The notes beneath the pieces were generated by a model. That model was given only the letters and a program-made list of their open reading frames with translations, did no database searches and was not told where the DNA came from. Both the position numbers and the translations under genes were made by a program. 64,000 nucleotides of DNA from a bacterium (lineage in GTDB: Bacteria; Patescibacteriota; Patescibacteriia; UBA10025), in the NCBI GenBank assembly GCA_021815445.1, contig JAKAGM010000001.1, positions 531,710 through 595,709 of the forward strand. The letters are read 5' to 3'. This document shows, piece by piece, positions 1-64,000 of the stretch; position 1 is the first letter of the stretch; every line of letters starts with the position of its first letter.

Positions 1-96
1 TTTTGACAGTACTGCACTGTAACAGATTATATATACCCGGTCAACTCGAAACACGCGCAGTGGAGGGGCCTGCGCTGAAAGGCATGAATGAACTTC

Positions 97-1239
97 CTAG
101 CCTTCTATATCCTCTCCCCGCAAATCAGCTAGCTCTTTGAGCAGATCTTTTTCGCGCCTTGAGAGCTGTGCGGGAGTTTCCACCTGCACGGTCACGAGAT
201 GGTCTCCGCGCCCGCGTTTGCGCAGGTGGGTTACACCCTTCCCGTCCAGGCGAAATACTTTGCCCGACTGTGTCCCGTGAGGAATTTTGAGGATTACTTC
301 GCCGTCGAGCGTTTCAATGTGCACCTTAGTGCCAAGCGCCGCCTGTGAGAAGCCGACGGAAACGTCAGAATAGATGTCGTCCCCTTCCCGCCTGAAGTTC
401 GGATCGTTCGGTACTTTGATGCGGACAAAAAGGTCACCGGCCTCGGCTCCCCTGACCCCGGCGGCTCCCTTTCCCGACAGGCGGAGAGATTCCCCGTCGC
501 TGATGCCCGCGGGAATTTTTACGCTTATGGTCTCTTGGCCTGTCGTGCGCCCTTCGCCGTGGCAGACCGTGCATTTCTTCGAAGCTTTGCGCCCTTCGCC
601 GTGGCACTCAGGGCAGACTCCCATTTGTCTGAGGGCGCCGAAGAATGTCTGCTGGATATTTTGCACCTGTCCGCTGCCGCCGCATGTGGCGCACGAGACT
701 ATCTTTGCCCCGGGGTCGGCTCCGCTGCCGCCGCACCGCTTGCAGGTGATTTCTTTTTCTAGGGTGAGAACTTTGTCGGTACCAAAGGCCGCCTCATGCA
801 AAGATACGGTTACGGATATCTCGGCGTCATTGCCGCGGCGCACCTCACTTCGCGCCCGGCCTCTCGACCCGCCCATGCCGAAGATATCGCCGAAAATGTC
901 TCCGAGATCGCCGAAATCAAAATTGGCATTCTCGGTCCTAAACCCCCCGAACGGTCCTCCCCCGCGCGCAAAGTCCTCGGCAGAAAATCCGCCGAATCCG
1001 CCCGGGCCGCCGCCCTGTCGCCGCGCCTGGTCAAATGTCTGCCCGAACTGGTCGTACTGCTGGCGCTTCTCCTTGTTGCTTAGGGTTTGGTAGGCCTCGT
1101 TAATTTCTTTGAACTTTTCCTCGTCGCCGCCGTCCTTGTCAGGATGATGCTCATGCGCAAGCTTGCGAAACGCTTTTTTGATGTCAGCTTCGCTCGCGTC
1201 CTTCGGCACGCCTAAAATGTTATAAAAATCTTTTGCCAT
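97..1239 (-). CDS. dnaJ: Molecular chaperone DnaJ
   Basis: N-terminal J domain with HPD motif (HEHHPDK), Gly/Phe-rich linker, four CxxCxGxG zinc-finger repeats, C-terminal substrate domain. Confidence 0.9.
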   Translation of the reverse strand: MAKDFYNILGVPKDASEADIKKAFRKLAHEHHPDKDGGDEEKFKEINEAYQTLSNKEKRQQYDQFGQTFDQARRQGGGPGGFGGFSAEDFARGGGPFGGFRTENANFDFGDLGDIFGDIFGMGGSRGRARSEVRRGNDAEISVTVSLHEAAFGTDKVLTLEKEITCKRCGGSGADPGAKIVSCATCGGSGQVQNIQQTFFGALRQMGVCPECHGEGRKASKKCTVCHGEGRTTGQETISVKIPAGISDGESLRLSGKGAAGVRGAEAGDLFVRIKVPNDPNFRREGDDIYSDVSVGFSQAALGTKVHIETLDGEVILKIPHGTQSGKVFRLDGKGVTHLRKRGRGDHLVTVQVETPAQLSRREKDLLKELADLRGEDIEG

Positions 1240-1297
1240 AGTGTTGTGTATCTTTTCAGCATGACAGGATACCCCGTATCCAAGCTCCAGTCAAGGC

Positions 1298-2350
1298 CTA
1301 GAGTTCGAGGCGCTCCTTGCTGATCATGACTTTGCCGATGCGGACAAATCTGAACGCAGAAAGGACGCGGTAGACGATAAAAGAGAAAAACTGGATCAGC
1401 GGCTGATAGACAATATCGAATATTTTAAGCACGAAAAAGAGTGAAAGCGCCAGCACCGCCGGCAAAAACTTTTTGTACGGGGCCACATACTTTTCGAGCT
1501 GCTGGTTCACAATTTTTTCCACGATAACTTCCATCCTGTCAGTCCCCGACGCCGTGATGCCGAAGGTGGAGAGAAACTTCGCGCGGGCTTCGTCGGTCAA
1601 CTGCCCCTGCGCGCTGGCTAATCCTTCCTGGATTGATTTCTCTATTTCGGCGGTTCCCGGAAATCCCAGCGTCGTGGTTACCTGCTGTGAAGGTTGGACT
1701 GTCGACTCCCTGATGAACTCATCAAGCGTCATGTCCGGCGAATAGTGGGCGACATAGCGCGGAAGAACTCTGTCCACGGAAACAACGGCAGTCTTTACGA
1801 TACCGCTGAGGAGCCGCTCCGACTCCTGCCGGGTGATAAGGAAGGAATAATAGGTGAATGACACTGAGAGCAGAATGAGCGAAATGGCTATGCCCAATCC
1901 TGCCGGAATCACTTGGCTGACTTTGAAGCTGATGCGAGTCTCCATATCACTCCGGATATTCTTGCGCCAGAGAATGAAAGCCAAAATCATAGCTATAATG
2001 GCGATCATGTTCGAAAGGCTCACGGGGAAAAAAGCGACATGGCTCAGGGCTCCGACAGCCACGATGACGTAAAAAACCAGACTTCGCTGGATAAGCAATG
2101 CTGTCAGACCCACGACGGCAAACATGAGCGCAAAAGCGAACAGAACGAATGCGAACGTCAGGAGCGTGTCGAGACGGAGCGAAAATCCCTCGCCGCTCTG
2201 GAAAATCCTGAAAAACGTAAACCAGAAAAATGCCATCGATGTCACTGTCAGCGCGCTGAGAATGGTAAGTTTATGCAACGGTTGCGGGACCGGTTTTTCT
2301 TTTTGGGCTTGGAGCGCCTGCTCTTCCTGCGTAGGTTTTTCAATTCGCAT
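1298..2350 (-). CDS. Hypothetical integral membrane protein
   Basis: 350 aa ORF with multiple hydrophobic helices at both ends and a soluble central segment; no recognised family. Confidence 0.55.
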   Translation of the reverse strand: MRIEKPTQEEQALQAQKEKPVPQPLHKLTILSALTVTSMAFFWFTFFRIFQSGEGFSLRLDTLLTFAFVLFAFALMFAVVGLTALLIQRSLVFYVIVAVGALSHVAFFPVSLSNMIAIIAMILAFILWRKNIRSDMETRISFKVSQVIPAGLGIAISLILLSVSFTYYSFLITRQESERLLSGIVKTAVVSVDRVLPRYVAHYSPDMTLDEFIRESTVQPSQQVTTTLGFPGTAEIEKSIQEGLASAQGQLTDEARAKFLSTFGITASGTDRMEVIVEKIVNQQLEKYVAPYKKFLPAVLALSLFFVLKIFDIVYQPLIQFFSFIVYRVLSAFRFVRIGKVMISKERLEL

Positions 2351-2548
2351 AAGGATATGTTACTCAGTGTACCATCGCGTCCACCATCAGACAATCATGC
2401 GCAGATCGCATGTTTACCGATTTCTGATTTTGGCAACGTTCTTCCCGATCGGAACAGGTGTGATATCAAACTTCTCTCTATTTAATCAGGTTTATAGGGA
2501 CTTTCTTGAAGCTAGGGAAGTTATTCCCAGCTTATCCACTCTGCGGTC

Positions 2549-2577
2549 TTGACCGGTTTTTCCAGTAAGAGTAGCAT
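2549..2577 (+). promoter_or_regulatory. Sigma70-like promoter (TTGACC-17nt-TAGCAT) in front of a GC-rich non-coding stretch
   Basis: Hexamers read directly, 17 nt spacer; no convincing ORF downstream. Confidence 0.35.
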
Positions 2578-3068
2578 GCTCATTACGTCTTTACGTTCTT
2601 TCCATTCCACGAACTTTGTCGGTGACTATTACCGGCTCGATGCTCACAATGGATGGGGGTGAGAGACTTCTCTCGATCAAACTCTCCGTGAGTTATGACG
2701 CGACAACGTCGCACCCTTTCAAGTCGGAACACCTCGGAAACTTTGACGTTTCCGTGACTCAGGTAGTCGGACCTTTATATGGGAGGCCTGACTGCTGGAA
2801 CATTTCCGGCGTCATCTACTGAGCTCGAGAAAGCGCGATTGCATTTGATGCGGGGATTTGGCCGGGAGGAATCCAGGCCGCAGCCTCCGTGCTGACCCCC
2901 AAGGACCTTACGGTCCGCCCTTGCCCATTGCGGGCAACTGTACCCATCGCCCCAGGGCGATGATATCTGCACTTTGCGCCAGGTTTCCCGACACGGCCCC
3001 AAGATCCTTTGATGACACACCTCCTCATTGAATCGCGGGGCTGTTTTTCTTTGGGTGAAAAAACGCTC

Positions 3069-3096
3069 TTGACTTCATCTGACAGGGCATTATACT
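3069..3096 (+). promoter_or_regulatory. Sigma70-like promoter (TTGACT-16nt-TATACT) for a candidate small RNA
   Basis: Near-consensus -35 and -10 hexamers; about 165 nt downstream is a strong intrinsic terminator. Confidence 0.5.
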
Positions 3097-3102
3097 ATCG
3101 AC

Positions 3103-3271
3103 GTGTTCTTCGGATACTACCCGGCTGGGCAATGAATTCGGGGATTCATCCCACCCGGCGCTACGCGCAATGCTTCTCCGCTTACAAGGAAGGCGAGGAC
3201 GACCAGAGTCCAAAACGGAGTTGCGCACGTAGCAGGGCTCGGCAAATGATACTGCGCCGAGCCTGTTTTTT
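3103..3271 (+). ncRNA. Candidate small non-coding RNA, about 170 nt, identity unknown
   Basis: Bounded by promoter 3069-3096 and terminator 3237-3271; no ORF with an RBS fits inside; convergent with DUF3467 gene. Confidence 0.35.
3237..3271 (+). terminator. Rho-independent terminator (GCTCGGC...GCCGAGC stem plus T6)
   Basis: Perfect 7 bp GC-rich stem followed by TGTTTTTT. Confidence 0.6.
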
Positions 3272-3279
3272 ATATCCCG

Positions 3280-3585
3280 TTATCCGTGGAACCCGATCTC
3301 ACTATTCATCGGGGCCTTTGCGACCTCGATGGTCCCGAAGTTCTTTTCATATTTCTCTATATTATCTTTGAGCGCGCCGAGGACCCGCTTCATATGGCCC
3401 GGCGAGAGGATCACCCGCGCATTGACGATGCCCGCGCGCTGGAGCGGATAGACATTCATAAAATCGAGGACGAATTCCTCCTTGGAATGCGCCACTGACA
3501 TCATGTTCGCATAGATGCCTTTCATCGTGGCGTCGTCTATCTTAATTTGTATCTGCTGCCCTTCGGGGGCTTGCTGTCCGTTCAT
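3280..3585 (-). CDS. DUF3467 family protein
   Basis: About 100 aa; conserved EFVLDF...ILSP.H.KR...AL..N..KYE..FG core typical of DUF3467. Confidence 0.75.
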   Translation of the reverse strand: MNGQQAPEGQQIQIKIDDATMKGIYANMMSVAHSKEEFVLDFMNVYPLQRAGIVNARVILSPGHMKRVLGALKDNIEKYEKNFGTIEVAKAPMNSEIGFHG

Positions 3586-3702
3586 AGTGCGTTGGGATTA
3601 GTGGATAAATGTTAATAATAAACTGCATATTGACATTGGCACCTCATATGCGTAAGCTGTGGTTAATAACATCGCACAAACAGGGAAACGAGGAGGAAGT
3701 CC

Positions 3703-3942
3703 ATGAGGATTTTCATTACAGATGTTGAGGTGTTGGGGACAGAGTTGATAGTCCGCTCAAATTTACGGAGATGGGCGTATCATCTCTCAGACGTCATTTC
3801 CGGCGTGCTTTCTATCGAAGAGATCGTCGAGGATAGCGAGTCCGAGGAATTGATCGTCACGGCAGATGGCGTTAAACTCCGTCTCTATACTTGGAGACAG
3901 GCTGCCCTCGGCGAACGGTCCAAATCCTGCCTCGCCGCGTAG
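3703..3942 (+). CDS. Hypothetical small protein (79 aa)
   Basis: AGGAGGA RBS 7 nt upstream of ATG; followed by terminator at 3973-4004. Confidence 0.5.
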   Translation: MRIFITDVEVLGTELIVRSNLRRWAYHLSDVISGVLSIEEIVEDSESEELIVTADGVKLRLYTWRQAALGERSKSCLAA

Positions 3943-3972
3943 GTCTGACCGACTAACGCAATGTTCCTGCCC

Positions 3973-4004
3973 CCTGCCGCCCCGTTTGACGGCAGGTTTT
4001 TTTA
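3973..4004 (+). terminator. Rho-independent terminator (CCTGCCG...CGGCAGG plus T8)
   Basis: 7 bp stem followed by TTTTTTTT. Confidence 0.6.
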
Positions 4005-4111
4005 TTCATGAGCGCTTGCACATCTTAGTAGTACATGGTAAAGATGACAATGAGTATACGTTAAACGAAAGTAATGCACAATTGTTCTGTCACATGCGGA
4101 GGGAGGGAAGT

Positions 4112-4183
4112 ATGCGGTTCGAGATAGCAAATTGGTGCTTTGATAACACCCGCGGAATTGTCCTTTTGCATCTGAGGGCCTGA
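4112..4183 (+). CDS. Putative 23 aa peptide with strong RBS (MRFEIANWCFDNTRGIVLLHLRA)
   Basis: GGAGGGAGGGAAG directly upstream of ATG; weak terminator-like hairpin plus T-tract follows. Confidence 0.2.
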   Translation: MRFEIANWCFDNTRGIVLLHLRA

Positions 4184-4243
4184 TTAAGCTTTACGGTCAT
4201 TCCAGGCCCCCGGCACACGCTGACGGGTCTTTTCTTTTTTGCA

Positions 4244-4278
4244 TTGACAAAGAGCAAACAACTGCTAGACTGGCGATA
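4244..4278 (+). promoter_or_regulatory. Sigma70-like promoter (TTGACA-17nt-TAGACT) for the small membrane protein gene
   Basis: Hexamers read directly. Confidence 0.4.
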
Positions 4279-4331
4279 TCTGTTAAGAATTGATGAGGAA
4301 TATAATTGCTCATTCGAGGAGGGGTACTAAA

Positions 4332-4493
4332 ATGGAAACGTTCAAATCGTGGCCTGGATGGGCACAGGCGCTGACGGTTATCGTCGGCATCATTCTCGTC
4401 CTGGCTGCGGTGGGCTATCGCTTCATCGAGCTGATGAAACAGATTCCGTCCGAATCAAAGGACGAATCGGCGCAGAGCTCTGCACGAACCTGA
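4332..4493 (+). CDS. Small membrane protein (53 aa, single TM helix)
   Basis: GAGGAGGGG RBS upstream of METFKSW; hydrophobic helix ALTVIVGIILVLAAVGY; ORF track start at 4290 is probably too early. Confidence 0.45.
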   Translation: METFKSWPGWAQALTVIVGIILVLAAVGYRFIELMKQIPSESKDESAQSSART

Positions 4494-4622
4494 TCTTCAT
4501 CGGTCATTCATCCAGATCGCTGACTCCGCACGATACAACTATGTGGAGTCTTTTCTTATAGTGGTAACCCTGTAGGGGTCAAGCAAGCTTGACCCGATTT
4601 TCTAAAAGTCGAAGCTTTGCCC

Positions 4623-4904
4623 CTACTTCTTTCTCGGCCCGCGATACAGGACTTTAAACTTCAACCGGCTCACGTTCTGGTTCTTTTTCGCCTTTGAACC
4701 ATGTGCGCCGATCGCCCACACGTTAATACCCGCTTTGCCTTTTTTCTCGTCTGTGGACGTGACTGCCACGTCGAATTCAACGAACGAACTTGATGATTTG
4801 CTGTCTGTCGTTATCCAAAAGAGATGATTGCCGGCCTTGTTGGCCGCCTCAATACCCTTGGCAATGTTTGTTAATGTCGTGGTGATAAATTGGTCGAGTT
4901 GCAT
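4623..4904 (-). CDS. Hypothetical protein with trypco2-like (trypsin-co-occurring domain 2) signature
   Basis: 93 aa; VEFDVAVTxT...GKAGINVWAIGA...RLKFKV pattern resembles the trypco2 domain seen in conflict systems; preceded by conserved hairpin-pair leader. Confidence 0.5.
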   Translation of the reverse strand: MQLDQFITTTLTNIAKGIEAANKAGNHLFWITTDSKSSSSFVEFDVAVTSTDEKKGKAGINVWAIGAHGSKAKKNQNVSRLKFKVLYRGPRKK

Positions 4905-4919
4905 AATATTCTAGCTTTC

Positions 4920-4968
4920 GCACCCTAGAGAGGGTGCTCTCCTTGTCATGCCGAACTTGATTCGGCAT
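4920..4968. repeat. Hairpin-pair motif copy A (GCACCC-N6-GGGTGC and ATGCCGAA-CTTGA-TTCGGCAT)
   Basis: Perfect inverted repeats read directly; lies in the 5' leader of the minus-strand gene 4623-4904. Confidence 0.7.
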
Positions 4969-4980
4969 CTTTATCAAGCT

Positions 4981-5178
4981 TTAGTTTCCTAGGAACTTCA
5001 AAGCGCCATAGACCAGGAATATCGGCCAGATGATTGCCTTAAGGAATCCAAGCACACCCGCCCAAAAAGTCGCTGCCACGGAAATATAATAAATCGCGGC
5101 GCCGATGAAACCTAACCCATAGACCGCCTCTCCGCCACGCTTTGTAACATTCACGTCCATCATATATGCCATGTACAT
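4981..5178 (-). CDS. Small hydrophobic membrane protein (65 aa)
   Basis: Two predicted TM helices; tightly packed between island genes. Confidence 0.4.
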   Translation of the reverse strand: MYMAYMMDVNVTKRGGEAVYGLGFIGAAIYYISVAATFWAGVLGFLKAIIWPIFLVYGALKFLGN

Positions 5179-5202
5179 TTAATAATTAGCCTTGTCATGC
5201 CC

Positions 5203-5715
5203 TCATTTTACCCTCCCGAGAAAGTAATCATCAATAGCCCGCACGAGCGCCACGGGTTTGGCGTCGAACGACCATTCTTTCTTTTCCCGCTTGGCGTCGT
5301 TCTCGAGTATTAATTGGAACCTGTTCGACTTGGTGAGGATGCATTTCGGCGGAGTGGCGTGAAAATGCCACGGCGTGCCATCTTGGACGAACTGTTTCAC
5401 CATCTCAAGCGCTTCATGGTCAGCTGGCCCGAAATCCCCCTGTGCCTGCAAGTATGCGCGTCCTTCAAGCTCCTCGCGGAGTTCTTTCGTACTCCGGCAG
5501 TAGATATTCCCCTGCGGCGTCTCAAGCAAAATAATCTCCTTGCCGGTGTCATTCATGAAGCATTCGGGCGAAAGGCAATGATGATGCCACGCCGTGCCCA
5601 TGCGGACGGTCCTTTGCTCAGCGTCGTCGTATTCTACGTATTTTGCGTCTTCGGATATCATATATTCTGTACTTTCTTTCGCACCCTCGAAAGAGTGCTC
5701 TTCTTTATCCACCAT
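5203..5715 (-). CDS. Hypothetical protein with duplicated G-T-x-W-H-x-H ... C motif (WHH-like); likely true start at 5661
   Basis: Internal repeat GTAWHHHCLSPEC and GTPWHFHATPPKC; the first 18 codons overlap a conserved leader hairpin, so the ATG at 5661 is favoured. Confidence 0.5.
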   Translation of the reverse strand: MVDKEEHSFEGAKESTEYMISEDAKYVEYDDAEQRTVRMGTAWHHHCLSPECFMNDTGKEIILLETPQGNIYCRSTKELREELEGRAYLQAQGDFGPADHEALEMVKQFVQDGTPWHFHATPPKCILTKSNRFQLILENDAKREKKEWSFDAKPVALVRAIDDYFLGRVK

Positions 5716-5798
5716 CCTGAACTTGATTCAGGATCCCGAATTAAATACCTTGGCAGATTACCTCGGGATGCCGAATCAAGTTCGGCATGGGGACAGCT
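5681..5798. repeat. Hairpin-pair motif copy B (GCACCC hairpin, CCTGAA-CTTGA-TTCAGG, ATGCCGAA-TCAAG-TTCGGCAT)
   Basis: Inverted repeats read directly; same stems as copy A. Confidence 0.7.
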
Positions 5799-5839
5799 AA
5801 TTATCTCCGAGCGTGGCCCGCCGCGGCCGCGCTCGCCTG

Positions 5840-6286
5840 TTAAAGTCCCAGTACTTTCTCCAATATCGGATGTGAAAAATACGCCAGTACATCAAAGTCC
5901 TTATCTGCCAATTCAATCATTTCATGGCCCGGCCGTTCAATAAGTTTGAACCCCGGCTTGTCGAGGTATGCTTTCTTAAACGCCGGGTAATCACTCACCG
6001 TGAAGTCCGCGTCTCCTCGCTCTGGCCGGTTCGGATCCGGTTTCCGTATTTTTACAATTCGCAACGGCCCGGCAACGGTTTCAAACGACTCAACGAGATA
6101 CACGTTACCCATTTTGGTACTCTGAATAACCTTGCCTATTTTCGCAACCATCGCTTCGAGCCTTTGATACTCATCATCTGATTGAGAAAAAATACAGGCA
6201 TAATTCACCGGCGCGTTTTTCTGGTCCGTGTGGAGGTCCTTGAGCTTGCGCGCTTGGGAAACAATGTTCTGTACAATTGAAATCAT
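5840..6286 (-). CDS. Hypothetical protein (148 aa), immediately downstream of SIR2-like gene
   Basis: ORF with ordinary composition; no recognised family. Confidence 0.5.
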   Translation of the reverse strand: MISIVQNIVSQARKLKDLHTDQKNAPVNYACIFSQSDDEYQRLEAMVAKIGKVIQSTKMGNVYLVESFETVAGPLRIVKIRKPDPNRPERGDADFTVSDYPAFKKAYLDKPGFKLIERPGHEMIELADKDFDVLAYFSHPILEKVLGL

Positions 6287-6357
6287 GTTTTTCGTGTTCT
6301 TTCTTTGAATGTTGTATCCTCAGATATCATATGGTTGTTGTTGGGGCATATTTACTT

Positions 6358-7449
6358 TCAAATTTTATTGTAATTTTCTACAAATGTTTTAAAACCATTT
6401 TTAAAAGATGTATTCGATGGATCGAAGAATACCTTCCCTTTTTGGAGTTTTTTTGGATGTCGTTTAATCACTCTTTCCATTATTTCTGTTGCGCCTTCAA
6501 CACTATTGCTCACCACGTGGAGTATCGGGGGTTTCGAGGTTGTATACTTTTCTATCCAGTCATGTATTAGCTCATCATTTGCTTGATAGCCAATCAAGAA
6601 TATCTGACTAACATTTGGAAAGAGTGTTTTAGCTCCCTCTTCTATTTTTTTACCTAACTCGGGAATATGTGAATAAATTTTTTCGGATAGTGGGAGAAAT
6701 ATTAACGGCTGGAAGTAATCCCATCCAAAATCTTGGGAATATATTGAGTCTCGCTTTTGTAAAAAGTTATGACCAGGATCGTAATATTTATAATCAGTTA
6801 GAGCCAGCCCACTACCCTTAAATAGATTAACTGAGGCAAACCGATATCTATTTTGCCAGTCATTATCGGCGCTTTTACCTGGAATGCCACCATCTTCTTG
6901 TCTTTTCTGACCGAGCCAGTTAACTGATCCGTGCGGCTTTAGTATTTTTTGCGTTATGTATGAATCGACATTGTCTAATGGCCTGCTCCAAACTTTAGTA
7001 AAAGCAATATCAAACAGGGTGTCATAATTAAAATTAATGAACGCATGGTGAATGTCTTTCTGCGTTTCTTCGCGAAGTATTATTAAGAGCTTTTTATAAA
7101 GGCTATTATTCCCTGGATGTGTCGAAATCGTTTGAAACATCCAACGTAAGTAATGTGCAAACTTTCCAAGGTCGCCTCTGAGAGAGATCGCGGCCTCCGC
7201 GGTATATCCCTCTCCACCTTGATTTGAGTACTTCCATAATTCACTTAGCCAATCTTCTAAACTACGATCTTTTTTGGTTCTTTCAAATGTGGCACGAAGG
7301 TAGTTAATATCAAGGCTAAGCTCCTCGGCATATTCTTCATAAACAGAATTTAATAATTCATTTGCAAGAGGGGCCTGATATTTATTGTTATCTACATTTT
7401 TATTTGTAGATCCTCTAGAGGCACCCGCACCGAAGATAAAGAGTTTCAT
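6358..7449 (-). CDS. SIR2-like domain protein (SIR2_2 / defence-associated sirtuin family), putative NAD+-consuming effector
   Basis: N-terminal FIFGAGASRG Rossmann motif, NYDTLFD (catalytic Asn) and KPHGSVNW (catalytic His), third strand IFLIGYQANDE; gene is AT-rich (about 38% GC) against 50-55% surroundings. Confidence 0.8.
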   Translation of the reverse strand: MKLFIFGAGASRGSTNKNVDNNKYQAPLANELLNSVYEEYAEELSLDINYLRATFERTKKDRSLEDWLSELWKYSNQGGEGYTAEAAISLRGDLGKFAHYLRWMFQTISTHPGNNSLYKKLLIILREETQKDIHHAFINFNYDTLFDIAFTKVWSRPLDNVDSYITQKILKPHGSVNWLGQKRQEDGGIPGKSADNDWQNRYRFASVNLFKGSGLALTDYKYYDPGHNFLQKRDSIYSQDFGWDYFQPLIFLPLSEKIYSHIPELGKKIEEGAKTLFPNVSQIFLIGYQANDELIHDWIEKYTTSKPPILHVVSNSVEGATEIMERVIKRHPKKLQKGKVFFDPSNTSFKNGFKTFVENYNKI

Positions 7450-7492
7450 AATTACTACCGCCCCCGAGTTTTCCCGGAGGCGTTTTAATTAC

Positions 7493-9424
7493 CTATTTAC
7501 TTTTCGCAGACCCTGAGGTTCCTGAAGGGTTGACCTCCTCATACTGGGCGTCCACGGGTCCCTTGTCATCCTTTTTCTGCTCTGCTCCTTTTGCCTGGCC
7601 TTGGGGACTGCCTTGAGGGGGCTGCTGGCCCTGGTACATCGCCTGGCCTATCTTCTGGATAGCCTGTGAGAGTTCGTCGTGGGCCTTCTTTATTGCCGCG
7701 GCATCGTCGCCGTCTTTCACTTTTTTGAGCGCATCAATCTTTTCTTGCACCTCTTTCTTGGTCTTGTCGTCTACTTTGCTTCCGGCGTCTTTGAGTGACT
7801 TCTCGGACGTATAGACGAGGGATTCTGCCATGTTGCGCATATCAATTGTCTCTTTCTTTTTCTTGTCATCTACGGCGTGCGCCGCGGCTTCCTGCTTCAT
7901 CTTTTCCACTTCGTCTTTTGACAAGCCTGAGGACGCGGTGATAGTGATGGACTGTTCTTTGCTTGTGGCCTTGTCTTTCGCTTTCACATTCAGTATGCCG
8001 TTCGCGTCAATGTCGAAGCTGACCTCTACCTGCGGCACTCCACGGGGCGCCGGCGGAATGCCCGAGAGCATAAACCGTCCGAGCGACTTGTTGTCACCTG
8101 CCATGGGGCGTTCGCCCTGCAGGACGTGGATTTCCACTGACGTCTGGTTGTCCGCGGCTGTGGAGAATACTTGCGACTTGGATGTCGGGATAGTGGTGTT
8201 GCGGTCAATCAACGGTGTCATAACACTGCCGAGCGTCTCTAACCCTAGCGTGAGCGGCGTGACATCAAGCAAGAGAATGTCTTTTACATCTCCTTGAAGA
8301 ACGCCCGCTTGGACAGCCGCGCCGACTGCAACTACTTCGTCAGGATTCACGCCGAGGTGCGGTTTCCTGCCAAAGAACTTCTCGACTGTCTGTTGAACTA
8401 AGGGCATACGAGTCATACCGCCGACCATAACTACTTCCTGGATGTCGGACGTCTTGAGTCCTGCGTCATCCAGCGCTTTTTGCGTCGGGCCCATGGTCTT
8501 TTGCACCAGGTCCCCTACCAGATCTTCCAACTTAGCGCGGGACATCTTGAGGAGCAAGTGCTTCGGTCCTGATGCGTCAGAGGTGATGAACGGCTGGTTG
8601 ATTTCAGTTTCCATCTGCGTCGAGAGCTCCATCTTTGCCTTTTCAGCTGACTCCTTGAGACGCTGTAAGGCGAGCTCATCCTTGCTGAGGTCGATGCCTT
8701 GATCCTTTTTGAACTCTTCAGCAATCCAATGAATAATCACCTGGTCAAAGTCATCACCGCCCAAGTGCGTGTCGCCGTTGGTCGCTTTGACTTCCACCGT
8801 GTCTTTTGAAACTTCGAGGATGGAAATGTCGAATGTACCGCCGCCGAGGTCGTAGACGGCTATCTTTTCATCCTTTTTCTTGTCGAAACCGTAGGCAAGC
8901 GCCGCCGCTGTCGGCTCGTTGATGATGCGGCGGACTTTGAGACCGGCGATTTCACCGGCGTCTTTCGTCGCCTGGCGCTGTGAGTCGTCGAAATACGCGG
9001 GGACAGTGATGACAGCTTCTTCGATCTTTTCGCCGAGCTTGTCCTCTGCGTCAGCTTTGAGCTTCGAGAGCACCATCGCAGAGATTTCCTGCGGCGAGTA
9101 TTCCTTGCCGCCCATCTCTACTTTGACGCCCTGCCCCGACTGGACCATCTTGTAGGGCATGAGCTTGAGGTCTCGCTGAACCTCGGCGTCGTCGAAGCGT
9201 CGTCCGATCAGGCGCTTCACTGAAAAAATAGTGTTCTTTGGGTTGACGACGGCCTGGCGCTTGGCCGACATGCCGACGATGCGTTCTCCTGTCTTGGAGA
9301 CGGCGACGACTGACGGAGTCGTCCTGTTGCCGTCTTTGTTTTCGATGACCTTCGGTTCGCCGCCCTCCATGACTGCCATGGCTGAGTTGGTCGTACCGAG
9401 GTCTATTCCGAGAATTTTTGACAT
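7493..9424 (-). CDS. dnaK: Molecular chaperone DnaK (Hsp70)
   Basis: [16 protein letters not shown] and other Hsp70 signatures; 643 aa. Confidence 0.95.
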
Positions 9425-9655
9425 AATGGTGAGTTGAGAATTAGTAATTGATTATGGGAATGAATCTGCCTGCCGTACGCCGCATTTTTCCGCATGTGGC
9501 CGCGAACCTTGATGCCGCCGCGCCGGGTATGGGCCGCCACCCAGAATTGCTTCCTTGAGCGGGCCGGCGGAGCTTTGTGCTCGTCGCCGCCGGAGTATTT
9601 CCGGCCTTTCGCGCGTTCTTTTTTCCATGAACCTGGCGTAACCATATATTTTTAC

Positions 9656-9997
9656 TTAAAACATATCGAGGAAATTATCCTGGGAATTGAGCCGGGCGTG
9701 AATCTCCAGCACCTGGTCGTCTCCGAGCATTTCATCCTCCGTGTAGCGTAGGACCTCATTTTCATTCAAATCGGTAGGCATGGTGACAAAATTCAGCCGC
9801 CCCTGTCCGAAAGAAATTGATGAGACGGAGCCCGTCTGGCACTGCTGGCAGCGGATGTAGAGCAACGTATTGCCTTCACGTTCCTCCAGAACCTGCAGGT
9901 GGACGAGGTCGAACCTCTGCCCGCAGATCGAGCAAAACGCTTCTGCTTTGATGATGTCGTGCCGCGGTCCGATCGGAAATTGTGGTCGAATAGGCAT
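9656..9997 (-). CDS. Zinc-ribbon hypothetical protein inside heat-shock operon
   Basis: CSICGQ ... CQQCQ pairs; start moved to MPIRPQF (track ORF starts at 10048). Confidence 0.45.
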   Translation of the reverse strand: MPIRPQFPIGPRHDIIKAEAFCSICGQRFDLVHLQVLEEREGNTLLYIRCQQCQTGSVSSISFGQGRLNFVTMPTDLNENEVLRYTEDEMLGDDQVLEIHARLNSQDNFLDMF

Positions 9998-10072
9998 AAT
10001 GATTGATTCACGAGTCTGGCACGGTTTTTTGGCCGTGGTCAGGCCCATGCCCCAATCGGGGCTGGGAAGTAA

Positions 10073-10477
10073 TTACTTGGATATTTTGACAGGGACTTTT
10101 TTGGGCTTTACCTCCTCCGCTTTCGGAATAGTGACTTTCATCAAACCGTTATGGAAGTGCGCCGAAGCCTTGTCAGCCTGTACGTGGGTCGGGAGAGCGA
10201 TGCTCCTATAGAAACTCCCGGACCTGACTTCCTTGCGGTAGTAATTCTTCTCATCCACTTCACTCTTTTTTTCCATGTTGCCTTCGATCTTGAGAACGTT
10301 GTCCTCGACGGTAATGCTAACTTTCTCCGGGTCCACGCCCGCAAGCGCAGATTCTACGTAGACATTGTCTTTGTCTTCATAGACATCCATCGCCGGGACG
10401 AAAGACTGGGGTATGCCCTCAAAAAACCTGTCAAAGGCGTCAAGGTCTGTCCATGGATTCCATCGTATAATTGCCAT
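10073..10477 (-). CDS. Hsp20 / alpha-crystallin family small heat-shock protein
   Basis: Alpha-crystallin domain pattern (DVYEDKDNVYVESALAGV ... GLMKVTIPK). Confidence 0.85.
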   Translation of the reverse strand: MAIIRWNPWTDLDAFDRFFEGIPQSFVPAMDVYEDKDNVYVESALAGVDPEKVSITVEDNVLKIEGNMEKKSEVDEKNYYRKEVRSGSFYRSIALPTHVQADKASAHFHNGLMKVTIPKAEEVKPKKVPVKISK

Positions 10478-10516
10478 ACTATGTACACCTCCTTTCGTTG
10501 GTAAGGTTACGCGTTT

Positions 10517-10663
10517 TTACGAGCAACAATCTCCGTGCTTGCCGCACATGCACTCATGTTTTTCGCCGTGTTCTTGAGACTTACCATCTTTGCAGCAGTC
10601 ATCATCGGAACCTTGGTGAGAGTGCTTTTTATCTGCCGGGCTCTGCTTGTGTGTATTGTCCAT
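10517..10663 (-). CDS. Putative 48 aa Cys/His-rich metal-binding peptide (MDNTHKQSPADKKHSHQGSDDDCCKDGKSQEHGEKHECMCGKHGDCCS)
   Basis: Not in ORF track (under 60 aa); AGGAAA RBS 5 nt before ATG; 7 Cys and 6 His; between grpE and hsp20 on the same strand. Confidence 0.35.
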   Translation of the reverse strand: MDNTHKQSPADKKHSHQGSDDDCCKDGKSQEHGEKHECMCGKHGDCCS

Positions 10664-10691
10664 AGTTTTCCTGAAAAATTAATGAAGATGA

Positions 10692-11222
10692 TTATTCAGC
10701 TATTTTGACCTTTGCCGCCTGGAGGGTTTTGCCGTGGTATATGTAGCCGGGCTGTATTTCCTCGAGAATCTCCCCGTGCTCCTTGCCTTCAATCTTTTCC
10801 TTTGCCACCGCTTCATGGAGCTCAGGGTCAAATGTTTTTCCGGCTGTCTCTATCTCGTGGATATTGATGTTTGAAAGCAGCGTCTTGAATTCGGTGGCGA
10901 TATGCTCTATACCTTTCATCCACTGGTGCGACTTCTGCTCCTGCGGGGCGTGCTTCAGCGCGAGCTTCAGGTGGTTATAGATGGGTAGCAGTTCGATAAT
11001 AAGCGCCGCATTGGCAAACTGGACAATCTCCTGCTCCCGTTTCGCGGAATCTTTCTTGAGATTCAGGTAATCGGCTTTCGCCCGCTTCCAACCGTTCAGA
11101 TATTCTTCCGCAATCTTTTTCGCTTTTACGAGTTCATCAGTTGGACGCTCGGGCTTCTTCGGGGCGTCGTGAACTTTTTCGGGTTGAGCTGGAGCCGGCT
11201 TGGGCTGGACGTCTTCAGGCAT
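10692..11222 (-). CDS. grpE: Nucleotide exchange factor GrpE
   Basis: GrpE coiled-coil and C-terminal beta domain; overlaps hrcA stop. Confidence 0.85.
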   Translation of the reverse strand: MPEDVQPKPAPAQPEKVHDAPKKPERPTDELVKAKKIAEEYLNGWKRAKADYLNLKKDSAKREQEIVQFANAALIIELLPIYNHLKLALKHAPQEQKSHQWMKGIEHIATEFKTLLSNINIHEIETAGKTFDPELHEAVAKEKIEGKEHGEILEEIQPGYIYHGKTLQAAKVKIAE

Positions 11223-11934
11223 GGGGGTTCTGTTGTGAAGTTTCTAAAAGCTCCTGGGCAAACCTGAGACGGCATGAGTTCGCCGCGTAATCCATCCGCA
11301 TGGGTCCCACAATAGCCATCACAGAGTTTTTTCCGTCATGAGTATACTGCATCATCATGGTACCGCATTCTTTGCCAAACGGATTTTCGCTCCCGATCAG
11401 CGTTTCGATTTCACGTTTCACATTTGGGAAAATATCGTGGACAATGTCATCGAGGTGGTCGATGACTTCTGTGATATGCGAAATGATATTGAAGTCCCGG
11501 AACTCCGGCTGAGAAAAAAGACATGAGATGCCGGTGTAATAAATGTCATCGGGTGAAAAAGCCACGACGACGGCCTCCTGTGAAAGCTCGGCAAGCGCTT
11601 TTGCCAGCCGTTTTGTCTTGGCTTCATAGTCCGGTGCATCGGCAACGGCATCGGTAAGAGCGCCTTTCTCTTTTGTCGCTAACTCTTTTTCATGGACGAG
11701 ATTATCGAGATAATACTTCCAGCCCTTTTCGGTGGGAATTCTGCCAGCTGAGGTATATTGGTGGGTTAAATATCCCTCTTTTTCAAGCTCCATCATGTCG
11801 TTACGAACGGTGGCCGGAGATACACCAAGCTGGTACTTATCCACAAGCAGCTTAGACCCTACTGCGCCGCAGTTCCTGATGTGTTCATTGATTATTGCGC
11901 TAAATAAAGCGATTTTTCTGTCATTCGTACTCAT
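11215..11934 (-). CDS. hrcA: Heat-inducible transcription repressor HrcA
   Basis: N-terminal winged-helix (SKLLVDKYQLGVSPATVRNDMMELEKEGYL), HrcA C-terminal domain; CIRCE immediately upstream. Confidence 0.85.
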   Translation of the reverse strand: MSTNDRKIALFSAIINEHIRNCGAVGSKLLVDKYQLGVSPATVRNDMMELEKEGYLTHQYTSAGRIPTEKGWKYYLDNLVHEKELATKEKGALTDAVADAPDYEAKTKRLAKALAELSQEAVVVAFSPDDIYYTGISCLFSQPEFRDFNIISHITEVIDHLDDIVHDIFPNVKREIETLIGSENPFGKECGTMMMQYTHDGKNSVMAIVGPMRMDYAANSCRLRFAQELLETSQQNPHA

Positions 11935-11966
11935 AGTTTGTTCGCTCAGACCTAATTATAAACTGG

Positions 11967-11993
11967 TTAGCACTCTATGGTCAAGAGTGCTAA
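11967..11993 (-). promoter_or_regulatory. CIRCE operator (TTAGCACTC-N9-GAGTGCTAA), HrcA binding site
   Basis: Perfect match to CIRCE consensus, located 33 nt upstream of hrcA start. Confidence 0.85.
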
Positions 11994-12225
11994 TTCGTTG
12001 AAATACCAAATTATCTGCCCAAAGAAGAGTCCGAAGTCCTTTCACAACAGCCTAAAGATCTTTTCTCTCCATCCTGAGCGACCCTGAGCACAGTCGAAGG
12101 GGAGCCGAAGGATCCCCTGGATATTCGTGACATCGAGTATTTCTGCAGAACCTTCGTCACCCAAACCTGAACTGGCCCGGAGGGCAAACTTCCCTTTCAA
12201 GTATACTCGTATGGTCCTTTCAAAC

Positions 12226-13290
12226 TCACTGCTTATCGGGCTGGGACAAATTGGTGGCCTGCCCGTTCCCATTTCCGTTTGCCGGCAAGGTTGGCTTGCT
12301 AAAGATAGCCTGGCCGATCCTGATACCGAAGTGAGAAAGGAAAAGGAATCCGATGATAACTTTAAGGAAATCCACTGAGCGGAAGATGAGACTGAAAGCT
12401 ACTCCGCTCTCCGGGCTGAACCCGATGACTGAAAAAATTAATGCCTCCCCCGTCTCCGTACTGCCGAAGGAACCCGGAATGGGGAGGAGAAAGGTGATAA
12501 TCGTCAGCGTCGAGACGAGGACGACATGGAGCAATGTGGCATGGAGCCCGATAGATATCATGATAAACCACATGGCAAGCAGCGTCATCAACCCGCCAAG
12601 CACGGAGAGTCCGAGACCCTGCCAAAGCGCCTTGCGGTCACGGTTAAAGAATCTGATGATGATAAGCTCAAGCTTGCCTATCTTGTCCATGAATTTCGCG
12701 ACGAACGCAAGCCTATGGAGCTGCAAGAATCTGATGATGGCCCCGAAGAAATCCCGCGAGCGAAGAGTTTTGTAATAAAAGAGGATGATGAGGAAAATAA
12801 ACGTCAGGCCCACAATAAGCAAAATGGCTATGCTTTTCCATGAAAGACTGAATTTCATCAGCACGTAAAATATGGAAAAAAGCAAGAACGGCAGCCCGAA
12901 ACTGAAATCCATCATTTTATCTATAATGACGGAGGCAAGCCCGTCCGAAAACGGTACTCCCGCGTCTTTTTTGAGCACGAGAGCGCGGAAGCTCTCCCCG
13001 AAGCCGGCATTGGGCGAGGGCGTGAAATAATCCACCGCATACCCGACGATCTTGGAGGGAAAAAGCTTCGACATGGGCAGGTCGTGTCCTTCACTCTTGA
13101 GAATTATTTTCCAGCGGTACTGGGTGATGATGAACGCGAGGAAATACAAGAAGAGAATGACAAACCATCTCGCGAAAGAAAAGCCGGTGATCGTTTGCCA
13201 AATGCTGGTAACGCCTACTTTATAGATGACGCCGATGAATAACGCGATACCGATGACGCCGGAGACGATAAAAAAGATGATTTTTTTCAC
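12226..13290 (-). CDS. Flippase-like / lysylphosphatidylglycerol-synthase TM-region family membrane protein (UPF0104)
   Basis: 354 aa polytopic membrane protein with conserved basic patches typical of UPF0104 family. Confidence 0.55.
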   Translation of the reverse strand: MKKIIFFIVSGVIGIALFIGVIYKVGVTSIWQTITGFSFARWFVILFLYFLAFIITQYRWKIILKSEGHDLPMSKLFPSKIVGYAVDYFTPSPNAGFGESFRALVLKKDAGVPFSDGLASVIIDKMMDFSFGLPFLLFSIFYVLMKFSLSWKSIAILLIVGLTFIFLIILFYYKTLRSRDFFGAIIRFLQLHRLAFVAKFMDKIGKLELIIIRFFNRDRKALWQGLGLSVLGGLMTLLAMWFIMISIGLHATLLHVVLVSTLTIITFLLPIPGSFGSTETGEALIFSVIGFSPESGVAFSLIFRSVDFLKVIIGFLFLSHFGIRIGQAIFSKPTLPANGNGNGQATNLSQPDKQ

Positions 13291-13359
13291 GAGAGGAAAA
13301 GCTAAAAAAAGAGAGTGTTTATCCTCTCGATATCATAGCATATCGGGCCTTTTTTTCAA

Positions 13360-14166
13360 TCATTCATTAGGCCAGACGACAATCATTGCTTTCGCGCCCG
13401 TGGTAATGTCCCCGCCTTCCACCCAGTCATGGATGGCATTGTAGAGTACGTCGGGTTTGTACTGGTATTGCTCACCCTTTCGGGTGCCGGGATCGTTGGT
13501 GATTATCATATCTTTGGTCCATCCGCGAACCACGAGCATGTGGTAGATGGGCCCTGGCGACTTGAAATTCGGATTGCCGAGCAAACGTCCTGCAGTAGGA
13601 ATAATAACAGGCCTCCCCTGGGCAACCTCGCGTTTAATGTCATCAATGGTTATCCCATACTTTACATCAACACGTTTGTAGCCCCAGAGTCCTTTGATAA
13701 CATTGGCTGTCTGTTGGGCTGTAGTATCTTTATAAAATCCTAATGTCGCATTTTCGTAATCAACGATACGTTGAAGTTCCTGCGCAGCAATATCGTTTGT
13801 AAAAGTCTTGTGCTGCCAGTAGTAGTGCACAATAAGCGATGCCGCTTCTTCACAGGATTCCTCGTCCTGCGCCGTCCATTTCGCGTATGGCGACTGTGTG
13901 GTAAACGGAACCGCGAGGTTAAATGTCTCCGGGAGCGGTTTCTCGACTTGGGTGTTAACGAGGGTATTGGTGTTCACCGAGTTTGTTGCTGAATTAACTG
14001 TGGGCGTATCATGCTGAGTATTTTGCAGCTCGTCAAACGTAACTGCGGGTACGTCTTTTTGGAAAAGTTTGTCGATGCGAGCCTTAATTCCGATGCGGTG
14101 TTGGTAACCGAAGACGGCCGCGGCTGCAGCGAGGATAAATAATGAGATGAGAAGTTTGCGTTTCAT
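13360..14166 (-). CDS. Secreted C39-like/papain-fold cysteine peptidase domain protein
   Basis: Signal/anchor MKRKLLISLFILAAAAA; C-terminal domain with SCEEAASLIV (Cys) and GPIYHMLVVRGW (His); paralogous to C-terminus of next gene. Confidence 0.6.
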   Translation of the reverse strand: MKRKLLISLFILAAAAAVFGYQHRIGIKARIDKLFQKDVPAVTFDELQNTQHDTPTVNSATNSVNTNTLVNTQVEKPLPETFNLAVPFTTQSPYAKWTAQDEESCEEAASLIVHYYWQHKTFTNDIAAQELQRIVDYENATLGFYKDTTAQQTANVIKGLWGYKRVDVKYGITIDDIKREVAQGRPVIIPTAGRLLGNPNFKSPGPIYHMLVVRGWTKDMIITNDPGTRKGEQYQYKPDVLYNAIHDWVEGGDITTGAKAMIVVWPNE

Positions 14167-14466
14167 ATATTCAATATCGAGGCATAAAACAACTCATGCT
14201 AGCATGAGTTCACGGCAATGTCAACACCGAACCGATATCGGACAACCAACAGCCGGACTGTTTTTGACGCTTGAAGATACTTTCTTAATACAAAAAGTAA
14301 ACAGAAACGGCAATGCCCAATAGCACGATAAGACCGAGCCCGATCCAAAGTGCGCGCTTTGCTTTGCGTATTCTCGGGTCTGAAATAATGGGAAAGTTAT
14401 CCATCGTATGTATACTCTCTCTATGTTATGCAGCCACTTGTCACTGCACCGCACCCTCCGTGTATT

Positions 14467-16422
14467 TTACTCCACAACCACCGCACCCCTTTGAAGCAGA
14501 GACCAGTTCGCCTCAAAGGCCGACGTGGTAAAGTACCTCTCGCCGGACAAAGGGTCAAGGGTGATAATTCGTGAGGGATTGTCGGCCGACCCGATGAACC
14601 CGATAACGACCCGGGCGTGTTCGCCGACTATGGCGATAATACTTTGGCCGTCTTTTGTTTTCCAATCGGCGCGCCGGCCTGACGATGCGTTGCCCCAGAC
14701 GATAACAGGGTTGCCCTTTTGGATTTCTTTGGTGAGATCCTGGACGGTGCCGTTGGTAAAATACCGTGTGCTGCGATACAACGCCCCGACACGCGCTATG
14801 GGCTCCCAATACACTCCGTAGCCCGTCGTCACCTGCTTGCCGTAGTAGTCGCCCACGAACGCTACGTGCGGATTCCCCCACACGCCGTCCTTATGCGGAG
14901 TGGTATCAAAGCCGATTTGATCAATCAGCGCGGATTCCGATACATTCACCCCTTTGTAACGGAGCGCCATGGTAAGCGCCGCGGCTTCACAGGAGAGCGG
15001 GCGTTCCTGCCGGTGAAAAGTGGCGGCGAGCTTGGTCTGGGAAAGCTCGGTGGAAAAAGATGCGCTAAACTCTTTGTTTGAATCGAGACCGTCGACACTC
15101 TTGACGCCTTTTGCAATTTTCACCGCATACGAGCTGTTATACGCGAGCGCGTTGTCGGGCTTGAACAGCATCGTGTTTCCGTTCCATGAGATTTTGCCAC
15201 TGACTGCCGGCGAAAAAGAAAAAACTTTTTCGGCAGACGCGTGGTTCACGTCCTGGTTAAAGGTAACCTCAACGGTGCTTGAGACACCTGCGCCTGTTGA
15301 ACTGTCGCCGGGTGAGAAATGGTTGACGGTAACATTTCCCAGCGTTGTGAACGTGTAGGGAGCGTCGTTTTCAAAATACCCTCCGGACGCCGTTTTCACC
15401 CCTTTTGGAATTGTAACAGTATACGTCGTGCCAAGCGCCAGCGGGCCGGAGGAATGCGTGAAGGTTTTTTTGTCCGCATCTGCTTTCCATGAACCCGCGA
15501 GCTTGGGATCTATTGTGATGTGTTCAGTAACTGATTTCGCGTCCATGCTCTCGGAAAAAGTAACGGCAATCTTTTCGCCTTTTTTTACGGCATCACCTGT
15601 CGGGGTAAAATCCTTGATGCCCGGCGCCTCCCGGGTCTTCCATGCGCCCGTGAATGCCTGCGCCGGATCGCTCGCATGGACTACAGTCTGTGTCCCCACA
15701 AAATATTGGACATTCTTGCGAAAAATTGTGAGCGTATACTCAGTCCCCTGATGCAGAGGTTCATTGGGCGTTACCGTGTATTGAGTTTTTTCGGCATTCA
15801 GCGTGGCAGCAGCCTCGACTGCCGGATCAAAAACAAAGTCGAACGAAGCAAGCTGGTCATTGGCCACGTCGAGAGCCACGGCCCACGAGGCATCCGGACG
15901 CAGTATATCAGTCTGCGCAGGAGTTACTTCTTTCACCGACGGCACCGGCGGGGTCAAAAGGGTAAACTCAATATTCTGGCTTTTTCCCTGCGCGGTTAAT
16001 ACGTTCCGTACTCCCGCGAGATGTACTTTATACTCGGTGCCCGGCGCAAAAGACACTATCGGCGTGAAGGTCAGCGTTCGCGCCAGGTGCGTAGAATAAG
16101 CAAAATTTTCATACGTCCAGTTGCCCGCAACTTCAGGTTCGATGGTAGCGACAATTTTTCTGTTCACAGGCCGGTCAAAAGCAATGCGGATGGAGGCCTG
16201 CGGTGAGACATATGTGCCAAGGGTATCATACGTAGCGGCATGGGAGGGCGGTAAAGAGATAAATATTAATACCCCTAGAACAAAAACGAGCGCAACATTT
16301 AAACGATAAAATGTTCCGGAATGTTTACGTGGCTTCTTTTCTCCCAATGGATTTTCCATGGGCAATGATGATTCAGCTTTTATTTTCGTCATTATTATAG
16401 CATAAAAACAGGAAAAAATCAA
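14467..16422 (-). CDS. Secreted multi-Ig-like repeat protein with C-terminal C39-like cysteine peptidase domain
   Basis: N-terminal TM anchor, several Ig/Big-like repeats, C-terminal LSCEAAALTMAL ... HARVVIGF peptidase-like domain. Confidence 0.6.
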   Translation of the reverse strand: MIFSCFYAIIMTKIKAESSLPMENPLGEKKPRKHSGTFYRLNVALVFVLGVLIFISLPPSHAATYDTLGTYVSPQASIRIAFDRPVNRKIVATIEPEVAGNWTYENFAYSTHLARTLTFTPIVSFAPGTEYKVHLAGVRNVLTAQGKSQNIEFTLLTPPVPSVKEVTPAQTDILRPDASWAVALDVANDQLASFDFVFDPAVEAAATLNAEKTQYTVTPNEPLHQGTEYTLTIFRKNVQYFVGTQTVVHASDPAQAFTGAWKTREAPGIKDFTPTGDAVKKGEKIAVTFSESMDAKSVTEHITIDPKLAGSWKADADKKTFTHSSGPLALGTTYTVTIPKGVKTASGGYFENDAPYTFTTLGNVTVNHFSPGDSSTGAGVSSTVEVTFNQDVNHASAEKVFSFSPAVSGKISWNGNTMLFKPDNALAYNSSYAVKIAKGVKSVDGLDSNKEFSASFSTELSQTKLAATFHRQERPLSCEAAALTMALRYKGVNVSESALIDQIGFDTTPHKDGVWGNPHVAFVGDYYGKQVTTGYGVYWEPIARVGALYRSTRYFTNGTVQDLTKEIQKGNPVIVWGNASSGRRADWKTKDGQSIIAIVGEHARVVIGFIGSADNPSRIITLDPLSGERYFTTSAFEANWSLLQRGAVVVE

Positions 16423-16440
16423 CTTAACCTGGCTGCTGTC

Positions 16441-16537
16441 ATCCTGAATTTATTTCAGGATCTTAACAAAGATTGTAAAGATGCTGAATCGGGTTCAGCA
16501 TGACAAACGCGGCGCGCACCCACAGCAGCGGGGTGCG
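16441..16537. repeat. Hairpin-pair motif copy C (ATCCTGAA-N5-TTCAGGAT, ATGCTGAA-TCGGG-TTCAGCAT, GACAA, CGCACCC-N8-GGGTGCG)
   Basis: Same architecture as copies A and B; between peptidase gene start and tgt stop. Confidence 0.65.
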
Positions 16538-16584
16538 TATGTTATTACTCTCCAGCGTAGGCAGCTGCGCCTGCGCTGCGTTTT

Positions 16585-17721
16585 TTATATTTTCCCCCTC
16601 CTAATCCCCTCCCGTATCTTCGCCACGAACGCATTGAAGAAAGACAGGTTATGGAACGTCAATAAACGCAGGGGTGTCATTTCTTTTGCCCGCAGTAAAT
16701 GGGTAATGTAACCTCGTGAATATGTTTGGCACACTTCGCACGCGCAACGAGGGTCAAGCGGTTTCCTGTCGCTTAAAAAAATATTTTTGCGCATATCCAG
16801 CTGTCCCGCCGACGTGAAGGCAACACCGTGCCGTGCAAAGTGCGTAGGGACGATGCAATCGAACGTGTCCACGCCCGCTTGAATGATGTTTGGGATATCC
16901 TCGAGGTAGCCGATGCCAAGTAAATGCCGCGGTTTGTTTTCCGGCAATGCCGCCGTCACCCAGCGAATCATCCGTACCATCGTCGCTTTGTCACTGCCGA
17001 ACTCTCCGCCGATCCCGTACCCGGGGAAAGGAAGCGAACCGATATACCGTGCGCTTTGCTCACGCAGGTCTCTGTATCGCCCGCCCTGGACTATGCCGAA
17101 TAGCGCCTGCGCACCCTTGTGAACCCGCAGACACTCTTCCGCCCAGCGGTGGGTGAGCTTCACCGATTTCTTCACATAGGCCTTGCTCGCCACCGGCGGA
17201 GGACATTCATCGAAGGCGAATATGATATCGGCGCCCAGGGCCTCTTGGATGCGCATGGATTCTTTCGGGCCTATGAAAAGCTTTTTGCCGTCGACGACGG
17301 ATCGGAAATGCACTCCTTCCTCGGTAATCTTCAGAAACTTCGGCTGGGCGGCGACATGGACCGACTCGGTATGCCCTTCTTTCAGCTGCTTTCCGATGTT
17401 GAAATCGAACCCAAACCCGAGACTGAACACTTGAAAACCGCCGGAATCGGTCATTATGGGCCTATCCCAGTGCATAAACCGGTTCAACCCGCCGTGCCGC
17501 TTCACAACCTTTTCGCCCGGCTTCAAGTGCAAGTGATAGGTGTTTGCGATCACGACCTGGCTTCCGGTCCTTTGTACCTCCTCACCTGTCAGCGTCTTGA
17601 CGACTGCCTGCGTGGCAACGGGAACAAGGGCGGGGGTCTCAATGACTCCGTGCGGCGTATGCAACAATCCCGCGCGCGCTCGGCTTTTTTGAGACTTCTT
17701 TTGAACGGTAAATTTAAACAT
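16585..17721 (-). CDS. tgt: Queuine tRNA-ribosyltransferase
   Basis: TGT signatures incl. zinc site CxCxxC...H and GIGY/DxFDC motifs. Confidence 0.9.
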   Translation of the reverse strand: MFKFTVQKKSQKSRARAGLLHTPHGVIETPALVPVATQAVVKTLTGEEVQRTGSQVVIANTYHLHLKPGEKVVKRHGGLNRFMHWDRPIMTDSGGFQVFSLGFGFDFNIGKQLKEGHTESVHVAAQPKFLKITEEGVHFRSVVDGKKLFIGPKESMRIQEALGADIIFAFDECPPPVASKAYVKKSVKLTHRWAEECLRVHKGAQALFGIVQGGRYRDLREQSARYIGSLPFPGYGIGGEFGSDKATMVRMIRWVTAALPENKPRHLLGIGYLEDIPNIIQAGVDTFDCIVPTHFARHGVAFTSAGQLDMRKNIFLSDRKPLDPRCACEVCQTYSRGYITHLLRAKEMTPLRLLTFHNLSFFNAFVAKIREGIRRGKI

Positions 17722-17795
17722 GTGTGTAGTATATCATATGCCCCAATTTCCATATATGCAATTTTGTTTTAAAAAGTTGTTTGACTCTGATGCAT

Positions 17796-17831
17796 AAAAA
17801 AAGGGGGCGGAAAACACAAGGCTCCGCCCTC
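17796..17831 (-). terminator. Rho-independent terminator on minus strand (GAGGGCGG...CCGCCCCC plus T7)
   Basis: Stem-loop followed by TTTTTTT when read on minus strand; directly after stop of ORF 17856-18254. Confidence 0.55.
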
Positions 17832-17855
17832 AAAACCTATGGACCGAAATGTGCA

Positions 17856-18254
17856 TCAACTGCAACTGCAACGGTCCGTGCCAGATTCGCTCCCGGGCAT
17901 ACCCGTTTGCTGACCACCAGCGGCGTTTGCGGTTGTAATGGCTGGCGAGACCGATTCCTCGACTACCGGAGTTCCAGACGCTTCAGATTGATCGGACACA
18001 ACGGCAGTATCGACAGTCCAAGCTGCTGGTGGCTCGAGATCACACCTCAGGACTATGAGAAAGGTGTCGCGGTCCTTGACCGGGTAATGGTCGGGATCTT
18101 CAACAACTGCCCCGTTAACCACATTGATAATGACACAACCGCTGAGGGCGAGTTTTACGCCTTCCGCAACCTCGGCAAAAGATACATCCACCTCTCCTTC
18201 CGCGAGAGCGACATTGAGCACCCTCACTCTCGCGTCGATGCTACTGACTTTCAT
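17856..18254 (-). CDS. Hypothetical protein (132 aa)
   Basis: Supported over the overlapping plus-strand ORF by the minus-strand terminator immediately downstream and by same-strand flanking genes. Confidence 0.4.
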   Translation of the reverse strand: MKVSSIDARVRVLNVALAEGEVDVSFAEVAEGVKLALSGCVIINVVNGAVVEDPDHYPVKDRDTFLIVLRCDLEPPAAWTVDTAVVSDQSEASGTPVVEESVSPAITTANAAGGQQTGMPGSESGTDRCSCS

Positions 18255-18390
18255 GCATTCCTCCCATCCGACTATCTATGGTTTTGAGTTTTACCAACAC
18301 TTGTGCTGGTGGTTAACGAACAATATGCGAACACTCTATGCCAAAACAACCGGGGTGTCAATACTCCTAGGTAAACCTGGGTCCAGGTAA

Positions 18391-18867
18391 TTAGGGCTGA
18401 TCGTTGCTTGTGAGGTGGAAATGTAGGTACGTAACCGACTGCAACCCCGGGCCGTTGGTTGTTATCTTGTACTGAACTAGATGATTGTCTTTAATGAGCT
18501 TCGCCATGACGGCAAAAGCGTCTTCAAGATATGGCATGTCTTCTTTGGTAAAGCCTGCGGCATTTTTAATATCTTTTTTGGGAATTATGACATAGTGCAC
18601 GGGCGTCGTGGGTTCAGGATGGGATATAACGATGGTCTTATCTGTTTCATATACAACTCCGGGAATACCTCCTTCAAATTTTTGAATGCCGATCGAGCTC
18701 AATAAACCCAGGAGATCTTTGGATGTCAAACAGTCGCTGCCGCAGTTGGTCAGTGCGATCAACGAGCGCGGTTGGGTATCAGCAAAAAGATAGCCGCCAA
18801 TAAGAATGCCAAGCCCGAGAATAACCAATGCACCGATGACCCACCGTATACGTCGTAATATCGTCAT
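18391..18867 (-). CDS. HIT-family (histidine triad) protein with N-terminal membrane anchor
   Basis: C-terminal HFHLTS histidine triad motif; N-terminal hydrophobic helix. Confidence 0.7.
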   Translation of the reverse strand: MTILRRIRWVIGALVILGLGILIGGYLFADTQPRSLIALTNCGSDCLTSKDLLGLLSSIGIQKFEGGIPGVVYETDKTIVISHPEPTTPVHYVIIPKKDIKNAAGFTKEDMPYLEDAFAVMAKLIKDNHLVQYKITTNGPGLQSVTYLHFHLTSNDQP

Positions 18868-18877
18868 AGCAGAAAAA

Positions 18878-19216
18878 CTATCTCTTGGTGATTGAATTCG
18901 TGAGCCACGAAATGACCCAGAGGATGGCCCCTCCGATTAATGCCGCGGTAAAACTTGATATAGTGAATCCCTTAATGAGCGTTGAAACAAACCAGATGAG
19001 AACCGCGTTAATCACCAGTGTAAACAGGCCAAGCGTTAATATGTTTATCGGAAGGGTGACGAGGATCAGCACCGGCTTGATTATCGCGTTGACAATGCCG
19101 AGTACCAGCGCAACCACGAGCGCAGTATAGAGGGACGATACCCCGAAGCCCGGCACCAGGTACGCCACCAGGAGCAAAGCAATCGCATTGAGCAACCAAC
19201 GGAGAAGAAGATTCAT
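18878..19216 (-). CDS. Phage holin family 4-like / DUF360 small membrane protein
   Basis: 112 aa, 3-4 TM helices, composition typical of the family. Confidence 0.5.
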   Translation of the reverse strand: MNLLLRWLLNAIALLLVAYLVPGFGVSSLYTALVVALVLGIVNAIIKPVLILVTLPINILTLGLFTLVINAVLIWFVSTLIKGFTISSFTAALIGGAILWVISWLTNSITKR

Positions 19217-19235
19217 ATGATGGACAATGATTTAT

Positions 19236-19511
19236 TTAGCATGAAATGACATTCCGCAACAAAGCATCGCTATAGAGCTGGTTATTAACACCGAGGTAAA
19301 AGAGTTCAGACCCAGGTTTTAATGTCCGCCCGGGAATACACACCTGAAAGTTTCCCGTATCTGTTGCGATGGTTAATTGCTGTTGTGGCCATGTGAGGTT
19401 AACTTCAGCTAGATTTCCTAATGAAATGACCAGTGGCGCCGAGCCGTTGAGAACCTTGCTCTCTGGCTGCAAATCACCAGCTTCCCAGCCGGTGCCCCGT
19501 ATAGCGCCCAT
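19236..19511 (-). CDS. Hypothetical small protein; possibly a frame-disrupted tail of the upstream gene
   Basis: ORF only; 30 nt after stop of 19542-20267, weak RBS. Confidence 0.25.
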   Translation of the reverse strand: MGAIRGTGWEAGDLQPESKVLNGSAPLVISLGNLAEVNLTWPQQQLTIATDTGNFQVCIPGRTLKPGSELFYLGVNNQLYSDALLRNVISC

Positions 19512-19541
19512 AACTCTAGAGTAAGCTTTGGCTGCCGTTTC

Positions 19542-20267
19542 CTACGAACAAGTGTGGGTGGCAGTAGTATCCCACTTAAATTCGTTAGAGAGCACGGGAT
19601 TATCAAAATTGTCGGTTTGCATCAGTCCTCGGGAATTGGCATGAAGGTTCTTTACCTTGCCGAACTCAATCCGGAATATGTCCATGCCGCAGGTGAAATA
19701 GTGCGAGGTGGCGTTGGATTCAGAATAGAATGTGCCAGTGCTGTCTTTGCCCAGGACCGTCCAAAAAGAATTCGGAGCCTTATCTTGGACATTTAACTCT
19801 CGGAGTGTAAAGGTGATTTCCTTGGTTTCTCCGGGATTGATGGTGCCGAAGTCCTGCGCTTGAAGCTTGCGCGGTTCCGGCAAGTCACGGAAATATTGGT
19901 AGCTTTGTGCTTCCAGGGCCCATTCTTTGCCGTCTTTCAATTTTTGCCAGAGCTCAAAACCATAAACGCTGTTGCTAATATCTGCGTAGCTGATTGCCGC
20001 GGAGGAGGTATTTTTCATGCTCATTTTTAACGATGCCTTTTCTCCCATGGCAATCTTTGCCGTTAGACTGGCTACACTTAAAGATGCTGGCTGGCCGCCG
20101 ATCGCGGTAGTATTAGTAGTTGAATTTGTGGTGTTGGTATTAGAGTTTTTTGTTCCCCGGCCAAATAGCCACCAAAGCGCCGCCGCCAGAATGATAATAA
20201 TGATAATTACAATGACGACTAACATGGTTTTTGATTTTTTTTGCGGAGCTGTTTGGTTATTGTCCAT
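19542..20267 (-). CDS. Membrane-anchored secreted hypothetical protein
   Basis: N-terminal TM helix (LVVIVIIIIIILAAALWWLF), Thr/Asn-rich linker, globular C-terminal domain. Confidence 0.5.
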   Translation of the reverse strand: MDNNQTAPQKKSKTMLVVIVIIIIIILAAALWWLFGRGTKNSNTNTTNSTTNTTAIGGQPASLSVASLTAKIAMGEKASLKMSMKNTSSAAISYADISNSVYGFELWQKLKDGKEWALEAQSYQYFRDLPEPRKLQAQDFGTINPGETKEITFTLRELNVQDKAPNSFWTVLGKDSTGTFYSESNATSHYFTCGMDIFRIEFGKVKNLHANSRGLMQTDNFDNPVLSNEFKWDTTATHTCS

Positions 20268-20449
20268 AATTTATTTAATGTTTATTATTTAAAACAAGTT
20301 GCAACTTATAGTATACCTTTTGATTCCCAGAAATACAAATAGCAGGGCGTTATTATCTGACCCAGTATTTATTCAAAATCCGCAAAACCACTGGTTTGCC
20401 GTACCAAGTGCTAAGGAAAAAATCCGAGAAATTTCCGAAAGTTGTGCGT

Positions 20450-20527
20450 TGGTAGTCCCATCGGGATTTGAACCCGAGTTTCTTGGATGAGAACCAAGTG
20501 TCCTAGACCGGGCTAGACGATGGGACC
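20450..20527 (-). tRNA. tRNA-Glu (anticodon CTC)
   Basis: Cloverleaf folded by hand; close to E. coli tRNA-Glu D-arm (TCGTCTAG...GGACAC); TTCAAAT T-loop; CCA encoded. Confidence 0.8.
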
Positions 20528-20735
20528 CCGTTTATTTTTTCACCTATACCACCCGTCTGGTTTTCTGACGGGACCGGCTCCGGTCTCGCAGGAAGAGAGT
20601 GGCGGCATAAATAAAAAACGCCTAGGAATTATATCCTTTAGGCGCTAAAAAATCAAGGTTTGCTTACGTGGAGTTGGACACGCGAAAGCGTGTTACCGTT
20701 TGGATATATAACAGCCTATCGGCTGTCTAACCTGA

Positions 20736-21743
20736 CTATAAACCATGCCCCGCCTTTTCCACTAGCTCAATAAGCCTGTGCGCGTACCCCATTTCGTTGT
20801 CGTACCACGCGATGACTTTTACCAAGTCGCCGTCGACTACTTTGGTCAGCGAGAGATCGACGATGCTTGAATGGGTATTCCCGATAATGTCTGACGACAC
20901 GATCGGGTCTTCAGTCACCTCGAGAACTCCCTTTAGCTCGTTTGTACGTGCGGCATTTTTTAACGCAGTGTTTATCTGCTCGACAGTCACTTTTTTCTTT
21001 ACCAAAAACGTAAAATCGGCCAGTGAGCCGTCAATAGTCGGTACGCGAATCGCCAGCCCGTCGAACAGGCCTTTGAGCTCTGGAATGGTTTCCGCCGTTG
21101 AAATCGCGGCCCCGGTGGTCGTAGGGACGATGTTGTGGGCTGCAGCGCGGGCGCGGCGGAGGTCTTTGTGCGGACCGTCAACCAGGTTCTGGTCAGCAGT
21201 ATACGAATGAATAGTAGTCATCATTGCTTTCTTGATGCCAAACGCCCGTGATATCACTTTCGCGACTGGCGCTATACAGTTGGTCGTACAGGATGCGTTT
21301 GATATCACCCCTTGGTCGCTGAGCGCACCTTCATTCACCCCGAGAACTATCGTCTCTACGCCGCCGCCCTTCGGCGGGGCCGAGATAATGACCCGCTTGG
21401 CCCCGGCGGTGATATGCTGGGCCGCCAGGTCTTTTTTGACAAACCTGCCCGTGGATTCTATGACCACGTCCACCGACATTTTTTTCCACGGGAGCTTGGT
21501 CGGATCCTTCTCGGCGATGACAGGAAACCTCGTGCCGTCGACAACAAGCTCCTGTGCCGTATGGCTGACCTTACGGCCGTACTTTCCGTACACAGAATCA
21601 AAACGCAATAAATACGCCAGAGTCTCCGTGTCGGTCAGGTCGTTGACGGCGACTACCTCGAGGGACGGATGCTCAAGGGCGATCTTGAATGCGGCGCGCC
21701 CTATCCGTCCGAAACCGTTGATGGCTATTCGTATTTTTTTCAT
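20736..21743 (-). CDS. gap: Type I glyceraldehyde-3-phosphate dehydrogenase
   Basis: INGFGRIGR NAD-binding motif, ASCTTNC active site. Confidence 0.9.
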   Translation of the reverse strand: MKKIRIAINGFGRIGRAAFKIALEHPSLEVVAVNDLTDTETLAYLLRFDSVYGKYGRKVSHTAQELVVDGTRFPVIAEKDPTKLPWKKMSVDVVIESTGRFVKKDLAAQHITAGAKRVIISAPPKGGGVETIVLGVNEGALSDQGVISNASCTTNCIAPVAKVISRAFGIKKAMMTTIHSYTADQNLVDGPHKDLRRARAAAHNIVPTTTGAAISTAETIPELKGLFDGLAIRVPTIDGSLADFTFLVKKKVTVEQINTALKNAARTNELKGVLEVTEDPIVSSDIIGNTHSSIVDLSLTKVVDGDLVKVIAWYDNEMGYAHRLIELVEKAGHGL

Positions 21744-21749
21744 ATGAGA

Positions 21750-22616
21750 TTAAACGCGATGAGCGCTTCCAAAGAGTGCAAGCTTTTCTTCTACTACGCG
21801 CTGGAGCGCATCTGTCGGGCCTTTGAGGATGTCACGGACATCATAGTACTCCTGATGCGCGATAAGCGCGTCCCGAAGGCTATTGGTGAACTCGAGCTTC
21901 AATTCAGTGTTTAAATTGACAATCTTGATGCCATAGGTGAAAGTCTCTTTAACCTGATCCGCTTGCAGCCCCGAAGCTCCGTGCAGAACAAGCGGAGTGT
22001 TAGGTATGCTTTGGTTGATCTCTCTGAGCCGCGCAATGTTAAGTTTTGGCAGGCCTTTTTTGAGCTTGACGATTCCATGAACATTGCCGACAGCGACGGC
22101 GAGCGTGTCGACCTCTGTCTCTTCGACGAATTGCTTAGCCTCGGCCGGGTCTGTCATGAACTTTTCGCGGTCGTCTGGGCTCGCCTCTTCAAGTCCTTTG
22201 ACGACGCCGAGCTCGCCCTGCACCCAGACGTCTTTTTTGTGCGCGTACTCGACTGACTGCCGGGTCAGGATGACGTTTTCTTTAAAAGGCACGTCCGAAT
22301 TGTCTATCATGATGGACGAAAAACCCGCCGCAATGCATTCTGCGACAGAGCGGAAACTTCGCCCGTGATCGAGGTGAAGGGCTATGGGGATATTCCCCGC
22401 TTCGTCACGCACCATCGTCTCTATCATGGCGGTCATCGTCTTGAGCCCGCCGTACTTGATTGTCCGTTCGGAAATCTGAACGATCAAGGGCGACTTTTGG
22501 GCTTCAGCCGCGCGGACTACGGCAATCGTCGTCTCGAGATTATCCACGTTGAACGCTCCCAGGATATAGCTATTTTGCTTGGCGTCCGCAAGGAGCTCGG
22601 AAATATGTGTAAGCAT
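21750..22616 (-). CDS. fba: Class II fructose-bisphosphate aldolase
   Basis: Class II FBA motifs (LHLDHG, GxFN); start placed at MLTHISE because the longer ORF overlaps tpiA. Confidence 0.8.
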   Translation of the reverse strand: MLTHISELLADAKQNSYILGAFNVDNLETTIAVVRAAEAQKSPLIVQISERTIKYGGLKTMTAMIETMVRDEAGNIPIALHLDHGRSFRSVAECIAAGFSSIMIDNSDVPFKENVILTRQSVEYAHKKDVWVQGELGVVKGLEEASPDDREKFMTDPAEAKQFVEETEVDTLAVAVGNVHGIVKLKKGLPKLNIARLREINQSIPNTPLVLHGASGLQADQVKETFTYGIKIVNLNTELKLEFTNSLRDALIAHQEYYDVRDILKGPTDALQRVVEEKLALFGSAHRV

Positions 22617-22633
22617 AGAAGTAGTATATGAAT

Positions 22634-23398
22634 TTAGGCAACAGCAAAAATAATGCCGAGAAATTTTTCGAGAACACTGCTGGCGCCGCCCACTATAACG
22701 CCGCAAATAGACTCGTTGTCCACATAGCTGGATACGTTGGACTCATCGACGCTTCCTCCGTACATCATGATAAAGTTCTCGTCCGCAATATGTTGCTGAT
22801 ACAGATCCACAAGCGCGCTGCGGATCACCTCAGTCGTCTCCCGCGCCTCCTTAGGGTCGCATGCTTGGCCGGTACCTATCGCCCAGACGGGTTCATACGC
22901 TATCATGATTTTTGCCTTTTCTGAAGGTACAATCCCGGTGAGCGCCTCCTGAATCTGTTTCATGATAACCACGTCTTTATTGCCCTGCTGACGCTGCTCA
23001 AAGGTTTCCCCGACGCACAGAACCGGCGTTATGCCGGAATCCATGGCATGCCGCACCTTCTTTCGGACAATTTGGTCGGTCTCATGGAGATAAATCCTGC
23101 GCTCCGAATGGCCAATGATTGCATAGCTGCATCCCAGCTCGAGGAGCATCGGACCCGACACTTCTCCCGTGTACGCGCCTCGTGGCTCCCAAAATATATT
23201 TTGAGCCGCGAGCTTTATCGGGCTTCCCTCGATAAGCTTCCCGACGGCGTCGAGATACGGCATTGACGGGGCGACAGCCACGGTAACGCCGGATCCGAGA
23301 TCATGGAGCGAATTTTTTAACCCGACCGCAAGATCGCCGGTTTTTTTCCGGTTGAGATTCATTTTCCAGTTCCCTAATATGAGCGGCGGTGTTGCCAT
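22634..23398 (-). CDS. tpiA: Triosephosphate isomerase
   Basis: GNWKMN, AYEPVWAIGTG motifs. Confidence 0.9.
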   Translation of the reverse strand: MATPPLILGNWKMNLNRKKTGDLAVGLKNSLHDLGSGVTVAVAPSMPYLDAVGKLIEGSPIKLAAQNIFWEPRGAYTGEVSGPMLLELGCSYAIIGHSERRIYLHETDQIVRKKVRHAMDSGITPVLCVGETFEQRQQGNKDVVIMKQIQEALTGIVPSEKAKIMIAYEPVWAIGTGQACDPKEARETTEVIRSALVDLYQQHIADENFIMMYGGSVDESNVSSYVDNESICGVIVGGASSVLEKFLGIIFAVA

Positions 23399-23477
23399 AA
23401 GACGTCGTAGCTATTGAATCTGGATCAAGGGGGCCCGGATGAATGAGTGCCTAAACCCCGCTTGTATTCATCATATA

Positions 23478-24437
23478 CTATTTAGGGACTGATGTAAAAA
23501 TGGGCAGCCAACGTTCTGAAGTAAAAGCCCAATCGACCAGCTTCCGTGCGTCCTGAAACCTGTTTTGGTCCGTGGACGCGCCAAGGAGCACCACAATGAG
23601 TTCGTGCTTGTTTTGGGTAACGTCTGCGGCGTACGTATAGCCAGCCTCATCGAGGTATCCTGTTTTAGCGCCGATAAATGTGAACTCCGGCGATCCGAGC
23701 AGTTTATTCGTTGTCCCGATGCGAATTGAACGGTGTGTATTGACCGTTGAAAGCACGTACGACCGCCGAAGTACGGCGTCCCTTATTCGGGAAAAGGTAA
23801 AAGCACGCGATACGAGCAAAGTAAGGTCTGAAGCAGTCGATACATTGCCCGGGTCGAGCCCGGTGACATCGGTAAATGTCGTGGAACGCATGCCAAGCTC
23901 CGTTGCCGTCGAGTTCATCTGCGCCACGAACTGGTCCGCCGGAATCCCGATGCTTCGCGCTAAGGCTCTGGCCGCATTGTTCATCGAATCCATCAACGAA
24001 GCGGCGAGCAAATCTCCCCGTGTAACCTGTTCTCCTGCGTCGACGTTCAACCAATTCGTAATATGGGGCGTATTGTCTTCCACAATGATTTCGACTGGTT
24101 CGGAGAAATCCGGACGGGCATTCGCAACGACAATGGCTGTCATAAGCTTTGTGAGGCTCGCAATCGGACGGGGGGTATTGCTGTTCTTTTCCCAGAGGAC
24201 GGCGCCGCTTGCTACATCGACGACAACTCCGGCTTCTGCGGTAACTGCGGGTGGAAGCCGGTACGACGGAATAGGCACCGGCGGGAGCGACCTCGAGATG
24301 TTTCGTAAGTAGACGTTCCTCCCGCCGATAATTTGCCTGACAATCGCGTACGAATCATCGGAAGATAACGAAAAAATCTTCTCCTGATGGTCGACGGAGA
24401 GCAGGGCGCCGAGCAGTCCGAGGTAAAAATCCAACAT
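23478..24437 (-). CDS. D-alanyl-D-alanine carboxypeptidase (S11 family, PBP5-like)
   Basis: SLTK (SxxK) and KTG (GAKTGY) motifs, signal peptide. Confidence 0.8.
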   Translation of the reverse strand: MLDFYLGLLGALLSVDHQEKIFSLSSDDSYAIVRQIIGGRNVYLRNISRSLPPVPIPSYRLPPAVTAEAGVVVDVASGAVLWEKNSNTPRPIASLTKLMTAIVVANARPDFSEPVEIIVEDNTPHITNWLNVDAGEQVTRGDLLAASLMDSMNNAARALARSIGIPADQFVAQMNSTATELGMRSTTFTDVTGLDPGNVSTASDLTLLVSRAFTFSRIRDAVLRRSYVLSTVNTHRSIRIGTTNKLLGSPEFTFIGAKTGYLDEAGYTYAADVTQNKHELIVVLLGASTDQNRFQDARKLVDWAFTSERWLPIFTSVPK

Positions 24438-24452
24438 GTGAAAACGGGGAAA

Positions 24453-25049
24453 TTACTTCTGCTGCCCCGCAGGAGGTTCTTGCTGCTGTGTTTCCGCAGG
24501 GCGGGTCGCCATCAACGCAGTGATGTGCTGGTGGTTGCGAAGCCTCTCATAATCCGGGAGCTCTTCGACAGCGTGAATTCCAAGGAACTGGAGGAAATCG
24601 AAGGTTATCTGGTACACCGTCGTCATCTTCTTCCTGTCTTCACGCGATTCGACCAGCCCTTTGATGAGCAGGTTTCGTAAAATCAGGCTGCAATTCACCC
24701 CCCTGATATGTTCAATTTCCGCTTTGGAGATGGGCCCACAGTACGCGATAATGGTGAGTGATTCAAGCGCCGGTTTCGTCAGCTCGCCGGTCAGCTCCGA
24801 TTTAATGAACTGTTTTGTAATATAGGACACCGCCGGGCTGGTCGCCATCTGATATCCGGAACTTGTCTTCATGATATGAATTCCGTACTCCTCGGTATTA
24901 TATTTTTTCATGAGGCTTTCCGCCGCTTCTTCCACTGCTTTGGGCGATTGCTTGGTTATCTCGGCAATTTTTTTTATTGACAAGGGTTTGCCCGCGAGAA
25001 AAAGGAGGCTCTCGGTAAGATTTTCGGCGTTCGGTTCATTCATGGCCAT
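24453..25049 (-). CDS. scpB: Segregation and condensation protein B
   Basis: Tandem winged-helix ScpB pattern. Confidence 0.85.
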   Translation of the reverse strand: MAMNEPNAENLTESLLFLAGKPLSIKKIAEITKQSPKAVEEAAESLMKKYNTEEYGIHIMKTSSGYQMATSPAVSYITKQFIKSELTGELTKPALESLTIIAYCGPISKAEIEHIRGVNCSLILRNLLIKGLVESREDRKKMTTVYQITFDFLQFLGIHAVEELPDYERLRNHQHITALMATRPAETQQQEPPAGQQK

Positions 25050-25067
25050 AGGGATTGATTATAGTGC

Positions 25068-25775
25068 TTAGTTAGCTTGTTGAGAAGACAACCGCTGGAT
25101 TTCAATATCGGAAAAAACGTCTTTTTGCACGACGGCGACCACCCGCTGTTTCACAAGCTCTAATAGCGCGAGAAATGTGACGATAATCTCTGTTTTGTCT
25201 TTTGAAGACTGGATAATCTTTGTAAAATTCATCGTTGCCTGCTTGTAGAGATTCTCCCTGAGATTCGCTATTTTTTCCTCGATGGACACCGACTTGCGGT
25301 ATGACTCTTTGGGCAAAGAGATAATGGGCTCAATGTCCTGCAGAACGCTGATGAAAAGCTCCTTGAGGCGGAGTGTCGTCATCGTTTTTGGCGGGTTGAA
25401 AACCGCCTCAAGCACTACAGCGGGCTTATCGCGCGGGAAGAGGAACCGTTTCTTGAGGGTCATTTTGTGGATAACCTTTGACGCCTCATAGTATTCCCGG
25501 TAAATCTTCAGCTGGGTCTCGAGGTCGGTCTCATCTTCTTCCACTTCGATACTCGGGATCAGGATGCGGGATTTAATGAGCAGCAGCTTCGCGGCGACAA
25601 CGAGAAAGTCTGCAAGCTCCTCCGGATTCTTTTCTTGGACCTGCGATAAATACCCGATGTACTGCTCGGTGACTTCTGAAAGCGATACCTTCGAAATATC
25701 GAGCTCCTTCTGCTCAATAAGTTGCAGAAGGAGTTCAAGAGGCCCTTCAAACTGTTCTACTTTTACCTTGTACAT
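25068..25775 (-). CDS. scpA: Segregation and condensation protein A
   Basis: FEGPLELLLQLIEQKELDI N-terminal signature. Confidence 0.85.
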   Translation of the reverse strand: MYKVKVEQFEGPLELLLQLIEQKELDISKVSLSEVTEQYIGYLSQVQEKNPEELADFLVVAAKLLLIKSRILIPSIEVEEDETDLETQLKIYREYYEASKVIHKMTLKKRFLFPRDKPAVVLEAVFNPPKTMTTLRLKELFISVLQDIEPIISLPKESYRKSVSIEEKIANLRENLYKQATMNFTKIIQSSKDKTEIIVTFLALLELVKQRVVAVVQKDVFSDIEIQRLSSQQAN

Positions 25776-25792
25776 GCTGTAGGGGTATGGGG

Positions 25793-26284
25793 TTATTTAT
25801 TTTTCCTCTTTTTCGGAGCCGGTTTTTCGACAAACTTTCCCGTCTGAGGCTGTTCAAGCTTCAGGTAATCCTTCATTTTCATCCGCACGCTCTCGGTGAA
25901 GCTGCCCGCCTGGAAAATGGCTTTTTGGAGCTTGAGCAGTGAGAGGTCGGCGACAACGGCTATCTTGTGAATGGTGCCGAACGCCGTCAGGGCCCCCGGC
26001 TTCACTTTGAACTTTGTGACCATGTCTTTCTCCTTTGCTATCGATACCTTTTTCGCTTTCAGGAACTTCTTGAGCTTCGCGAGGTCGAGGCGGTAGTGCG
26101 CCGGAACGACGACAATCATGTACTCCTTATCTACTTTCACGAGGAGCGACTTGGCGATATTCTGCATTTTCTCGCCTAAGGTCTGGGCAAGATCATATGC
26201 CGTAAACACCGTCTTGTGGGTGAGCACCTCATGCGGGGTCTTTGCTGACTCGAGATGATTGATGACTTTTTTTGGAAGCGACAT
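25793..26284 (-). CDS. YbaK/ProX-type aminoacyl-tRNA deacylase domain protein
   Basis: YbaK-like core, with basic C-terminal tail. Confidence 0.65.
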   Translation of the reverse strand: MSLPKKVINHLESAKTPHEVLTHKTVFTAYDLAQTLGEKMQNIAKSLLVKVDKEYMIVVVPAHYRLDLAKLKKFLKAKKVSIAKEKDMVTKFKVKPGALTAFGTIHKIAVVADLSLLKLQKAIFQAGSFTESVRMKMKDYLKLEQPQTGKFVEKPAPKKRKNK

Positions 26285-26302
26285 AGGCCTTGTGAATCGT
26301 AA

Positions 26303-26875
26303 CTAAACTGCTGGATGCTGCCTGTCGTGGAATCGCTTTTCCGCGAAGATAATGAGCCAGGTCAGGAGGCCTGCCAGAATGATAAGAACGACATAGAGCC
26401 CGGCTGCTTTGTACTGTTTAATGAGGAAGTACAGCGCCTCGATAACGAGATGGATGACCATCCAGATCGAGAAGATAAAGTAGGGCCAGGCGATAATATA
26501 CTTGGTGCTTTTTTCCTTGCGGAAATTGAGCCAGAAGTAGAGCAAAAATCCGGCGAGAAGGACGGGGATAACGAAGGCGCCGTGGATTGCGAGTCGACGC
26601 GCTTCGTAATCCTGCAGGGTAAATGTTTGAGTTCTGTTCGGGTACTGCAGCACTTTCTCCGGCGTCGAGGAGTAGATATAACTATGGTAGCCGTACTGGT
26701 CGTACGCGGGGTTGAACCAGCGGTTCAGGTCAAAAAGGAAGCGCTCGCCGAGGATAATCAGGACAATGGTAAGGATGACGACAAACAGGATGGATACCCA
26801 TGATACTCTGACTTTAGCCACGGGCTTTGGCGGCAGGGGCAGGGTCGAAGTAGGAGGCATAAATGTTTCGTTCAT
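26303..26875 (-). CDS. Hypothetical membrane protein
   Basis: 190 aa, four predicted TM helices. Confidence 0.5.
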   Translation of the reverse strand: MNETFMPPTSTLPLPPKPVAKVRVSWVSILFVVILTIVLIILGERFLFDLNRWFNPAYDQYGYHSYIYSSTPEKVLQYPNRTQTFTLQDYEARRLAIHGAFVIPVLLAGFLLYFWLNFRKEKSTKYIIAWPYFIFSIWMVIHLVIEALYFLIKQYKAAGLYVVLIILAGLLTWLIIFAEKRFHDRQHPAV

Positions 26876-26925
26876 AGTTTTTCCTTTCTTTCACCGTATT
26901 AAAATTTCGGCGAAAATGTTAATAG

Positions 26926-28743
26926 TTATGGCAATGGATGAGATGGCGGAGGGATGCGCCTACCGAGCAGGAGGATAGCGACAGCGAGCACGACAGAAAC
27001 GCCTATCGCAATGAGAATCATCATATTGAATGATCCGACGGCATGGGAGCCGAACGACGTAGTAGCTTGTCCTATTGTCGTGTTAGTGTCGGAATCCCGC
27101 AGGAACAGATCGTCAGTCATGTCTGAATACGCCATCGTCCGGGAAAGGCTGGTGAGGAAATAGGAATTCTGGGTTGGTTTGAGGAGCGGGTTTCCCTGGT
27201 CGTCAAGCGCAAGGTTCTCAATGCTCTTTTTATCGATGGTGTTGGCAAAATTTGTTGAAAAGCTCGGCAACGTCTTCCTATTGTTCGCGATAACATAGAG
27301 AAGGACCGAGGATTGTGAAGTGGGGAACGGAGCTATGGGTATGATGACGTTGTTTTGGGCACTCCCGCTCTTGTATGTCAGCGTGGTCCCTGTCTTTGCC
27401 TCGGTAAGGTTGCCGTCGAAGTGGGCAAGGAAAGTTGTATCGTTGGTCACACTCAGCGCATTACCGCTTAAGACAGACGTGTAAGCATTTTGAATATCAG
27501 TTGCGGAAAGCTTTTTGGAGGATAAGCGAACTTCATCGGCAACTCCCCAGAGTGCCGAGGAACCCGAATCTTTGCTTCGCTGACTGATATAAACCGTTCC
27601 GCCGGCAGCGGAAGGCATGGTCCACTGTGTCCCGCTGTAGGCGGCCTCCATCGTCTGTGCAACGCCGTTAATATAAACCTGAGGCGCAGAATCCTGTGAC
27701 CACGTCGCTGCTATATAATACCATTGGCTCGTGTCCCACGATAGCACCTTCTGGTCAGTTGTCTTCCATGAAGTTGCGGCCGGATTGTAGGTAATCAGCT
27801 GGACATTGCCGTGCGAGGAATCCTTGGCTTGGCGCAGTTCAAAAATGTCCTTGCCGTCTTTGCCGACGACATTGAGAAACTCATGGTAGCCGGAATTCTG
27901 CCACAAATTAGTTGTCGGTTTTACCCAGAGTTCGACCGAACCCTCTGTCGGGGTAAAGATCGCATCCGCAGGAAAAGAAAAAACGTCGTTTGTTTCTATC
28001 GTCGCCCCCTGGCCTACGCGCCCCGTTGCGTAACTTGGGGTCTGCGTTGCAGTCCCGCCCGAACCGGTTGTTGCGGATGGTGATCGGCTGACGACTGATG
28101 AAATCTTTAGCGGGTAGACGATATTCGCCGTTTCGAAAGAAATTGATACGGGAGTCGCATGGCCGGTGCGCAGTTTATTGGTGGAATCGCTCCACTCGAG
28201 ACTCTCCGGATTAATGCGCATCGCCACGAAATACCACCCATTATTGATATAGCTGTCGAGGATGTAGCTTGCTGAAGAAGGGAAATTGTATTTGTTGTCC
28301 TTGAGCCAGTTGACGAGCGACTTTTTGTCCGTGGACGAAAGAACTGTAACGTCGTAATAATCAACTTGCTTAGTCTCAATGACAGTCACCCCTTCCTTTG
28401 CCACGTCCTGTGACGTGCCCAATCCGTACATCGGGATGGGATTCTCGATACCGACGCCGGTCAGTGTCTGCAGACTGGTAAAAAGCTCATCGGAACCTTT
28501 CGCTACCGTCGGCTTCGAGGGCGTTGGTATCACCCACCCAAAATCATTTGCATTGCCCTGGAACGTGGCTGAAACAACAAGCGTTTCTACGCCTTTGTCG
28601 TAAAAGATGACGGCTTTTTGGCCGTTTTCCTGCATCCAGTAATTGTCAGGCGGCAGGATCATTCCGTCAGCCAAAATCAATGCGGGGAAAAGCAGCGCCA
28701 AGAGCCCGCCAATGGTTATGAGAACTTTCATGAGTGTGCGCAT
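26926..28743 (-). CDS. Secreted/cell-surface protein with LamG-like (concanavalin A-like) domain and C-terminal TM anchor
   Basis: Signal peptide, LamG-like jelly-roll segment (ELWVKPTT ... LSSKKLSATDIQNAY), C-terminal hydrophobic anchor. Confidence 0.6.
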   Translation of the reverse strand: MRTLMKVLITIGGLLALLFPALILADGMILPPDNYWMQENGQKAVIFYDKGVETLVVSATFQGNANDFGWVIPTPSKPTVAKGSDELFTSLQTLTGVGIENPIPMYGLGTSQDVAKEGVTVIETKQVDYYDVTVLSSTDKKSLVNWLKDNKYNFPSSASYILDSYINNGWYFVAMRINPESLEWSDSTNKLRTGHATPVSISFETANIVYPLKISSVVSRSPSATTGSGGTATQTPSYATGRVGQGATIETNDVFSFPADAIFTPTEGSVELWVKPTTNLWQNSGYHEFLNVVGKDGKDIFELRQAKDSSHGNVQLITYNPAATSWKTTDQKVLSWDTSQWYYIAATWSQDSAPQVYINGVAQTMEAAYSGTQWTMPSAAGGTVYISQRSKDSGSSALWGVADEVRLSSKKLSATDIQNAYTSVLSGNALSVTNDTTFLAHFDGNLTEAKTGTTLTYKSGSAQNNVIIPIAPFPTSQSSVLLYVIANNRKTLPSFSTNFANTIDKKSIENLALDDQGNPLLKPTQNSYFLTSLSRTMAYSDMTDDLFLRDSDTNTTIGQATTSFGSHAVGSFNMMILIAIGVSVVLAVAILLLGRRIPPPSHPLP

Positions 28744-28755
28744 AATGATTGTAGG

Positions 28756-29070
28756 TTATTTTTTAACCTTTTGAAGTCGTAATGGGAGGGATTGCTGCTG
28801 CCCGAGAAGCGAACGCGCCGTCCGCCGGCCTTTCGCGGTGAGCTTGATCTCGTCGATAAACCATTTGTGCGGCGTGCGTCTGCCGTAGCCAATCATGAGC
28901 TCTTTATCGATAAGTCGCTCAAGACTCTTGGTAATAGTATTCTGCTGGTCCTCTTTTTTTGTTTTTTCCTTTTGCTTATCGTAAAACGACATGAGCTTGT
29001 TACGCTTAAACACCCCCGTTGAGCCGTAGCAGTCTTTTAATATGAATTTTTGGAGATTGGAAAGTCGCAT
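28756..29070 (-). CDS. Hypothetical protein (104 aa)
   Basis: ORF only; basic. Confidence 0.35.
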   Translation of the reverse strand: MRLSNLQKFILKDCYGSTGVFKRNKLMSFYDKQKEKTKKEDQQNTITKSLERLIDKELMIGYGRRTPHKWFIDEIKLTAKGRRTARSLLGQQQSLPLRLQKVKK

Positions 29071-29091
29071 ACTTCTATCTAAACTCAGTGC

Positions 29092-30495
29092 TCACTTCTT
29101 GACTATCTTGATGTGGAGGTCTTTGAGCTGGCCCGGATCTACATCGCTTGGTGATCCTGTCATTATTTCCCTGTTGTCAGCTGTCTTTGGAAACGCGACG
29201 ACTTCACGCACACTCGGTTCGTTCAGCAAAATGGCTAATAGCCTTTCGATGCCGCAAGCGATCCCCCCGTGAGGAGGTACGCCGTACTCGAACGCTTCCA
29301 TCATGTGTCCGAACTGAATCTTGGCCTCCTCCTTTGTCACGCCGACCAGCTCCAGCACTTTTTCAAGCACTTTCGGGTCAGTCGAACGGATACTGCCGCC
29401 GGCAATTTCGTAGCCGTTGAGCGCTATGTCATGCTGCCAGGATCGAACTTTACCGGGGTCCGTGTCGAGCAAACCGATGTCTTCCGTGTGCGGCGCTGTA
29501 AAAATGTGATGATGCGCAACGTACTTGCCGTCTTTGCGCTCTGCTTCAAAGAATGGCCAGTCAACGATGAAGGCGAACGCGAGCTCATTCGAGTCGTTCT
29601 TGTTTTTACGTAAATCAGGCTTGTCAGTCTTATTCTTCGCCATTGCCTCTGCGTATGATATTCGCGGCCAGGGTGAAAAAGTGATTTTTTTCTCTGGGAA
29701 ATACTTTTTTATCATCTCGGTATAGAGCCGCTCTACCAGGTCAAGGATTTCTCCCTGTTCGACGAATGACATTTCTATATCAAGCTGGAAAAATTGGTCA
29801 GGTGCCCGGTCAGAACGCGCGTCCTCGTCCCTGAAACACGGCGCTATCTGGAAATACTTGTCGAACCCCGCGACCATGAGCATCTGCTTGTATTGCTGGG
29901 GCGACTGCGGCAGGGCATAGAACTTGCCCGGATACTCCCTGGACGGTACGAGGTAATCTCTCGCCCCTTCGGGGGTGGACTTCGCCAAAATAGGCGTCTC
30001 TATCTCGATAAACCCTTCACTATGCAAGAAGTCGCGCATGAACTTCAAAAGCTTTGACCGGACGATGATAGTCCGCTGGTTTCTCGCACGGCGTAAATCT
30101 AAGTATCGGTATTTAAACCGCAGTTCCTCGGAAGCGTCCATTTTTTCGGTTTCCACAATCTCAAACGGTGGAGTTTTTGATTCGGCAAGGATTTTTAACC
30201 CCTCAGCTTGCACTTCAACACTGCCGGTGGCCATCTCTTTGTTAATCAGCTTCTCGGGACGTTTACTTACTGTGCCGGTAATTTCTACCACGAATTCTGA
30301 CCTAAGTTTTTTTGCAGCCTCAAGCACTTCTGCCTTGTCTGGAGTGAACACAACTTGAACAATCCCCGACACATCGCGCAGGTCGACAAACACCATCTTG
30401 CCCATCCTGCGGGCCATGTGCACCCAGCCGTTGAGACGGACTTGCTTGTCAGTATTATTAACTGTTTCTGTTACTAGCAGTCTTTTCATGCGCAT
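29092..30495 (-). CDS. aspS: Aspartate--tRNA ligase (class IIb, compact form without GAD insertion)
   Basis: OB-fold N-domain, class II motifs incl. FRDEDARSDRAPDQFFQLDIEMSF and GGSIR. Confidence 0.8.
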   Translation of the reverse strand: MRMKRLLVTETVNNTDKQVRLNGWVHMARRMGKMVFVDLRDVSGIVQVVFTPDKAEVLEAAKKLRSEFVVEITGTVSKRPEKLINKEMATGSVEVQAEGLKILAESKTPPFEIVETEKMDASEELRFKYRYLDLRRARNQRTIIVRSKLLKFMRDFLHSEGFIEIETPILAKSTPEGARDYLVPSREYPGKFYALPQSPQQYKQMLMVAGFDKYFQIAPCFRDEDARSDRAPDQFFQLDIEMSFVEQGEILDLVERLYTEMIKKYFPEKKITFSPWPRISYAEAMAKNKTDKPDLRKNKNDSNELAFAFIVDWPFFEAERKDGKYVAHHHIFTAPHTEDIGLLDTDPGKVRSWQHDIALNGYEIAGGSIRSTDPKVLEKVLELVGVTKEEAKIQFGHMMEAFEYGVPPHGGIACGIERLLAILLNEPSVREVVAFPKTADNREIMTGSPSDVDPGQLKDLHIKIVKK

Positions 30496-32108
30496 TACTT
30501 AGTGAAAGTGAAGGTGGAGAGAATATTTTGATAGAGGTCACTTAACCCATTATACTCAGCATCCGGAAATAATGTTACTGCAACTTGATATGTCTGACCG
30601 CTCTTTACAACGAAGGCTGTGTGCCCAGTCCGATCTGACTGGTTAGGACCTGGACCACCTTTCGTATCGATCTCTCGCCATTCAATAGAATTAACAGTTT
30701 TTTTAGTGTCGGACACCGTTTCTACTGCGCTAAACCATCCGGCTGAAACAATGTCGGTTGACGGCTGTACAAAAACAGCAACGTCCAAGTTGGCGTTTCG
30801 GGCTTGACTATATCCAGTCCTAACAGAGACACAAGTGGTCACCAACGAACCGGTTGTGCCACATGGATCTATAATTTGATCCTCTGCTGGATATTTGAAG
30901 CTGAAGTTGTACTTCGAGTTCGTATACGTCTTCCACCCCGCGGTTAAATCTTTCAGCGTCAACGTGGACAGCATTAGGTTGGCAGTTAAATATTCATTGG
31001 CATTAACAACATCCAAAGCATCATAAGCTATTTTATTGCTGCTAATTTCCGCGGTAATATCGTGTCCCCCAATTTGCACTAAACTTGAATCCTTGGGGTA
31101 ATAAAACACGATTTTCACCTTGTTGTTACTTATAAGTCGCGAAGTGAGAGTCGAGGAACCGTCTATTTTTATATTCTGGTCACTCGCAACTATATCGCCT
31201 GCGCCAGTGCCAGTCCGCGCAGAAATCCGGACATCTTCTCCTGATAACCTGATACCAAGTGTCAGAATATAATTTTTATTTGGGCTGTAAAAACTCACAT
31301 ACTTAACCGGCACTCCAAAACTTGAATCCGCTTTGGCGATACTTGTCTCTTGATAGGTCCAAGTTTGCGGATACTTTAAGGTATATTGATAATCGGTGTT
31401 CGTATACGTTTTCCACCCCGCGATTTCGTCCGCTGTTGTATCGTTATCGGTATTGTTCGTAACAACTGAGGTGTTTGTATTCAGCATTGCGGCAGTAGCC
31501 AAGGCAAATGACTGTTTAATGGCAGTCATTTCCTGCGCCGCTACAGAAAACTGCTGCTTGGCGGCTGCAGCATATCCAGCCGGCGGAGTCGTGCTTGAGG
31601 AGACGAAAAAGAAATTATTTGTTCCGTCGGTGCCGATTTTTTCCGCGCCAGCCATTGTAACTTGCGTGCTCTTGGTAATGGTGAAATATAACGCGTCCCA
31701 GGTTGAATGAATCGTGACACTATTATCGCCATCCACCGGCTTGTATCCCGCCCACTCAGTCGGCATGACTATATAAAACCCTAATTTACTTGTATAAACA
31801 TCTTTCCCGGCTAATGGGTTAGTATTTAAATTAGTGTTAACCGCCGTATTCACATTTACCGCATGATTGTTATTTGCCACCACCTCCACGAACGTCTGGC
31901 CGTTTACCCGGCATTGCCTCGGGTAGCTTTCCATAACCGGGTTTCCTGCCGCAACGCATTGCTCAAAGGTAGATATCTTTGCCGGGCCGCCTTTTGATTT
32001 GTAATACAATCCCGCGCCGACCATGGTAGCGGCTACGAGAGCGATGAAAATGACGACGACTATCGGGATAAAGCCTTTGGGTTTCATGGGAGGTTTTTTA
32101 TTAAACAA
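30495..32108 (-). CDS. Secreted repeat protein with two G-W-K-T-Y-T-N-x-x-Y-x-F-S/T-x-K-Y-P modules
   Basis: N-terminal TM anchor; two copies of the WKTYTN...KYP motif; paralogous to next gene. Confidence 0.55.
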   Translation of the reverse strand: MFNKKPPMKPKGFIPIVVVIFIALVAATMVGAGLYYKSKGGPAKISTFEQCVAAGNPVMESYPRQCRVNGQTFVEVVANNNHAVNVNTAVNTNLNTNPLAGKDVYTSKLGFYIVMPTEWAGYKPVDGDNSVTIHSTWDALYFTITKSTQVTMAGAEKIGTDGTNNFFFVSSSTTPPAGYAAAAKQQFSVAAQEMTAIKQSFALATAAMLNTNTSVVTNNTDNDTTADEIAGWKTYTNTDYQYTLKYPQTWTYQETSIAKADSSFGVPVKYVSFYSPNKNYILTLGIRLSGEDVRISARTGTGAGDIVASDQNIKIDGSSTLTSRLISNNKVKIVFYYPKDSSLVQIGGHDITAEISSNKIAYDALDVVNANEYLTANLMLSTLTLKDLTAGWKTYTNSKYNFSFKYPAEDQIIDPCGTTGSLVTTCVSVRTGYSQARNANLDVAVFVQPSTDIVSAGWFSAVETVSDTKKTVNSIEWREIDTKGGPGPNQSDRTGHTAFVVKSGQTYQVAVTLFPDAEYNGLSDLYQNILSTFTFTK

Positions 32109-32119
32109 AAATATCTGAA

Positions 32120-33361
32120 TTAATTAAATTGAAGTGTTGATAAAATTGTTTTTTGTATTGTTTGATTTGGAATGTTTTGCCATGTTATCCGTAAAAATTT
32201 CTGATCAAGCGGAAAAATTGTTGTAAAAAAGTCTACCATACCATGTTCAATCCCTTGTTTCGCTTGTTTGCCACTTACGGTAATTGTCGTCGGTTCGTTT
32301 GACCCCTGTATTGATTCGCTTGTAGTGAGAAACATGCCGATACTATCCGGCCCATAAATGTTTCCTGATGCTACTGGGTAAATTCTCGCGATTGCATCAG
32401 TGGTTGTCTTTTCCGTAACTCCCCAATCAGCCGGATACTTCATCGAAAATTTATACACACTATTCGTATACGTCTTCCACCCCGTGGTGTCAGAGAGGGG
32501 GGTGAATGTGGAAAGGATTTCCAGCCTTAAACTCTGTTGATCCTGAGAGCTTTTGAGTCCATAGTCTGCCAGCGCAGTCATATCTTGACTTTCAAGGACA
32601 TAATAAACCCAGCGGCTATTTCCTACAAAATCTCCACCGAAAGGACCATTTTTATTAAAATCATTTTTCGACTGCACTACTTTAAGACCACCATCTAATA
32701 TGTCTGATTTTGCAAAATTAATTTCATTCGAAGGGGCTAGATATTTGTCTAACCATGACTGTAAAGAAAGACCTTCAGTATTATCAAAAACGGTGACCAT
32801 TAATAGCTCACTCGCTCCATCTATCCCTATCTGTCCACCCTGTTTTCCGCGTACAGAGAATCTAAGGTTCTTGACCGCATTACCACCCCGTTTCCACGCT
32901 GAATTTTCTTCCTTAACCTGCGCATCCCACTCAGATGGGTAATTAAAGGATACATCATATACAGAATTCGTATATGTCCTCCACTCCGCGGTTGCGTTAG
33001 TGGCAGTGTTGGCATTTGTATTAGCTACGTCGCAATACCTATATTTAATCCCAAAACTGCATCCTGTTGTCGGGCAGTCAGCGCTTTGTGAGGCCTTTTT
33101 ATCATCAGAAATTATTTTAGTTAGATCATCGCCTTTGGCATGATACAGGCATTGCTCTTGTGGATTGGAACCGCAACAGCCACAACCACAAGCGATATAG
33201 GTTTCTGATGTGGCTGTATTGGTATTTGTCACATTATTAATATTTGTCTTTGGTTCTTCGTTTTTTTTTGTTGCAAAGTACCACGCTGTACCTGCGGCGG
33301 CAAGTGCTAAGACAGAAATGATGATGACGGTGACTACTGGGATAAAGCCCTTTGGTTTCAT
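32120..33361 (-). CDS. Secreted repeat protein, paralogue of 30495-32108
   Basis: Same N-terminal anchor (MKPKGFIPVV) and two WRTYTN/WKTYTN modules; Cys-rich stretch CGCGCCG. Confidence 0.55.
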   Translation of the reverse strand: MKPKGFIPVVTVIIISVLALAAAGTAWYFATKKNEEPKTNINNVTNTNTATSETYIACGCGCCGSNPQEQCLYHAKGDDLTKIISDDKKASQSADCPTTGCSFGIKYRYCDVANTNANTATNATAEWRTYTNSVYDVSFNYPSEWDAQVKEENSAWKRGGNAVKNLRFSVRGKQGGQIGIDGASELLMVTVFDNTEGLSLQSWLDKYLAPSNEINFAKSDILDGGLKVVQSKNDFNKNGPFGGDFVGNSRWVYYVLESQDMTALADYGLKSSQDQQSLRLEILSTFTPLSDTTGWKTYTNSVYKFSMKYPADWGVTEKTTTDAIARIYPVASGNIYGPDSIGMFLTTSESIQGSNEPTTITVSGKQAKQGIEHGMVDFFTTIFPLDQKFLRITWQNIPNQTIQKTILSTLQFN

Positions 33362-33388
33362 AGATGAAAAGAATGTCTCACCACTAAA

Positions 33389-33817
33389 TTACTGCAGGCA
33401 AAGATTACCCTGCTGTAAACATGTGGCAACTGTGTAGGGAGATAACAGTTTCTCACACTTACTTTTATTAAACTTCGCTTCGCTCGTGGAGCATACCCCC
33501 AATGTTTCCCCGTCAGTATTGAGCAGGACTTCATCCTGGTCGGTGCAGTCGCTTTGGAGGAGGAAATAGCTTCCGCAGCTCGTCGCTTTGCCTATCAGGC
33601 ATTCCGGCGTCGCCGGGTTGTACGCTTTGCCGCAAAGCGAGCTGACGACTTTGAAACCTGAAACTTTTGCCAGAGCGATTTCTGCCTTTTTCCTGTTGCT
33701 CAGGTTCATGGCGATACCGTTGGCAAGCACGACGCTTAACACAAACACTACAAAAAGGAGAAGCGTCGTTCCCGAAATACCCCTGGTATCATGAGCAATG
33801 CGCGAAAGAAGTTTCAT
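33389..33817 (-). CDS. Cys-rich secreted protein with pilin-like N-terminal hydrophobic segment
   Basis: RGISGTTLLLFVVFVLSVVLA resembles a prepilin leader, but the +5 Glu is absent, so pilin assignment is weak. Confidence 0.4.
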   Translation of the reverse strand: MKLLSRIAHDTRGISGTTLLLFVVFVLSVVLANGIAMNLSNRKKAEIALAKVSGFKVVSSLCGKAYNPATPECLIGKATSCGSYFLLQSDCTDQDEVLLNTDGETLGVCSTSEAKFNKSKCEKLLSPYTVATCLQQGNLCLQ

Positions 33818-33835
33818 AGGGGCATGCGTTAATAA

Positions 33836-35128
33836 TTAAGGTTTCAGCCTGTTTAAAAGACGCGGGAAAGGTATTGCCTCGCGGACATGGTCGAGCTTAC
33901 ACATCCATGTTACGACGCGCTCCAGACCCACCCCGAAGCCGGAATGCGGGAAAGATCCGTATCGGCGGAGGTCGAGGTACCATTCAAATGGCTCTACAGG
34001 GAGTTTCTGCTCGACAAAACGCTTTTTGAGAAGCGCGAGATCATCGATGCGCTGCGAGCCCCCGATGATTTCCCCGTACCCTTCCGGCGCGAGAAGGTCC
34101 GCGCAGAGGACGCGTTCGGGGTTGTCGGGAAGCGGCTTCATATAAAACGCTTTGATAGCCGTCGGAAAGTTCGTAATGAACACCGGCTTCTTGTGATGGT
34201 TCGAAAGCAGCGTCTCATCGTCAGCGCCGAGGTCATCGCCCGACTTAATGTCGGATCCGTTTTTCATGAGCCACTCGACGGCTTCGTCGTACGTTAAACG
34301 CGGAAACGGAGCTGTGATGTTTTTTAACGGTTCGAGAGGGCGCCCGAGAATAGTAAGTTCTTTTTCACAGTTTCTGACGACGTCCCCGGCAATCCGGCAT
34401 ATAAGCTCCTCCTGGAGTTTGAGGCTTTCTTCATGCTCCATGAACGCAGCTTCGGCGTCGAGCATCCAAAACTCCATCAGGTGACGCCGGGTTTTTGACT
34501 TTTCGGCGCGAAACGTCGGCCCAAAATCATAGACTTTGCCAAGAGACGCGGCGAGCGCCTCGAGGTAGAGCTGTCCCGACTGGGCGAGATACGCTGTCTG
34601 TCCGAAATAGTCTGTCGAGAACAGCGTCGTGGTCCCCTCGCACGACGTCGGAGTCAGAATTGGCGTGTCGGTAAGGATAAATCCTTTTTCACGGAAAAAA
34701 GACCTCATCGACCAGATAACCTGGTCGCGGATGATTAAAATGGCGGCCTGCTTCGATGACCGGATCCAGAGATGCCTGTTATCGAGGAGAAATTCTATCC
34801 CGTGCTCCTTTTTGGCTATCGGATACTCCTCAGCCCGGTGAATAATTGTGATATCGTTGACATGAAGCTCGAAACCGCTGGGCGACCGTTTTTCGGATAC
34901 CACCTTGCCGGTGAGTTTCACGGAACTTTCCTGGGTGACTTTTGAACACCGCTCGAAGCCGCCTTCCGCCATTTCCGCTTTATTTGCGACAGCTTGGATA
35001 GTGCCCGTACCGTCGCGCAGCTGCAAAAAGAAGATCTGTCCTGACGAGCGCAAATTATACACCCAGCCCTTCAGGCAAACCTCCTTATTGAGATGTGTCC
35101 CGATCTGACGAATATCGATGCAATCCAT
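33836..35128 (-). CDS. asnS: Asparagine--tRNA ligase
   Basis: Class IIb with FRAEKSKTRRHLMEFWMLDAEAAF motif 2 region. Confidence 0.8.
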   Translation of the reverse strand: MDCIDIRQIGTHLNKEVCLKGWVYNLRSSGQIFFLQLRDGTGTIQAVANKAEMAEGGFERCSKVTQESSVKLTGKVVSEKRSPSGFELHVNDITIIHRAEEYPIAKKEHGIEFLLDNRHLWIRSSKQAAILIIRDQVIWSMRSFFREKGFILTDTPILTPTSCEGTTTLFSTDYFGQTAYLAQSGQLYLEALAASLGKVYDFGPTFRAEKSKTRRHLMEFWMLDAEAAFMEHEESLKLQEELICRIAGDVVRNCEKELTILGRPLEPLKNITAPFPRLTYDEAVEWLMKNGSDIKSGDDLGADDETLLSNHHKKPVFITNFPTAIKAFYMKPLPDNPERVLCADLLAPEGYGEIIGGSQRIDDLALLKKRFVEQKLPVEPFEWYLDLRRYGSFPHSGFGVGLERVVTWMCKLDHVREAIPFPRLLNRLKP

Positions 35129-35160
35129 GCCGCGATTATACCATTTCTGCCGCTTTTTGC

Positions 35161-35190
35161 AAAGAAAAAAAGGCCATTAATAAGCCTTTT
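35161..35190 (-). terminator. Rho-independent terminator after P-type ATPase gene (AAAAGGC...GCCTTTT plus T-run)
   Basis: Stem-loop plus TTTTTTTCTTT on minus strand. Confidence 0.5.
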
Positions 35191-35215
35191 ATGCCCCATT
35201 TTTTTCAGGGAAAAG

Positions 35216-37963
35216 TTAATCCTTTGTCCGGATCCTGAAGAACAAAAATTTCGTCAGTTCTATTGAAACGACAACTGCGCAAGCGATCAAGACTATGACA
35301 AGCCATTGGTTACTATTGAGCGGGACCGTGTGAAGGATTTTTTGCATAAAAGGCGTATAGACGGCGATTAATTGCATCAGCAGGCCGCCGCCGACGGTGT
35401 AGATTAGGGCCCTGTTGGCAAAAAGGCTCGTCCGCCAGACAGGAACGCGGAGAGAACGGATACTGAACACGTAAAAAAGCGAATTGACCGCCAAGCCGGT
35501 GAATGCCATTGTCCGGGCAAGGTCGATGTTTTGGGTCACTTTGAGCACGATGAAAAATAGAAGGAATGCCGAAACTCCCGTGACAACGCTGATCAGCGAA
35601 ATAATGGACCACATTCCGGATGTAATAATCGGTTCGCGGCGGGAGATGGGTTTTTCGGTCATCACATTGCTGTCTGACGGCTCAAGCGCCAAGGCAATAT
35701 AGGAAAAGCCGTGGGTGACGAGGTTAATCCATAAAATCTGGGAGGCGAGAATCGGCAGGGGAAATCCTTTGTATATCGTGACACCCAAAAAAAGTCCCAG
35801 CGTGATGGTAATCATCTCGTTGAAACTGTCCGACATGAGGAAGAGGATAACTTTCCTGATATTCTGGTAAATAATCCTCCCCTCCTCCACTGCGCGCACG
35901 ATTGTCGTGAAGCGATTGTCCAGGAGGACAATGTCCGCGGTTTCTTTCGCGACATCAGTCCCTGAACCGAGTGCGATGCCTATATCAGCGGCTTTGAGCG
36001 CCGGAGCGTCATTGACCCCGTCGCCTGTCATTGCGACGACTTCGCTTTGGCGCTGGAGCGCGCCGACGATGCGAAGTTTATCTGAGGGGTTTACTCGGGC
36101 ATATACCGAGATTTCTTTCACCCGCCTGTCCAGCTCATCCTGCGGTAATTTTTCCAGGCGGAATCCTTCTATGACATTCTCTTCCGATGCAGGGAGATGA
36201 AGTTCGCTCGCTATAGCCGTCGCCGTGAAACGATGGTCTCCCGTAATCATCACGGGCCGGATGCCGGCGCGAAGACACAGCTCGATGGTCTCGCGCGAAT
36301 CCGAACGCAAAGGATCCTTCATGGCCATAAAGCCGACTAGCGTCATTTTTGCCGTAAGATCGCTGTGCGCCTCAATATGCTCGAAATGCGAATCGACGCG
36401 CTTGTATCCGACTGCCAACAAACGAAGTCCTTCACGGGACAGTCCTTTGTATTCCCCTTCAAGCCGGGTGCGAACTGCAGGGGTCAGCGCCATTTCCTTT
36501 CCGTCTGCCTCTAGCGTCGTTGACGAGTCGAGCATAATCTCCGGAGCGCCTTTGATGAAAAGTATCCTTCCGTTATTCTCTTCTGTGTGCAATGTGACCA
36601 TGTACTTTCTTTGGGCGTCAAAAGGATACTCCTCGAGACGCGGATATTCACGGGCAAGCGCTCGTTGTTGAAGTCCGGCCTGGGAGGCCGCATAAACAAG
36701 CGCCTGCTCCGTCGGCGTGCCGCGAATGACCCGGTGTTCAAAGGCCGCTTCGGGGTTTTGGATCACCGCGTTGGAGCACAACATGCCTATCTTCAGCGCC
36801 AGGAAATAGCTCGGATTTCCACCCATGCCGCCGTCGGCATGTAGCGGCATCCCCTCCATCACCGTATGGCGGTCGTGGGTGATTACCTTCGTGACCCGCA
36901 TGACACCTTCAGTCAGCGTCCCGGTCTTGTCGGCGCAAATGACCGTCGTGGACCCCAGCGTTTCCGCTGCGACAAGCTTCCGCACGAGCGACCCCTGCTT
37001 GAGGATTCGCTGCATACCTATGGCGAGAATCACTGTCACAACGACGGCAAGTCCTTCGGGGATCGCCGCAACGGTAAGCGCGACTGCCGTAGTGAACATT
37101 TCCTCAAAACTGTACCCGAGCGCGATACCGATGAAAAAAATCACCAGGCTGATTCCGATAATCACCATGCCGAGAACCCGCCCAAAAGAGGTAAGTTTGT
37201 GCTGGAGAGGAGTCGGTTCATCATTTGTCGATTCGAGTAGGGTGGCAATTTTTCCGAGCTCTGTCGCCCTGCCGGTGGCGATGACCATCCCTTCTCCCGT
37301 GCCGCGAATGACCGTCGTACCGAAAAAGGCGCAATTTTTTCTCTCAGGGAGAGTGACAGCGCTGGGAAGAAGTTTATTCGTTTTTTCCACCTGTACCGAT
37401 TCACCGGTAAGCGTCGATTCATCGACTTTCAGGTCGGATATTTTTGTTAGGCGAATATCAGCTGGGACTTTGTACCCGGCACGGAGAATTACCATGTCGC
37501 CGACGACGATGTCCCGGGTGTCAATCTCCCGCTCATGCCCGTCCCGACGGACAACTGTGGTGAAGGTGGCAACCTTATGGAGATTTTCAAGCGCATGCTC
37601 GGCGCGGAATTCCTGGATAAACCCGATAATCACGTTGAGCGCTATAGCTGCGCAGATTACATAGCCATCGACAAAATCCTTTAGTAGGAAACTAACGGCC
37701 ATCGCCACCAGAAGGATGATGATGAGCGAACTTTGGAACTGCCGCAAAAAGATTTTGAGTGCCGAAAATCGCTTCTGCTGAGGAAGCAAATTCTCTCCAA
37801 AACGGCTCCTCCGGCGGACAATTTGTCCTTCCGTCAAACCCTTGGATGTCGCATGCAATTCCTCAAATGCTTTTTCTATTGAGAGGTTGTGCCATGCTGT
37901 AGCTGCCATATACTGCAGTATACCAGAGAATGTGCACTCGGATAAACAATAGCGACCCCGCAC
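35216..37963 (-). CDS. P-type ATPase, cation-transporting (type II, Ca2+/Mg2+-like)
   Basis: DKTGTLT phosphorylation site, MITGDH, VAMTGDGVNDAPAL; ten TM helices; real start probably at 37909 (MAATAWH). Confidence 0.9.
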   Translation of the reverse strand: MRGRYCLSECTFSGILQYMAATAWHNLSIEKAFEELHATSKGLTEGQIVRRRSRFGENLLPQQKRFSALKIFLRQFQSSLIIILLVAMAVSFLLKDFVDGYVICAAIALNVIIGFIQEFRAEHALENLHKVATFTTVVRRDGHEREIDTRDIVVGDMVILRAGYKVPADIRLTKISDLKVDESTLTGESVQVEKTNKLLPSAVTLPERKNCAFFGTTVIRGTGEGMVIATGRATELGKIATLLESTNDEPTPLQHKLTSFGRVLGMVIIGISLVIFFIGIALGYSFEEMFTTAVALTVAAIPEGLAVVVTVILAIGMQRILKQGSLVRKLVAAETLGSTTVICADKTGTLTEGVMRVTKVITHDRHTVMEGMPLHADGGMGGNPSYFLALKIGMLCSNAVIQNPEAAFEHRVIRGTPTEQALVYAASQAGLQQRALAREYPRLEEYPFDAQRKYMVTLHTEENNGRILFIKGAPEIMLDSSTTLEADGKEMALTPAVRTRLEGEYKGLSREGLRLLAVGYKRVDSHFEHIEAHSDLTAKMTLVGFMAMKDPLRSDSRETIELCLRAGIRPVMITGDHRFTATAIASELHLPASEENVIEGFRLEKLPQDELDRRVKEISVYARVNPSDKLRIVGALQRQSEVVAMTGDGVNDAPALKAADIGIALGSGTDVAKETADIVLLDNRFTTIVRAVEEGRIIYQNIRKVILFLMSDSFNEMITITLGLFLGVTIYKGFPLPILASQILWINLVTHGFSYIALALEPSDSNVMTEKPISRREPIITSGMWSIISLISVVTGVSAFLLFFIVLKVTQNIDLARTMAFTGLAVNSLFYVFSIRSLRVPVWRTSLFANRALIYTVGGGLLMQLIAVYTPFMQKILHTVPLNSNQWLVIVLIACAVVVSIELTKFLFFRIRTKD

Positions 37964-38006
37964 AGAGCGGGGCCGCTATAGGAAAGTATAGTGAATATAC
38001 TACCGG

Positions 38007-38375
38007 CTAGGTGGTGACGTTTGTAGCAGTGCCCACGACAAAGATAACAATAGCCCATGCAAGCAGAACAACGACAAGACCAATGAGCGCTGAAGTAATA
38101 ATTTTCTTTGCGGTGGAAACACGCTCTTCGTTGCCTCCTGCAGTCATCCACATGAAACCGCCGTACAGCATGAAGATGACGGCAATCAGTCCGAGAAGCC
38201 CGAGGATCCACTGGATAATTTTGATTACGGTTGATTTCAGATCCGCAGTGCCGAGGCCAAACGTGCTCCCGAGATTGGTATCAATGAGACCGTTCCCGAG
38301 TGCGTGAGTCATAAGAGGTATTGTCAGGACTGTAACAGCCAAGAGGAGCCCGAACACGTACCTTTGTTTTTTCAT
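38007..38375 (-). CDS. TrbC/VirB2-like pilin family small membrane protein
   Basis: Signal peptide, then two hydrophobic helices separated by short charged loop (GGNEER) as in VirB2/TrbC. Confidence 0.45.
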   Translation of the reverse strand: MKKQRYVFGLLLAVTVLTIPLMTHALGNGLIDTNLGSTFGLGTADLKSTVIKIIQWILGLLGLIAVIFMLYGGFMWMTAGGNEERVSTAKKIITSALIGLVVVLLAWAIVIFVVGTATNVTT

Positions 38376-38718
38376 AGTGATATTTAGGTCAGAAATTGGA
38401 TATGTTGCGTAAAAAGGGATCGACCTTTTCTCTGTCTCTAGTATAATCTTTTGAGCCGATATGTCAATATCCTCCGCTGCAGCGGAAAAGACTCATTCCG
38501 CGTGTTCAGAAACTATCGTGACGGCTAGAATTTCTTTCTCGTATACAAATAAATCCCCCCTAAAAAAATGAGGAGAAGCAGTAGGACGAATATTTGGCCG
38601 CCGCCGAGATTCATACTTGACTGTGTTTATAATAGTCGTAACAACATCCAGTGTACCAGAATTTTGCCCTCCAGCACAATACCCAAAAAACCCTTGAGGG
38701 GCTTGTGGATCTTTGATC

Positions 38719-38790
38719 CTTTACAATTTGCGTCCAGGAGGGCTCGAACCTCCAACCTTAGGCTTAAAAGGCCTCTGCTCTACCATTGAG
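38719..38790 (-). tRNA. tRNA-Lys (anticodon TTT)
   Basis: Cloverleaf folded by hand: acceptor GCGTCCA/TGGACGC, D-arm GCTCAATGGTAGAGC, anticodon loop CTTTTAA, T-arm GGAGGTTCGAGCCCTCC; CCA not encoded; 10 bp of extra flank complementarity. Confidence 0.8.
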
Positions 38791-38886
38791 CTATGGACGC
38801 AAATTGTAAACGATCAGGTAAAAAATATCTTAACCTTAGGTCCCGGCCCCGCTTCCTGCGGGGCCGCGGATCCTCGATCCCGTCGC

Positions 38887-38924
38887 GGGGTCGGGACTTA
38901 AAAGGCCTCTGCTCTACCATTGAG
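38887..38924 (-). pseudogene. Truncated tRNA-Lys(TTT) 5' half, identical to positions 1-38 of the intact gene, then a 56 nt GC-rich insert and a 9 nt continuation
   Basis: Exact 38 nt match up to anticodon loop; downstream T-arm and acceptor 3' strand absent. Confidence 0.55.
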
Positions 38925-38991
38925 CTATGGACGCACAGTAATAGTTTGAATTGTAATTTACCGGCGAACAAACGCAAGGCGATGCGGGCGG

Positions 38992-39018
38992 GTAAGAGGC
39001 CTCTGCTCTACCATTGAG
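38992..39018 (-). pseudogene. Second truncated tRNA-like 5' fragment (acceptor GGGTCGT, identical D-arm, loop would give anticodon CTT)
   Basis: 25 nt identical to tRNA-Lys D-arm region; no T-arm or 3' acceptor strand found. Confidence 0.4.
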
Positions 39019-39083
39019 CTAACGACCCGGAAAATAATTGTACTAACCTGTCAATGAAGTTGCTTACGGACAAACACATCGCG

Positions 39084-39647
39084 CTAATTACCCCTTTGTC
39101 GCGTTGTTCGTTGAGCTTCGCGATCGCGAAGTTTGAGGAATACCTGGCGGGTGGTCTGAACGTCTGCCAACGCTCGGTGGGCCTCAGGCTGAGGAACTTT
39201 GAGATACCGTGCGACATTTTCTAATGTGTACCGGGGGAGAAGCAAATGACGGCGGGCAAGTTCGAGCGTATCTATGGTAGGATGGGCCAGCGGCGCCCGT
39301 GAAAGACGCACAAGATGAGAATTCAGGAACGAAAGGTCAAAGGAGATATTGTGCCCTACTAGGACGGCATTATCAATGAACATGACAAAATCGTCAATGA
39401 TGTCGTCCATATTCTTTCCCTCCCTTTCCAGAAGTTCCTGCGATATACCGTGCACCGCCTCGGCTTCGGCAGATGACGGGCGGCTGGGGCGGACAAGCGA
39501 GTGAAAGGTGGAAATAACTTCATCTTCCCGCATGCGCTCAGCGGCAATTTCAATGATTTCATCTCCGTTTTGGGGATTGAACCCTGTCGTCTCGACGTCG
39601 ACGATGACATAGTGTTGCAGGTCTTTTTTTTCCTTGCGGGAAGTCAT
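39084..39647 (-). CDS. DnaQ-like 3'-5' exonuclease (DNA polymerase III epsilon-like)
   Basis: Exo I VDVETTG, Exo II HNISFDLSFL, Exo III HRALADV. Confidence 0.8.
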   Translation of the reverse strand: MTSRKEKKDLQHYVIVDVETTGFNPQNGDEIIEIAAERMREDEVISTFHSLVRPSRPSSAEAEAVHGISQELLEREGKNMDDIIDDFVMFIDNAVLVGHNISFDLSFLNSHLVRLSRAPLAHPTIDTLELARRHLLLPRYTLENVARYLKVPQPEAHRALADVQTTRQVFLKLRDREAQRTTRQRGN

Positions 39648-39752
39648 AGTAGTCGAATTGTAGCAAAATACGGCGGAAAGGCAAGAGAGTGGATAATGTG
39701 TGAACAGAACGTCGTGGCACTGCCTTGATAGTCATTCGACAGTCATGGTACG

Positions 39753-41144
39753 ATGACGGGCACATTGGAACCATCTATGCCTGACGAAATTATCGGCAAA
39801 CTTCCACCGCAAAACCTGGAGGCAGAACAGTCAGTTCTGGGGTCTTTGCTTATTGACCGCGATGCGATTATCCGGATCTCCGACTTCCTCACTGAGGACG
39901 ACTTTTACGCTGACAAACACAGGATTATCTTCTCGGCGATGATTGACTTGTACCGGCAGCATGAGCCGATAGACTTACTCTCACTCTCCAATAGACTCAG
40001 TGAACTTAAGAAGCTCGATGAGATCGGCGGCAGAAGCTATTTGACCACGCTGACGACCGTCGTCCCGACTTCCTCGCACATCGTATCATACGCCCAGATC
40101 GTCCAGCGCAAATCGACGCTCCGCCGCCTGATTCAGACAGCCGCCGACATCACGAAGCTCGGATATCAAGAAGACGCTAATATCGAGAACACGCTCGACC
40201 AAGCGGAACAAAAATTATTCGGTGTTTCCCAGAAATACATCAAGAGAAATTTTGTCGCCCTTCGCGACGTGCTCTCTGATGCTTTTGAGCGCATTGACGA
40301 GGTGCACAGGGAGTCTGGAAAACTCCGCGGCGTGCCGACGGGATTTCACGACCTGGACAACCTCCTCGCCGGCCTTCAGAAATCTGATTTGATCATCCTT
40401 GCCGCGCGCCCGTCAGTGGGAAAAACATCGCTGGCTCTGGATATCATGCGCAACGTTGCAACGACGGCTAAAGTGCCAGTCGGCCTCTTCAGTCTTGAAA
40501 TGTCAAAGGAGCAGATGGTTGACCGTCTCCTCTGCGCGACGGCAAACGTCGATTTGTGGAAGATGCGGACGGGCCATCTCTCGGACGAGGAAGATTTCAA
40601 AAATATCGGCCACGCCATGGGCGTGCTCTCTGAATCTCCGATATATATCGACGACTCTGCGTCATCAAACGTCATGGAGATCCGCACAAAAGCCCGACGC
40701 CTGCAGGCGGAGCACGGAGTCGGCCTCCTGATCGTTGATTACCTCCAACTGATGCAGGGCAGGGAGCAATATACCGAGAACCGCGTGCAGGAGATTTCGG
40801 AAATTACCCGCGAGTTGAAAGGCATTGCCCGCGAGTTGAATATCCCCGTCCTAGCGCTTTCCCAGCTCTCCCGCGCCGTCGAGGCCCAGAATCCCCCAAT
40901 TCCGCGCCTGGCGCATCTCCGGGAGTCTGGATCCATAGAACAGGACGCTGATATCGTAATGTTCATCTACCGCGAGGCGGTGTACAAACGGGACATTGCC
41001 CCTGAACGGAAAAATATCGCCGAAATCCACATAGCGAAACATCGTAACGGGCCGACAGGCGTCATCCAGCTCCATTTCAATGAAGCGCGGGCGAGTTTCA
41101 GTAACCTTGAGACTAAGTTTCAGGCCCCGCAACAGCCGTTTTAA
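39753..41144 (+). CDS. dnaB: Replicative DNA helicase DnaB
   Basis: N-terminal DnaB domain, Walker A ARPSVGKTS, RecA-like C-domain. Confidence 0.9.
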   Translation: MTGTLEPSMPDEIIGKLPPQNLEAEQSVLGSLLIDRDAIIRISDFLTEDDFYADKHRIIFSAMIDLYRQHEPIDLLSLSNRLSELKKLDEIGGRSYLTTLTTVVPTSSHIVSYAQIVQRKSTLRRLIQTAADITKLGYQEDANIENTLDQAEQKLFGVSQKYIKRNFVALRDVLSDAFERIDEVHRESGKLRGVPTGFHDLDNLLAGLQKSDLIILAARPSVGKTSLALDIMRNVATTAKVPVGLFSLEMSKEQMVDRLLCATANVDLWKMRTGHLSDEEDFKNIGHAMGVLSESPIYIDDSASSNVMEIRTKARRLQAEHGVGLLIVDYLQLMQGREQYTENRVQEISEITRELKGIARELNIPVLALSQLSRAVEAQNPPIPRLAHLRESGSIEQDADIVMFIYREAVYKRDIAPERKNIAEIHIAKHRNGPTGVIQLHFNEARASFSNLETKFQAPQQPF

Positions 41145-41152
41145 AAAAATCT

Positions 41153-41443
41153 ATGTTTGATAAAATGAAACAGCTTAATGATTTACGGGTTCAGGCTCAC
41201 CGGCTCAAGGATTCCCTTGGCCAAAAGAGAATCACGGGCACGGCGCTCGACGGCCGCGTCGAAATAGTAATGAACGGCAATCACGAAGTCTTGTCGACGA
41301 CTATCGACCAGGGGCTTCTCACTCCGGAGAGCAAGACAAAGCTTGAAGAGGCCCTCTCCGAAGCGACAAACCACGCCTTGCAAGAAATACAGCAGGTAAT
41401 AGCCCAGACGATGAGAGAGTTCGGCGGATTTCCCGGGTTATAA
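41153..41443 (+). CDS. ybaB: Nucleoid-associated protein YbaB/EbfC
   Basis: 96 aa, YbaB family pattern. Confidence 0.8.
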   Translation: MFDKMKQLNDLRVQAHRLKDSLGQKRITGTALDGRVEIVMNGNHEVLSTTIDQGLLTPESKTKLEEALSEATNHALQEIQQVIAQTMREFGGFPGL

Positions 41444-41445
41444 TC

Positions 41446-42051
41446 ATGCCAAAATACCCAAAACCGATCCAAGAACTCGTCGACAGTTTCAGGACACTGC
41501 CGGGCGTCGGGGCGAAATCCGCCGAACGTTTTGTATTTCGCCTGCTCCAGCTCCCTGCAGATAAACGGTCTGCATTTGCTAAGCGCATTATGGAGCTGAC
41601 GGATGTCATTAAACAATGCACTGAGTGCGGGCGATTTGACGTCCAGACCCCGTGCTCAATCTGCGGCAATGGAAAACGGGACCACACAACCATCTGCGTC
41701 GTAGCGGAGCCCCAGGACGTTGAAGCAATTGAAAAAACGGGAGAATTCAGCGGTGTTTACCACTTGCTCGGCGGTACGTTGAACCCGCTTGAAGGGATAG
41801 GCCCCGACAAACTTGCAATTGAAAAGCTCGTGGCCAGAATAAAAAAGCAATCTCCGCGGGTACAAGAGGTGATTATCGCCACTAACCCCGACCTTGAGGG
41901 CGAATCTACGGCGCTCTACCTTACACGTGCTCTCAAACCTCTGAAGGTCAAGGTGACCAGGCCAGCCAAAGGCCTGCCGATGGGATCAAGCATAGAGTAC
42001 GCCGACGAGCTGACGCTATCCAGCGCCCTAAAAGAGCGCAAAGAGATGTAA
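41446..42051 (+). CDS. recR: Recombination protein RecR
   Basis: HhH motif LPGVGAKSAER, C4 zinc finger, Toprim domain. Confidence 0.9.
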   Translation: MPKYPKPIQELVDSFRTLPGVGAKSAERFVFRLLQLPADKRSAFAKRIMELTDVIKQCTECGRFDVQTPCSICGNGKRDHTTICVVAEPQDVEAIEKTGEFSGVYHLLGGTLNPLEGIGPDKLAIEKLVARIKKQSPRVQEVIIATNPDLEGESTALYLTRALKPLKVKVTRPAKGLPMGSSIEYADELTLSSALKERKEM

Positions 42052-42071
42052 TATTTGCTCAGAAATGAACC

Positions 42072-42103
42072 AAAAAGCGATGGATTTATTCCATCGCTTT
42101 TTT
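42072..42103. terminator. Bidirectional rho-independent terminator between recR and rplU (A-run, AAGCGATGG...CCATCGCTT stem, T-run)
   Basis: Perfect 9 bp stem flanked by A5 and T6. Confidence 0.55.
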
Positions 42104-42107
42104 GAAA

Positions 42108-42416
42108 TTATGCTGTAGGGATTTTTGTGATGCGGACTCTCGTGAGGTACTGCCGATGTCCCTTATGCCTTTTATAACGAACCTTGGATTTGAACTTAAC
42201 TATGCTGACTTTCTTATCCCGATAATGGTCGACGACCTCGCCGGCAACTTTTACCCCGAGTTCCGGCGTGCCGACCGCCGCCTTATCACCGTCAGCGATA
42301 AGGAGCACATGGGAAAAAGACACGGCCTTGGTCTTTTCCGGCAGCCGTTCGAAAGAGACGACATCGCCTTCTTTGACTTTATACTGTTTTCCGGATGTAG
42401 CAATAATGGCAAACTT
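42108..42416 (-). CDS. rplU: 50S ribosomal protein L21
   Basis: MKFAIIATSGKQYKV start; track ORF extended 9 codons upstream. Confidence 0.85.
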   Translation of the reverse strand, partial: KFAIIATSGKQYKVKEGDVVSFERLPEKTKAVSFSHVLLIADGDKAAVGTPELGVKVAGEVVDHYRDKKVSIVKFKSKVRYKRHKGHRQYLTRVRITKIPTA

Positions 42417-42517
42417 CATATATTTGTAGACTGATGGTAGCAAGCCGCATCCCGGCTGTCAAGCATTGTCTTGAGAGCCCCGGGACATTACTGATAGCGC
42501 GAATGCTCAGGCGCCGC

Positions 42518-43015
42518 CTACTTTGTGCCCGCAAGATCAATAATAATCTCGTCACCCACCTCGAGACCGACTGATTTGCTAAAACCAGACCGTGTTTCTA
42601 AAACATAATCACTCATCTCGGCTGGCGTATACACGGCGGGCTCTTCCCCCGCTTTGGGGGCAGGAGCGTTGGCTTGGATTCGAACAACCTTATTATTATC
42701 GATCCAAATAATATCAATTGGGAAATTCATGCCGCGCATGGTGAAAGGGTATATTCCTTCTTTGCCAAAACTGAAAAGCATGCCATGCCCGATAGGAAGC
42801 GACTCTCTGCCTGACAAACCGTGTTCCATGGCTGAGGCAGTCTTGACTACCTCAGCGTTAATGATCTGGCCGTGAATGTTAACTTTTGCGGTCTCATGAA
42901 TGACATCTTTCACATAATACGGTATCTCATCCTTGACCTGGCTCCCGCCGAAATACCAGAACATCACCCCGAAAAAGAGGGCGAAAAAGAGAAAGACAAA
43001 CATGCTTCTATTCAT
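42518..43015 (-). CDS. DUF192 domain protein with signal/anchor
   Basis: DUF192 core (MLFSFGKEG ... GMNFPIDIIWID). Confidence 0.7.
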   Translation of the reverse strand: MNRSMFVFLFFALFFGVMFWYFGGSQVKDEIPYYVKDVIHETAKVNIHGQIINAEVVKTASAMEHGLSGRESLPIGHGMLFSFGKEGIYPFTMRGMNFPIDIIWIDNNKVVRIQANAPAPKAGEEPAVYTPAEMSDYVLETRSGFSKSVGLEVGDEIIIDLAGTK

Positions 43016-43072
43016 AGGTCTTGATAATAACGACGAGTGCTTTTATAGTACCACTTCGCGAAAGGAAACAAA

Positions 43073-43237
43073 ATGCCAAATCGCACACTTCGCAGAGGGG
43101 GATCAGTGAGACAGAAGAAAAAGGGCCGTGAAAATCCCTTTAACGCCTATGATGCGGCGCTTGAAACTGCCACCAAAGGCCTGCGCCGGAGACACCAAGA
43201 GGATCTGCTTGAGCAGCTCGCTAACGTTGGGATATGA
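43073..43237 (+). CDS. Small basic hypothetical protein (54 aa), first of a translationally coupled pair
   Basis: AGGAAA RBS; stop overlaps next ATG (ATGA); under 60 aa so absent from ORF track. Confidence 0.35.
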   Translation: MPNRTLRRGGSVRQKKKGRENPFNAYDAALETATKGLRRRHQEDLLEQLANVGI

Positions 43238-43395
43238 ATCCGACATTGGCAGAGTTCGATGCACTGATGAGTGAAATCCGCGAAGAGCGGATCAATCGTC
43301 GCCTGGTCAGAAAGGCATTCAATACAGCGAGAGGGGAATACAACAAAGCGCATCCGGGGAAAAAGTTCCTCTTCACGATTGACGAAGCGGAATAG
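43234..43395 (+). CDS. Small hypothetical protein (53 aa), second of coupled pair
   Basis: ATGA overlap with upstream ORF; followed by terminator. Confidence 0.35.
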   Translation: MNPTLAEFDALMSEIREERINRRLVRKAFNTARGEYNKAHPGKKFLFTIDEAE

Positions 43396-43417
43396 CCAGA
43401 AGTTTTAATCTCGCTGG

Positions 43418-43450
43418 TGGGGACACTCACGTTGTGTCCCTTCTTTTCTT
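43418..43450 (+). terminator. Rho-independent terminator (GGGACAC...GTGTCCC then TTCTTTTCTT)
   Basis: 7 bp stem and T-rich tract; overlaps 3' end of convergent minus-strand gene. Confidence 0.5.
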
Positions 43451-44539
43451 GTACGCGAGAACAAGGACGCCGCCCAATATCAGCATGAGCCCGAACAGGG
43501 CCAGCAAAGAAATAAACTTTTCCCTTCCGTGAAAAAAGAGTCCCGCGACCCCGAAAGCTCCCGTAACCAGGTAGAGAAAAAGCACGGCCTGCCGGTGTGA
43601 CAACCCCGCGTCAAGCAAGCGGAAGTGGAGGTGCTGGCGGTCAGATTGAATGACTGACTTCCGTTGAAACAGCCGCCGGATGATTACCCAGCCCACGTCG
43701 AGGATAGGGATACCAAAAATAAGCAATGCTGTCGCTACCTTGGCTCCTGACATAATAGCGAGCGTCCCGAAGATAAACCCGGTCCACAGACTTCCGCCTT
43801 CTCCGAGGAATACTTTAGCCGGATGGAAATTGAAGAAGAGGAATCCCAGGGCGGCCCCGGCGAGAATCGCCGTCAGAAGGGCGGTCTCCGGCTGGGCAAC
43901 CTCGCGCCCAAGGCTCAGGAAAAAGAGCACGATAGAACCGATGGCAGTGACCCCGGACACAAGCCCGTCGAGCCCGTCGAGAAACTTCGTGGTATACATC
44001 ATACCCATCAGCCAGACGAACGTGAAGAGATCCGCAAAGATAACCAGGTGGTACGGCAGCCCGTTGAGAGAAAAAAGCGTGATACTCAATTGCTCGAGGC
44101 GGATTGTGCCGCCAAACGGGTTCTGGATATACGTGACCCCTATGCCTGACGCGATAATTGTGAATGCTGCGAGCGCAGGCCAGATGATTTGTTTCTTAGC
44201 GGAGAGGTGGAAACGGTCGTCAAGAACCCCGCCAATCATGATAAAAAGGCCGCCGATGGTGATCCCGATAAGATACTTTGGCAGGACATATCCGCCGAGA
44301 ATACGGTGACTGAAGAAAGTGTATGCCGCAAGGATAATTGAAAAGCTGAGAAAAACGGCTACTCCGCCAAGCAGCGGAACGGGTGTCGTGTGTATCCTCC
44401 GGCCGCTGTCGACAGAGGGATAATCCATGATTTTTGCCCGTCTGGCGAGGGCGCGGACGGCCACGGTAAGAAAAACCGACAACACAAGCGCCGAAAGAAA
44501 CGGGACTATATACGAACTTATTGACAGAGAAGCGTTCAT
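43427..44539 (-). CDS. Glycosyltransferase family 4 (MraY/WecA-type polyprenyl-phosphate sugar-1-phosphate transferase)
   Basis: 10-11 TM helices; DDxxD-like LDDRFHLS and other MraY/WecA family motifs. Confidence 0.75.
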   Translation of the reverse strand: MNASLSISSYIVPFLSALVLSVFLTVAVRALARRAKIMDYPSVDSGRRIHTTPVPLLGGVAVFLSFSIILAAYTFFSHRILGGYVLPKYLIGITIGGLFIMIGGVLDDRFHLSAKKQIIWPALAAFTIIASGIGVTYIQNPFGGTIRLEQLSITLFSLNGLPYHLVIFADLFTFVWLMGMMYTTKFLDGLDGLVSGVTAIGSIVLFFLSLGREVAQPETALLTAILAGAALGFLFFNFHPAKVFLGEGGSLWTGFIFGTLAIMSGAKVATALLIFGIPILDVGWVIIRRLFQRKSVIQSDRQHLHFRLLDAGLSHRQAVLFLYLVTGAFGVAGLFFHGREKFISLLALFGLMLILGGVLVLAYKKRRDTT

Positions 44540-44964
44540 AAGGGTTGCCGATGATGGATACGGTCAAGATAGCTCTGGAGAATAATACGAGCTGACTCCT
44601 CATCATCCGGCATCCGTTTTTTCCCGGCTTCCCTTTGCAATATCTTCGCGAGGCCCGTGCTCATGCGTTCGTCTTCGAGAATTACGGGTAATTTGAGGTG
44701 ATCGCGGAGTTTTTCCGCGAGCGCTTCCACCTTCTTAGCAGCGTCTCCTTTTTCACCTTTGGCATTCAGAGGAAAACCGACAACGACAGAAATAATATTT
44801 TCTTGGAGGCACAGCGCCTTGAGATGCTCAACGAGCTTGTCGTCCGACTCGCGCCTCACCACTCCCCGGCCAAAAACGAATCCTGCGTCCTCCGAACTGA
44901 TCGCCAAACCCACTTTTGCGGCGCCGTAATCAACCCCCAATATTTTTCCTCGGATGGGCGTCAT
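44536..44964 (-). CDS. ruvX: Holliday junction resolvase-like RuvX/YqgF
   Basis: ILGVDYGAAKVGLAIS N-terminus. Confidence 0.85.
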   Translation of the reverse strand: MTPIRGKILGVDYGAAKVGLAISSEDAGFVFGRGVVRRESDDKLVEHLKALCLQENIISVVVGFPLNAKGEKGDAAKKVEALAEKLRDHLKLPVILEDERMSTGLAKILQREAGKKRMPDDEESARIILQSYLDRIHHRQPL

Positions 44965-45710
44965 GATCTGGTGAGAATTTCGTAGCCGCGCTCGGTGACA
45001 GCAATGGTATGCTCAAAATGCGCCGCGAGCGATCCGTCATCGGTAATCACTGTCCACTGGTCGTCGAGTGTCGAGACAGCATAATCCCCTACAGTAACCA
45101 TGGGTTCTATGGCAAGCGTCATCCCCGCCTTAAGTACTGCGCCTGTCCCCGCTTCACCGTAATTTGGCACCGGGGGGTCTTCGTGCACCTCTGTGCCGAC
45201 TCCGTGGCCGACAAGGCTGCGAACGACGCCGAATCCTTTTTTTTCCACGAATGACTGCACGGCGTTGCCGATATCTCCAAGTGTGGCCCCCGCCCGCACT
45301 TTCCGCAGGCCCCGTTCCAGCGCTTGCCTGGTGACTTCAATAAGTCTCCGGGCTGTCCTCGATACTTTTCCGACTCCGACGGTGACCGCCATGTCCGTGT
45401 AGAACCCTTTGTACAACACACCGAGATCGAGTCCGACTACGTCTCCGTCCCGTAATTTTTTTTCACGGGATGGAATCCCGTGGACTACTTCGTTATTTAT
45501 GGAGACACAAAGACTCGCGGGATATCCCTGGTATCCTTTGAACGCAGGAGTTCCTCCCCGGGCGACCAAAAGATCCTGCGCCATCCGATCCAACGAGAGC
45601 GTATCTGCGTCGGGAACAGCATGGCGCGCGACCTCATGGAGCACTTCGGCGAGGATTGCTCCGCCCTCGCGCATCGTGCGAATGTCCTCCTGAGATTTAA
45701 TGACGATCAT
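44961..45710 (-). CDS. map: Type I methionine aminopeptidase
   Basis: Metal ligands in conserved context (D-D-H-E-E pattern). Confidence 0.9.
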   Translation of the reverse strand: MIVIKSQEDIRTMREGGAILAEVLHEVARHAVPDADTLSLDRMAQDLLVARGGTPAFKGYQGYPASLCVSINNEVVHGIPSREKKLRDGDVVGLDLGVLYKGFYTDMAVTVGVGKVSRTARRLIEVTRQALERGLRKVRAGATLGDIGNAVQSFVEKKGFGVVRSLVGHGVGTEVHEDPPVPNYGEAGTGAVLKAGMTLAIEPMVTVGDYAVSTLDDQWTVITDDGSLAAHFEHTIAVTERGYEILTRS

Positions 45711-46368
45711 GCAAGTGTTTCTTGATTGATCTCCACACCGTGCCTATCGACGGCTCGCCGTCGACGGTCATGACTATTCCACGGTGTTTGTAGTATGAGA
45801 GTATCGGCTTTGTTTTCTTAAGATACTCCCGCAACCTTTTCTTGATCACCGGCGGAGTATCGTCCTTTCGCTGGATAACTTTACCGCCGCACTGCGGGCA
45901 GATAACGGCACGCCGCGGGATTGTGACGCCCGAAATCCATGGTGTCCTGCATTTCAAACAAATGCGCCTCAGCGAAAGTCTTCTGATGGTCGTCGACTGG
46001 CGTAGGGGGATATAGATAACATGCGTGAGTTCGCGGCCGGCCTTTTTGAGGAGACCGTCAAACGTGCGCGCTTGCGCAAGCGTCCTCGGATATCCGTCGA
46101 AAACGATGCCTTGCTTCCGGGGAACTTTTTGCATAGCCCCGGCAATCACTTGGATGACCATCTTGTCAGGAATCAACTTGCCCTCGACATTAATCAAGCG
46201 GTTAATTTTCCTGCCAAGCGTATTATGCTGGGCGGCAAAGTACCTGAACACGGCGCCGGTCTCTATGTGAGCGAGCTTATATTGTTTTGCGAGCAATTTG
46301 GCTTGTGTGCCCTTCCCCGAACCCTGCGGACCGAGGAGGACGACATGCATCGAGCGAGAACGATTCAT
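45697..46368 (-). CDS. adk: Adenylate kinase with zinc-binding lid
   Basis: GPQGSGKGTQ P-loop; CLKC ... CPQC lid. Confidence 0.9.
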   Translation of the reverse strand: MNRSRSMHVVLLGPQGSGKGTQAKLLAKQYKLAHIETGAVFRYFAAQHNTLGRKINRLINVEGKLIPDKMVIQVIAGAMQKVPRKQGIVFDGYPRTLAQARTFDGLLKKAGRELTHVIYIPLRQSTTIRRLSLRRICLKCRTPWISGVTIPRRAVICPQCGGKVIQRKDDTPPVIKKRLREYLKKTKPILSYYKHRGIVMTVDGEPSIGTVWRSIKKHLHDRH

Positions 46369-46488
46369 ATACTCAGTATACTTGAAAAGAAGCTATGATT
46401 CTACTTTTGTTCATCCCGCCTTATATGCCCACAAAAAAAGCCGTGTAATGATCGGCTTTCTCCCGTCGGAAATCTGCGGTGATGTTTA

Positions 46489-47766
46489 TTAGTAAAATCC
46501 TTCATAATCCCTCATGATCAGCTGGGATTCAACCTGTTTGACAGTTTCAATGACGACGCTGACGACAATGAGAAGACTCGTGCCTCCGATGACCAGATTC
46601 TGGGAACTCGTTGCTGACTGGAGCAAGTTGGGCAGGACCGCAATGATACCGAGAAAAAGCGCTCCGCCTAAAATGATGCGGTTAGAAATATAACTGAGAT
46701 AATGCGATGTCGGTTCCCCGGGACGTATGCCGGGAATAAACCCTCCCTGTTTCTGCAGGTTTTCAGCAAGCTGCTGCGGATGAAATACGACGGCGGTATA
46801 AAAATAGGTGAAAGCGACAACTAAGATAAAGTAGAGAGCGGCATAAAAAATTTGGTTTTTGAAAAGTAGAATAATCTCTGTCGCAAGCCGGGCTAACCAC
46901 GGAATGGAGGAATTGCTGAAAAATTGGGCAACAATAGGGGGAAAGACTACTATAGAAACCGCAAAAACTATAGGGATTACTCCCGCCTGATTAACTCTCA
47001 TGGGGAGGTGCGTGTCGACACCACCGTACATCCGGTTGCCCCGGATGCGTTTTGCATAAGATACGGGAATGTTGCGCTGGCCCTCGGTAATAAACACAAC
47101 CCCGGCAATAGTGATCGCGGCAATAGCGACAAAGATGACTATTGTGGGTAAATTACTCGGATCGTATGTCGCCAAAGTCTGCTGGATGGAGCTGGGAAGC
47201 CGGGCAACGATACCAGCGAAAATAATCAGCGATATGCCGTTGCCGATTTTCTTTTCTGAAATCAATTCCCCGAGCCACATGAGGAATATAGTCCCTGCCG
47301 TAATAGTTAGTATGGTAGTGGTGAGCTGCAGCGTCGTGAGATTGCCGATGATTCCCTGGCCGGATTTAGCGAAAAAAGTGATGAATCCGTAGGCGTTGAG
47401 CATCGCGAGAGGGACGGTAACGTAACGCGTGTACCGATTAATGCGCGCCTGCCCTGCCTCGCCTTCCTTCTGTATCTCCTCAAGCTTGGGAATAACCATC
47501 GTGAGAAGCTGGAAGATGATAGACGCCGTGATATACGGCCCGACGCCGAGCATGACGATTGAAAAATTTTGCATTCCGCCGCCCGTGAAGACATTGAGCA
47601 GTCCCAGCAATTGGTTTGATTGAAAAAAATTCCTGAGGTTCGCCGCATCGACTCCCGGGACCGGAATATGGGCGGACAGCCGGAAAACAATCAGCATTGC
47701 AAAAACAAACAGAATCTTATTCCGTAATTCCCGAATTTTCCAAATTTGGACGAATCGGTCAAGCAT
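46489..47766 (-). CDS. secY: Protein translocase subunit SecY
   Basis: 10 TM helices, SecY family pattern. Confidence 0.9.
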   Translation of the reverse strand: MLDRFVQIWKIRELRNKILFVFAMLIVFRLSAHIPVPGVDAANLRNFFQSNQLLGLLNVFTGGGMQNFSIVMLGVGPYITASIIFQLLTMVIPKLEEIQKEGEAGQARINRYTRYVTVPLAMLNAYGFITFFAKSGQGIIGNLTTLQLTTTILTITAGTIFLMWLGELISEKKIGNGISLIIFAGIVARLPSSIQQTLATYDPSNLPTIVIFVAIAAITIAGVVFITEGQRNIPVSYAKRIRGNRMYGGVDTHLPMRVNQAGVIPIVFAVSIVVFPPIVAQFFSNSSIPWLARLATEIILLFKNQIFYAALYFILVVAFTYFYTAVVFHPQQLAENLQKQGGFIPGIRPGEPTSHYLSYISNRIILGGALFLGIIAVLPNLLQSATSSQNLVIGGTSLLIVVSVVIETVKQVESQLIMRDYEGFY

Positions 47767-47772
47767 AGCAGG

Positions 47773-48219
47773 CTACTTCCTGTAAATGGTTTTACCCCCT
47801 GCTTTGATGATAGCAGAATCGGCTCCCTGGGAAAAATGATCCGCGACGACAGTAAGTTTCTTCGTCAGCTTTCCCGATCCGAGAATTTTGATTCTCACAC
47901 GGGGAGTAACCGTGAGTTTTTTTTCAAAAAGCTTTTGAACCGTCACCCGATCTCCCGTTGAGAAATGTGCGTTGAGCACGGAAAGATTTATTACGGTTGG
48001 TTTCATGAAGTGACTTTTAAATCCCCTGCTTTTGGGGAGCTGCTGGAGGAACTGCTTTAAGCCTCGCCGTTTCAGTCCCCGTCTGCCTCCGGTGCGCGCT
48101 TTCTGGCCTTTTTGTCCCCTGCCCGAATACGTCCCGTGGCCGGAAGCATTTCCGCGGCCGATGGGGCGGCGGCGCTTTCTTCCTCTTGGCGCTGAAAGTT
48201 GGTGAAGGGTCAGGGTCAT
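47773..48219 (-). CDS. rplO: 50S ribosomal protein L15
   Basis: Gly/Arg-rich N-terminus GRGNASGHGTYSGRG. Confidence 0.9.
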   Translation of the reverse strand: MTLTLHQLSAPRGRKRRRPIGRGNASGHGTYSGRGQKGQKARTGGRRGLKRRGLKQFLQQLPKSRGFKSHFMKPTVINLSVLNAHFSTGDRVTVQKLFEKKLTVTPRVRIKILGSGKLTKKLTVVADHFSQGADSAIIKAGGKTIYRK

Positions 48220-48746
48220 ACTTTTGATGCTGATGAATGAAATTGTCTCAGTGTCGCCTGGTCCTTAAGCTGCTTCAGCGCCAGCACGGTAGCCTGGACA
48301 TTATTAATCTTGCTTTTTGATCCCAACATCTTGCTGACGATATTTTTTATACCCGCGAGCTCCACCATCGAGCGGATTGCGCCGCCGGCGATGACCCCCG
48401 AGCCTTTTGGCGCTGGGCGCAGAAGGACGTGAGCGGCTCCAAATTTCTGCCGAACAATATGGGGTATGCTGTCGTTAACTATGGTGACAGTGACTAGGTG
48501 CTTTTTTGCCTTACTGACGGCTTTTGTGATCGCCGCTGAAACATCGGCGCCCTTCGCGATGCCGATGCCTATCTTCCCTTTGTGATTGCCTATGGCAACG
48601 CAGGCCCGGAATCGCATGCGCTTGCCGCCCGCCATGACGCGGGTAACGCGCGCAATATCAATAATCCTTTGGTCGAATTCTTTCTTTTCCTCGCGATAAC
48701 CGCCCTGATTTCTTTGTCGAGATCCTCTCTGTTTCATAGTAGACAT
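48216..48746 (-). CDS. rpsE: 30S ribosomal protein S5
   Basis: S5 dsRBD and C-terminal domain; directly abuts rplO with no L30 gene between. Confidence 0.9.
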   Translation of the reverse strand: MSTMKQRGSRQRNQGGYREEKKEFDQRIIDIARVTRVMAGGKRMRFRACVAIGNHKGKIGIGIAKGADVSAAITKAVSKAKKHLVTVTIVNDSIPHIVRQKFGAAHVLLRPAPKGSGVIAGGAIRSMVELAGIKNIVSKMLGSKSKINNVQATVLALKQLKDQATLRQFHSSASKV

Positions 48747-48754
48747 TAATTGCG

Positions 48755-49111
48755 CTAAAACTTTAAACCGGCATGGCGGGCAGCTTCTGCAAAAGCTGCT
48801 ATCCTGCCGTGGTACAGATACGGCCCACGGTCAAAAACAACCCGTGAAAATCCTGCAGCAACAGCCTTTTTCCCGAACAGTTCTCCCAGTTTCTGCGCAC
48901 GTTCTGTTTTAGTCCCTTTTGCTTTCTGGAGATCTTTCTCTGACGCTGAAACGAGCGTCTTTCCTGCATCATCGTCAATCAGTTGTGCGGAGATATGCTG
49001 AAGACTGCGGAAGACATGAAGTCTTGGCTTCGTACGATCCCCTTTCACTTGTGCGCGAACACGGAGTGCGCGCGCGTTGTGTAACCTTCTTTTGTGTATA
49101 ATCCCGTTCAT
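48755..49111 (-). CDS. rplR: 50S ribosomal protein L18
   Basis: C-terminal FDRGPYLYHGR motif. Confidence 0.9.
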   Translation of the reverse strand: MNGIIHKRRLHNARALRVRAQVKGDRTKPRLHVFRSLQHISAQLIDDDAGKTLVSASEKDLQKAKGTKTERAQKLGELFGKKAVAAGFSRVVFDRGPYLYHGRIAAFAEAARHAGLKF

Positions 49112-49117
49112 ATTCGT

Positions 49118-49669
49118 TTATGATGCGCCTGCGGCTTTTACAACCTTTCCGGCCTTACGACGGATCACTTCGTCAGAATATTTTATTCCTTTACCTTTGT
49201 ACGGTTCGGGTACTTTCAATGCCCGTATCTCTGCCGCAGTCTCACCCACCACTTGTTTGTTTATTCCGCTCAGTACCACCACATTCTTTTCTACCTTGGC
49301 TGCTACTCCTTGGGGAAGCGGGAAGTTTACCGGATGGGAGAAACCGAGATTAAGAACCAGTGTGGTGCCTTGCACGGCAGCCTTGAATCCGATACCGTTG
49401 ATTTCGAGCTTCTTCTCGAACCCTTTCGACACTCCTTCCACCATATTGGCTGTCAGAGCGCGGAAAAGCCCCCAAAGTGCACGTTCCTTCTTGTCGTCTT
49501 TGTTTTTTACACTGATAACTGCCGCTCCTTTTTCTACGGCGCACTGAACATTGGCCGGCACCGGCTGTGTAAGCGTGCCCTTGGGACCCTTGACGGAGAT
49601 CTGTGAATTCTGAAAAGTCACCGTCACGCCGTCTGGAATTTGAATTGGCTGTTTGCCGATGCGCGACAT
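49118..49669 (-). CDS. rplF: 50S ribosomal protein L6
   Basis: MSRIGKQPIQIP start, two L6 repeats. Confidence 0.9.
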   Translation of the reverse strand: MSRIGKQPIQIPDGVTVTFQNSQISVKGPKGTLTQPVPANVQCAVEKGAAVISVKNKDDKKERALWGLFRALTANMVEGVSKGFEKKLEINGIGFKAAVQGTTLVLNLGFSHPVNFPLPQGVAAKVEKNVVVLSGINKQVVGETAAEIRALKVPEPYKGKGIKYSDEVIRRKAGKVVKAAGAS

Positions 49670-49672
49670 AGA

Positions 49673-50068
49673 TTAATATATCTCACAGATAATTTCGCCT
49701 CCGACCTTCTTTTTCTTTGCTTCACGGTGGGTCATAATCCCCTGAGAGGTGGAAAGAATAGCGACTCCAAGCTCAGGAGTCCACATGGGAAGGTCCTGGT
49801 AGCCGTTATACACCCTCCTGCCCGGCTTGCTGATGCGTTTCACTCCGCGAATTACTGGTTCGCCTTTCACATATTTTAATCCGAGGGCCAGAACGTTGCC
49901 GTGTTCCGTATTTTTTTCTTCAATACCAGAAAGATACCCTTCTTTTTCCAATATTTTTGCGATGGCAAGCTTCAGCTTCGAGAATGGGATAATGGCCTGG
50001 TCTTTGCGCACCAAACTCGCATTGCGGATTCGCGTAATCATGTCTGCTATGGGGTCTGTAGATTGCAT
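49673..50068 (-). CDS. rpsH: 30S ribosomal protein S8
   Basis: DPIADMITRIRNA motif. Confidence 0.9.
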   Translation of the reverse strand: MQSTDPIADMITRIRNASLVRKDQAIIPFSKLKLAIAKILEKEGYLSGIEEKNTEHGNVLALGLKYVKGEPVIRGVKRISKPGRRVYNGYQDLPMWTPELGVAILSTSQGIMTHREAKKKKVGGEIICEIY

Positions 50069-50082
50069 AAAGGTGTATTTAT

Positions 50083-50268
50083 CTACCAGCTTGATTTGGT
50101 AATGCCGGGAATTTGTCCGTTATTCGCCAGTTCTCGGAAACAGATCCTGCATAAGCGGAACTTACGTATATATCCCCGCCGTCTGCCGCATCTGAAACAA
50201 CGCCGGACTGTGCGGGTCGAGTACTTAGGTTTTTTCTTAGCTCTGGCTATTTGGGAGGTTTTTGGCAT
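50083..50268 (-). CDS. rpsZ: 30S ribosomal protein S14 type Z (zinc-binding)
   Basis: 61 aa with CxxC ... CxxC. Confidence 0.9.
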
Positions 50269-50286
50269 AAAAGAAAATAGAAAATG

Positions 50287-50835
50287 CTACTCCGGCCGGC
50301 TAAAAGGAATGCCGAGAAGTTGCAAAAGATACATGCCTTCATCGCGAGTCTTGGCTGTCGTACTGATGGTTACCTGGAGACCATGCGTGAAGTCTACATT
50401 GTCCTGCCCTATCTCGGGAAAAATCCCCTGCTCGCGGATCCCGACTGATAAATTCCCGCGCATGTCGACGCTTTGAGGAGAAATACCGCGAAAATCCCTG
50501 ATACGAGGCATAACGATGCGAACCAGCTTCTCGACAAAATCGTACATGCGTTTCCCCCGCATCGTCGCCATCATCCCCACAATCATGCCTTCCCTGATTT
50601 TAAAGCTTGATATCGATTTTTTTGCCGCGCGATTCACAATATGCTGTCCTGTAATAAGTTCGAGGTTATGCCTGATTTTTTCAAGGATTTTATCATCTTT
50701 GCCAATCTTCCCCACGCCCGCATTGACAACGACTTTTTCAAGCCGGGGCACCTCCAGCGCATTGGCGTATCCGAAACGCTTCTTCATTTCGGGTATAACA
50801 ACTTTTTTATAATGGTCCACTAAAGCTGGTTTCAT
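50287..50835 (-). CDS. rplE: 50S ribosomal protein L5
   Basis: L5 family pattern. Confidence 0.9.
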   Translation of the reverse strand: MKPALVDHYKKVVIPEMKKRFGYANALEVPRLEKVVVNAGVGKIGKDDKILEKIRHNLELITGQHIVNRAAKKSISSFKIREGMIVGMMATMRGKRMYDFVEKLVRIVMPRIRDFRGISPQSVDMRGNLSVGIREQGIFPEIGQDNVDFTHGLQVTISTTAKTRDEGMYLLQLLGIPFSRPE

Positions 50836-51152
50836 GAGATTGCTTGCTTACATTTTTTACATACCCGAGTTTTTTTCCCGTCGCGTTGCATCAGGTATCC
50901 TGCGCGTCGTCCACGACCGCAATGCGAGCAGTAGAGGAGAACATTCGAAATGTCCATGGGAGCGTTATAGCGTATGATCTGCCCCTTTTCCCCCTGCCGG
51001 CGCGGACGCACGTTCTTTGCGAGGAGATTAAGCCCCTCGACGACGATCTTGCCGCTCTTGGGCATGATCTGTAATGCTTTCGCACGCTTGCCCTTGTCCT
51101 TGCCTGCGATAACGCTTACCATATCTCCTTTTTTTATGAGCATCTGTGTCAT
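50832..51152 (-). CDS. rplX: 50S ribosomal protein L24 (unusual Cys4 C-terminal region)
   Basis: KOW motif [16 protein letters not shown]; C-terminus carries CSHC ... CKKC. Confidence 0.85.
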
Positions 51153-51520
51153 AAGACTTCTGGTGCAAGCGAAATAATCTTTATGTAGCCCCTTGCGCGC
51201 AGTTCGCGGGGTATCGGGCCGAAAATTCTAGTCCCCCGGGGTTCTTTTGTTTTTCTGTCGATGATAACTCCCGCATTATCATCGAATCTGATATAAGAAC
51301 CGTCTGTACGACGAATTTCCTTGCGCTGGCGGACAATGACGACATGCACAATGTCGCTCTTTTTTACCGCGCTGTGCGGCACTGCTTCTTTAACAGTCAC
51401 TGTTACGATGTCACCGATACGTGCATACCGGCGTTGATATCCGTTAAGAACTTTAATCACTCTGAGGCGTTTTGCGCCCGTATTATCTGCAACAGATAAT
51501 GCTGTGCCAAGTTGAATCAT
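51149..51520 (-). CDS. rplN: 50S ribosomal protein L14
   Basis: [17 protein letters not shown] start. Confidence 0.9.
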
Positions 51521-51524
51521 AGGA

Positions 51525-51782
51525 TTAAGCTTGCGGGTAGATTACCATCCAGCGTTTGCGGCGCGAAAACGGCCGACAGGCGTGAAAAGAAACTGCGTCT
51601 CCGACATGAAACCTGTTTTGCGGATCATGAACAAAATATTTTTTTGTCCGGGTATACCGTTTCCTATAACGAGGATGGAGGACTGTCCGCTTGACGATGA
51701 CGGCGATTGTCTTATCCATCGCATCAGAAGTAACTATTCCCTGGAGTGTGCGGATATTCTTTTTTTCTTGCGTAAGGGTCAT
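51525..51782 (-). CDS. rpsQ: 30S ribosomal protein S17
   Basis: S17 OB-fold pattern. Confidence 0.9.
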
Positions 51783-51787
51783 AATGG

Positions 51788-52006
51788 TTATTGCTTCGCA
51801 GATTCACGTTTTTTTAATAATGTTTTTTTGGTATTGAGAATAGTATGTATCTGCGCGATTTCCTTCCGCAGCGCGCGAATTTCTCGCACATCCTTAAGCT
51901 GTTTCGCCACAACCCTGAAACGGGCATCGCGGAGTTTCTCGCGTAATTGCGCAAGTAATTTCGTTAACTCTGTTGAATGTTTTACCCTGAGTTCTTTGAG
52001 TTCCAT
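51788..52006 (-). CDS. rpmC: 50S ribosomal protein L29
   Basis: 72 aa helical, L29 pattern. Confidence 0.85.
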   Translation of the reverse strand: MELKELRVKHSTELTKLLAQLREKLRDARFRVVAKQLKDVREIRALRKEIAQIHTILNTKKTLLKKRESAKQ

Positions 52007-52013
52007 AGTGGAC

Positions 52014-52427
52014 CTAGGAAGTCTTTTTTTCTACAAATGTCGTGATGACGGGAAGTTTGTGCGCGGCCAATTTCATCGCTTCAGCGGCTATCTCACGGGA
52101 TACGCCGTCCATCTCAAAGAGGATAGTTCCCGCCTTGACGACTGCGACATAATGATCGACGGGGCCTTTACCGCCGCCCATGCGAATTTCAGAGCCTTTG
52201 ATCGTAATAGGTTTGTCGGGAAAAATTCTGATCCAGATTTTCCCTCCCCGTTGGATATACCTCGTCATCGCCCTTCGTGCGGCTTCGATTTGGCGTGACG
52301 TAACCCAGCTCTTTTCCATCGCACGCAATCCGAAACTTCCGAAACTTAGATGAATTTTTTGAGTAGCTTTCCCCCGGATACTCCCCCGCTGCCATTTCCT
52401 GTATTTAACTTTTTTCGGCATTAACAT
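52014..52427 (-). CDS. rplP: 50S ribosomal protein L16
   Basis: [15 protein letters not shown] start. Confidence 0.9.
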
Positions 52428-52439
52428 AGGAGTTCCTAG

Positions 52440-53108
52440 CTATTGTTTGATTTCAGCGGGCGCTTCCTTCTGCGAGAAGACTTGGCCTTTGTATATCCAG
52501 ACTTTCACTCCGATAGACCCGTACGTAGTGTGGGCGGTACCGCGTCCATAATCGATGTCCGCACGAAGCGTGTGCAGCGGCAAACTGCCCCAGGTAAGTT
52601 TTTCAGTTCGAGCAATTTCAGCGCCGCCGAGTCTCCCGGCTACAGATACTTTAATCCCTTTCGCACCGGCCTTTTGCGCCTGATCTACTGATTGTTTCAG
52701 CACCCGGCGAAACGGGACGCGTTGCTCAATCTGCTCGATCATGTTTTGGCAGACTATCTGGGAATGCAGTGCTGGTTGGGAAATTTCTTCAATACTGATG
52801 CGTAAATTGATTTTCTGTTTGTTGAGAAACTTTTTTGCAATTTCCTTGCGCAGTTCTTCGACGCCTACTCCGCCCCGGCCTATCACTACTCCTGGTTTTG
52901 AAGTGTGGATAGTGATAGTGAGACTCGATCCTGAACGCTCAATAGTAACATCAGCGACTCCGCCGTCTTTGAGTTTCTTAACGATGAAACGGCGGATACC
53001 GATATCCTCTTGGAGCAAAACGGAAAAGTTTTTCTTTGCGAACCAGCGGGATTTCCATGTCTGGGTAATGCCCATGCGAAATATTTTTGGATGTACTTTT
53101 TGTCCCAT
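52440..53108 (-). CDS. rpsC: 30S ribosomal protein S3
   Basis: MGQKVHPKIFRMG start, KH domain. Confidence 0.9.
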   Translation of the reverse strand: MGQKVHPKIFRMGITQTWKSRWFAKKNFSVLLQEDIGIRRFIVKKLKDGGVADVTIERSGSSLTITIHTSKPGVVIGRGGVGVEELRKEIAKKFLNKQKINLRISIEEISQPALHSQIVCQNMIEQIEQRVPFRRVLKQSVDQAQKAGAKGIKVSVAGRLGGAEIARTEKLTWGSLPLHTLRADIDYGRGTAHTTYGSIGVKVWIYKGQVFSQKEAPAEIKQ

Positions 53109-53117
53109 AAAGATATA

Positions 53118-53639
53118 TTATGATGTTCCCTGCCGAGGCACGATATGGTCGCCAAGCCGTTTCGTACGTGTTAAAACCTTTTTCTCAAGTTGGCGAGGTT
53201 TCTTCCCTTCCACTTTTGCGGGGTGATGCTCTTTAATATCCTTTTTTTTCATTACCGGTAGAGATGTTGTCTTAGCGCTCTCTTTCTTTGCGGTGTGTAC
53301 TGACGGATGTTTCTCGCTCAGCACTATAGTGACATGGCAGGAGTGTTTCTTGATGGGTGCGGCGGTGCCGAATGCGCGCGGCCTGAACCGTTTGAGCGAT
53401 GGTCCCTGATCCACCGTTATGGTTTTGATGTAGAGTTCCTCTTTCTTGAGTTTGTTGTTATTGACTGCATTAGCAGCCGCTGAATGTAATAATTTCATCA
53501 GAGGGTGCGCGGCTCGCTTTGATGAAAAGCGCAACTGGTTTTCCGCCGGCTCCACATCAAGCCCGCGGACAAGATTGGCCACTAGCCTGACCTTGCGATC
53601 TGACATCCGTAAGTAACTGAGTTTTGCGGTAACATCCAT
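53118..53639 (-). CDS. rplV: 50S ribosomal protein L22 (with basic C-terminal extension)
   Basis: L22 core plus about 60 aa Lys-rich tail. Confidence 0.85.
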   Translation of the reverse strand: MDVTAKLSYLRMSDRKVRLVANLVRGLDVEPAENQLRFSSKRAAHPLMKLLHSAAANAVNNNKLKKEELYIKTITVDQGPSLKRFRPRAFGTAAPIKKHSCHVTIVLSEKHPSVHTAKKESAKTTSLPVMKKKDIKEHHPAKVEGKKPRQLEKKVLTRTKRLGDHIVPRQGTS

Positions 53640-53645
53640 AGGTGG

Positions 53646-53999
53646 TTATTCCGGTTTTGCGGCCTTCTTCTCTGGAGCCGCTTTCTGCGCTTCAGTCGCC
53701 TGCTTTTCTGCCTCTGCAGCCGCTGCTTCAGCTTCACGCTGCATGCGCCCGCCGTGTCGCACGAATTTTCTCGTCAGGGAAAACTCTCCTAACTTATGAC
53801 CCACCATGTTCTCAACAACAGTGACAGGGATGTGTATTTTACCGTTGTGCACCCCAAAGGTGAATCCGATAAAATCAGGAATAATGACAGAATCGCGAGA
53901 CCACGTTTTAATGACAGTTTTGTCGCCAACGCGCAACCGCTTTACTTTTTCGAGCAACTTTGGATCGGTAAATGGGCCTTTTTTGAGACTGCGAGACAT
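53646..53999 (-). CDS. rpsS: 30S ribosomal protein S19 (with Ala/Glu/Lys-rich C-terminal tail)
   Basis: [10 protein letters not shown] start. Confidence 0.9.
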
Positions 54000-54014
54000 A
54001 GGATAATATTAAAA

Positions 54015-54851
54015 TTATTTCTTCCTGCGCTGAAGTATGAGCGCCGCGGAGTGCTTGTTGGCTCTTCGCGTTTTGACACCGAGCGCCGGTTTGCCCCAAG
54101 GGGTCTTAGGATGTTTCAAACCTATCGGGTTGTGCCCTTCCCCGCCGCCGTGCGGGTGGTCGACAGGATTCATCGCTTTACCGCGGACAGTCGGGCGGAT
54201 ACCCATGAGACGCTTGCGTCCTGCTTTGCCAAGTCTGATGTTGCTGTGATCGATATTGGACACCTGGCCTATAGTTGCCATGCACTGCCGCGAAACCTGC
54301 CGTATTTCCCCTGAAGGCAGTTTGATTTGGGCATATGCCCCCTCGACAGCCATCAACGTCGCCGATGACCCGGCCGATCTGACGATTTCGCCGCCTTTTC
54401 CGGGCCACAATTCGATATTGTGTATGCTTATTCCCGGGGGGATTTTCTCAAGCGGGAGCCTGTTGCCGACGCGAATCTCTGCCCGCTCGCGAGATGATAC
54501 CACCTGACTTCCAATTTGTAAATCAGTCGGTGCGAGAATATAGCGCCGTTCTCCGTCCGGATATTTCACCAACGCGATATGCGCCGAACGGTTTGGGTCG
54601 TATTCAATAGTTTGGACAACAGCGGGAACATCAAAGCGGTCAAGGATAAAGTCAATGGAGCGCAGGAATCTTTTCTGCTGACCGCCGCGGTGGCGCACGG
54701 TGATCTTGCCCTGTCCATTTCGGCCGGACGTCGTTGGCGCCGTCGAACGCAGAGATCGCGGGACGCGGCTCGGCTTCGTCAGATGGCTGGTGTCCACTAC
54801 CGACGCATGGCGCCTTCCGGGTGTTGTTGGTTTATAACTCTTGATAGCCAT
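54015..54851 (-). CDS. rplB: 50S ribosomal protein L2
   Basis: L2 signatures incl. GGGEGHNP-like C-terminus. Confidence 0.9.
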
Positions 54852-54857
54852 AGCAGG

Positions 54858-55334
54858 TTAGACTCCTTCGTACAAATCAATTTTTTCCCCCTCTTTGAGC
54901 GTCACGACGGCTTTTTTCCAATCGTTGGTGACACCCTCAACTTTTCCGAATCTGACCTTTTTTCCTGAAACATTGACCATATTCACATAAATAGGATGGA
55001 CGCCGTACACGTTCGAAACGGCTTCAGCTACTTGGGCCTTGTTCGCGTGGAGCGCGACGGCAAACGTATACTGTCTGTCAGCCGCCTGCATGGACGCTTT
55101 TTCTGTTATCACGACGTGCCGAAGTATTCGGTAGGCGTCTTTTGTGTCCTCTTTTATTAAAACTTTCTTGGCCCGCGGCGCCTCTTTATCTTTTTTCTTT
55201 TCGTCGCGCGCATTTTTTGGGAGCGCTTCGCGACCCTTGCTGCCAGCTTTTTTGGCCTCTTCAACAACATTGCGAGGTTTTTTGTCCTTGCCAACGGATT
55301 CAAATCGCTTTTTAAACCGGTCAAATAATCCCAT
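54858..55334 (-). CDS. rplW: 50S ribosomal protein L23 (about 65 aa Lys-rich N-terminal extension)
   Basis: C-terminal 95 aa match L23; N-terminal extension unusual. Confidence 0.8.
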   Translation of the reverse strand: MGLFDRFKKRFESVGKDKKPRNVVEEAKKAGSKGREALPKNARDEKKKDKEAPRAKKVLIKEDTKDAYRILRHVVITEKASMQAADRQYTFAVALHANKAQVAEAVSNVYGVHPIYVNMVNVSGKKVRFGKVEGVTNDWKKAVVTLKEGEKIDLYEGV

Positions 55335-55336
55335 AG

Positions 55337-55984
55337 TTATTTCTTTGCGGCGTTCTTTGCGCCGTATGTTTTGATCATCATCTCGACGGCGGGTTTTGTC
55401 GCGACGAGCGTTTCGTACCGTAGCACGTCGAGAACATTGAGGCTGTTCGCGCGAATTGTTTCAACATGCGGGAGGTTGCGGGTAGCTTTTAGTACTGAGA
55501 GGTTCGCCTCGGCTAATACGGTAAGCGTTGTTTTACTGGTCGGCAGGGCTTTGAGTACAGAGACGAATCGCTTTGTCTTTGGTTGGTCAAGAGCAAGCTG
55601 GTCGACGACAATAAAGTGTTTGTTGCGGACTTTCTCGGAAAGTACCATTGCGAGCGCCTTGCGACGGGCTTTGGCATTTACTTTGACATGAAAATTTCTG
55701 GTATTGCGGGGACCGAATGTCACGCCTCCGCCTTTCCAAATCGGCGATCGGATAGACCCGTGTCGCGCCCTGCCGGTGCCTTTTTGACGCCAGGGTTTGC
55801 GGCCTCCGCCTTTGACTTCGCCCCGTGTTTTGGTGTGCGCGATGGACCTTCGGGCGTTTGCCTGCTGCGCGATAACCGCCTGCTGGACAACCACGGGATT
55901 GCCTGCCACACCGAAGAGGCTGTCGGGGAGCGACATTTTCCCGACTTCCTTTCCTGTTTGATTATAGACGCTGACACTGGGCAT
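55337..55984 (-). CDS. rplD: 50S ribosomal protein L4
   Basis: L4 family pattern. Confidence 0.9.
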   Translation of the reverse strand: MPSVSVYNQTGKEVGKMSLPDSLFGVAGNPVVVQQAVIAQQANARRSIAHTKTRGEVKGGGRKPWRQKGTGRARHGSIRSPIWKGGGVTFGPRNTRNFHVKVNAKARRKALAMVLSEKVRNKHFIVVDQLALDQPKTKRFVSVLKALPTSKTTLTVLAEANLSVLKATRNLPHVETIRANSLNVLDVLRYETLVATKPAVEMMIKTYGAKNAAKK

Positions 55985-55987
55985 AGA

Positions 55988-56599
55988 TTATATCGTTTGG
56001 AGGAGCAGGATACCGTGGCGAGCGCCGGGCACCGCGCCTTTCACGTACAAAATATTTTTTTGCGGATCTATGGAAACAACAGTAAGGTTGCGTGCAGTCG
56101 AGCGCGCTCCGCCCATTCTGCCTGCCATTCGCATTCCTTTGATGACGCGCTGGACTCCGCCGGCACCGATGGAACCTGAGGTGCGAAGCTGGTCTTTATG
56201 GCCGTGAGTTGCGGGGTGACCATGAAATCCGTGCCGTTTGACGACGCCCTGGAAACCCTGCCCTTTGGAAATCCCTGTCGCTTTTATCTTGTCTCCCGCC
56301 TTGAACGTATCAACGGTGAGCTGCTGGCCCCGTGAAAATTGCTTGGGGTCGACGACGGCAAATTCCCGCAGCTGTTTGAACGATTGAAGCCCTTTCAGAT
56401 GGCCGGCAAGCGGCTTGGAGGTCTTTGAAGCTTTTCGCTCCTGGAACCCAAGCTGGATAGCATTGACGCCATCTTTTTCGGCGATTTTCACCTGAGTGAC
56501 GGTACAGGGCCCCGCATGGAGTATGGTGACTGGGATGACAGTTCCATCATCGGTGAAGTGCTGGGTCATTTCGATTTTTTCTGCAATGAGAACCGACAT
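55988..56599 (-). CDS. rplC: 50S ribosomal protein L3
   Basis: L3 family pattern incl. GKGFQGVVKRHGF. Confidence 0.9.
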   Translation of the reverse strand: MSVLIAEKIEMTQHFTDDGTVIPVTILHAGPCTVTQVKIAEKDGVNAIQLGFQERKASKTSKPLAGHLKGLQSFKQLREFAVVDPKQFSRGQQLTVDTFKAGDKIKATGISKGQGFQGVVKRHGFHGHPATHGHKDQLRTSGSIGAGGVQRVIKGMRMAGRMGGARSTARNLTVVSIDPQKNILYVKGAVPGARHGILLLQTI

Positions 56600-56806
56600 A
56601 GTGTGATATATAAAAAAACCGGTCTAGTGAAGAGCCAGATGACTTGAGAAACAGAGAGGTGAGCCTAGCTCATTTTTTTCACTCCGGTCCTATGAATATT
56701 GACGAAGTATCTGGCAAATTGTTATCTGAGGATTAACTCGTATTCCATGAAACGTATTGTCATCCCCAGAACCGATCTACCGTAATGATTTGTGAAAGAC
56801 GTTATG

Positions 56807-57157
56807 CTACATCTTAATCTCGACATCGACGCCCGCGGGAAGATTGAGATTCATCAGCGCATCGACTGTTTTGGGCGTCGGCTCCAAAATATCTATCAGC
56901 CGTTTGTGGATCCTCATTTCGTACTGTTCCCGGGAATCTTTATGGACGAACGTCGAGCGGTTGACGAGGTACTTGGTTTTTTCGGTGGGAAGCGGAACGG
57001 GGCCCTTGATGTGCGCCCCTGACCGTACAGCGGTATCGAGAATAGTCCGCGTCGACTGGTCGATAATCTTATTGTCGTAGGCGCGAATCTTGATACGTAT
57101 CCTGCTTGAGCCGCTCGGCTCTTCTTCCTTTGTCTTCGGGTTATCGTGTTCTGCCAT
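56807..57157 (-). CDS. rpsJ: 30S ribosomal protein S10
   Basis: [10 protein letters not shown] ... S10 core. Confidence 0.9.
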
Positions 57158-57217
57158 GTACCTTGTGAGAAAGAAAGTCCCCCCTACCCGTGAAAGGATG
57201 TGGAGGAATTCCCTTTT

Positions 57218-58402
57218 TTATTTGATTATCTTTGTGACGGCTCCTGCACCGACGGTGTGGCCGCCCTCTCGGATGGCGAAACGCTGCTGTTCTTGGAGTG
57301 CGACTGGAACAATGAGCTTGATATTGAGCTTGAGCGTATCTCCGGGCATGACCATTTCAGTCTTTTCAGGGAGGATAACTTCTCCGGTCACATCAGTGGT
57401 TCGGATGTAGAATTGGGGCTTGTAGCCCTTGAAAAACGGAGTGTGCCGGCCGCCTTCTTCTTTGGTAAGGATATATACTTGGGCCTCAAATTCTGTATGA
57501 GGGGTAATAGTTCCCGGCTTCGCGAGCACCTGTCCCCTTTCGACATCTTCTTTCTTAGTGCCACGGAGGAGCAGCCCTGCGTTATCGCCGGCCCGTCCTT
57601 CGTCCAACTGCTTATTGAACATTTCTATTCCGGTAATGACAGTCTTGCTCGTATCATGGATACCGACAATTTCCACTTCATCGTTGAGCTTGACAGTACC
57701 CCGCTCGATACGGCCGGTAACAACGGTACCGCGGCCCTCGATCGAGAAAATGTCTTCGATGGGCATGAGGAACGGCTTGTCGACTTCGCGTTTCGGCTCA
57801 GGGATGTATTCATCAAGCTTCTTGACCAGTTCGAGAATTGATTTCTTGGCTTCTTCGTCTCCCTCGAGCGCTTTCAGCGCGGATCCTTTGATAATCGGAA
57901 TTTCATCTCCCGGATATTCGTACTTTTTGAGCAGATCGCGAATCTCGACTTCGACAAGGTCGATAAGCTCTTTGTCATCAACCATGTCAATCTTGTTGAG
58001 AAAAACAACGATATACGGAACACCGACCTGGCGTGCGAGAAGGATATGCTCTCGAGTCTGAGGCATAGGACCGTCTGCTGCGGACACGACAAGGATGGCG
58101 CCATCCATCTGCGCGGCGCCGGTAATCATATTTTTTACATAGTCGGCATGACCGGGACAATCGACGTGGGCATAATGACGCTTGTCGGTTTCATACTCGA
58201 CATGCGCTGTTGCGATAGTAATACCGCGTTCGCGCTCTTCGGGAGCGTTGTCAATCTGGTCAACTGATTTATCTTGCGCTTTATATCCGGCGTCTTTTAA
58301 CGTCTTAAGAATTGCAGCGGTGAGAGTCGTTTTCCCGTGGTCAACATGACCGATGGTACCAACGTTCACGTGCGGTTTTGATCTGTCGAATTTCTCTGCC
58401 AT
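57218..58402 (-). CDS. tuf: Elongation factor Tu
   Basis: [15 protein letters not shown], NKxD motifs. Confidence 0.95.
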
Positions 58403-58446
58403 TGTGGTAAGGGTTAATTATTGATAATTATTTATGCCGAAGGGTA

Positions 58447-58475
58447 CATTGTACGTACCGCTTACGAAACTGTCA
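58447..58475 (-). promoter_or_regulatory. Consensus sigma70 promoter for tuf (TTGACA-17nt-TACAAT on minus strand)
   Basis: Hexamers read on minus strand, 17 nt spacer, about 45 nt upstream of tuf start. Confidence 0.6.
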
Positions 58476-58653
58476 AGGTTATTACCCCTTGAGCTGAAAA
58501 GTTATGTACTGAGCAGTATAGCAGTCGCTGAAGTTAGCCGCAAGGCGCGACCTGTAGGCAAAATGTGCACAAGAGGATTGATTACACAAGAAAATGCTTA
58601 AATGCGCAAGTTTCTGCCTAGAACTTATCCCCAGACTGTGGATAGTTCATTGT

Positions 58654-59220
58654 TTACAGTTCCTTTATCCCTGTAGCCAGAGTATCGGTTTCGGCTGTTT
58701 TGCCTGAAACGAGGTACGTATTTTTCGTCCCATGGATAACATAGAGCACAGTAGTGGCGGAATCCTTTTCGCTGGTGATGACGTATTTGTCAGCCGACAT
58801 GCCGTTGATTGTCGAGCGGATTGCATTGGGCGCCCCCCCTTCGCCAAAGTACGTGGCAGGCACATCAAAATTCTTCTGCAGGACACTGAAGGTAATAATG
58901 CCGCCGTTACCCGGGGTAAAATAATAGGCTGTCGCAACTTCATTTGTCAGTGTTGGCACCGTTGTTTTAGACCATCCGCTTGGGTAGGTAATCTGGTATC
59001 CGACTTCCGTATTCACAAAAACTGTCGTTTGCGAAACCGAGGGCGCGGTGTTCACTGTTGGTTGAGAGGTGTTCGCGATATTCTGTACATTCGAGCTGGA
59101 GGATGGCGGAGTCTGATTCCGTGCTTTTGTCAGAGCAAAATACGCTCCTGCACCCGCAAGAATGACAACAATCACGGCAGAGATCCATCGTTGAGATACG
59201 CCTTGGGTTTGTGGGGACAT
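58654..59220 (-). CDS. Membrane-anchored secreted hypothetical protein inserted between fusA and tuf
   Basis: N-terminal TM helix, Ser/Thr-rich linker, domain starting with GYQITYPSGW motif related to the WKTYTN...KYP modules. Confidence 0.5.
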   Translation of the reverse strand: MSPQTQGVSQRWISAVIVVILAGAGAYFALTKARNQTPPSSSSNVQNIANTSQPTVNTAPSVSQTTVFVNTEVGYQITYPSGWSKTTVPTLTNEVATAYYFTPGNGGIITFSVLQKNFDVPATYFGEGGAPNAIRSTINGMSADKYVITSEKDSATTVLYVIHGTKNTYLVSGKTAETDTLATGIKEL

Positions 59221-59233
59221 GGGAAAAGAAAAT

Positions 59234-61324
59234 TTACCTTCTTACCTGAGTACCTGCGGCTTCACCGACTATCGTCTCAGTGACATGGTGAGGCACCGGA
59301 GCATAGTGAGAGAACTCCATGGAGTATGAAGCGCGTCCTTGCGACATTGAACGAAGCTGGGTGGCATAACCGAACATTTCAGCGAGTGGAACTTCGGCGT
59401 CAATCAGGCGGTTGGTTTGCCTTTCACGCATCTCGTTAATCACCGCGCGCTTTGAGTTGAGATCGCCGATGACATCGCCCATATATTTTTCGGGAACGAC
59501 AACCTCCACCTTCATGATCGGCTCGAGAAGTATGGGGCTCGCACGCTTCGTCGCGGCCTGGAGCGCCATTGACCCGGCTATTTTGAACGCAGCCTCGGAT
59601 GAATCGACTTCATGGTAGGTGCCGTCGTAGACCGTTGCCTTGACGTCGACGAGCGGAAACCCGGCGACGACCCCTCTGTCCATGGCTTCCTTGATGCCTT
59701 TGCTGATAGGCAGAATATACTCATGCGGGATGACGCCGCCTTTTACCTCGTCGACGAATTCAAACCCTTTGCCTCGCTCCAACGGCTCGACGCGGACAAA
59801 ACAATGGCCGTACTGGCCGCGTCCGCCAGACTGCCTGATGTACTTACCCTCAGCTTCAGCTGTCGCCGTGATCGTCTCTTTGTAGGCTACGCGGGGCTTA
59901 CCGACGTTAGCCTCTACTTTGAACTCCCGTTTCATGCGGTCCACGATGATATCGAGATGGAGCTCTCCCATTCCGGAAATAATCGTCTGGTTGGTCTCTT
60001 CGTCAGATTTGATGCGGAAGGTCGGATCCTCTTCGGCAAGCTTGCCGAGCGCCATGCCCATCCGTTCCTGGTCTTGCTTCGTCTTAGGCTCGATGGCAAT
60101 TGAGATGACCGGCTCGGGAAATTTGATTGACTCGAGGATGACCGGATGGTCTTCGGCGCAAATCGTGTCGCCGGTTGTCGTGTCTTTCAATCCGACTGCA
60201 GCGGCTATTTCTCCTGCAAATACTTCTTGCACTTCTTCCCGGTGATTTGCGTGCAGACGGACAATGCGTCCGATCCGTTCTTTCCGTCCGCTCCGGGAAT
60301 TCAGGACATACGACCCTGCGGCGAGCACGCCTGAGTAGACTCTAAAAAACGCCAGCTTTCCGACGTACGGGTCAGTCGCAATTTTAAAAACTAAACTGAC
60401 AAACGGGTCGGTGTCACTCGGTTTCACTTCAATGTCGGCCTGGGTCTTCGGATCGATTCCATGCACGGCTTTTGCCTCAAGCGGAGACGGTAGGTAATCA
60501 TTCACGGCGTCGAGAAGAAATTGCACGCCTTTGTTTTTCAACGCTGAGCCGCAAAAAACCGGCACCAGCTCGTTGTTGATGCATGCTGTGCGCATCACCC
60601 GTTTTAACTCTTCGAGAGGAGGTTCTGTGCCCTCGAGGTACTGGTGAAGAAGCTTTTCATCCTTTTCTACGATGGCTTCAATAAGTTTATGTCGGTACTC
60701 GCTGACCTGTTCTTTCATGCTCTCGGGAACGTCAGTTTCCTCCCATTCTTTACCCATTTCATCCTTATATACAATGGCCCGCTGGGTGAGTAGGTCGATC
60801 AGACCGGTGAAGGTTTCAGCGGCGCCGATAGGCAGTTGCATCGGGTACGCGTTGGTCGTCAGACGCTCATGAATTGAAGCAATGTCCGAGTAGAAATCGG
60901 CTCCCATACGGTCCATTTTGTTGATGAAACAGATTCTCGGGACGTTAAATTTCTCAGCCTGGTGCCAAACGGTCTCTGACTGGGGCTCGACACCGGCAAC
61001 ACCGTCGAATACGACAACTCCCCCGTCAAGCACGCGGAGTGACCGTTGAACTTCGACAGTGAAATCAATATGACCCGGAGTATCAATAATGTTGATCCGA
61101 TGGTCTTTCCAAAAGCATGTCGTGGCAGCCGCGGTAATGGTAATGCCGCGTTCTTTCTCCTGTTCCATCCAGTCCATTTCGGCCTCGCCCTCGTGCACCT
61201 CGCCTATCTTATGCTTCTTGCCCGTGTAATACAAAATACGTTCCGACACGGTTGTTTTTCCAGCGTCGATGTGCGCTATGATACCGATGTTTCTGGTTTG
61301 TTCCAAACTAAATTCTCGGGGCAT
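59234..61324 (-). CDS. fusA: Elongation factor G
   Basis: [14 protein letters not shown], five EF-G domains. Confidence 0.95.
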
Positions 61325-61327
61325 AGA

Positions 61328-61918
61328 TTACGAGTGTTTATAATCAGCTAAAAGAGCGCGAAAATGCTCGAGATCGAGCTTTAACATGTGCCATAGGCCG
61401 AATTGAGCGCTGAGATATTCCGGGTTTTTCGCCTGCTGCTTATCAAAATTTTGGACAAGGGCGAGATATTTTTTCAGCAGATCCCCGAACTCTTTGCTCA
61501 GCGAAGGCAGCTCTGGGTGGGCATTTAAAAACTCTCGGGTAGTTGTTGTATTTACTTCATCGAGAAGATTTGAGATTTCAAAAAAATCTGCCTGGAATTC
61601 AATGTTGTATCGCGACGCCCGCTCCCGGTCAAATGAAGAGGCTGCCTGTTCTGTGCCTGGTTCCTGACTTTCTGCAAATCCGGCCTCGATCTCCTTCATC
61701 TGCTGCTCGAAAGTAATTTCACCTTTCTTTACTGCCTCTTCAAAATCCGGAGTAATGCTTTCAGCACGTTTGGTACTATCAAGTTTTTCTCGATACTCGC
61801 GCTGAACGGCGACAAATGAACAGTCTTCAGCATGTGAAGATATGGATTGACCGCAAAACTTGCAGATTTCTTGTCCTTTGTCTCCCTCAGGAGCAGGAAT
61901 GTCGCCTTCTCTGGCCAT
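61328..61918 (-). CDS. Hypothetical protein with N-terminal CxxC ... C cluster, inserted between rpsG and fusA
   Basis: 196 aa, acidic, CKFCGQ ... C motif. Confidence 0.5.
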   Translation of the reverse strand: MAREGDIPAPEGDKGQEICKFCGQSISSHAEDCSFVAVQREYREKLDSTKRAESITPDFEEAVKKGEITFEQQMKEIEAGFAESQEPGTEQAASSFDRERASRYNIEFQADFFEISNLLDEVNTTTTREFLNAHPELPSLSKEFGDLLKKYLALVQNFDKQQAKNPEYLSAQFGLWHMLKLDLEHFRALLADYKHS

Positions 61919-61922
61919 ACAC

Positions 61923-62387
61923 TTACGCGAAATGAGCGAACGCCCGGTTCGCCTCAGCCATGCGGTGGACGTCCTCTTTCTTTTTCACGGCGTCGCCTTC
62001 GTTTGCCGCCGCGCTAAGGAACTCGTTAGCGAGCTTTTCGCTCATGGATTTGCCTTTCTTGCCGCGAGCAGCCTCGAGGAACCAGCGGTACGCAAGCGTC
62101 AGCTTCCTGTCGCCGCTCACTTCGATGGGGATCTGGTAGTTCGCCCCGCCGACGCGGCGTGATTTCACCTCGACAAGGGGACTCACATTCTTTATCGCGA
62201 GATCAAAAACTTCCATGGGATCCTTCTTGGTCTTCTCATGGATAATGTCGAAGGCGCCATAGACGATGCTCTCAGCGATGGTTTTCTTGCCTTTGCGCAT
62301 GACCTGATTGATCAGCTGGGTGATGACCGGCGACTGGTATTTCCAATCAGGGAAGTGCGCGCGACGTGGTGCTCGTTTTCCTCTCAT
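61923..62387 (-). CDS. rpsG: 30S ribosomal protein S7
   Basis: S7 family pattern. Confidence 0.9.
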
Positions 62388-62390
62388 AGC

Positions 62391-62807
62391 TTATTTCTCC
62401 TTTTTAACCCCGTACAGGCTGCGTCCCTGCTTCCGGTCGGCAACGCCCTGGGTGTCGAAAACGCCGCGGACGATATGATAGCGAACACCGGGAAGGTCTT
62501 TGACGCGGCCGCCGCGAATCAACACAATCGAGTGTTCCTGCAGATTATGGCCGATGCCGGGGATATACGCCGTGACTTCCATGCCGTTGGACAAACGGAC
62601 TCTGGCGATTTTTCGGAGCGCCGAGTTCGGTTTCTTTGGAGTAGTCGTCGTAACCTTGATACAGACGCCGCGTTTGAACGGTGAGCTTTCAGGCAAAAAC
62701 GTCCTGCGCCGCTTAAGCGTGTTAAACACGGTCTGCATGGCAGGGGTTTTGGACTTGCGCACGGCGCTCGTCCTACCTTTTCGTATCAGTTGGGATATTG
62801 TGGGCAT
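62391..62807 (-). CDS. rpsL: 30S ribosomal protein S12
   Basis: [11 protein letters not shown] start, [10 protein letters not shown] motif. Confidence 0.95.
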
Positions 62808-62858
62808 AAAAACTATTAAAAAAGTCTCTCATGACGAGACCTACAGGAACCGTTTCGA

Positions 62859-62887
62859 AGTATAGAATAATCTCCGGAGCCTGTCAA
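62859..62887 (-). promoter_or_regulatory. Sigma70 promoter for rpsL operon (TTGACA-17nt-TATACT on minus strand)
   Basis: Hexamers read on minus strand about 50 nt upstream of rpsL. Confidence 0.6.
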
Positions 62888-62923
62888 ATAGTCCGAACCC
62901 AACCTTCACCCTGCCCGAGAAAA

Positions 62924-63562
62924 CTAACTGAAGATGCGGAAAACGAAGTTGGTAACGGCCGTGAATATGCTGCTCAACGGGGAAACGGACGAAAAGCTGT
63001 TCAGCAGGATGAAAGCGAGGAGAATCAGCGAACCGTAGCGCTCAAGCATGATCTTGAAATGGATATATTTGTCCGAAAGGGCCGAATAGAGCAATTTCGA
63101 CCCATCGAGAGGCGGAATGGGGATCAGGTTGAATAACCCGAGGATGATATTAACCTGAACTAGGGCGACGAGGAACAGTGTCAGGAGATTGTCTTGCGAG
63201 AGATGCCCTCCGACAACCAGGAATTTCAGCGCAAACCCGAAAATGATAACGCTGACAAAATTTGAAATTGGCCCGGCAAGTGAAATGACGGCTGGCCCCC
63301 ATCGGTGGTTTTTGAGCGAATACGGGTTAAACGGCACCGGCTTCCCCCATCCGAACCCCACGAGCACGAGCATGACGGATCCAAGCGGGTCGAGATGGGC
63401 CAGAGGATTCAGCGTCAGGCGTCCCTGGTCCCTCGCCGTCGTATCGCCCAAGCGGTAGTCTGCGAGCGCATGGGAAAACTCATGGACGGTAATGGCATAC
63501 ACAATTGCCGCGATCCATACGATGAAAAACTGGGGGTTGGTGAAAAGGTATTGCAATATCAT
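62924..63562 (-). CDS. M50 family (site-2 protease-like) zinc metalloprotease
   Basis: HEFSHAL HExxH motif inside TM helix, second LDGS motif; start moved to MILQYLF. Confidence 0.7.
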   Translation of the reverse strand: MILQYLFTNPQFFIVWIAAIVYAITVHEFSHALADYRLGDTTARDQGRLTLNPLAHLDPLGSVMLVLVGFGWGKPVPFNPYSLKNHRWGPAVISLAGPISNFVSVIIFGFALKFLVVGGHLSQDNLLTLFLVALVQVNIILGLFNLIPIPPLDGSKLLYSALSDKYIHFKIMLERYGSLILLAFILLNSFSSVSPLSSIFTAVTNFVFRIFS

Positions 63563-63595
63563 AAATGATCTGCTATGATGCTCGGCACTACCCCT

Positions 63596-63781
63596 ATGGC
63601 AAGAATTTGCTCCATTTGCGGCCGCGGATCCCTCAAGAGCGCGAGCCGCAGTCATTCAAACATCAAGACGATCCGTCGCCGGCATATAAACTTGCAAAAA
63701 GCGAGAATCGAGAACCACTCGGTGCTTGTCTGCACGAATTGCTTAAGGACACGGATCAAGAACGCAGCCGTCCCAGCGTAA
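63596..63781 (+). CDS. rpmB: 50S ribosomal protein L28 (Cys4 form)
   Basis: MARICSICGRG ... SHSNIKTIRR ... CTNC; start moved to MARICS. Confidence 0.85.
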   Translation: MARICSICGRGSLKSASRSHSNIKTIRRRHINLQKARIENHSVLVCTNCLRTRIKNAAVPA

Positions 63782-63898
63782 GTTCTCCCGAACTTTGCGC
63801 TCGCGGCCCATACCGTCCATTGTCTGGCCGAGTTTTTTGCTCATCAAAAGTACAAAACAGACTCACTATACCAGAGAACAGTGCCGGCGTCTATTGTT

Positions 63899-64000
63899 TT
63901 AGGCGACCCGAAGCGACGCGCAAGCTTTAATCTTAGTGTCGAGCTGTGTCAGCCGGGTGATGTCTTCTGCGGTGATGCGGGACAACGTCGGATCGCGCTG
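63899..64000 (-). CDS. C-terminal fragment of a minus-strand gene continuing beyond the window
   Basis: Open frame from base 64000 to TAA at 63899-63901; product unknown. Confidence 0.3.
   Translation of the reverse strand, partial: QRDPTLSRITAEDITRLTQLDTKIKACASLRVA

Follow-up and report, generated by a model that had tools for sequence, protein, structure and literature searches.

SIR2-domain defence effectors follow a common logic in which NAD+ depletion is the presumed mechanism. Thoeris ThsA, DSR1/DSR2 and SPARSA (SIR2-Argonaute) share the SIR2 Rossmann fold, the GAGxS loop and the catalytic Asn and His residues with a protein encoded between dnaK and dnaJ in a member of the Patescibacteria (UBA10025; GCA_021815445.1, contig JAKAGM010000001.1). 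The stretch analysed, hereafter the window, comprises 64,000 nt (positions 531,710-595,709 of the forward strand). In contrast to these effectors, the window protein has no SLOG domain, TIR partner, Argonaute or large sensor domain, and is only 363 aa long. Structurally, it is matched best by the SIR2 subunit of SIR2-HerA (8wld, 8w9l, 8su9, 8sub), which is of similar size (about 340-400 aa), but the identity is only 13-15%, and the window gene has no HerA or other partner gene near it and belongs to a family that behaves as a single-gene cassette. To our knowledge, there is no characterised precedent for a solo SIR2 without a sensor or partner. The interval between dnaK and dnaJ is probably a mosaic rather than a module, holding one solo SIR2 defence candidate in a variable slot.

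The minus strand of the window carries hrcA-grpE-hsp20-dnaK, followed by about 5 kb of other DNA, a membrane protein gene and dnaJ (Table 1). This is the order given in a preliminary description of the locus, except that a Zn-ribbon gene between hsp20 and dnaK had been left out. The CIRCE operator upstream of hrcA has zero mismatches to TTAGCACTC-N9-GAGTGCTAA. Synteny was compared with 80 related Patescibacteria loci, whose DnaK proteins are 71-83% identical to that of the window, and 62 of which show both dnaK and dnaJ. In most of these 62, the two genes are separated by 15-2400 nt, whereas the window has a gap of 6.3 kb, and L008, L009, L018 and L002 have gaps of 9.7 to >11.7 kb; no other compared locus exceeds 6 kb. 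The reported expansion of the interval is thus borne out, for the window and for its closest clade. In the closest relative, L012, a homologue of the small gene tm53 (a 52-aa ORF at 12047-12205 of that locus) lies approximately 117 nt past dnaK, so the block from the SIR2-like gene to Trypco2 is missing from that place.

Table 1. Features of the hrcA-dnaJ region (positions in the window).
Feature	Position	Strand	Basis or remark
CIRCE operator, perfect	11967-11993		upstream of hrcA; HrcA binding site by sequence
hrcA	11215-11934	-	
grpE	10692-11222	-	
hsp20	10073-10477	-	
Zn-ribbon gene	9656-10048		
dnaK (HSP70), upstream anchor of interval	7493-9424	-	Pfam HSP70
Solo SIR2-like gene	6358-7449	-	fold, motifs, GC3
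p148, predicted YecM-like VOC-fold protein	5840-6286	-	AF2 model, Foldseek, homologues
p152 leader	5676-5795	-	covariance model (CM) R1, E about 1e-8
p152, tandem W-H-x-H...P-x-C domain protein	5203-5661	-	homologue lengths
tm65, two hydrophobic transmembrane stretches (by eye)	4981-5178	-	ORF
Trypco2 leader	4915-4974	-	CM R1, E 1.4e-10
Trypco2 (Pepco-type) small protein, 93 aa	4623-4904	-	Pfam PF19631
tm53, one hydrophobic stretch (by eye)	4332-4493	+	
Putative 23-aa ORF	4112-4183	+	sequence only; GGAGGG ribosome-binding site
79-aa ORF	3703-3942	+	GAGGAGG ribosome-binding site; terminator-like hairpin downstream
DUF3467	3280-3585	-	Pfam E 5e-25
Non-coding stretch, two plus-strand units	2351-3279	+	promoter-like and terminator-like signals
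Membrane protein, 350 aa	1298-2350	-	conserved upstream neighbour of dnaJ
dnaJ, downstream anchor of interval	97-1239	-	Pfam DnaJ, DnaJ_C, DnaJ_CXXCXGXG

The SIR2-like gene begins 43 nt past the dnaK stop codon, on the same strand. Its identification in the preliminary description was sound: fold and motifs are clear, although the match to Pfam SIR2_2 (19.8 bits, E 9e-4) is below the family cut-off of 24.5. The GAGAS, NYD and HGS motifs are intact (the invariant forms are GAGAS, FNYD and KPHGSxNW), and within a family of 171 homologues, residues G7-A8-G9-A10, N141, D143 and H173-G174-S175 are invariant over 58. Residues 35-129 form a helical insertion. A Foldseek search with the AlphaFold2 (AF2) model (pLDDT 93) placed SIR2 subunits of SIR2-HerA first (E 1e-7 to 1e-5, TM 0.5-0.6), followed by the SIR2 of SPARSA (8jl0) and human SIRT2. 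In a profile search of solved structures, NYD and HGSxNW aligned with Paenibacillus PsSIR2 (8w9l), a SIR2-HerA subunit. The gene has a GC of 0.373 and a GC3 of 0.324, against a GC3 of 0.52-0.71 for all other genes of the interval, and it looks to be the sole compositionally foreign gene there; its low GC could partly be due to the amino-acid composition of the protein. Family members were found alone in six contexts, with different neighbours in all six and no adjoining HerA ATPase gene in any. Genes of approximately 190 aa precede SIR2 in three of these contexts and are not mutually homologous. In five of the six, the GC of the SIR2 gene is 0.10-0.16 below that of its own locus. Most family members do not lie beside dnaK, and a search of phages, plasmids and IMG/VR contigs found none. 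The family travels as a single-gene cassette.

In Patescibacteria, the place immediately 3' of dnaK is a variable slot for insertions. Three related genomes (the window, L002 and L011) have a SIR2-like gene there, in the same orientation as dnaK, and these three genes are strongly divergent (54% and 23% identity). GC3 is 0.30 for the L002 SIR2 gene, 0.35 for the 190-aa gene of the same locus and 0.22 for the L011 SIR2 gene; the L009 slot holds a TIR gene with a GC3 of 0.34, while the dnaK genes of L002, L011 and L009 are at about 0.6-0.68. This combination of divergence and low GC3 suggests that the three SIR2 genes were acquired independently rather than inherited. The slot contents of relatives include a TIR protein (PADLOC PDC-S66, E 4e-54; ThsB, E 1e-28), a HEPN_Cthe2314-like protein, GIY-YIG proteins (four genomes) and DUF559 (one genome), and a Fic protein matching SoFic/PDC-S04 is found further along the L002 interval. 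Other genomes carry clearly non-defence genes there (NUDIX, RpiB, methyltransferase, HD), and position alone is therefore no proof of immunity. The slot resembles the defence or insertion hotspots found beside core genes in its fixed position and its varied low-GC cargo, several genes of which are of immune type (SIR2, TIR, HEPN, GIY-YIG). It differs in that the cargo is mostly one or two genes mixed with metabolic genes, that integrase and other mobile-element hallmarks are lacking, and that it lies inside an operon and not between operons.

The remaining genes of the interval are of other kinds. DUF3467, correctly recognised earlier, lies in the dnaK-dnaJ gap of 27 of the 62 loci and is therefore a core operon gene in the phylum. 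Copies of the membrane protein (20-40% identity) precede dnaJ in L008, L009, L010, L015, L018 and others, as well as in L093, L098 and L148, and in several further lineages ORFs of like length and N-terminus, compared by eye without alignment, take this place. Both genes are core neighbours of dnaJ. The protein p148 had been called an orphan, yet it has >795 homologues at 55-72% identity and represents a widespread CPR/DPANN family. It has no Pfam match; its AF2 model (pLDDT 97.7) has E. coli YecM of the VOC/glyoxalase superfamily as top Foldseek match (1k4n, TM 0.76, E 1e-6), at 11% identity, and predicts a metabolic-enzyme-type VOC/YecM fold. It is present in the same interval of L008, L009 and L018. 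For p152, the duplicated W-H-x-H motif proved real, but the listed 170-aa ORF begins too early: a start at 5661 gives 152 aa, in line with homologues of 152-155 aa. A WHH nuclease was considered for p152 and rejected, as Pfam WHH gave no match even at E 5. The protein is a clade-conserved one with a tandem domain, and its 121 distant relatives comprise, among others, forms with a single repeat and forms fused to HD.

Pepco (Trypco1/Trypco2)-protease modules are defined by a neighbouring trypsin-like or caspase-like protease (PMC7159879; bioRxiv 10.1101/2025.11.14.688446), and Trypco2/Pepco-type domains are known from defence modules (bioRxiv 10.1101/2025.11.14.688446). The Trypco2 protein reported in the window scores above the family cut-off (25.8 bits against 24.2, E 1.3e-5) and L002 has a copy of 60% identity in the corresponding place, but the defining protease is absent beside it in both. 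Characterised Pepco has 117 aa; being shorter, the window protein may have no cleavable C-terminal tail. The two tiny membrane proteins, tm65 and tm53, are likewise present as described. The former has a GC3 of 0.58 and a 62%-identical tblastn match beside dnaJ in L150; the latter is preceded by a promoter-like site (4244-4271). The 79-aa ORF has coding-like GC by codon position (0.54/0.40/0.61), with no match in Pfam or in the fetched relatives' loci.

Could the whole of the approximately 5 kb nevertheless be one accessory island encoding a multi-gene conflict system, with the SIR2 protein as effector and p148, the WHH-like protein, the membrane proteins and Trypco2 as partners, as the preliminary description proposed? 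The expansion relative to most relatives, the many small genes of unknown function, the SIR2 fold, the Trypco2/Pepco-type domain and a leader common to two genes would be consistent with this. The genes do not travel together, however. SIR2 homologues are found where none of the other interval genes is present, p148 stands by itself in unrelated surroundings, among them an archaeal contig, and p152 follows dnaK without SIR2 in L008, L009, L010, L013 and L029. Furthermore, p148, p152, Trypco2 and tm65 are host-like in GC3, the core status of DUF3467 and the predicted fold of p148 fit poorly with such a system, and neither WHH nuclease nor protease is found. PADLOC detected no system in the interval, nothing matching except SIR2, weakly (E 1e-5), and at its edges there is neither an integrase nor a tRNA nor a pair of direct repeats. 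Co-occurrence has thus largely refuted this reading, which is highly improbable; what survives of the island is its expansion, its variable content and one foreign NADase-type candidate.

The non-coding DNA next to DUF3467 does carry promoter-like and terminator-like signals, but is hardly GC-rich, as had been stated: its GC is 0.517 against 0.502 for the window, reaching 0.54-0.56 only in 2500-3250. It holds no convincing gene, matches nothing in Rfam at E values as high as 10 and shows no similarity to the relatives' loci. Two plus-strand units (about 2583-3068 and about 3100-3272) are each bounded by a promoter-like (2549-2577, 3069-3096) and a terminator-like site, with minimum-free-energy z-scores of -4.2 and -2.7. 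These about 930 nt without recognisable gene or homologue in relatives, the heterogeneous slot cargo across genomes, and interval content that differs among close relatives, with many singleton ORFs, might suggest that neutral insertions and genes in decay have piled up here without any selected function, with SIR2 as an inert passenger and the non-coding DNA as a gene remnant. Such decay is distinctly unlikely: the SIR2 reading frame is uninterrupted and of full length and retains all residues that are invariant in its family, p148 and p152 show strong conservation, a tblastx comparison of the non-coding stretches with the relatives' loci revealed no gene fragments, and the plus-strand units combine paired signals with below-random folding energy.

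The leader shared by p152 and Trypco2 was also confirmed, with 83-87% identity between 4915-4969 and 5676-5735 and compensatory stem changes. The p152 leader consists of an inverted pair of H1 units (5762-5795, 5707-5740) followed by a hairpin H2 (5676-5705), and the Trypco2 leader of one H1 unit (4941-4974) and H2 (4915-4944). Each H1 unit is a palindrome of 21-27 nt whose asymmetric loop and flank are conserved. Intergenic DNA inside operons often holds two such units as an inverted pair, and the stems show covariation from species to species. These properties recall REP/BIME/REPIN-type palindromes, but H1 units number 5 in the 64 kb and are enriched in one operon type, not genome-wide. The same element precedes hsp20, dnaK and hrcA in relatives, which could suggest that p152 and Trypco2 are integrated into operon regulation or RNA processing. 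The leader belongs to a palindromic element that occurs across the clade, with enrichment in chaperone operons, and H1 units could equally be operators or RNA processing sites.

This link to the chaperone genes raises a further possibility, namely that the SIR2-like protein has no immune role and is a sirtuin-type regulator of the heat-shock operon. It might then modify DnaK, DnaJ or their clients, as an NAD-dependent deacylase or ADP-ribosyltransferase for instance, and the interval would be stress-response accessory content. Its repeated co-oriented position after dnaK could reflect a chaperone tie, and no terminator-like site separates the two genes. This is nonetheless unlikely, given the divergence of the three SIR2 genes, their GC3 far below that of their hosts, and the location of most family members away from dnaK. 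In addition, deacetylase sirtuins match the fold less closely (TM about 0.4) than does the NADase-type SIR2 of SIR2-HerA (TM 0.5-0.6), and TIR or HEPN genes take the same place in relatives.

The mosaic favoured here would comprise core chaperone-operon genes beside dnaJ (DUF3467 and the membrane protein), vertically inherited lineage genes (p148, p152, tm65, tm53 and probably Trypco2), structured non-coding DNA, and the SIR2-like gene as the one single-gene cassette gained by horizontal transfer. From dnaK to this gene, the minus strand shows no promoter-like site either, and read-through from the dnaK operon, under HrcA/CIRCE control, probably accounts for its transcription. In the window's clade, immune-type or toxin-type genes of low GC have repeatedly filled the slot. 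The SIR2-like protein would most likely be a stand-alone NAD+-consuming effector that, in response to a trigger such as phage infection, may degrade NAD+ as an NADase or transfer ADP-ribose, and so arrest the cell.

The stretch lies on an 877-kb metagenomic contig, and the minus-strand gene order from hrcA to dnaJ is present as the preliminary description gave it, subject to corrections of individual genes (see table). Because a perfect CIRCE inverted repeat, TTAGCACTC-N9-GAGTGCTAA, directly precedes hrcA, the whole locus reads as a classical HrcA-controlled heat-shock operon. Between grpE and hsp20, a Cys/His-rich ORF (MDNTHKQSPADKKHSHQGSDDDCCKDGKSQEHGEKHECMCGKHGDCCS) may encode a metal-binding peptide. 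The Zn-ribbon protein is kept between hsp20 and dnaK in the close clade, with 24-59% identity.

Features of the heat-shock locus and its surroundings, with positions in the window and GC3 of the tested genes
Feature	Position	Strand	GC3	Remark
H1 inverted pair	16434-16508			before Big_5/Peptidase_C39 gene
CIRCE	11967-11993			directly upstream of hrcA
hrcA	11215-11934	-
grpE	10692-11222	-
48-aa ORF	10517-10663	-		Cys/His-rich
hsp20	10073-10477	-
Zn-ribbon protein	9656-10048	-		~130 aa; between hsp20 and dnaK
dnaK	7493-9424	-	0.67
SIR2-like gene	6358-7449	-	0.32
p148	5840-6286	-	0.52	148 aa
H1 inverted pair	5707-5795			before p152
p152	5203-5715	-	0.65	170-aa ORF; true start 5661
tm65	4981-5178	-	0.58	65-aa membrane protein
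H1 unit	4941-4974			single, before Trypco2
Trypco2	4623-4904	-	0.62
tm53	4332-4493	+		53-aa ORF; between Trypco2 and DUF3467
23-aa ORF	4112-4183	+		between Trypco2 and DUF3467
79-aa ORF	3703-3942	+		between Trypco2 and DUF3467
DUF3467	3280-3585	-	0.71
Terminator-like hairpin and T-run	~3235-3272	+
Promoter-like site	3069-3096	+
Terminator-like hairpin and T-run	~3030-3060	+
ORF in non-coding stretch	2616-2822			coding-like GC3
Promoter-like site	2549-2577	+
350-aa membrane protein	1298-2350	-	0.64
dnaJ	97-1239	-

Homologues of the window genes were located in each of 80 genome loci (L-numbers) around the closest DnaK relatives (71-83% identity), all of which are Patescibacteria represented by metagenome-assembled or single-cell genomes. 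A DnaJ-anchored scan of JGI metagenomes returned no close relatives, with full-length identity of at most 56%, and did not pick up the L003 contig. The commonest order is hrcA-grpE-(hsp20)-dnaK-(DUF3467)-dnaJ, and in most loci showing both genes dnaK and dnaJ are separated by 15-2400 nt. DUF3467, which matches its profile with 87.8 bits against a cut-off of 25, lies between them in 27 of the 62 Patescibacteria loci showing both genes. This makes it part of the operon core rather than island cargo, and suggests a chaperone-linked role for a family so far without an assigned function. Throughout the close clade dnaJ is preceded by a membrane protein resembling the 350-aa one, and a similar protein, recognized by eye from length and N-terminus without alignment, precedes dnaJ in several other lineages.

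Strong expansion of the gap is found only in the closest clade of the window (6.3 kb in the window, 9.7 kb in both L008 and L009, over 10 kb in L018 and over 11.7 kb in L002), with intermediate gaps in L010 (3.0 kb) and L015 (2.6 kb). Independent expansions of 4-8 kb occur in some unrelated lineages, where the ORFs look, by eye, NUDIX, HAD, MazG-like, deaminase and IS200-like; the last is represented in the interval of L118 (4855-5442) by an ORF with an HxH/Y1-transposase-like motif. The content of the interval differs among close-clade genomes and includes many singleton ORFs, and an HD_4 protein is kept in L008, L009 and L018. In the closest relative, the single-cell genome AM-311-L03 (L012), a homologue of tm53 (12047-12205) lies convergently about 117 nt after dnaK, validating tm53 as a gene and placing it so close to dnaK that the block from the SIR2-like gene to Trypco2 must be absent there. 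No tRNA was found near the interval, nor flanking repeats, a recombinase domain or an integrase at its boundaries. Since integrase, tRNA and flanking repeats are all missing, the interval is variable but is not a discrete element. The description of an expanded, variable interval is thus borne out by the gaps and the differing content across relatives, whereas that of a single accessory island of about 5 kb is not, as the core neighbors are conserved and host-like in composition and mobile-element boundaries are lacking.

Composition points to one gene. Among the tested interval genes the SIR2-like gene is the sole outlier in GC3, the rest ranging from 0.52 to 0.71, and the atypical composition across the whole segment that would mark a mobile island was not seen. 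The interval thus contains one foreign gene, a putative NADase, and to this extent the earlier proposal is supported.

The SIR2-like protein has at least 171 homologues, most of them about 340 aa long and with source-assigned names that are mostly Patescibacteria. In an alignment of 58 homologues, G7-A8-G9-A10, F140-N141-Y142-D143 and K171-H173-G174-S175-N177 are invariant and S11 of the GAGxS loop is at least 90% conserved; the invariant residues make up the loop that binds the nucleotide and the catalytic Asn/Asp/His motifs known from SIR2 enzymes. The window protein does not reach the Pfam SIR2_2 cut-off (19.8 bits versus 24.5), and some homologues carry a precomputed PF13289 match. Its AlphaFold2 (AF2) model (pLDDT 93) has a SIR2 (Rossmann) fold. 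Among solved structures it matches SIR2 subunits from SIR2-HerA antiphage complexes best (E 1e-7 to 1e-5, TM 0.5-0.6), followed by SPARSA SIR2 and human SIRT2 (TM ~0.4). When solved structures were searched with a profile, the NYD and HGSxNW motifs lined up with their counterparts in PsSIR2 (8w9l).

In SIR2-HerA systems the SIR2 gene adjoins a HerA-type ATPase gene, whereas no such gene adjoins the SIR2 gene in the window, L002, L005, L007, L152 or L153. Thoeris pairs ThsA (SIR2 or TM plus SLOG) with the TIR protein ThsB, whereas the window interval contains neither a TIR gene nor a SLOG domain. No HerA, TIR, Argonaute or SLOG partner of the window protein is present, and the neighbors of the family are all different in these six contexts. 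A conserved upstream partner of about 190 aa in L002, L005 and L007 was considered and discarded, as the three proteins show no homology among themselves. In five of the six contexts the GC of the family gene is below that of the host locus by 0.10-0.16, and searches of phage, plasmid and IMG/VR collections found no member of the family. With no partner, differing neighbors and lower GC than the host loci, the family thus behaves like a cassette of one gene that moves horizontally. In a Chloroflexi MAG (L153, 4904-7044), the family gene shares its strand with a ThiF/E1-like gene 72 nt upstream, an adjacency that may be coincidental.

A SIR2-like gene is found directly after dnaK, or one gene further, in three related genomes: the window, L002 (54% identical to the window protein, GC3 0.30) and L011 (23% identical, GC3 0.22). 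Other genomes carry other cargo in this slot. L009 has a 394-aa TIR protein (GC3 0.34; Pfam TIR_2, E 2e-23) that also matches PADLOC PDC-S66 (E 4e-54) and ThsB (E 1e-28), without a SIR2 gene beside it, and in L013 the slot holds a HEPN_Cthe2314-like protein, with a membrane protein after it that is also found in L016. Further along the L002 interval lie a Fic protein matching SoFic/PDC-S04, two NUDIX genes and one GIY-YIG gene. Among 34 genomes, the first gene to follow dnaK is GIY-YIG in four, NUDIX in two and DUF4405 in two, while DUF559, TIR, HEPN, RpiB, a methyltransferase, HD and others occur once each. The slot is thus a general insertion site, with cargo that is often, but not always, of the conflict type. 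The 43 nt between dnaK and the SIR2-like gene contain a hairpin without a T-run, and a simple minus-strand scan covering dnaK through Trypco2 revealed no promoter- or terminator-like site, making read-through transcription from the CIRCE-controlled operon into the SIR2-like gene plausible.

The 148-aa protein p148, previously taken for an orphan, has more than 795 homologues (55-72% identity) in many CPR lineages; it also occurs inside the dnaK-dnaJ interval of L008, L009 and L018, and in other contexts its neighbors are unrelated. Its model (pLDDT 97.7) matches 1k4n (E. coli YecM) in Foldseek with TM 0.76, as well as glyoxalases and extradiol dioxygenases, and has the predicted paired beta-alpha-beta-beta-beta fold of a YecM-like member of the VOC superfamily. 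A 56%-identical homologue lies at 6001-6462 of L091, a contig that also carries the archaeal genes for ribosomal S24e, S27e and Spt4; because of this copy, the family is common to CPR bacteria and a DPANN-like archaeon.

With its corrected start, p152 is 152 aa long, matching homologues of 152-155 aa, and consists of ~70-aa units repeated in tandem, in which W-H-x-H and P-x-C are invariant. A profile search (full HMMER) yielded 121 representatives, among them single-repeat forms (77-80 aa), tandem forms, an eight-repeat protein and an HD-domain fusion; single, eight-copy and HD-fused variants of the unit are seen in the proteins P0249, P0280, P0296 and P0315. No convincing Pfam family was found for the scanned relatives. 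The duplicated W-H-x-H motif noted earlier is real, but membership in the WHH nuclease family was rejected, as six family members gave no Pfam WHH match at E up to 5. Homologues of p152 follow dnaK without any SIR2 gene in L008, L009, L010, L013 and L029.

Trypco2 matches PF19631 (E 1.3e-5, 25.8 bits versus a cut-off of 24.2), and L002 carries a 60%-identical Trypco2 at the same relative position. The defining partner of Trypco2 and Pepco is a neighboring protease, trypsin-like or caspase-like, by which their C-terminal tail is cleaved (PMC7159879; bioRxiv 10.1101/2025.11.14.688446), whereas this protease is absent in both the window and L002. No peptidase domain was found within 97-9424, and the neighbors of Trypco2 in the window are the 65-aa and 53-aa membrane proteins.

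A 55-nt repeat lies upstream of both Trypco2 and p152. Its first hairpin, H1, is the palindromic unit GAT-N-C-N-G-N-A / TCAAG / T-N-C-N-G-N-AT-GACA, and its second, H2, is GAGCACYCT-N4-AGGGTGCGAAAG. In 16 H1 copies taken from six genomes, three of the eight stem pairs show changes in both partners and 96% of stem cells remain paired, compared with 19-51% in shifted-register controls. A covariance model found only five units at three sites in the 64-kb window. Among relatives, 27 of 36 matches fall within the hrcA-dnaJ span, which makes up 38% of the searched sequence (binomial p ~9e-6, with paired matches not independent), typically before hsp20, before or just after dnaK, or before hrcA beside CIRCE. 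Members of the GAT..TCAAG..ATGACA palindrome family, many of them in inverted pairs, are also present in L009, L016, L018, L050, L061, L065 and others. Following the L011 SIR2 gene, H2 recurs with a compensatory change, and L015 has a related copy behind its dnaK. The hairpin leader shared by the two genes is thus genuine, but its distribution in relatives indicates a clade-wide chaperone-operon element and not a private feature of an island, which argues that p152 and Trypco2 are integrated in the operon rather than newly arrived. The element could act as an operator or as a site of RNA processing or stability, or it could be a REPIN-like repeat, a class marked by many copies throughout a genome and an associated RAYT transposase. 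Neither H1 nor H2 is a CIRCE variant, as arms and spacing differ from those of the true CIRCE, and a reading of H1 as a sigma-70 promoter with the ATGACA flank as -35 was rejected because the distance to -10-like hexamers is inconsistent between copies.

No convincing gene was found in 2351-3279. The plus-strand promoter- and terminator-like sites there delimit two units of ~470 and ~170 nt (2583-3068 and 3100-3272), with folding energies below random (z -4.2 and -2.7). In a sliding control, other intergenic windows of the interval reach z of -3 to -5 and coding windows stay near 0, so the low values are typical of hairpin-rich intergenic DNA and are not proof of a large RNA. A known RNA family was rejected, since Rfam 15 covariance models (2200-4700, E up to 10) and ARAGORN on the non-coding DNA both came back empty, and blastn, nhmmer and tblastx against the relatives' loci recovered only the tm53 region in L012. 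The idea of a large non-coding RNA is accordingly weak.

The component genes lack conserved co-occurrence in other genomes and PADLOC finds no system, so the proposal of a multi-gene conflict module does not stand. The best-supported reading is a solo SIR2-like defense candidate, captured in a dnaK-adjacent insertion slot and surrounded by native genes whose function is metabolic or not assigned; that it acts as an NADase, protects against phage and is expressed together with the heat-shock response is inferred. A broader scheme can be envisaged, in which single-gene NAD- or nucleic-acid-degrading effectors (solo SIR2, TIR, HEPN, GIY-YIG) would be captured directly 3' of dnaK phylum-wide and would owe their expression to read-through of the HrcA/CIRCE heat-shock operon, wiring suicide-type immunity to the proteotoxic stress caused by phage replication. 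The clade-specific H1/H2 palindromes would then serve as RNA-processing or regulatory punctuation for operon add-ons, and the solo SIR2 family would be a new partnerless sense-and-kill defense gene. This broader scheme seems unlikely to be right.

Current understanding is not overturned by these results, the main value of which is the correction of the island reading. They also bring to light the operon conservation of DUF3467, the occurrence of p148, a highly conserved YecM-like protein, in CPR bacteria and at least one DPANN-like archaeon, and a chaperone-operon palindrome across Patescibacteria. If the SIR2-like gene is an autonomous NADase defense gene, it would constitute a minimal SIR2 system of a single gene, typical of CPR bacteria, and a tangible example of immune cargo inside a heat-shock operon.

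Follow-up and report, generated by a model that had tools for sequence, protein, structure and literature searches.

A promoter- and terminator-bounded candidate non-coding RNA gene of about 170 nt, convergent with DUF3467 in a Patescibacteria genome

Described RNA systems and the DUF3467–dnaJ locus

Tandem sRNA arrays such as PrrF1/PrrF2, OmrA/OmrB, and Qrr consist of paralogues with clear sequence similarity. 6S RNA (RF00013) is defined by its rod-like shape, which includes a closing stem and a large central bubble, and convergent genes may share one bidirectional terminator hairpin between them. The unit under study here (U2, ~170 nt) and a larger unit directly upstream of it (U1) were compared to these systems, as well as to trans-encoded sRNAs and to the OLE, GOLLD, ROOL, and raiA RNAs, all of which are in Rfam. 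U2, whose host is a Patescibacteria MAG, resembles trans-encoded sRNAs in its intergenic site, near-consensus promoter, predicted Rho-independent terminator, length, and 5' stem-loop, and in having no ORF. It differs from them in that it was assigned to no family and exhibits neither a conserved single-stranded seed nor target complementarity above chance. Like the members of the PrrF, Omr, and Qrr arrays, U1 and U2 are adjacent, have separate promoters and terminators, and are joined in a terminator-then-promoter arrangement; unlike them, U1 and U2 are mutually unalignable and the units differ between genomes.

With 6S RNA, U2 shares the size class, strong structure, and the absence of an ORF, whereas the lack of a model match, the four domains, and the missing closing stem and central bubble set it apart. 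The similarity to bidirectional terminators lies in the single hairpin between convergent units, which overlaps the stop-codon region, and in sister lineages this hairpin separates DUF3467 from a convergent protein gene. The window and most relatives differ, as the T-run is found on one side only, opposite DUF3467. U1 and the longer units of relatives (370–670 nt) are similar to OLE, GOLLD, ROOL, and raiA in that they are strongly structured with multiple branches, have a promoter of their own, and are restricted to a lineage, but neither U1 nor the relatives' units match these models, and U2 is much smaller. Promoter- and terminator-bounded sRNAs are ordinary as a class, and U2 fits no family; taken by itself, U2 looks like an ordinary sRNA candidate that lacks conservation, and its individual weight is therefore modest. 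A literature search on regulatory RNAs and sRNAs in Patescibacteria and on DUF3467 returned nothing relevant. From its sequence, U2 is a plausible lineage-specific candidate non-coding RNA gene of no known family.

In the window, which denotes the whole 64-kb stretch of DNA that was analyzed, a gene-free gap of ~930 nt (2351–3279) separates the DUF3467 gene from the membrane-protein/dnaJ pair, and gene callers leave it empty. The features of this region are summarized in Table 1. The first-pass annotation had described a candidate sRNA here and overlooked the conserved non-coding U1 directly upstream. The order of DUF3467, gap, 350-aa membrane protein, and dnaJ was kept in 37 fetched loci, with gaps ranging from 48 to 1793 nt.

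Table 1. Features of the DUF3467–dnaJ gap and related sites in the window
Feature	Position	Strand	Basis or remark
dnaJ	97–1239		follows the membrane-protein gene
Membrane-protein gene, 350 aa	1298–2350	−	bounds the gap on the far side
Conserved box TTATCCACT	2532–2540	+	upstream of the U1 promoter; resembles a DnaA box
U1 promoter TTGACC-17-TAGCAT	2549–2577	+	promoter scan
U1, structured non-coding unit, ~465 nt	~2584–3052	+	conservation with L164
U1 terminator	hairpin 2993–3044, T-run 3045–3052	+	also conserved in L164
U2 −35 hexamer TTGACT	3069–3074	+	sequence, promoter scan
U2 −10 hexamer TATACT	3091–3096	+	16-nt spacer from −35
U2 transcript, ~170 nt (predicted)	~3103–3271	+	start site inferred
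U2 fold domains	5' hairpin 3103–3117; hairpin 2 3121–3158; three-way domain 3160–3233; terminator	+	predicted
U2 terminator hairpin	5' arm GGGCTCGGC 3235–3243; loop 3244–3255; 3' arm GCCGAGCCT 3256–3264	+	
U2 T-run	G3265, then T6 at 3266–3271	+	sequence
DUF3467 gene	3280–3585	−	Pfam PF11950, E = 5e-25
Gene-end motif sites	7460–7493, 16553–16587, ~57150–57218, 3235–3282	genes on −	

An 877-kb metagenome contig from ENA and a small number of further contigs encode an identical DUF3467 protein. The closest GTDB representatives were Patescibacteria/Parcubacteria MAGs with DUF3467 identities of ≤76%, and no DUF3467 closer than ~80% was detected in JGI metagenomes and a collection of 5.8 billion proteins. 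Given this lack of close DUF3467 relatives, the species is poorly sampled. The AlphaFold2 model of DUF3467 (pLDDT 77) consists of three beta-strands packed on a long helix. A Foldseek search of the model against the PDB gave nothing below E = 0.09, and no sequence-detectable relatives with a solved structure were found (best E = 0.97). DUF3467 was considered as an RNA-binding partner, but the searches yielded no lead, and the model gave no sign of an RNA-binding fold.

On the far side of the gap, a promoter-like TTGTCT-17-TACACT precedes the membrane-protein gene (2366–2394, minus strand), with the −10 hexamer ending 15 nt before the ATG. Similar promoter-like sites lie even nearer to the membrane-protein start in the related loci L167 and L169. 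This suggests that the membrane-protein/dnaJ pair may have its own promoter and give rise to very short or leaderless mRNAs. dnaK and dnaJ are ~6 kb apart, with variable small genes in between (window 3600–7450). Among them, a Trypco2-domain protein is encoded at 4623–4904, and a 363-aa protein with weak similarity to SIR2 (PADLOC SIR2 E = 1e-5; Pfam SIR2_2 below cut-off) is encoded in a low-GC island (0.31–0.39 at 6.2–7.4 kb). In relatives, the dnaK–dnaJ interval contains HD_4, Trypco2, and Y1 transposase. The interval looks like a variable, possibly defense-related island.

Signals, coding capacity, and fold of U2 and U1

The two promoter hexamers of U2 (TTGACT-16-TATACT) match the sigma-70 consensus at 10 of 12 positions in a consensus scan, and the site is, by this match, a putative sigma-70-type promoter. 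The terminator stem comprises 9 bp, the outermost pair being G·U, and its 12-nt loop is longer than typical. The hairpin was assigned −16.7 kcal/mol in a scan permitting longer loops; the consensus terminator scan did not list it because loops of ≤8 nt only are permitted there. With its G+C-rich hairpin and T-run, the 3' end has the form of a predicted intrinsic (Rho-independent) terminator. Both elements, which the first-pass annotation had placed ~165 nt apart, are thus present where they had been located, with the terminator ~170 nt downstream of the promoter, and a start near 3101–3103 would give an RNA of 166–171 nt. The stop codon of DUF3467 (TAA, minus strand) is found at 3280–3282, 8 nt past the T-run; the convergent arrangement proposed earlier was confirmed, as the minus-strand gene ends at 3280, just beyond the T-run.

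The −35 hexamer of U2 sits 16 nt past the T-run of U1, and this terminator-then-promoter junction resembles the tandem-unit junctions in the related loci L163, L168, and L169. Promoter-like sites are frequent: seven were counted in 1500–5000, compared to 3.4 ± 2.2 in shuffles, and 27 with at least 10/12 matches in the whole window, both strands combined. Strict hairpin+T5 terminators are rare, with nine in the 64-kb window. U2 is the only pair of a promoter (≥10/12) and a terminator 60–700 nt apart in 64 kb; a naive estimate of the chance expectation is 0.3–1 such pair per window. As promoter-like sites are frequent, the pair alone is suggestive, not decisive.

No ORF of ≥12 aa with a Shine-Dalgarno-like motif was found within U2 or U1, in agreement with the earlier observation that no RBS-preceded ORF fits inside U2. 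The sole ATG frame in U2 opens at 3133 and runs through the terminator, with no stop before 3371. Pfam gave no match for any gap ORF in any frame. A type I toxin-antitoxin RNA, which would call for a small, usually hydrophobic ORF with an RBS and an overlapping antisense RNA, was not supported, since neither unit contains a Shine-Dalgarno-preceded ORF of ≥12 aa.

Rfam 15 at gathering score returned only two tRNAs over the window, both distant from U2, and ARAGORN found two tRNAs only, both far from U2, and no tmRNA. At E ≤ 10 over 2400–3700, there was no plus-strand match and one chance-level minus-strand match outside U2, and at E ≤ 1 no family beyond chance level was detected in eight related loci. 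The remaining matches in all scans were at chance level (snR71, E = 6; BjrC68, E = 0.8 on a terminator). U2 was therefore not assigned to any known family by the Rfam scan, and the failure to recognize SRP, tmRNA, or RNase P signatures by eye was reproduced by Rfam and ARAGORN. The suggestion that U2 could be 6S-like did not hold. No RF00013 match was obtained at E ≤ 10, and the MFE and centroid folds both give four independent hairpin domains, not a rod, so that an identity as 6S RNA was rejected. An identity as a riboswitch or 5' leader was likewise excluded because no plus-strand gene lies downstream of U2, only the end of the convergent DUF3467.

The whole U2 transcript (3103–3271) has an MFE of −65.8 kcal/mol (z = −3.0). 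Without the terminator, the body reaches z = −1.8 on the plus strand, where 10 of 200 shuffles were equally stable, and z = −2.95 on the minus strand, which is the more stable one. The predicted plus-strand structure of the body is thus weak and barely above shuffles. Target complementarity of U2 to the translation start regions of window genes was not above shuffles for the best match.

The segment 2484–3052 of the window, which contains U1, has ~75% nucleotide identity to L164, the closest relative, in which DUF3467 is 80% and the membrane protein only 44% identical to the proteins of the window. Searches of the gap against 165 fetched loci (blastn, nhmmer) found U1 to be common only to L164. 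Mismatches between the two sequences are spread evenly over the codon phases (50/56/49) and most indels have lengths not divisible by three, which indicates that U1 is conserved as non-coding sequence. Both promoter hexamers of U1 are identical in L164 and L163, with a spacer that varies. U1 is strongly structured (MFE z = −4.6), and RNAalifold on the two sequences (window and L164) predicts 88 pairs, 17 of them with both sides changed. The RNAalifold energies are nearly equal by strand (−79.5 vs. −77.5 for the reverse), so the strand assignment of U1 rests on its promoter and terminator. A covariance model built from the 5' domain of U1 (window and L164) recovered no further members in 27 loci, and U1 and U2 were not alignable with each other. 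Arguably, U1 is the better RNA-gene candidate of the two.

Upstream of the U1 promoter, the box TTATCCACT is present in the window, L164, L163, and L169, and as a variant in L168. In U1-type promoters of several genomes, a box TTATCCAC(T/A) lies 9–22 nt upstream of the −35 hexamer; the TTATCCAC box is probably a regulator site. In our reading, CTTGAAG-N15-CCCAGCTTA (2506–2541) resembles a sigma-32-type promoter. A replication origin at the U1 box was considered and rejected: the DnaA-like boxes are not clustered, and neither a change in gene orientation nor a skew turn was observed.

The same slot in related genomes

Eight loci of the subclade were examined, of which L004, L163, L164, and L165 were retrieved via DUF3467 relatives and L166–L169 via membrane-protein relatives. 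No gene was called in the gap of any subclade locus spanning it. As we read the sequences, each of these gaps appears to hold one to four units composed of a promoter, a G+C-rich body, and a hairpin with T-run, on the strand convergent with DUF3467. In the nine gaps (window plus eight loci), the convergent strand contains 12 promoter-like sites, seven strict terminators, and five promoter-to-terminator pairs, compared to eight, one, and none on the other strand. Dinucleotide shuffles of the nine gaps gave means of 3.8 promoter-like sites, 0.5 terminators, and 0.1 pairs, and none of 60 shuffles reached the observed values. This enrichment on the convergent strand makes a real transcription unit plausible.

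Sixteen promoters from the subclade gaps were aligned; the TTATCCAC box, located upstream, and a start motif, A(C/T)TACG, are common to several of the unit promoters. Each of the 13 delimited units is more stable than its shuffles (z between −2.6 and −11.3); 24 control pieces from the window gave a mean z of +0.17 (sd 1.19). In 10 of the 13 units, z is lower for the convergent strand. Apart from the window/L164 and L166/L167 pairs, the units are mutually unalignable. The minus strand of L163 at 4300–5812 is a 1.5-kb gene-free gap with four tandem units of ~490, 405, 145, and 187 nt, and L168 contains a 669-nt unit with an MFE z of −11.

In more distant relatives (DUF3467 identity 60–72%), the slot is occupied by convergent genes for small proteins (62–227 aa) from several unrelated families, equipped with promoter and terminator. 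One small family is located downstream of DUF3467 in L008, L009, L083, and L089 (and L005, L010, L017, L027, L084). Its members have 62–76 aa or are tandem-doubled to ~120–150 aa, with the motifs NHGxGP and GGHxF...F.KYF; other sister loci encode unrelated slot proteins of 94–227 aa. The content of the slot turns over and the convergent orientation is kept.

For the body of U2, blastn and nhmmer against the 165 fetched loci detected no homologues, only identical contigs. In L164, DUF3467 abuts the U1 terminator and the U2 segment (~170–220 nt) is missing; the first-pass annotation had named homologous regions lacking the promoter/terminator pair as evidence against its sRNA, and L164 is such a region. 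The single match of a single-sequence covariance model of U2 was L004 (E ~0.2–0.7), driven by the terminator. The U2 terminator is homologous to the hairpin adjoining the DUF3467 stop in L004, with arms GCAGGGCTCGGC...GCCGAGCCTGTTTTTT in the window and GCAGAGCTCGAC...GCCGAGCTCGTTTTTT in L004, which include one compensatory exchange of G-C to A-U. A neutral alignment of U2 with L004 retains the terminator only. Nine double changes between U2 and L004 come from a model-fitted alignment of the two sequences and vanish in the neutral alignment. For covariation in relatives, proposed earlier as a check of the fold, the comparison gave one compensatory terminator pair (L004), and for the body no homologue was detected.

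A 13-nt direct repeat (CGGGGCTGTTTTT at 3036–3048 and CGAGCCTGTTTTT at 3258–3270, 222 nt apart) flanks the U2 segment and is formed by the 3' half of the U1 terminator and that of the U2 terminator. With such a repeat, recombination could easily gain or lose U2; recombination between the two copies would delete it and yield the arrangement of L164. A mobile-element or phage origin of the gap was rejected, since blastn gave no match in phage or plasmid collections. Exact matches of the gap in viral contigs were absent, and around U2 no inverted terminal repeats were found, only the 13-nt direct repeat. As judged from these comparisons, the case for U2 itself is weaker than the case at the level of the locus, given its absence in L164 and a terminator as the only part recognizably shared.

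Competing explanations and significance

We see about an even chance that U2 is a stand-alone gene for a structured, ~170-nt non-coding RNA with its own promoter and terminator, acting as RNA. It would be transcribed on the plus strand from its own sigma-70-type promoter, and transcription would end at the hairpin and T6, a few nucleotides short of the DUF3467 stop codon. In a Patescibacteria (Parcubacteria-type) slot with two RNA genes in tandem, U2 would follow U1, and its junction with U1, similar to those in L163, L168, and L169, fits an array architecture. Such an RNA would presumably function in its own right. Protein-binding or structure-dependent regulation would be likelier than the role of a seed-pairing sRNA, because the predicted fold of U2, made up of a 5' hairpin and two internal hairpin domains, leaves few open stretches, and no target complementarity above chance was found at the start regions of window genes. 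A more far-reaching version, which we consider doubtful, is that the slot is a dedicated array of one to four fast-evolving structured RNA genes of an undescribed class, with U2 as the youngest member. The units of this array would have promoter type, TTATCCAC box, and 5' start motif in common and would occupy the position of the small convergent proteins of sister lineages, possibly as a functional replacement of protein by RNA that is linked to the chaperone locus or to the adjacent defense-like island.

Among the alternatives, it seems unlikely that the segment makes no functional RNA at all. The hairpin would then be a 3'-end element of DUF3467, the promoter a chance or decaying site, and the 170 nt leftover spacer, originating, e.g., from duplication or recombination between terminator repeats. 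The ends of other genes bear on this explanation. At dnaK (stop at 7493) and at the genes 16585–17721 and 57218–58402, the TAA stop is followed by an A-run and a G+C hairpin but, on the strand of the gene, by no T-run, and these three, unlike DUF3467, have no convergent partner. Read on the opposite strand, the gene-end hairpins are canonical terminators. An A-run and hairpin after the stop are also found at many DUF3467 genes among the closest loci listed. Either the lineage commonly uses plus-type terminators to stop antisense read-in, or such hairpins form the 3' ends of the genes themselves, and the motif may be shared across the lineage as a gene-end or anti-antisense element. Since it recurs, the hairpin at 3235–3271 need not have evolved for U2 and may belong to DUF3467.

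These gene ends also qualify the earlier claim that the terminator is oriented for the plus strand only. Read on the minus strand, A6 lies before the hairpin and CTGCTACG after it, and a T-run is missing; by the canonical rule, the claim is correct. The similar hairpins that end three genes without a convergent partner lessen the weight of the argument. The spacer explanation is further favored by the missing segment in L164, its position between direct repeats, the plus-strand z of only −1.8 for the body, and the frequency of promoter-like sites. Against it, a 10/12 promoter located 16 nt past the U1 terminator repeats the junctions of L163, L168, and L169, and the promoter/terminator enrichment on the convergent strand of the nine gaps is far above shuffles. 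Moreover, compact CPR genomes seldom retain 200 nt of junk.

It is rather improbable that an RNA is made but that convergent transcription or antisense pairing is what counts. U1 and U2 would in this case oppose or process DUF3467 read-through to the membrane-protein/dnaJ genes, and the hairpin would keep antisense polymerase off DUF3467. DUF3467 indeed lacks a canonical terminator on the strand from which it is read, all units in the nine gaps point against it, and the terminators in reverse orientation at the ends of other genes could act as insulators of this type. Read-through from DUF3467 is, however, not required if the membrane-protein gene has its own promoter near the start codon, as is apparently the case, and the RNA product itself probably matters, given the heavy structure and the conservation of U1.

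We give a low probability to a functional minus strand, i.e., a structured 3' UTR of DUF3467 or a part of a DUF3467-to-dnaJ intercistronic RNA. The better minus-strand fold of the U2 body and the similar RNAalifold energies of U1 on both strands would be in line with this. In the nine gaps, however, the unit promoters and T-runs are on the plus (convergent) strand, the strand preference of the folds favors the convergent strand in most units (10/13), and internal terminator–promoter junctions would be senseless on the minus strand.

A decayed or very small protein gene, such as a slot-protein pseudogene, a micropeptide, or a type I toxin gene, is very improbable. Distant relatives do carry convergent genes of 62–227 aa in the slot, but tblastn of 14 slot proteins against the RNA-type gaps gave nothing better than E = 0.06, and tblastn of an ORF from L011 gave nothing. 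In addition, no RBS-preceded ORF exists, the one ATG frame passes the terminator without a stop, and the Pfam search was empty. A diverged member of a known family (6S, SRP, tmRNA, RNase P, riboswitch, or leader) is extremely improbable: the size of U2 suits 6S RNA and AAGGAAGG vaguely recalls, in our reading, the SRP domain IV motif, but U2 has no Rfam match at E ≤ 10, no tmRNA was found by ARAGORN, the fold is not rod-like, and no plus-strand gene lies downstream.

Patescibacteria have tiny genomes and few regulators. If real, U1 and U2 would be concrete promoter-defined RNA genes in Patescibacteria, and the occurrence of RNA genes in one clade and of small proteins in its sisters would, if true, represent a turnover of a gene slot near dnaK/dnaJ.

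Follow-up and report, generated by a model that had tools for sequence, protein, structure and literature searches.

Two small genes in the dnaK-dnaJ interval of this patescibacterial genome are each preceded by a pair of hairpins, and a third such module lies between tgt and a peptidase gene, which raises the question of whether the hairpins are a regulatory leader of the genes behind them or copies of a dispersed repeat. All palindromes described in an earlier note are present in the sequence of the window (the whole 64-kb stretch of DNA analysed). Of the interpretations offered there, the alternative of a MITE-like repeat was essentially right, whereas that of an operator or an island-specific leader is not supported for the 8-5-8 palindromes. 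These palindromes very probably belong to a described family, the CGTC-tagged REPs, and by the criteria given in the text of Di Nocera et al. (2013, BMC Genomics 14:522) to its CGTC-2 group, as one singleton and two HH heterodimers.

Five perfect palindromes of the form ATSCYGAA-N5-TTCRGSAT are found in the window, at 4948-4968, 5714-5734, 5768-5788, 16441-16461 and 16481-16501. When the whole 64 kb was searched with the pattern ATSCYGAANNNNNTTCRGSAT, with up to two mismatches allowed, one further match was obtained (two mismatches, at 22946), and it lies within coding sequence. Shuffles give a chance expectation of 0.30 for this pattern, and six or more matches occurred in none of 100 shuffles. 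Of the perfect hairpins in the window whose stems reach 8 bp or more, the five units make up one third. Furthermore, an oriented covariance model (R1) recovered exactly five units and no others in the 64 kb, with scores of 32-48 bits in one orientation and 16-18 bits in the other. All five, at three loci, lie inside the first 17 kb of the window, which itself is 64 kb of a genome of ~880 kb. The features discussed below are as follows, with the 8-5-8 units entered under their probable identity; the labels L1, L2 and L3 denote the loci 4943-4973, 5709-5793 and 16436-16506.

4943-4973, + strand: CGTC-type REP singleton (L1); tag TGTC (4944-4947), stem ATGCCGAA/TTCGGCAT at 4948-4955 and 4961-4968, loop CTTGA, tail CTT; between the stop codon (4981-4983) of a 60/65-aa membrane-protein gene and the Trypco2 gene
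5709-5739, + strand: left REP unit of L2; stem ATCCTGAA/TTCAGGAT, loop CTTGA, tail CCC, degenerate tag CACC
5740-5762, strand not assigned: central part of the L2 doublet spacer
5763-5793, - strand: right REP unit of L2; stem ATGCCGAA/TTCGGCAT, loop CTTGA (- strand), tail CCC
16436-16466, + strand: left REP unit of L3; tag TGTC (16437-16440), stem ATCCTGAA/TTCAGGAT, loop TTTAT, tail CTT
16476-16506, - strand: right REP unit of L3; tag TGTC (16505-16502), stem ATGCTGAA/TTCAGCAT, loop CCCGA, tail CTT
4917-4940, - strand: hpB copy 1, AGAGCACCC-TCTCTA-GGGTGCGAA; arms 4920-4925 and 4932-4937
5678-5701, - strand: hpB copy 2, AGAGCACTC-TTTCGA-GGGTGCGAA
16514-16538, + strand: third GC-rich hairpin, CGCACCC-N9-GGGTGCG; 8 nt from the tag of the right L3 unit
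16553-16578, + strand: intrinsic-terminator-like hairpin, 10 pairs followed by TTTTTT; directly after the L3 module

The singleton scores 45.6 bits with R1 in the orientation given, against 16.5 bits in reverse, and the left and right units of L3 score 48.4 and 41.0 bits. The left L2 unit (32.4 bits), which lay outside the training set, overlaps a spurious ATG at 5715; the right one (33.3 bits) is an exact inverted copy of 4947-4969, with a degenerate tag in which CCCC takes the tag position and TGTC is displaced by 3 nt (TGTCCCC). The members of the pairs 5714/5768 and 16441/16481 are inverted copies of each other, flanks included, rather than tandem sites, and the window contains one singleton and two HH doublets. 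In L2 the stem-to-stem spacer (5735-5767, 33 nt) has the complementary ends CCCGA/TCGGG; the 33-nt arms of the doublet are 82% complementary, and it is predicted to fold as one long hairpin (-57.6 kcal/mol, z -6.5). The L3 spacer (16462-16480, 19 nt) is nearly palindromic. Relative to shuffles, the folding z-scores of the three loci are -3.4, -6.5 and -7.0. Each locus is located between co-directional - strand genes, 12, 47 (gene 5840-6286, upstream of the right L2 unit) and 79 nt past the upstream stop codon, and L3 is inverted relative to both flanking genes. On the sense (-) strand no T-run follows the REPs or hpB, so they are not intrinsic terminators. The similarity of the two island leaders exceeds the hairpins, with AGGGTGCGAAAG exact in both and AGAATAT(T)ATG in common. 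The parts listed in the earlier description of these leaders are real, but its strands were mixed: the loops follow the + strand, whereas GACAA and TCTCTA are - strand sequence.

According to the text of Di Nocera et al. (2013), CGTC REPs carry the unpaired tag CGTC, often TGTC or CCTC, at one end of a stem of 8-9 bp that starts with complementary AT, with a loop of 4-5 nt and an unpaired 3-nt tail that is mostly CCA, and they are dispersed in multiple copies over the host genome. CGTC-1 is described there as having a 4-nt loop, CGTC-3 and CGTC-4 as having 9-bp stems, and CGTC-2 as combining an 8-bp stem with a 5-nt loop. Most of these REPs form HH dimers, among which heterodimers predominate in CGTC-2, with spacers of 20-100 bp whose ends are often complementary; they sit mainly between unidirectional or convergent ORFs and past coding regions, and the text reports no linkage to a transposase (Di Nocera et al., 2013). 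The units of the window agree closely with this description. A perfect 8-bp stem with AT at start and end and a 5-nt loop (CTTGA three times, TTTAT and CCCGA once each) are present in five of five, and the tag is TGTC in three of five, both L2 units being degenerate (CACC, CCCC). L2 and L3 are tags-outside heterodimers with complementary-ended spacers of 33 and 19 nt, and all three loci are intergenic, lie between same-direction genes and follow a stop codon. As in the published family, the tails start with C and no linked transposase was found in the window. Differences concern the host, here a member of the Patescibacteria with ~0.88 Mb, the tails (CTT in three units and CCC in two, against the published consensus CCA), the two degenerate tags, and a second palindrome, hpB, on the tag side. 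Novosphingobium aromaticivorans, named as a CGTC-2 host (Di Nocera et al., 2013), carries tCGTC-ATGCTGAA-CATGT-TTCAGCAT-CCA as an HH doublet, with a core nearly identical to that of the window. With regard to MITEs, the doublets have inverted ends, and neither a flanking direct duplication nor a related IS was found, so the units are not MITEs proper.

The same unit, oriented as (C/T)GTC-AT-SCYGAA-YTYGW-TTCRGS-AT-C, is spread far beyond this genome. In genome contigs, the pattern CATSCYGAAYYYRWTTCRGSATC gave at least 120 matches, compared with about 9 estimated by chance. Among the matches listed, the hosts include Gracilibacteria, Saccharibacteria, Nomurabacteria, Falkowbacteria, Kerfeldbacteria and Peribacteria, together with Sphingomonadaceae, Pedobacter, Chitinophaga, Ignavibacteria, Nitrospirota, Gastranaerophilales (Melainabacteria), Treponema, Rickettsia and one Nanoarchaeota bin. 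The hosts listed in the text of Di Nocera et al. (2013) are Proteobacteria, Chlorobi, Bacteroidetes, Spirochaetes and Thermotogae. An identical 23-mer unit occurs in more than 15 phyla among the matches listed, and also on plasmids that share no regulator; intergenic matches are found on sphingomonad, Treponema and Sulfurovum plasmids. In viral contigs, CATSCYGAANNNNNTTCRGSATC gave at least 120 matches, with up to 7 copies per stretch. The reference phage genomes of INPHARED gave no real match, so the many matches in IMG/VR do not make the unit a typical phage feature.

The stems are kept complementary through compensatory changes. Covariation of the stems, a check proposed in the earlier note, was indeed found: 155 of the 159 unique matches listed are perfectly complementary, against 25% expected, 99.9% of stem cells are paired, and three of the eight pairs covary (CG/GC/UA, UA/CG and UA/CG). 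In addition, the three nucleotides before the fixed C, which the search pattern left free, read CGT in 82 and TGT in 58 of these 159 matches. Tails among the relatives listed are CTC (39), CCA (37) and CTT (31), the first C being fixed by the search pattern. Many pairs of a + unit followed by a - unit occur in other genomes, and alternating arrays are found at L183, L195 and L216. Neither the window nor the 240 REP loci listed yielded a RAYT or Y1 transposase. At gathering score, Rfam detected two tRNAs only in the whole window; at E values up to 10, the two loci searched gave only sub-threshold miRNA-precursor models, which match any long hairpin. A full-text literature search found no mention of the hairpin sequence or of peptides from its translation.

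The second hairpin, hpB, is a separate 24-nt palindromic element (AGAGCACCCTYTCKAGGGTGCGAA, GCACCC-N6-GGGTGC) dispersed in related Paceibacteria-like genomes; it is specific to this clade and unrelated to REPs. Copy 1, which reads GCACCC-TAGAGA-GGGTGC on the + strand (4920-4937), lies 15 nt upstream of the ATG at 4904, rather than about 18 nt as stated before, and its 24 nt are 96% identical to positions 2056-2079 of the relative L251. Copy 2 (GCACCC-TCGAAA-GAGTGC on the + strand, 5681-5698, one mismatch) precedes the true start codon at 5661 by 19 nt and lies in a region 87% identical to 4915-4944 (direct repeat D1). The similarity of the two island leaders is explained if each has an independent REP copy and a copy of the unrelated hpB. 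The core of hpB is invariant across nine loci, and in the four cases seen out of four 5-13 nt separate it from the tag side of a REP. This fixed order of tag, 5-13 nt and hpB is not explained by independent insertion, and REP and hpB may be a composite unit. In eight of ten cases hpB is sense to the neighbouring gene; elsewhere it lies between convergent genes, antisense to flanking genes or inside an ORF. In other genomes, GCACC/GGTGC is not enriched on the REP tag side, where any hairpin is found in 17% of cases compared with 8% at random positions. No hpB was found in viral contigs, and the hpB loci gave no Rfam match. The third GC-rich hairpin (16515-16537), whose loop had been given as 8 nt and has 9 nt with the arms CGCACCC/GGGTGCG, is either a diverged hpB or unrelated, since it has the GCACCC/GGGTGCG arms in common with hpB but differs in loop and flanks.

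The location in a dnaK operon led hpB to be considered as a CIRCE/HrcA site as well. The CIRCE consensus is TTAGCACTC-N9-GAGTGCTAA, with a 9-bp spacer, and the 6-nt spacer and GCACCC/GGGTGC arms of hpB rule this identity out. The genuine CIRCE of this genome lies at 11968-11992, upstream of hrcA.

Comparison with related genomes bears on both the gene model and the repeats. The first 18 codons of ORF 5203-5715 had been suspected to be noncoding, and this is borne out: the homologues of the 152-aa gene are 152-155 aa long in five of five cases, covering 88-89% of the 170-aa ORF, and DNA homology with relatives begins at 5662, in agreement with a start at 5661. In the closest relative, with an 82% identical Tgt, the REP units lie on two separate contigs. 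One REP is found 62 nt after tgt, at a contig end, where the sequence differs from the window except for the REP itself; the doublet lies downstream, not upstream, of the 152-aa orthologue. The relatives L251 and L252 have no CGTC REPs at the compared island, in L246 three genes occupy the place that the doublet has in the window, and among five related genomes each has its own gene set in the dnaK-dnaJ interval. Judging by this presence and absence between species, the units come and go between related genomes and are probably mobile. Annotation of the island proteins for defence systems and NCBIfam families gave a weak SIR2-like signal for a 363-aa protein only.

The 8-5-8 hairpins are very probably copies of a widespread, known repeat class, found here beside the clade-specific hpB, and this would make them ordinary repeats rather than a switch dedicated to the island genes. 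As CGTC REPs, they would be non-autonomous repeats copied into intergenic spacers via a single-stranded hairpin intermediate. They would then be transcribed within polycistronic dnaK-to-dnaJ and tgt-to-peptidase messages, in which every unit would form a hairpin and a doublet a single long one. These predicted structures could block 3'-to-5' decay, attenuate read-through or modulate the translation of neighbouring genes; effects of this kind on mRNA decay, read-through and translation are the role proposed for REPs generally. To our knowledge, the trans-acting enzyme of the CGTC REP superfamily has never been identified.

Two rival explanations give the hairpins a regulatory function. The earlier note had suggested dimeric operators, and it is extremely improbable that the palindromes bind a transcription factor encoded in the island or near it and form, with the GC hairpin, a common leader of the Trypco2 and 152-aa genes. 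Perfect 8-5-8 inverted repeats upstream of two genes would suit this reading, as would the left L3 unit, where a good sigma-70-like promoter of the peptidase gene has its -35 hexamer 19 nt downstream of the unit. However, both arms of the units change together, which operators do not need; the identical 23-mer recurs across phyla and on plasmids without a common regulator; and the units form inverted doublets and alternating arrays, with L3 inverted and the position relative to the orthologous gene varying between relatives. Among the island proteins tested, none showed a DNA-binding domain. In hpB the arms stay the same from species to species and show no compensatory change, a pattern that fits a protein site better than a hairpin of purely structural kind, and hpB may be a protein-binding site, but its copies between convergent genes, antisense to flanking genes and within an ORF argue against an operator. 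That the hairpin pair is a cis-regulatory RNA leader specific to one strand (an attenuator, a thermosensor or a processing site) and selected to control the island genes in the heat-shock operon is quite improbable. The sense-strand order of REP, hpB, GAAAG and start codon is kept at L1, L2 and the relative L250, the folds are far more stable than shuffles, hpB is mostly sense to its neighbour, and the C-to-T change in hpB copy 2 preserves a G-U pair on the sense RNA while leaving a C-A mismatch on the other strand. Nevertheless, the same leader stands before unrelated genes (Trypco2, 152-aa, HD_4, Sua5-like and YjeF-like), the orientation of L3 is wrong for both of its neighbours, hpB of L251 is found between convergent genes, where the 152-aa gene ends, no Rfam family matches, and the hairpins do not sequester a Shine-Dalgarno sequence at any useful distance. 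The idea of a gene-specific leader likewise fails on the occurrence of the unit in many phyla and on the downstream doublet of the closest relative.

Other explanations concern mobility or a single locus. At L3, the REP doublet, the GC hairpin and the terminator could constitute a + strand small RNA gene, and REPs are common in E. coli sRNAs (PMC12306157). Directly after the module comes a strong intrinsic terminator on the + strand (16553-16578) that has no + strand gene or ORF upstream, and the predicted folding energy of the 149-nt stretch is -72 kcal/mol (z -7.0). Since no + strand promoter-like site was found upstream, Rfam gave no match and the relative with the closest tgt differs there in all but the REP, a small RNA is very improbable. 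That the REP+hpB modules are recombination junctions flanking exchangeable cassettes in a dnaK-dnaJ hotspot would be compatible with REP identity and is distinctly unlikely. A segment of ~760 bp with the 152-aa and 65-aa genes lies between direct hpB+REP copies (4915-4969 and 5676-5735), gene content differs among the five related genomes, the breaks in DNA homology coincide exactly with gene borders, as at 5662, and a 15-codon remnant of the start of the 152-aa gene remains at 6330-6283. On the other hand, the island has no recombinase or integrase and no attC-type R'/R'' core, the variable cassettes of L251 and L252 lack CGTC REPs, and repeats are expected to coincide with gene borders anyway because REPs are intergenic. 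A broader proposal, still unlikely, is that REP and hpB are a composite of fixed polarity that marks, and perhaps mediates, the gain and loss of cassettes in the hrcA-grpE-dnaK-dnaJ hotspot, with hpB and hpA possibly a RAYT-like substrate. A RAYT-like Y1 transposase is present in two hpB-bearing loci, and hpB with its usual partner hairpin hpA may be a candidate substrate of it. Integron attC sites (no GTTRRRY/RYYYAAC core), N4-type hairpin promoters and lambda boxB (wrong stem/loop geometry, and a unit spread across phyla) and CTTGAT as a rolling-circle nick site in the loop (CTTGT being the loop consensus of the family) were also considered and rejected.

CGTC-tagged REPs, the preferred identity, have several relatives among known systems. 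GTAG REPs and REPINs, mobilised by the HUH Y1 tyrosine transposase RAYT (Nunvar 2010; Bertels and Rainey 2011), are likewise short extragenic palindromes with an unpaired tetranucleotide tag, and their inverted doublets fold as one long hairpin, with singletons as remnants. In contrast, the tag in the window is CGTC/TGTC, and REPIN populations are lineage-specific, whereas the CGTC unit is common across phyla. Membership of the REPIN-RAYT system was rejected, as the tag is TGTC instead of GTAG and tblastn revealed no RAYT in the 64-kb window. The window also contains a GTAG-type REP doublet, at 4572-4626. In the relative L250, a RAYT-like gene in the same island is flanked by GTAG REPs, not CGTC REPs, and tblastn with its protein gave no match in the window. 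Neisseria dRS3 belongs to CGTC-1 and Rickettsia RPE-4 and RPE-6 to CGTC-4 (Di Nocera et al., 2013). They have the CGTC tag and an AT-initiated stem in common with the window, and Rickettsia/Rickettsiales are among the matches listed for the window pattern, but their stems are of the ATTCCC type, with a 4-nt loop or a 9-bp stem. In addition, phages and ISs integrate into dRS3 elements, which also border mosaic intergenic arrays; neither property is seen in the window. E. coli BIMEs resemble the units in their alternating doublets and arrays and in the proposed roles as mRNA stabilisers, attenuators and modulators of translation near stop codons; they differ in sequence family (GTAG-3), and binding of IHF and gyrase is known only for E. 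coli. The PeSL cassettes of T4-type phages and integron attC sites are hairpin repeats that border small variable genes in a plastic region, as in the window, which differs in having no early-promoter consensus, integrase or attC core sites. Moreover, the repeats of the window are not confined to the plastic region, the third copy being at tgt.

Altogether, these results remove a false lead, as the hairpins are very probably not a regulatory leader or operator set dedicated to the island genes, and they warn gene callers against a start of the 152-aa gene within a REP. The host range of CGTC REPs would be extended to Patescibacteria, to several other phyla among the matches listed and to contigs of uncultivated viral bins. 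The near-unchanged state of one 23-nt unit across very distant lineages sharpens the question of what copies CGTC REPs without a linked transposase, a question raised in 2013 to which we know of no answer since. Furthermore, hpB is a small undescribed palindromic element, and the heat-shock operon of this clade contains a variable cassette hotspot. If the composite and RAYT reading were true, the reduced CPR genomes would provide a tractable case for the mobilisation of untagged and CGTC-tagged palindromes.

The palindromes with 8-nt arms and a 5-nt loop (8-5-8) are assigned here, from their structure and placement, to the CGTC-tagged repetitive extragenic palindromes (REPs) described by Di Nocera, De Gregorio and Rocco (PMC3733652). 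The earlier note had offered a repeat element as one of its alternatives, and it is this alternative that fits best. Exact matches to ATSCYGAA-N5-TTCRGSAT number five in the 64-kb window (at 4948, 5714, 5768, 16441 and 16481) against 0.30 expected from shuffles, and they make up one third of all perfect hairpins there whose stems reach 8 bp or more. The direction of each palindrome is readable from its flanking bases, the oriented unit being (T)GTC-AT-SCYGAA-loop-TTCRGS-AT-C. The units and neighbouring elements are:

4943-4973: palindrome unit pointing rightwards (first locus)
5709-5739: palindrome unit pointing rightwards (second locus)
5763-5793: palindrome unit pointing leftwards (second locus)
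16436-16466: palindrome unit pointing rightwards (third locus)
16476-16506: palindrome unit pointing leftwards (third locus)
4920-4937: GC hairpin GCACCC-N6-GGGTGC
5681-5698: one-mismatch copy of this GC hairpin
16515-16537: hairpin with the same arms and a 9-nt loop
4572-4626: GTAG-GGGTCAAGC-AA-GCTTGACCC palindrome with a degenerate inverted partner ending CCCCTAC

Because the units of the second and third loci point in opposite directions, both loci are inverted doublets whose GTC ends face outwards, while the first is a singleton. As single strands, the stretches with the two doublets each give a single long hairpin (-57.6 and -72.2 kcal/mol; z -6.5 and -7.0). The leaders of the first and second loci are homologous over more than the hairpins, since they share an exact AGGGTGCGAAAG as well as AGAATAT(T)ATG. 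The features that the earlier note described are present, although it quoted loops and linkers from mixed strands and placed the GC hairpin about 18 nt from the ATG at 4904, where the distance is 15 nt.

According to the available text of the 2013 survey, CGTC REPs carry an unpaired CGTC tag (frequently TGTC or CCTC), a stem that is 8 bp long in families 1 and 2, 9 bp long in families 3 and 4 and nearly always opens with complementary A and T, a loop that measures 4 nt in family 1 and 5 nt in families 2-4, and a 3-nt tail. They mostly form dimers with the tags outside (HH), CGTC-2 chiefly heterodimers, with spacers of 20-100 bp whose ends are often complementary; most sit downstream of coding regions, in spacers whose flanking ORFs are unidirectional or convergent, and no transposase is associated with them in that text (PMC3733652). 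By these published lengths, the 8-bp stem and 5-nt loop place the window units in CGTC-2. In Novosphingobium aromaticivorans, a CGTC-2 host named there, an HH doublet of tCGTC-ATGCTGAA-CATGT-TTCAGCAT-CCA separates two co-directional genes. The window units differ in their tails, CTT or CCC against the CCA of CGTC REPs in the text available, and in that two of their tags are degenerate.

The 8-5-8 units are under selection for pairing. The search pattern left two variable stem positions free to differ independently on each arm, yet 155 of the 159 unique genome matches listed are perfectly complementary, where one quarter would be expected; the triplet that precedes the fixed C is CGT in 82 and TGT in 58 of these 159. 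In the 64 kb, a covariance model recovered these five copies only. The stems also covary: in the covariance-model alignment of 135 distinct sequences, 99.9% of cells are paired and three of the eight stem pairs show changes on both sides.

The unit is also widespread. Viral contigs hold at least 120 matches to CATSCYGAANNNNNTTCRGSATC; those listed mostly share the GT-CAT...ATC flanks, reach seven copies per stretch and have CTTGT, CTCGT, TTTAT or CTTGA loops in most cases. A stricter pattern gave at least 120 matches in the genome collection, against about nine chance matches estimated from its information content; both sets of listed matches are arbitrary samples, from which abundance is not readable. 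Hosts among the genome matches listed comprise six Patescibacteria candidate phyla, Sphingomonadaceae, Bacteroidota, Ignavibacteria, Nitrospirota, Melainabacteria, Treponema, Rickettsiales, several proteobacterial classes and one Nanoarchaeota bin. By BLAST, the unit occurs in intergenic spacers of plasmids from sphingomonads, Treponema and Sulfurovum, and 50,697 reference phage genomes gave no real match. In L068/L033 (IMGVR_UViG_3300028845_000195) and L060, contigs binned as viral, CGTC-type hairpins number more than 20 and fall into several stem classes (ATCCTGAA, ATTCCCGA with a 9-nt loop, ATTCCTGC, ATTGCGAGGGTGC and others); all lie on a single strand, crowded in spacers upstream of the genes' ribosome-binding sites. 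In addition, CGTC-2 units form arrays (L183 1444-1679, L195 54-281, L187 45-252, L216 1187-2991) that either alternate strictly in orientation, at a period of about 40 nt, or run in tandem; these resemble E. coli BIME-2 clusters, whereas the available text of the 2013 survey terms clusters rare for CGTC REPs (PMC3733652).

The host is a Paceibacteria-like member of the Patescibacteria with a genome of about 0.88 Mb, and the literature searched yielded no report of REPs in Patescibacteria. All three loci are extragenic and lie between co-directional minus-strand genes, at 12, 47 and 79 nt past the stops of a small membrane-protein gene, gene 5840-6286 and tgt, respectively. The first two sit inside a small-gene block (the island) inserted between dnaK and dnaJ. 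Relatives differ in the presence of CGTC units. In the organism whose Tgt is 82% identical, one unit lies 62 nt past tgt, at the very contig end, and a doublet lies downstream of the orthologue of the 152-aa gene (5203-5661), against upstream in the window; in a 48% relative, nested CGTC-type units precede the homologue, and no CGTC unit was found in two further relatives. In L246 (6401-9665; 74% identical Tgt), 365-aa, 269-aa and Vut_1 genes separate tgt from the Big_5/C39 peptidase gene, an interval whose window counterpart (16360-16585) holds only the REP doublet, GC hairpin and terminator. Given this turnover, the REP is not bound to one gene or side. In the stretch L253 (1790-1945), upstream of the 152-aa homologue, a CTGAACTTGTTTCAG unit is nested within a second palindrome, ACTCTGAAT...ATTCAGAGT, and a CGTC-type unit whose loop is large and structured comes next.

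Across five related genomes (window 1240-7492 and L250-L253), the dnaK-dnaJ interval is a hypervariable small-gene set whose sole recurring members are the 152-aa gene, DUF3467 and a 350-aa gene; SIR2-like, Trypco2, HD_4, NUDIX, DUF6941 and RAYT-like genes are among the variable ones. The interval is a gene-cassette hotspot within the heat-shock operon. A canonical CIRCE element, TAGCACTC-N9-GAGTGCTA, lies at 11968-11992, about 35 nt upstream of hrcA (11215-11934, minus strand). The pair at 4572-4626 is a REP doublet of the GTAG superfamily, so that both REP types occur in the island, and the Trypco2 gene takes its TAG stop (4623-4625) from the CTAC end of the partner. In L250 (3187-4159; Logan SRR22388033), at the syntenic site, a 141-aa Y1_Tnp/RAYT-like gene and an unrelated 152-aa gene lie between inverted GTAG REPs (GGCGTAGCT-GCAGAGC-TT-GCTCTGC and partner), a REPtron-like unit in a Patescibacteria genome; the window has no homologue of this RAYT-like gene.

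The first 18 codons of ORF 5203-5715 had been suspected to be noncoding, and this is borne out: homologues of 152-155 aa cover 88-89% of the ORF, nucleotide homology with relatives starts at 5662, and the longer ORF starts within a REP. The true start is the ATG at 5661. On the minus strand at 6283-6330, just upstream of gene 5840-6286, a 15-codon ORF (MISEDTTFKERTRKT) is similar to the 152-aa protein at its N-terminus (MISEDAKYVE) and is probably the remnant of a paralogous or displaced gene start.

The GC hairpin of the first two loci (hpB) is an element distinct from the CGTC REP, and is present in L251 without any. Its 24-nt core, AGAGCACCCTYTCKAGGGTGCGAA, is unchanged in nine sequences with unrelated flanks. 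A metagenome scan gave ten stretches representing six distinct loci; of two contigs with more than one such hairpin, L262 has a true second copy, whereas the extra hairpin of L258 is a different GCACCC-armed one. In L250 the loop bears a 41-nt insertion, with an HD-domain gene downstream. Of ten cases, eight are sense to a neighbouring gene and two antisense. About 30 nt before hpB there is usually another GC-rich hairpin (hpA). In L264 (1540-1660), the hpA-spacer-hpB module lies in frame, with no stop codon, in a RAYT-like Y1-transposase ORF, in the loop after the HUH motif; the same ORF is frameshifted upstream. Rfam has no matching family, and hpB was not found in viral contigs. Its arms show no covariation, which makes a sequence-specific partner, protein or nucleic acid, plausible. 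We treat hpB as a putative untagged REP-like or MITE-like element of a narrow clade. The REP tag faces its 5' side at 5-13 nt in all four meetings (three in the window, one in L250), which points to targeted insertion or a composite unit.

Other readings fit these observations less well. Dimeric transcription-factor operators, as the earlier note proposed, fail on the stem covariation, the spread across phyla, the organization in doublets and arrays and the variable position; a dedicated RNA leader fails because the third locus is inverted and the downstream genes are varied. One feature alone, the plus-strand terminator at 16553-16578, hints at a small RNA at the third locus. A 21-codon hydrophobic ORF (MLLLSSVGSCACAAFFIFSPS; 16539-16604, plus strand) starts directly after the GC hairpin, spans this terminator and overlaps the tgt stop; it may be due to chance. 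The view that REP/hpB modules mark cassette junctions is compatible with REP identity: direct hpB-plus-REP repeats bracket 4915-5735 and the dnaK-dnaJ interval is mosaic, but no recombinase is present in the island and relatives without the repeats are equally variable.

The palindromes are therefore a known repeat family in a new host with new copies, a feature already explained in kind, accompanied by hpB as a minor, undescribed element. By analogy with what is established or proposed for REPs, these would propagate through a single-stranded hairpin intermediate by means of an enzyme acting in trans; once inserted, their transcribed hairpins may stabilize the message upstream of them, attenuate read-through or, close to stop codons, influence translation.
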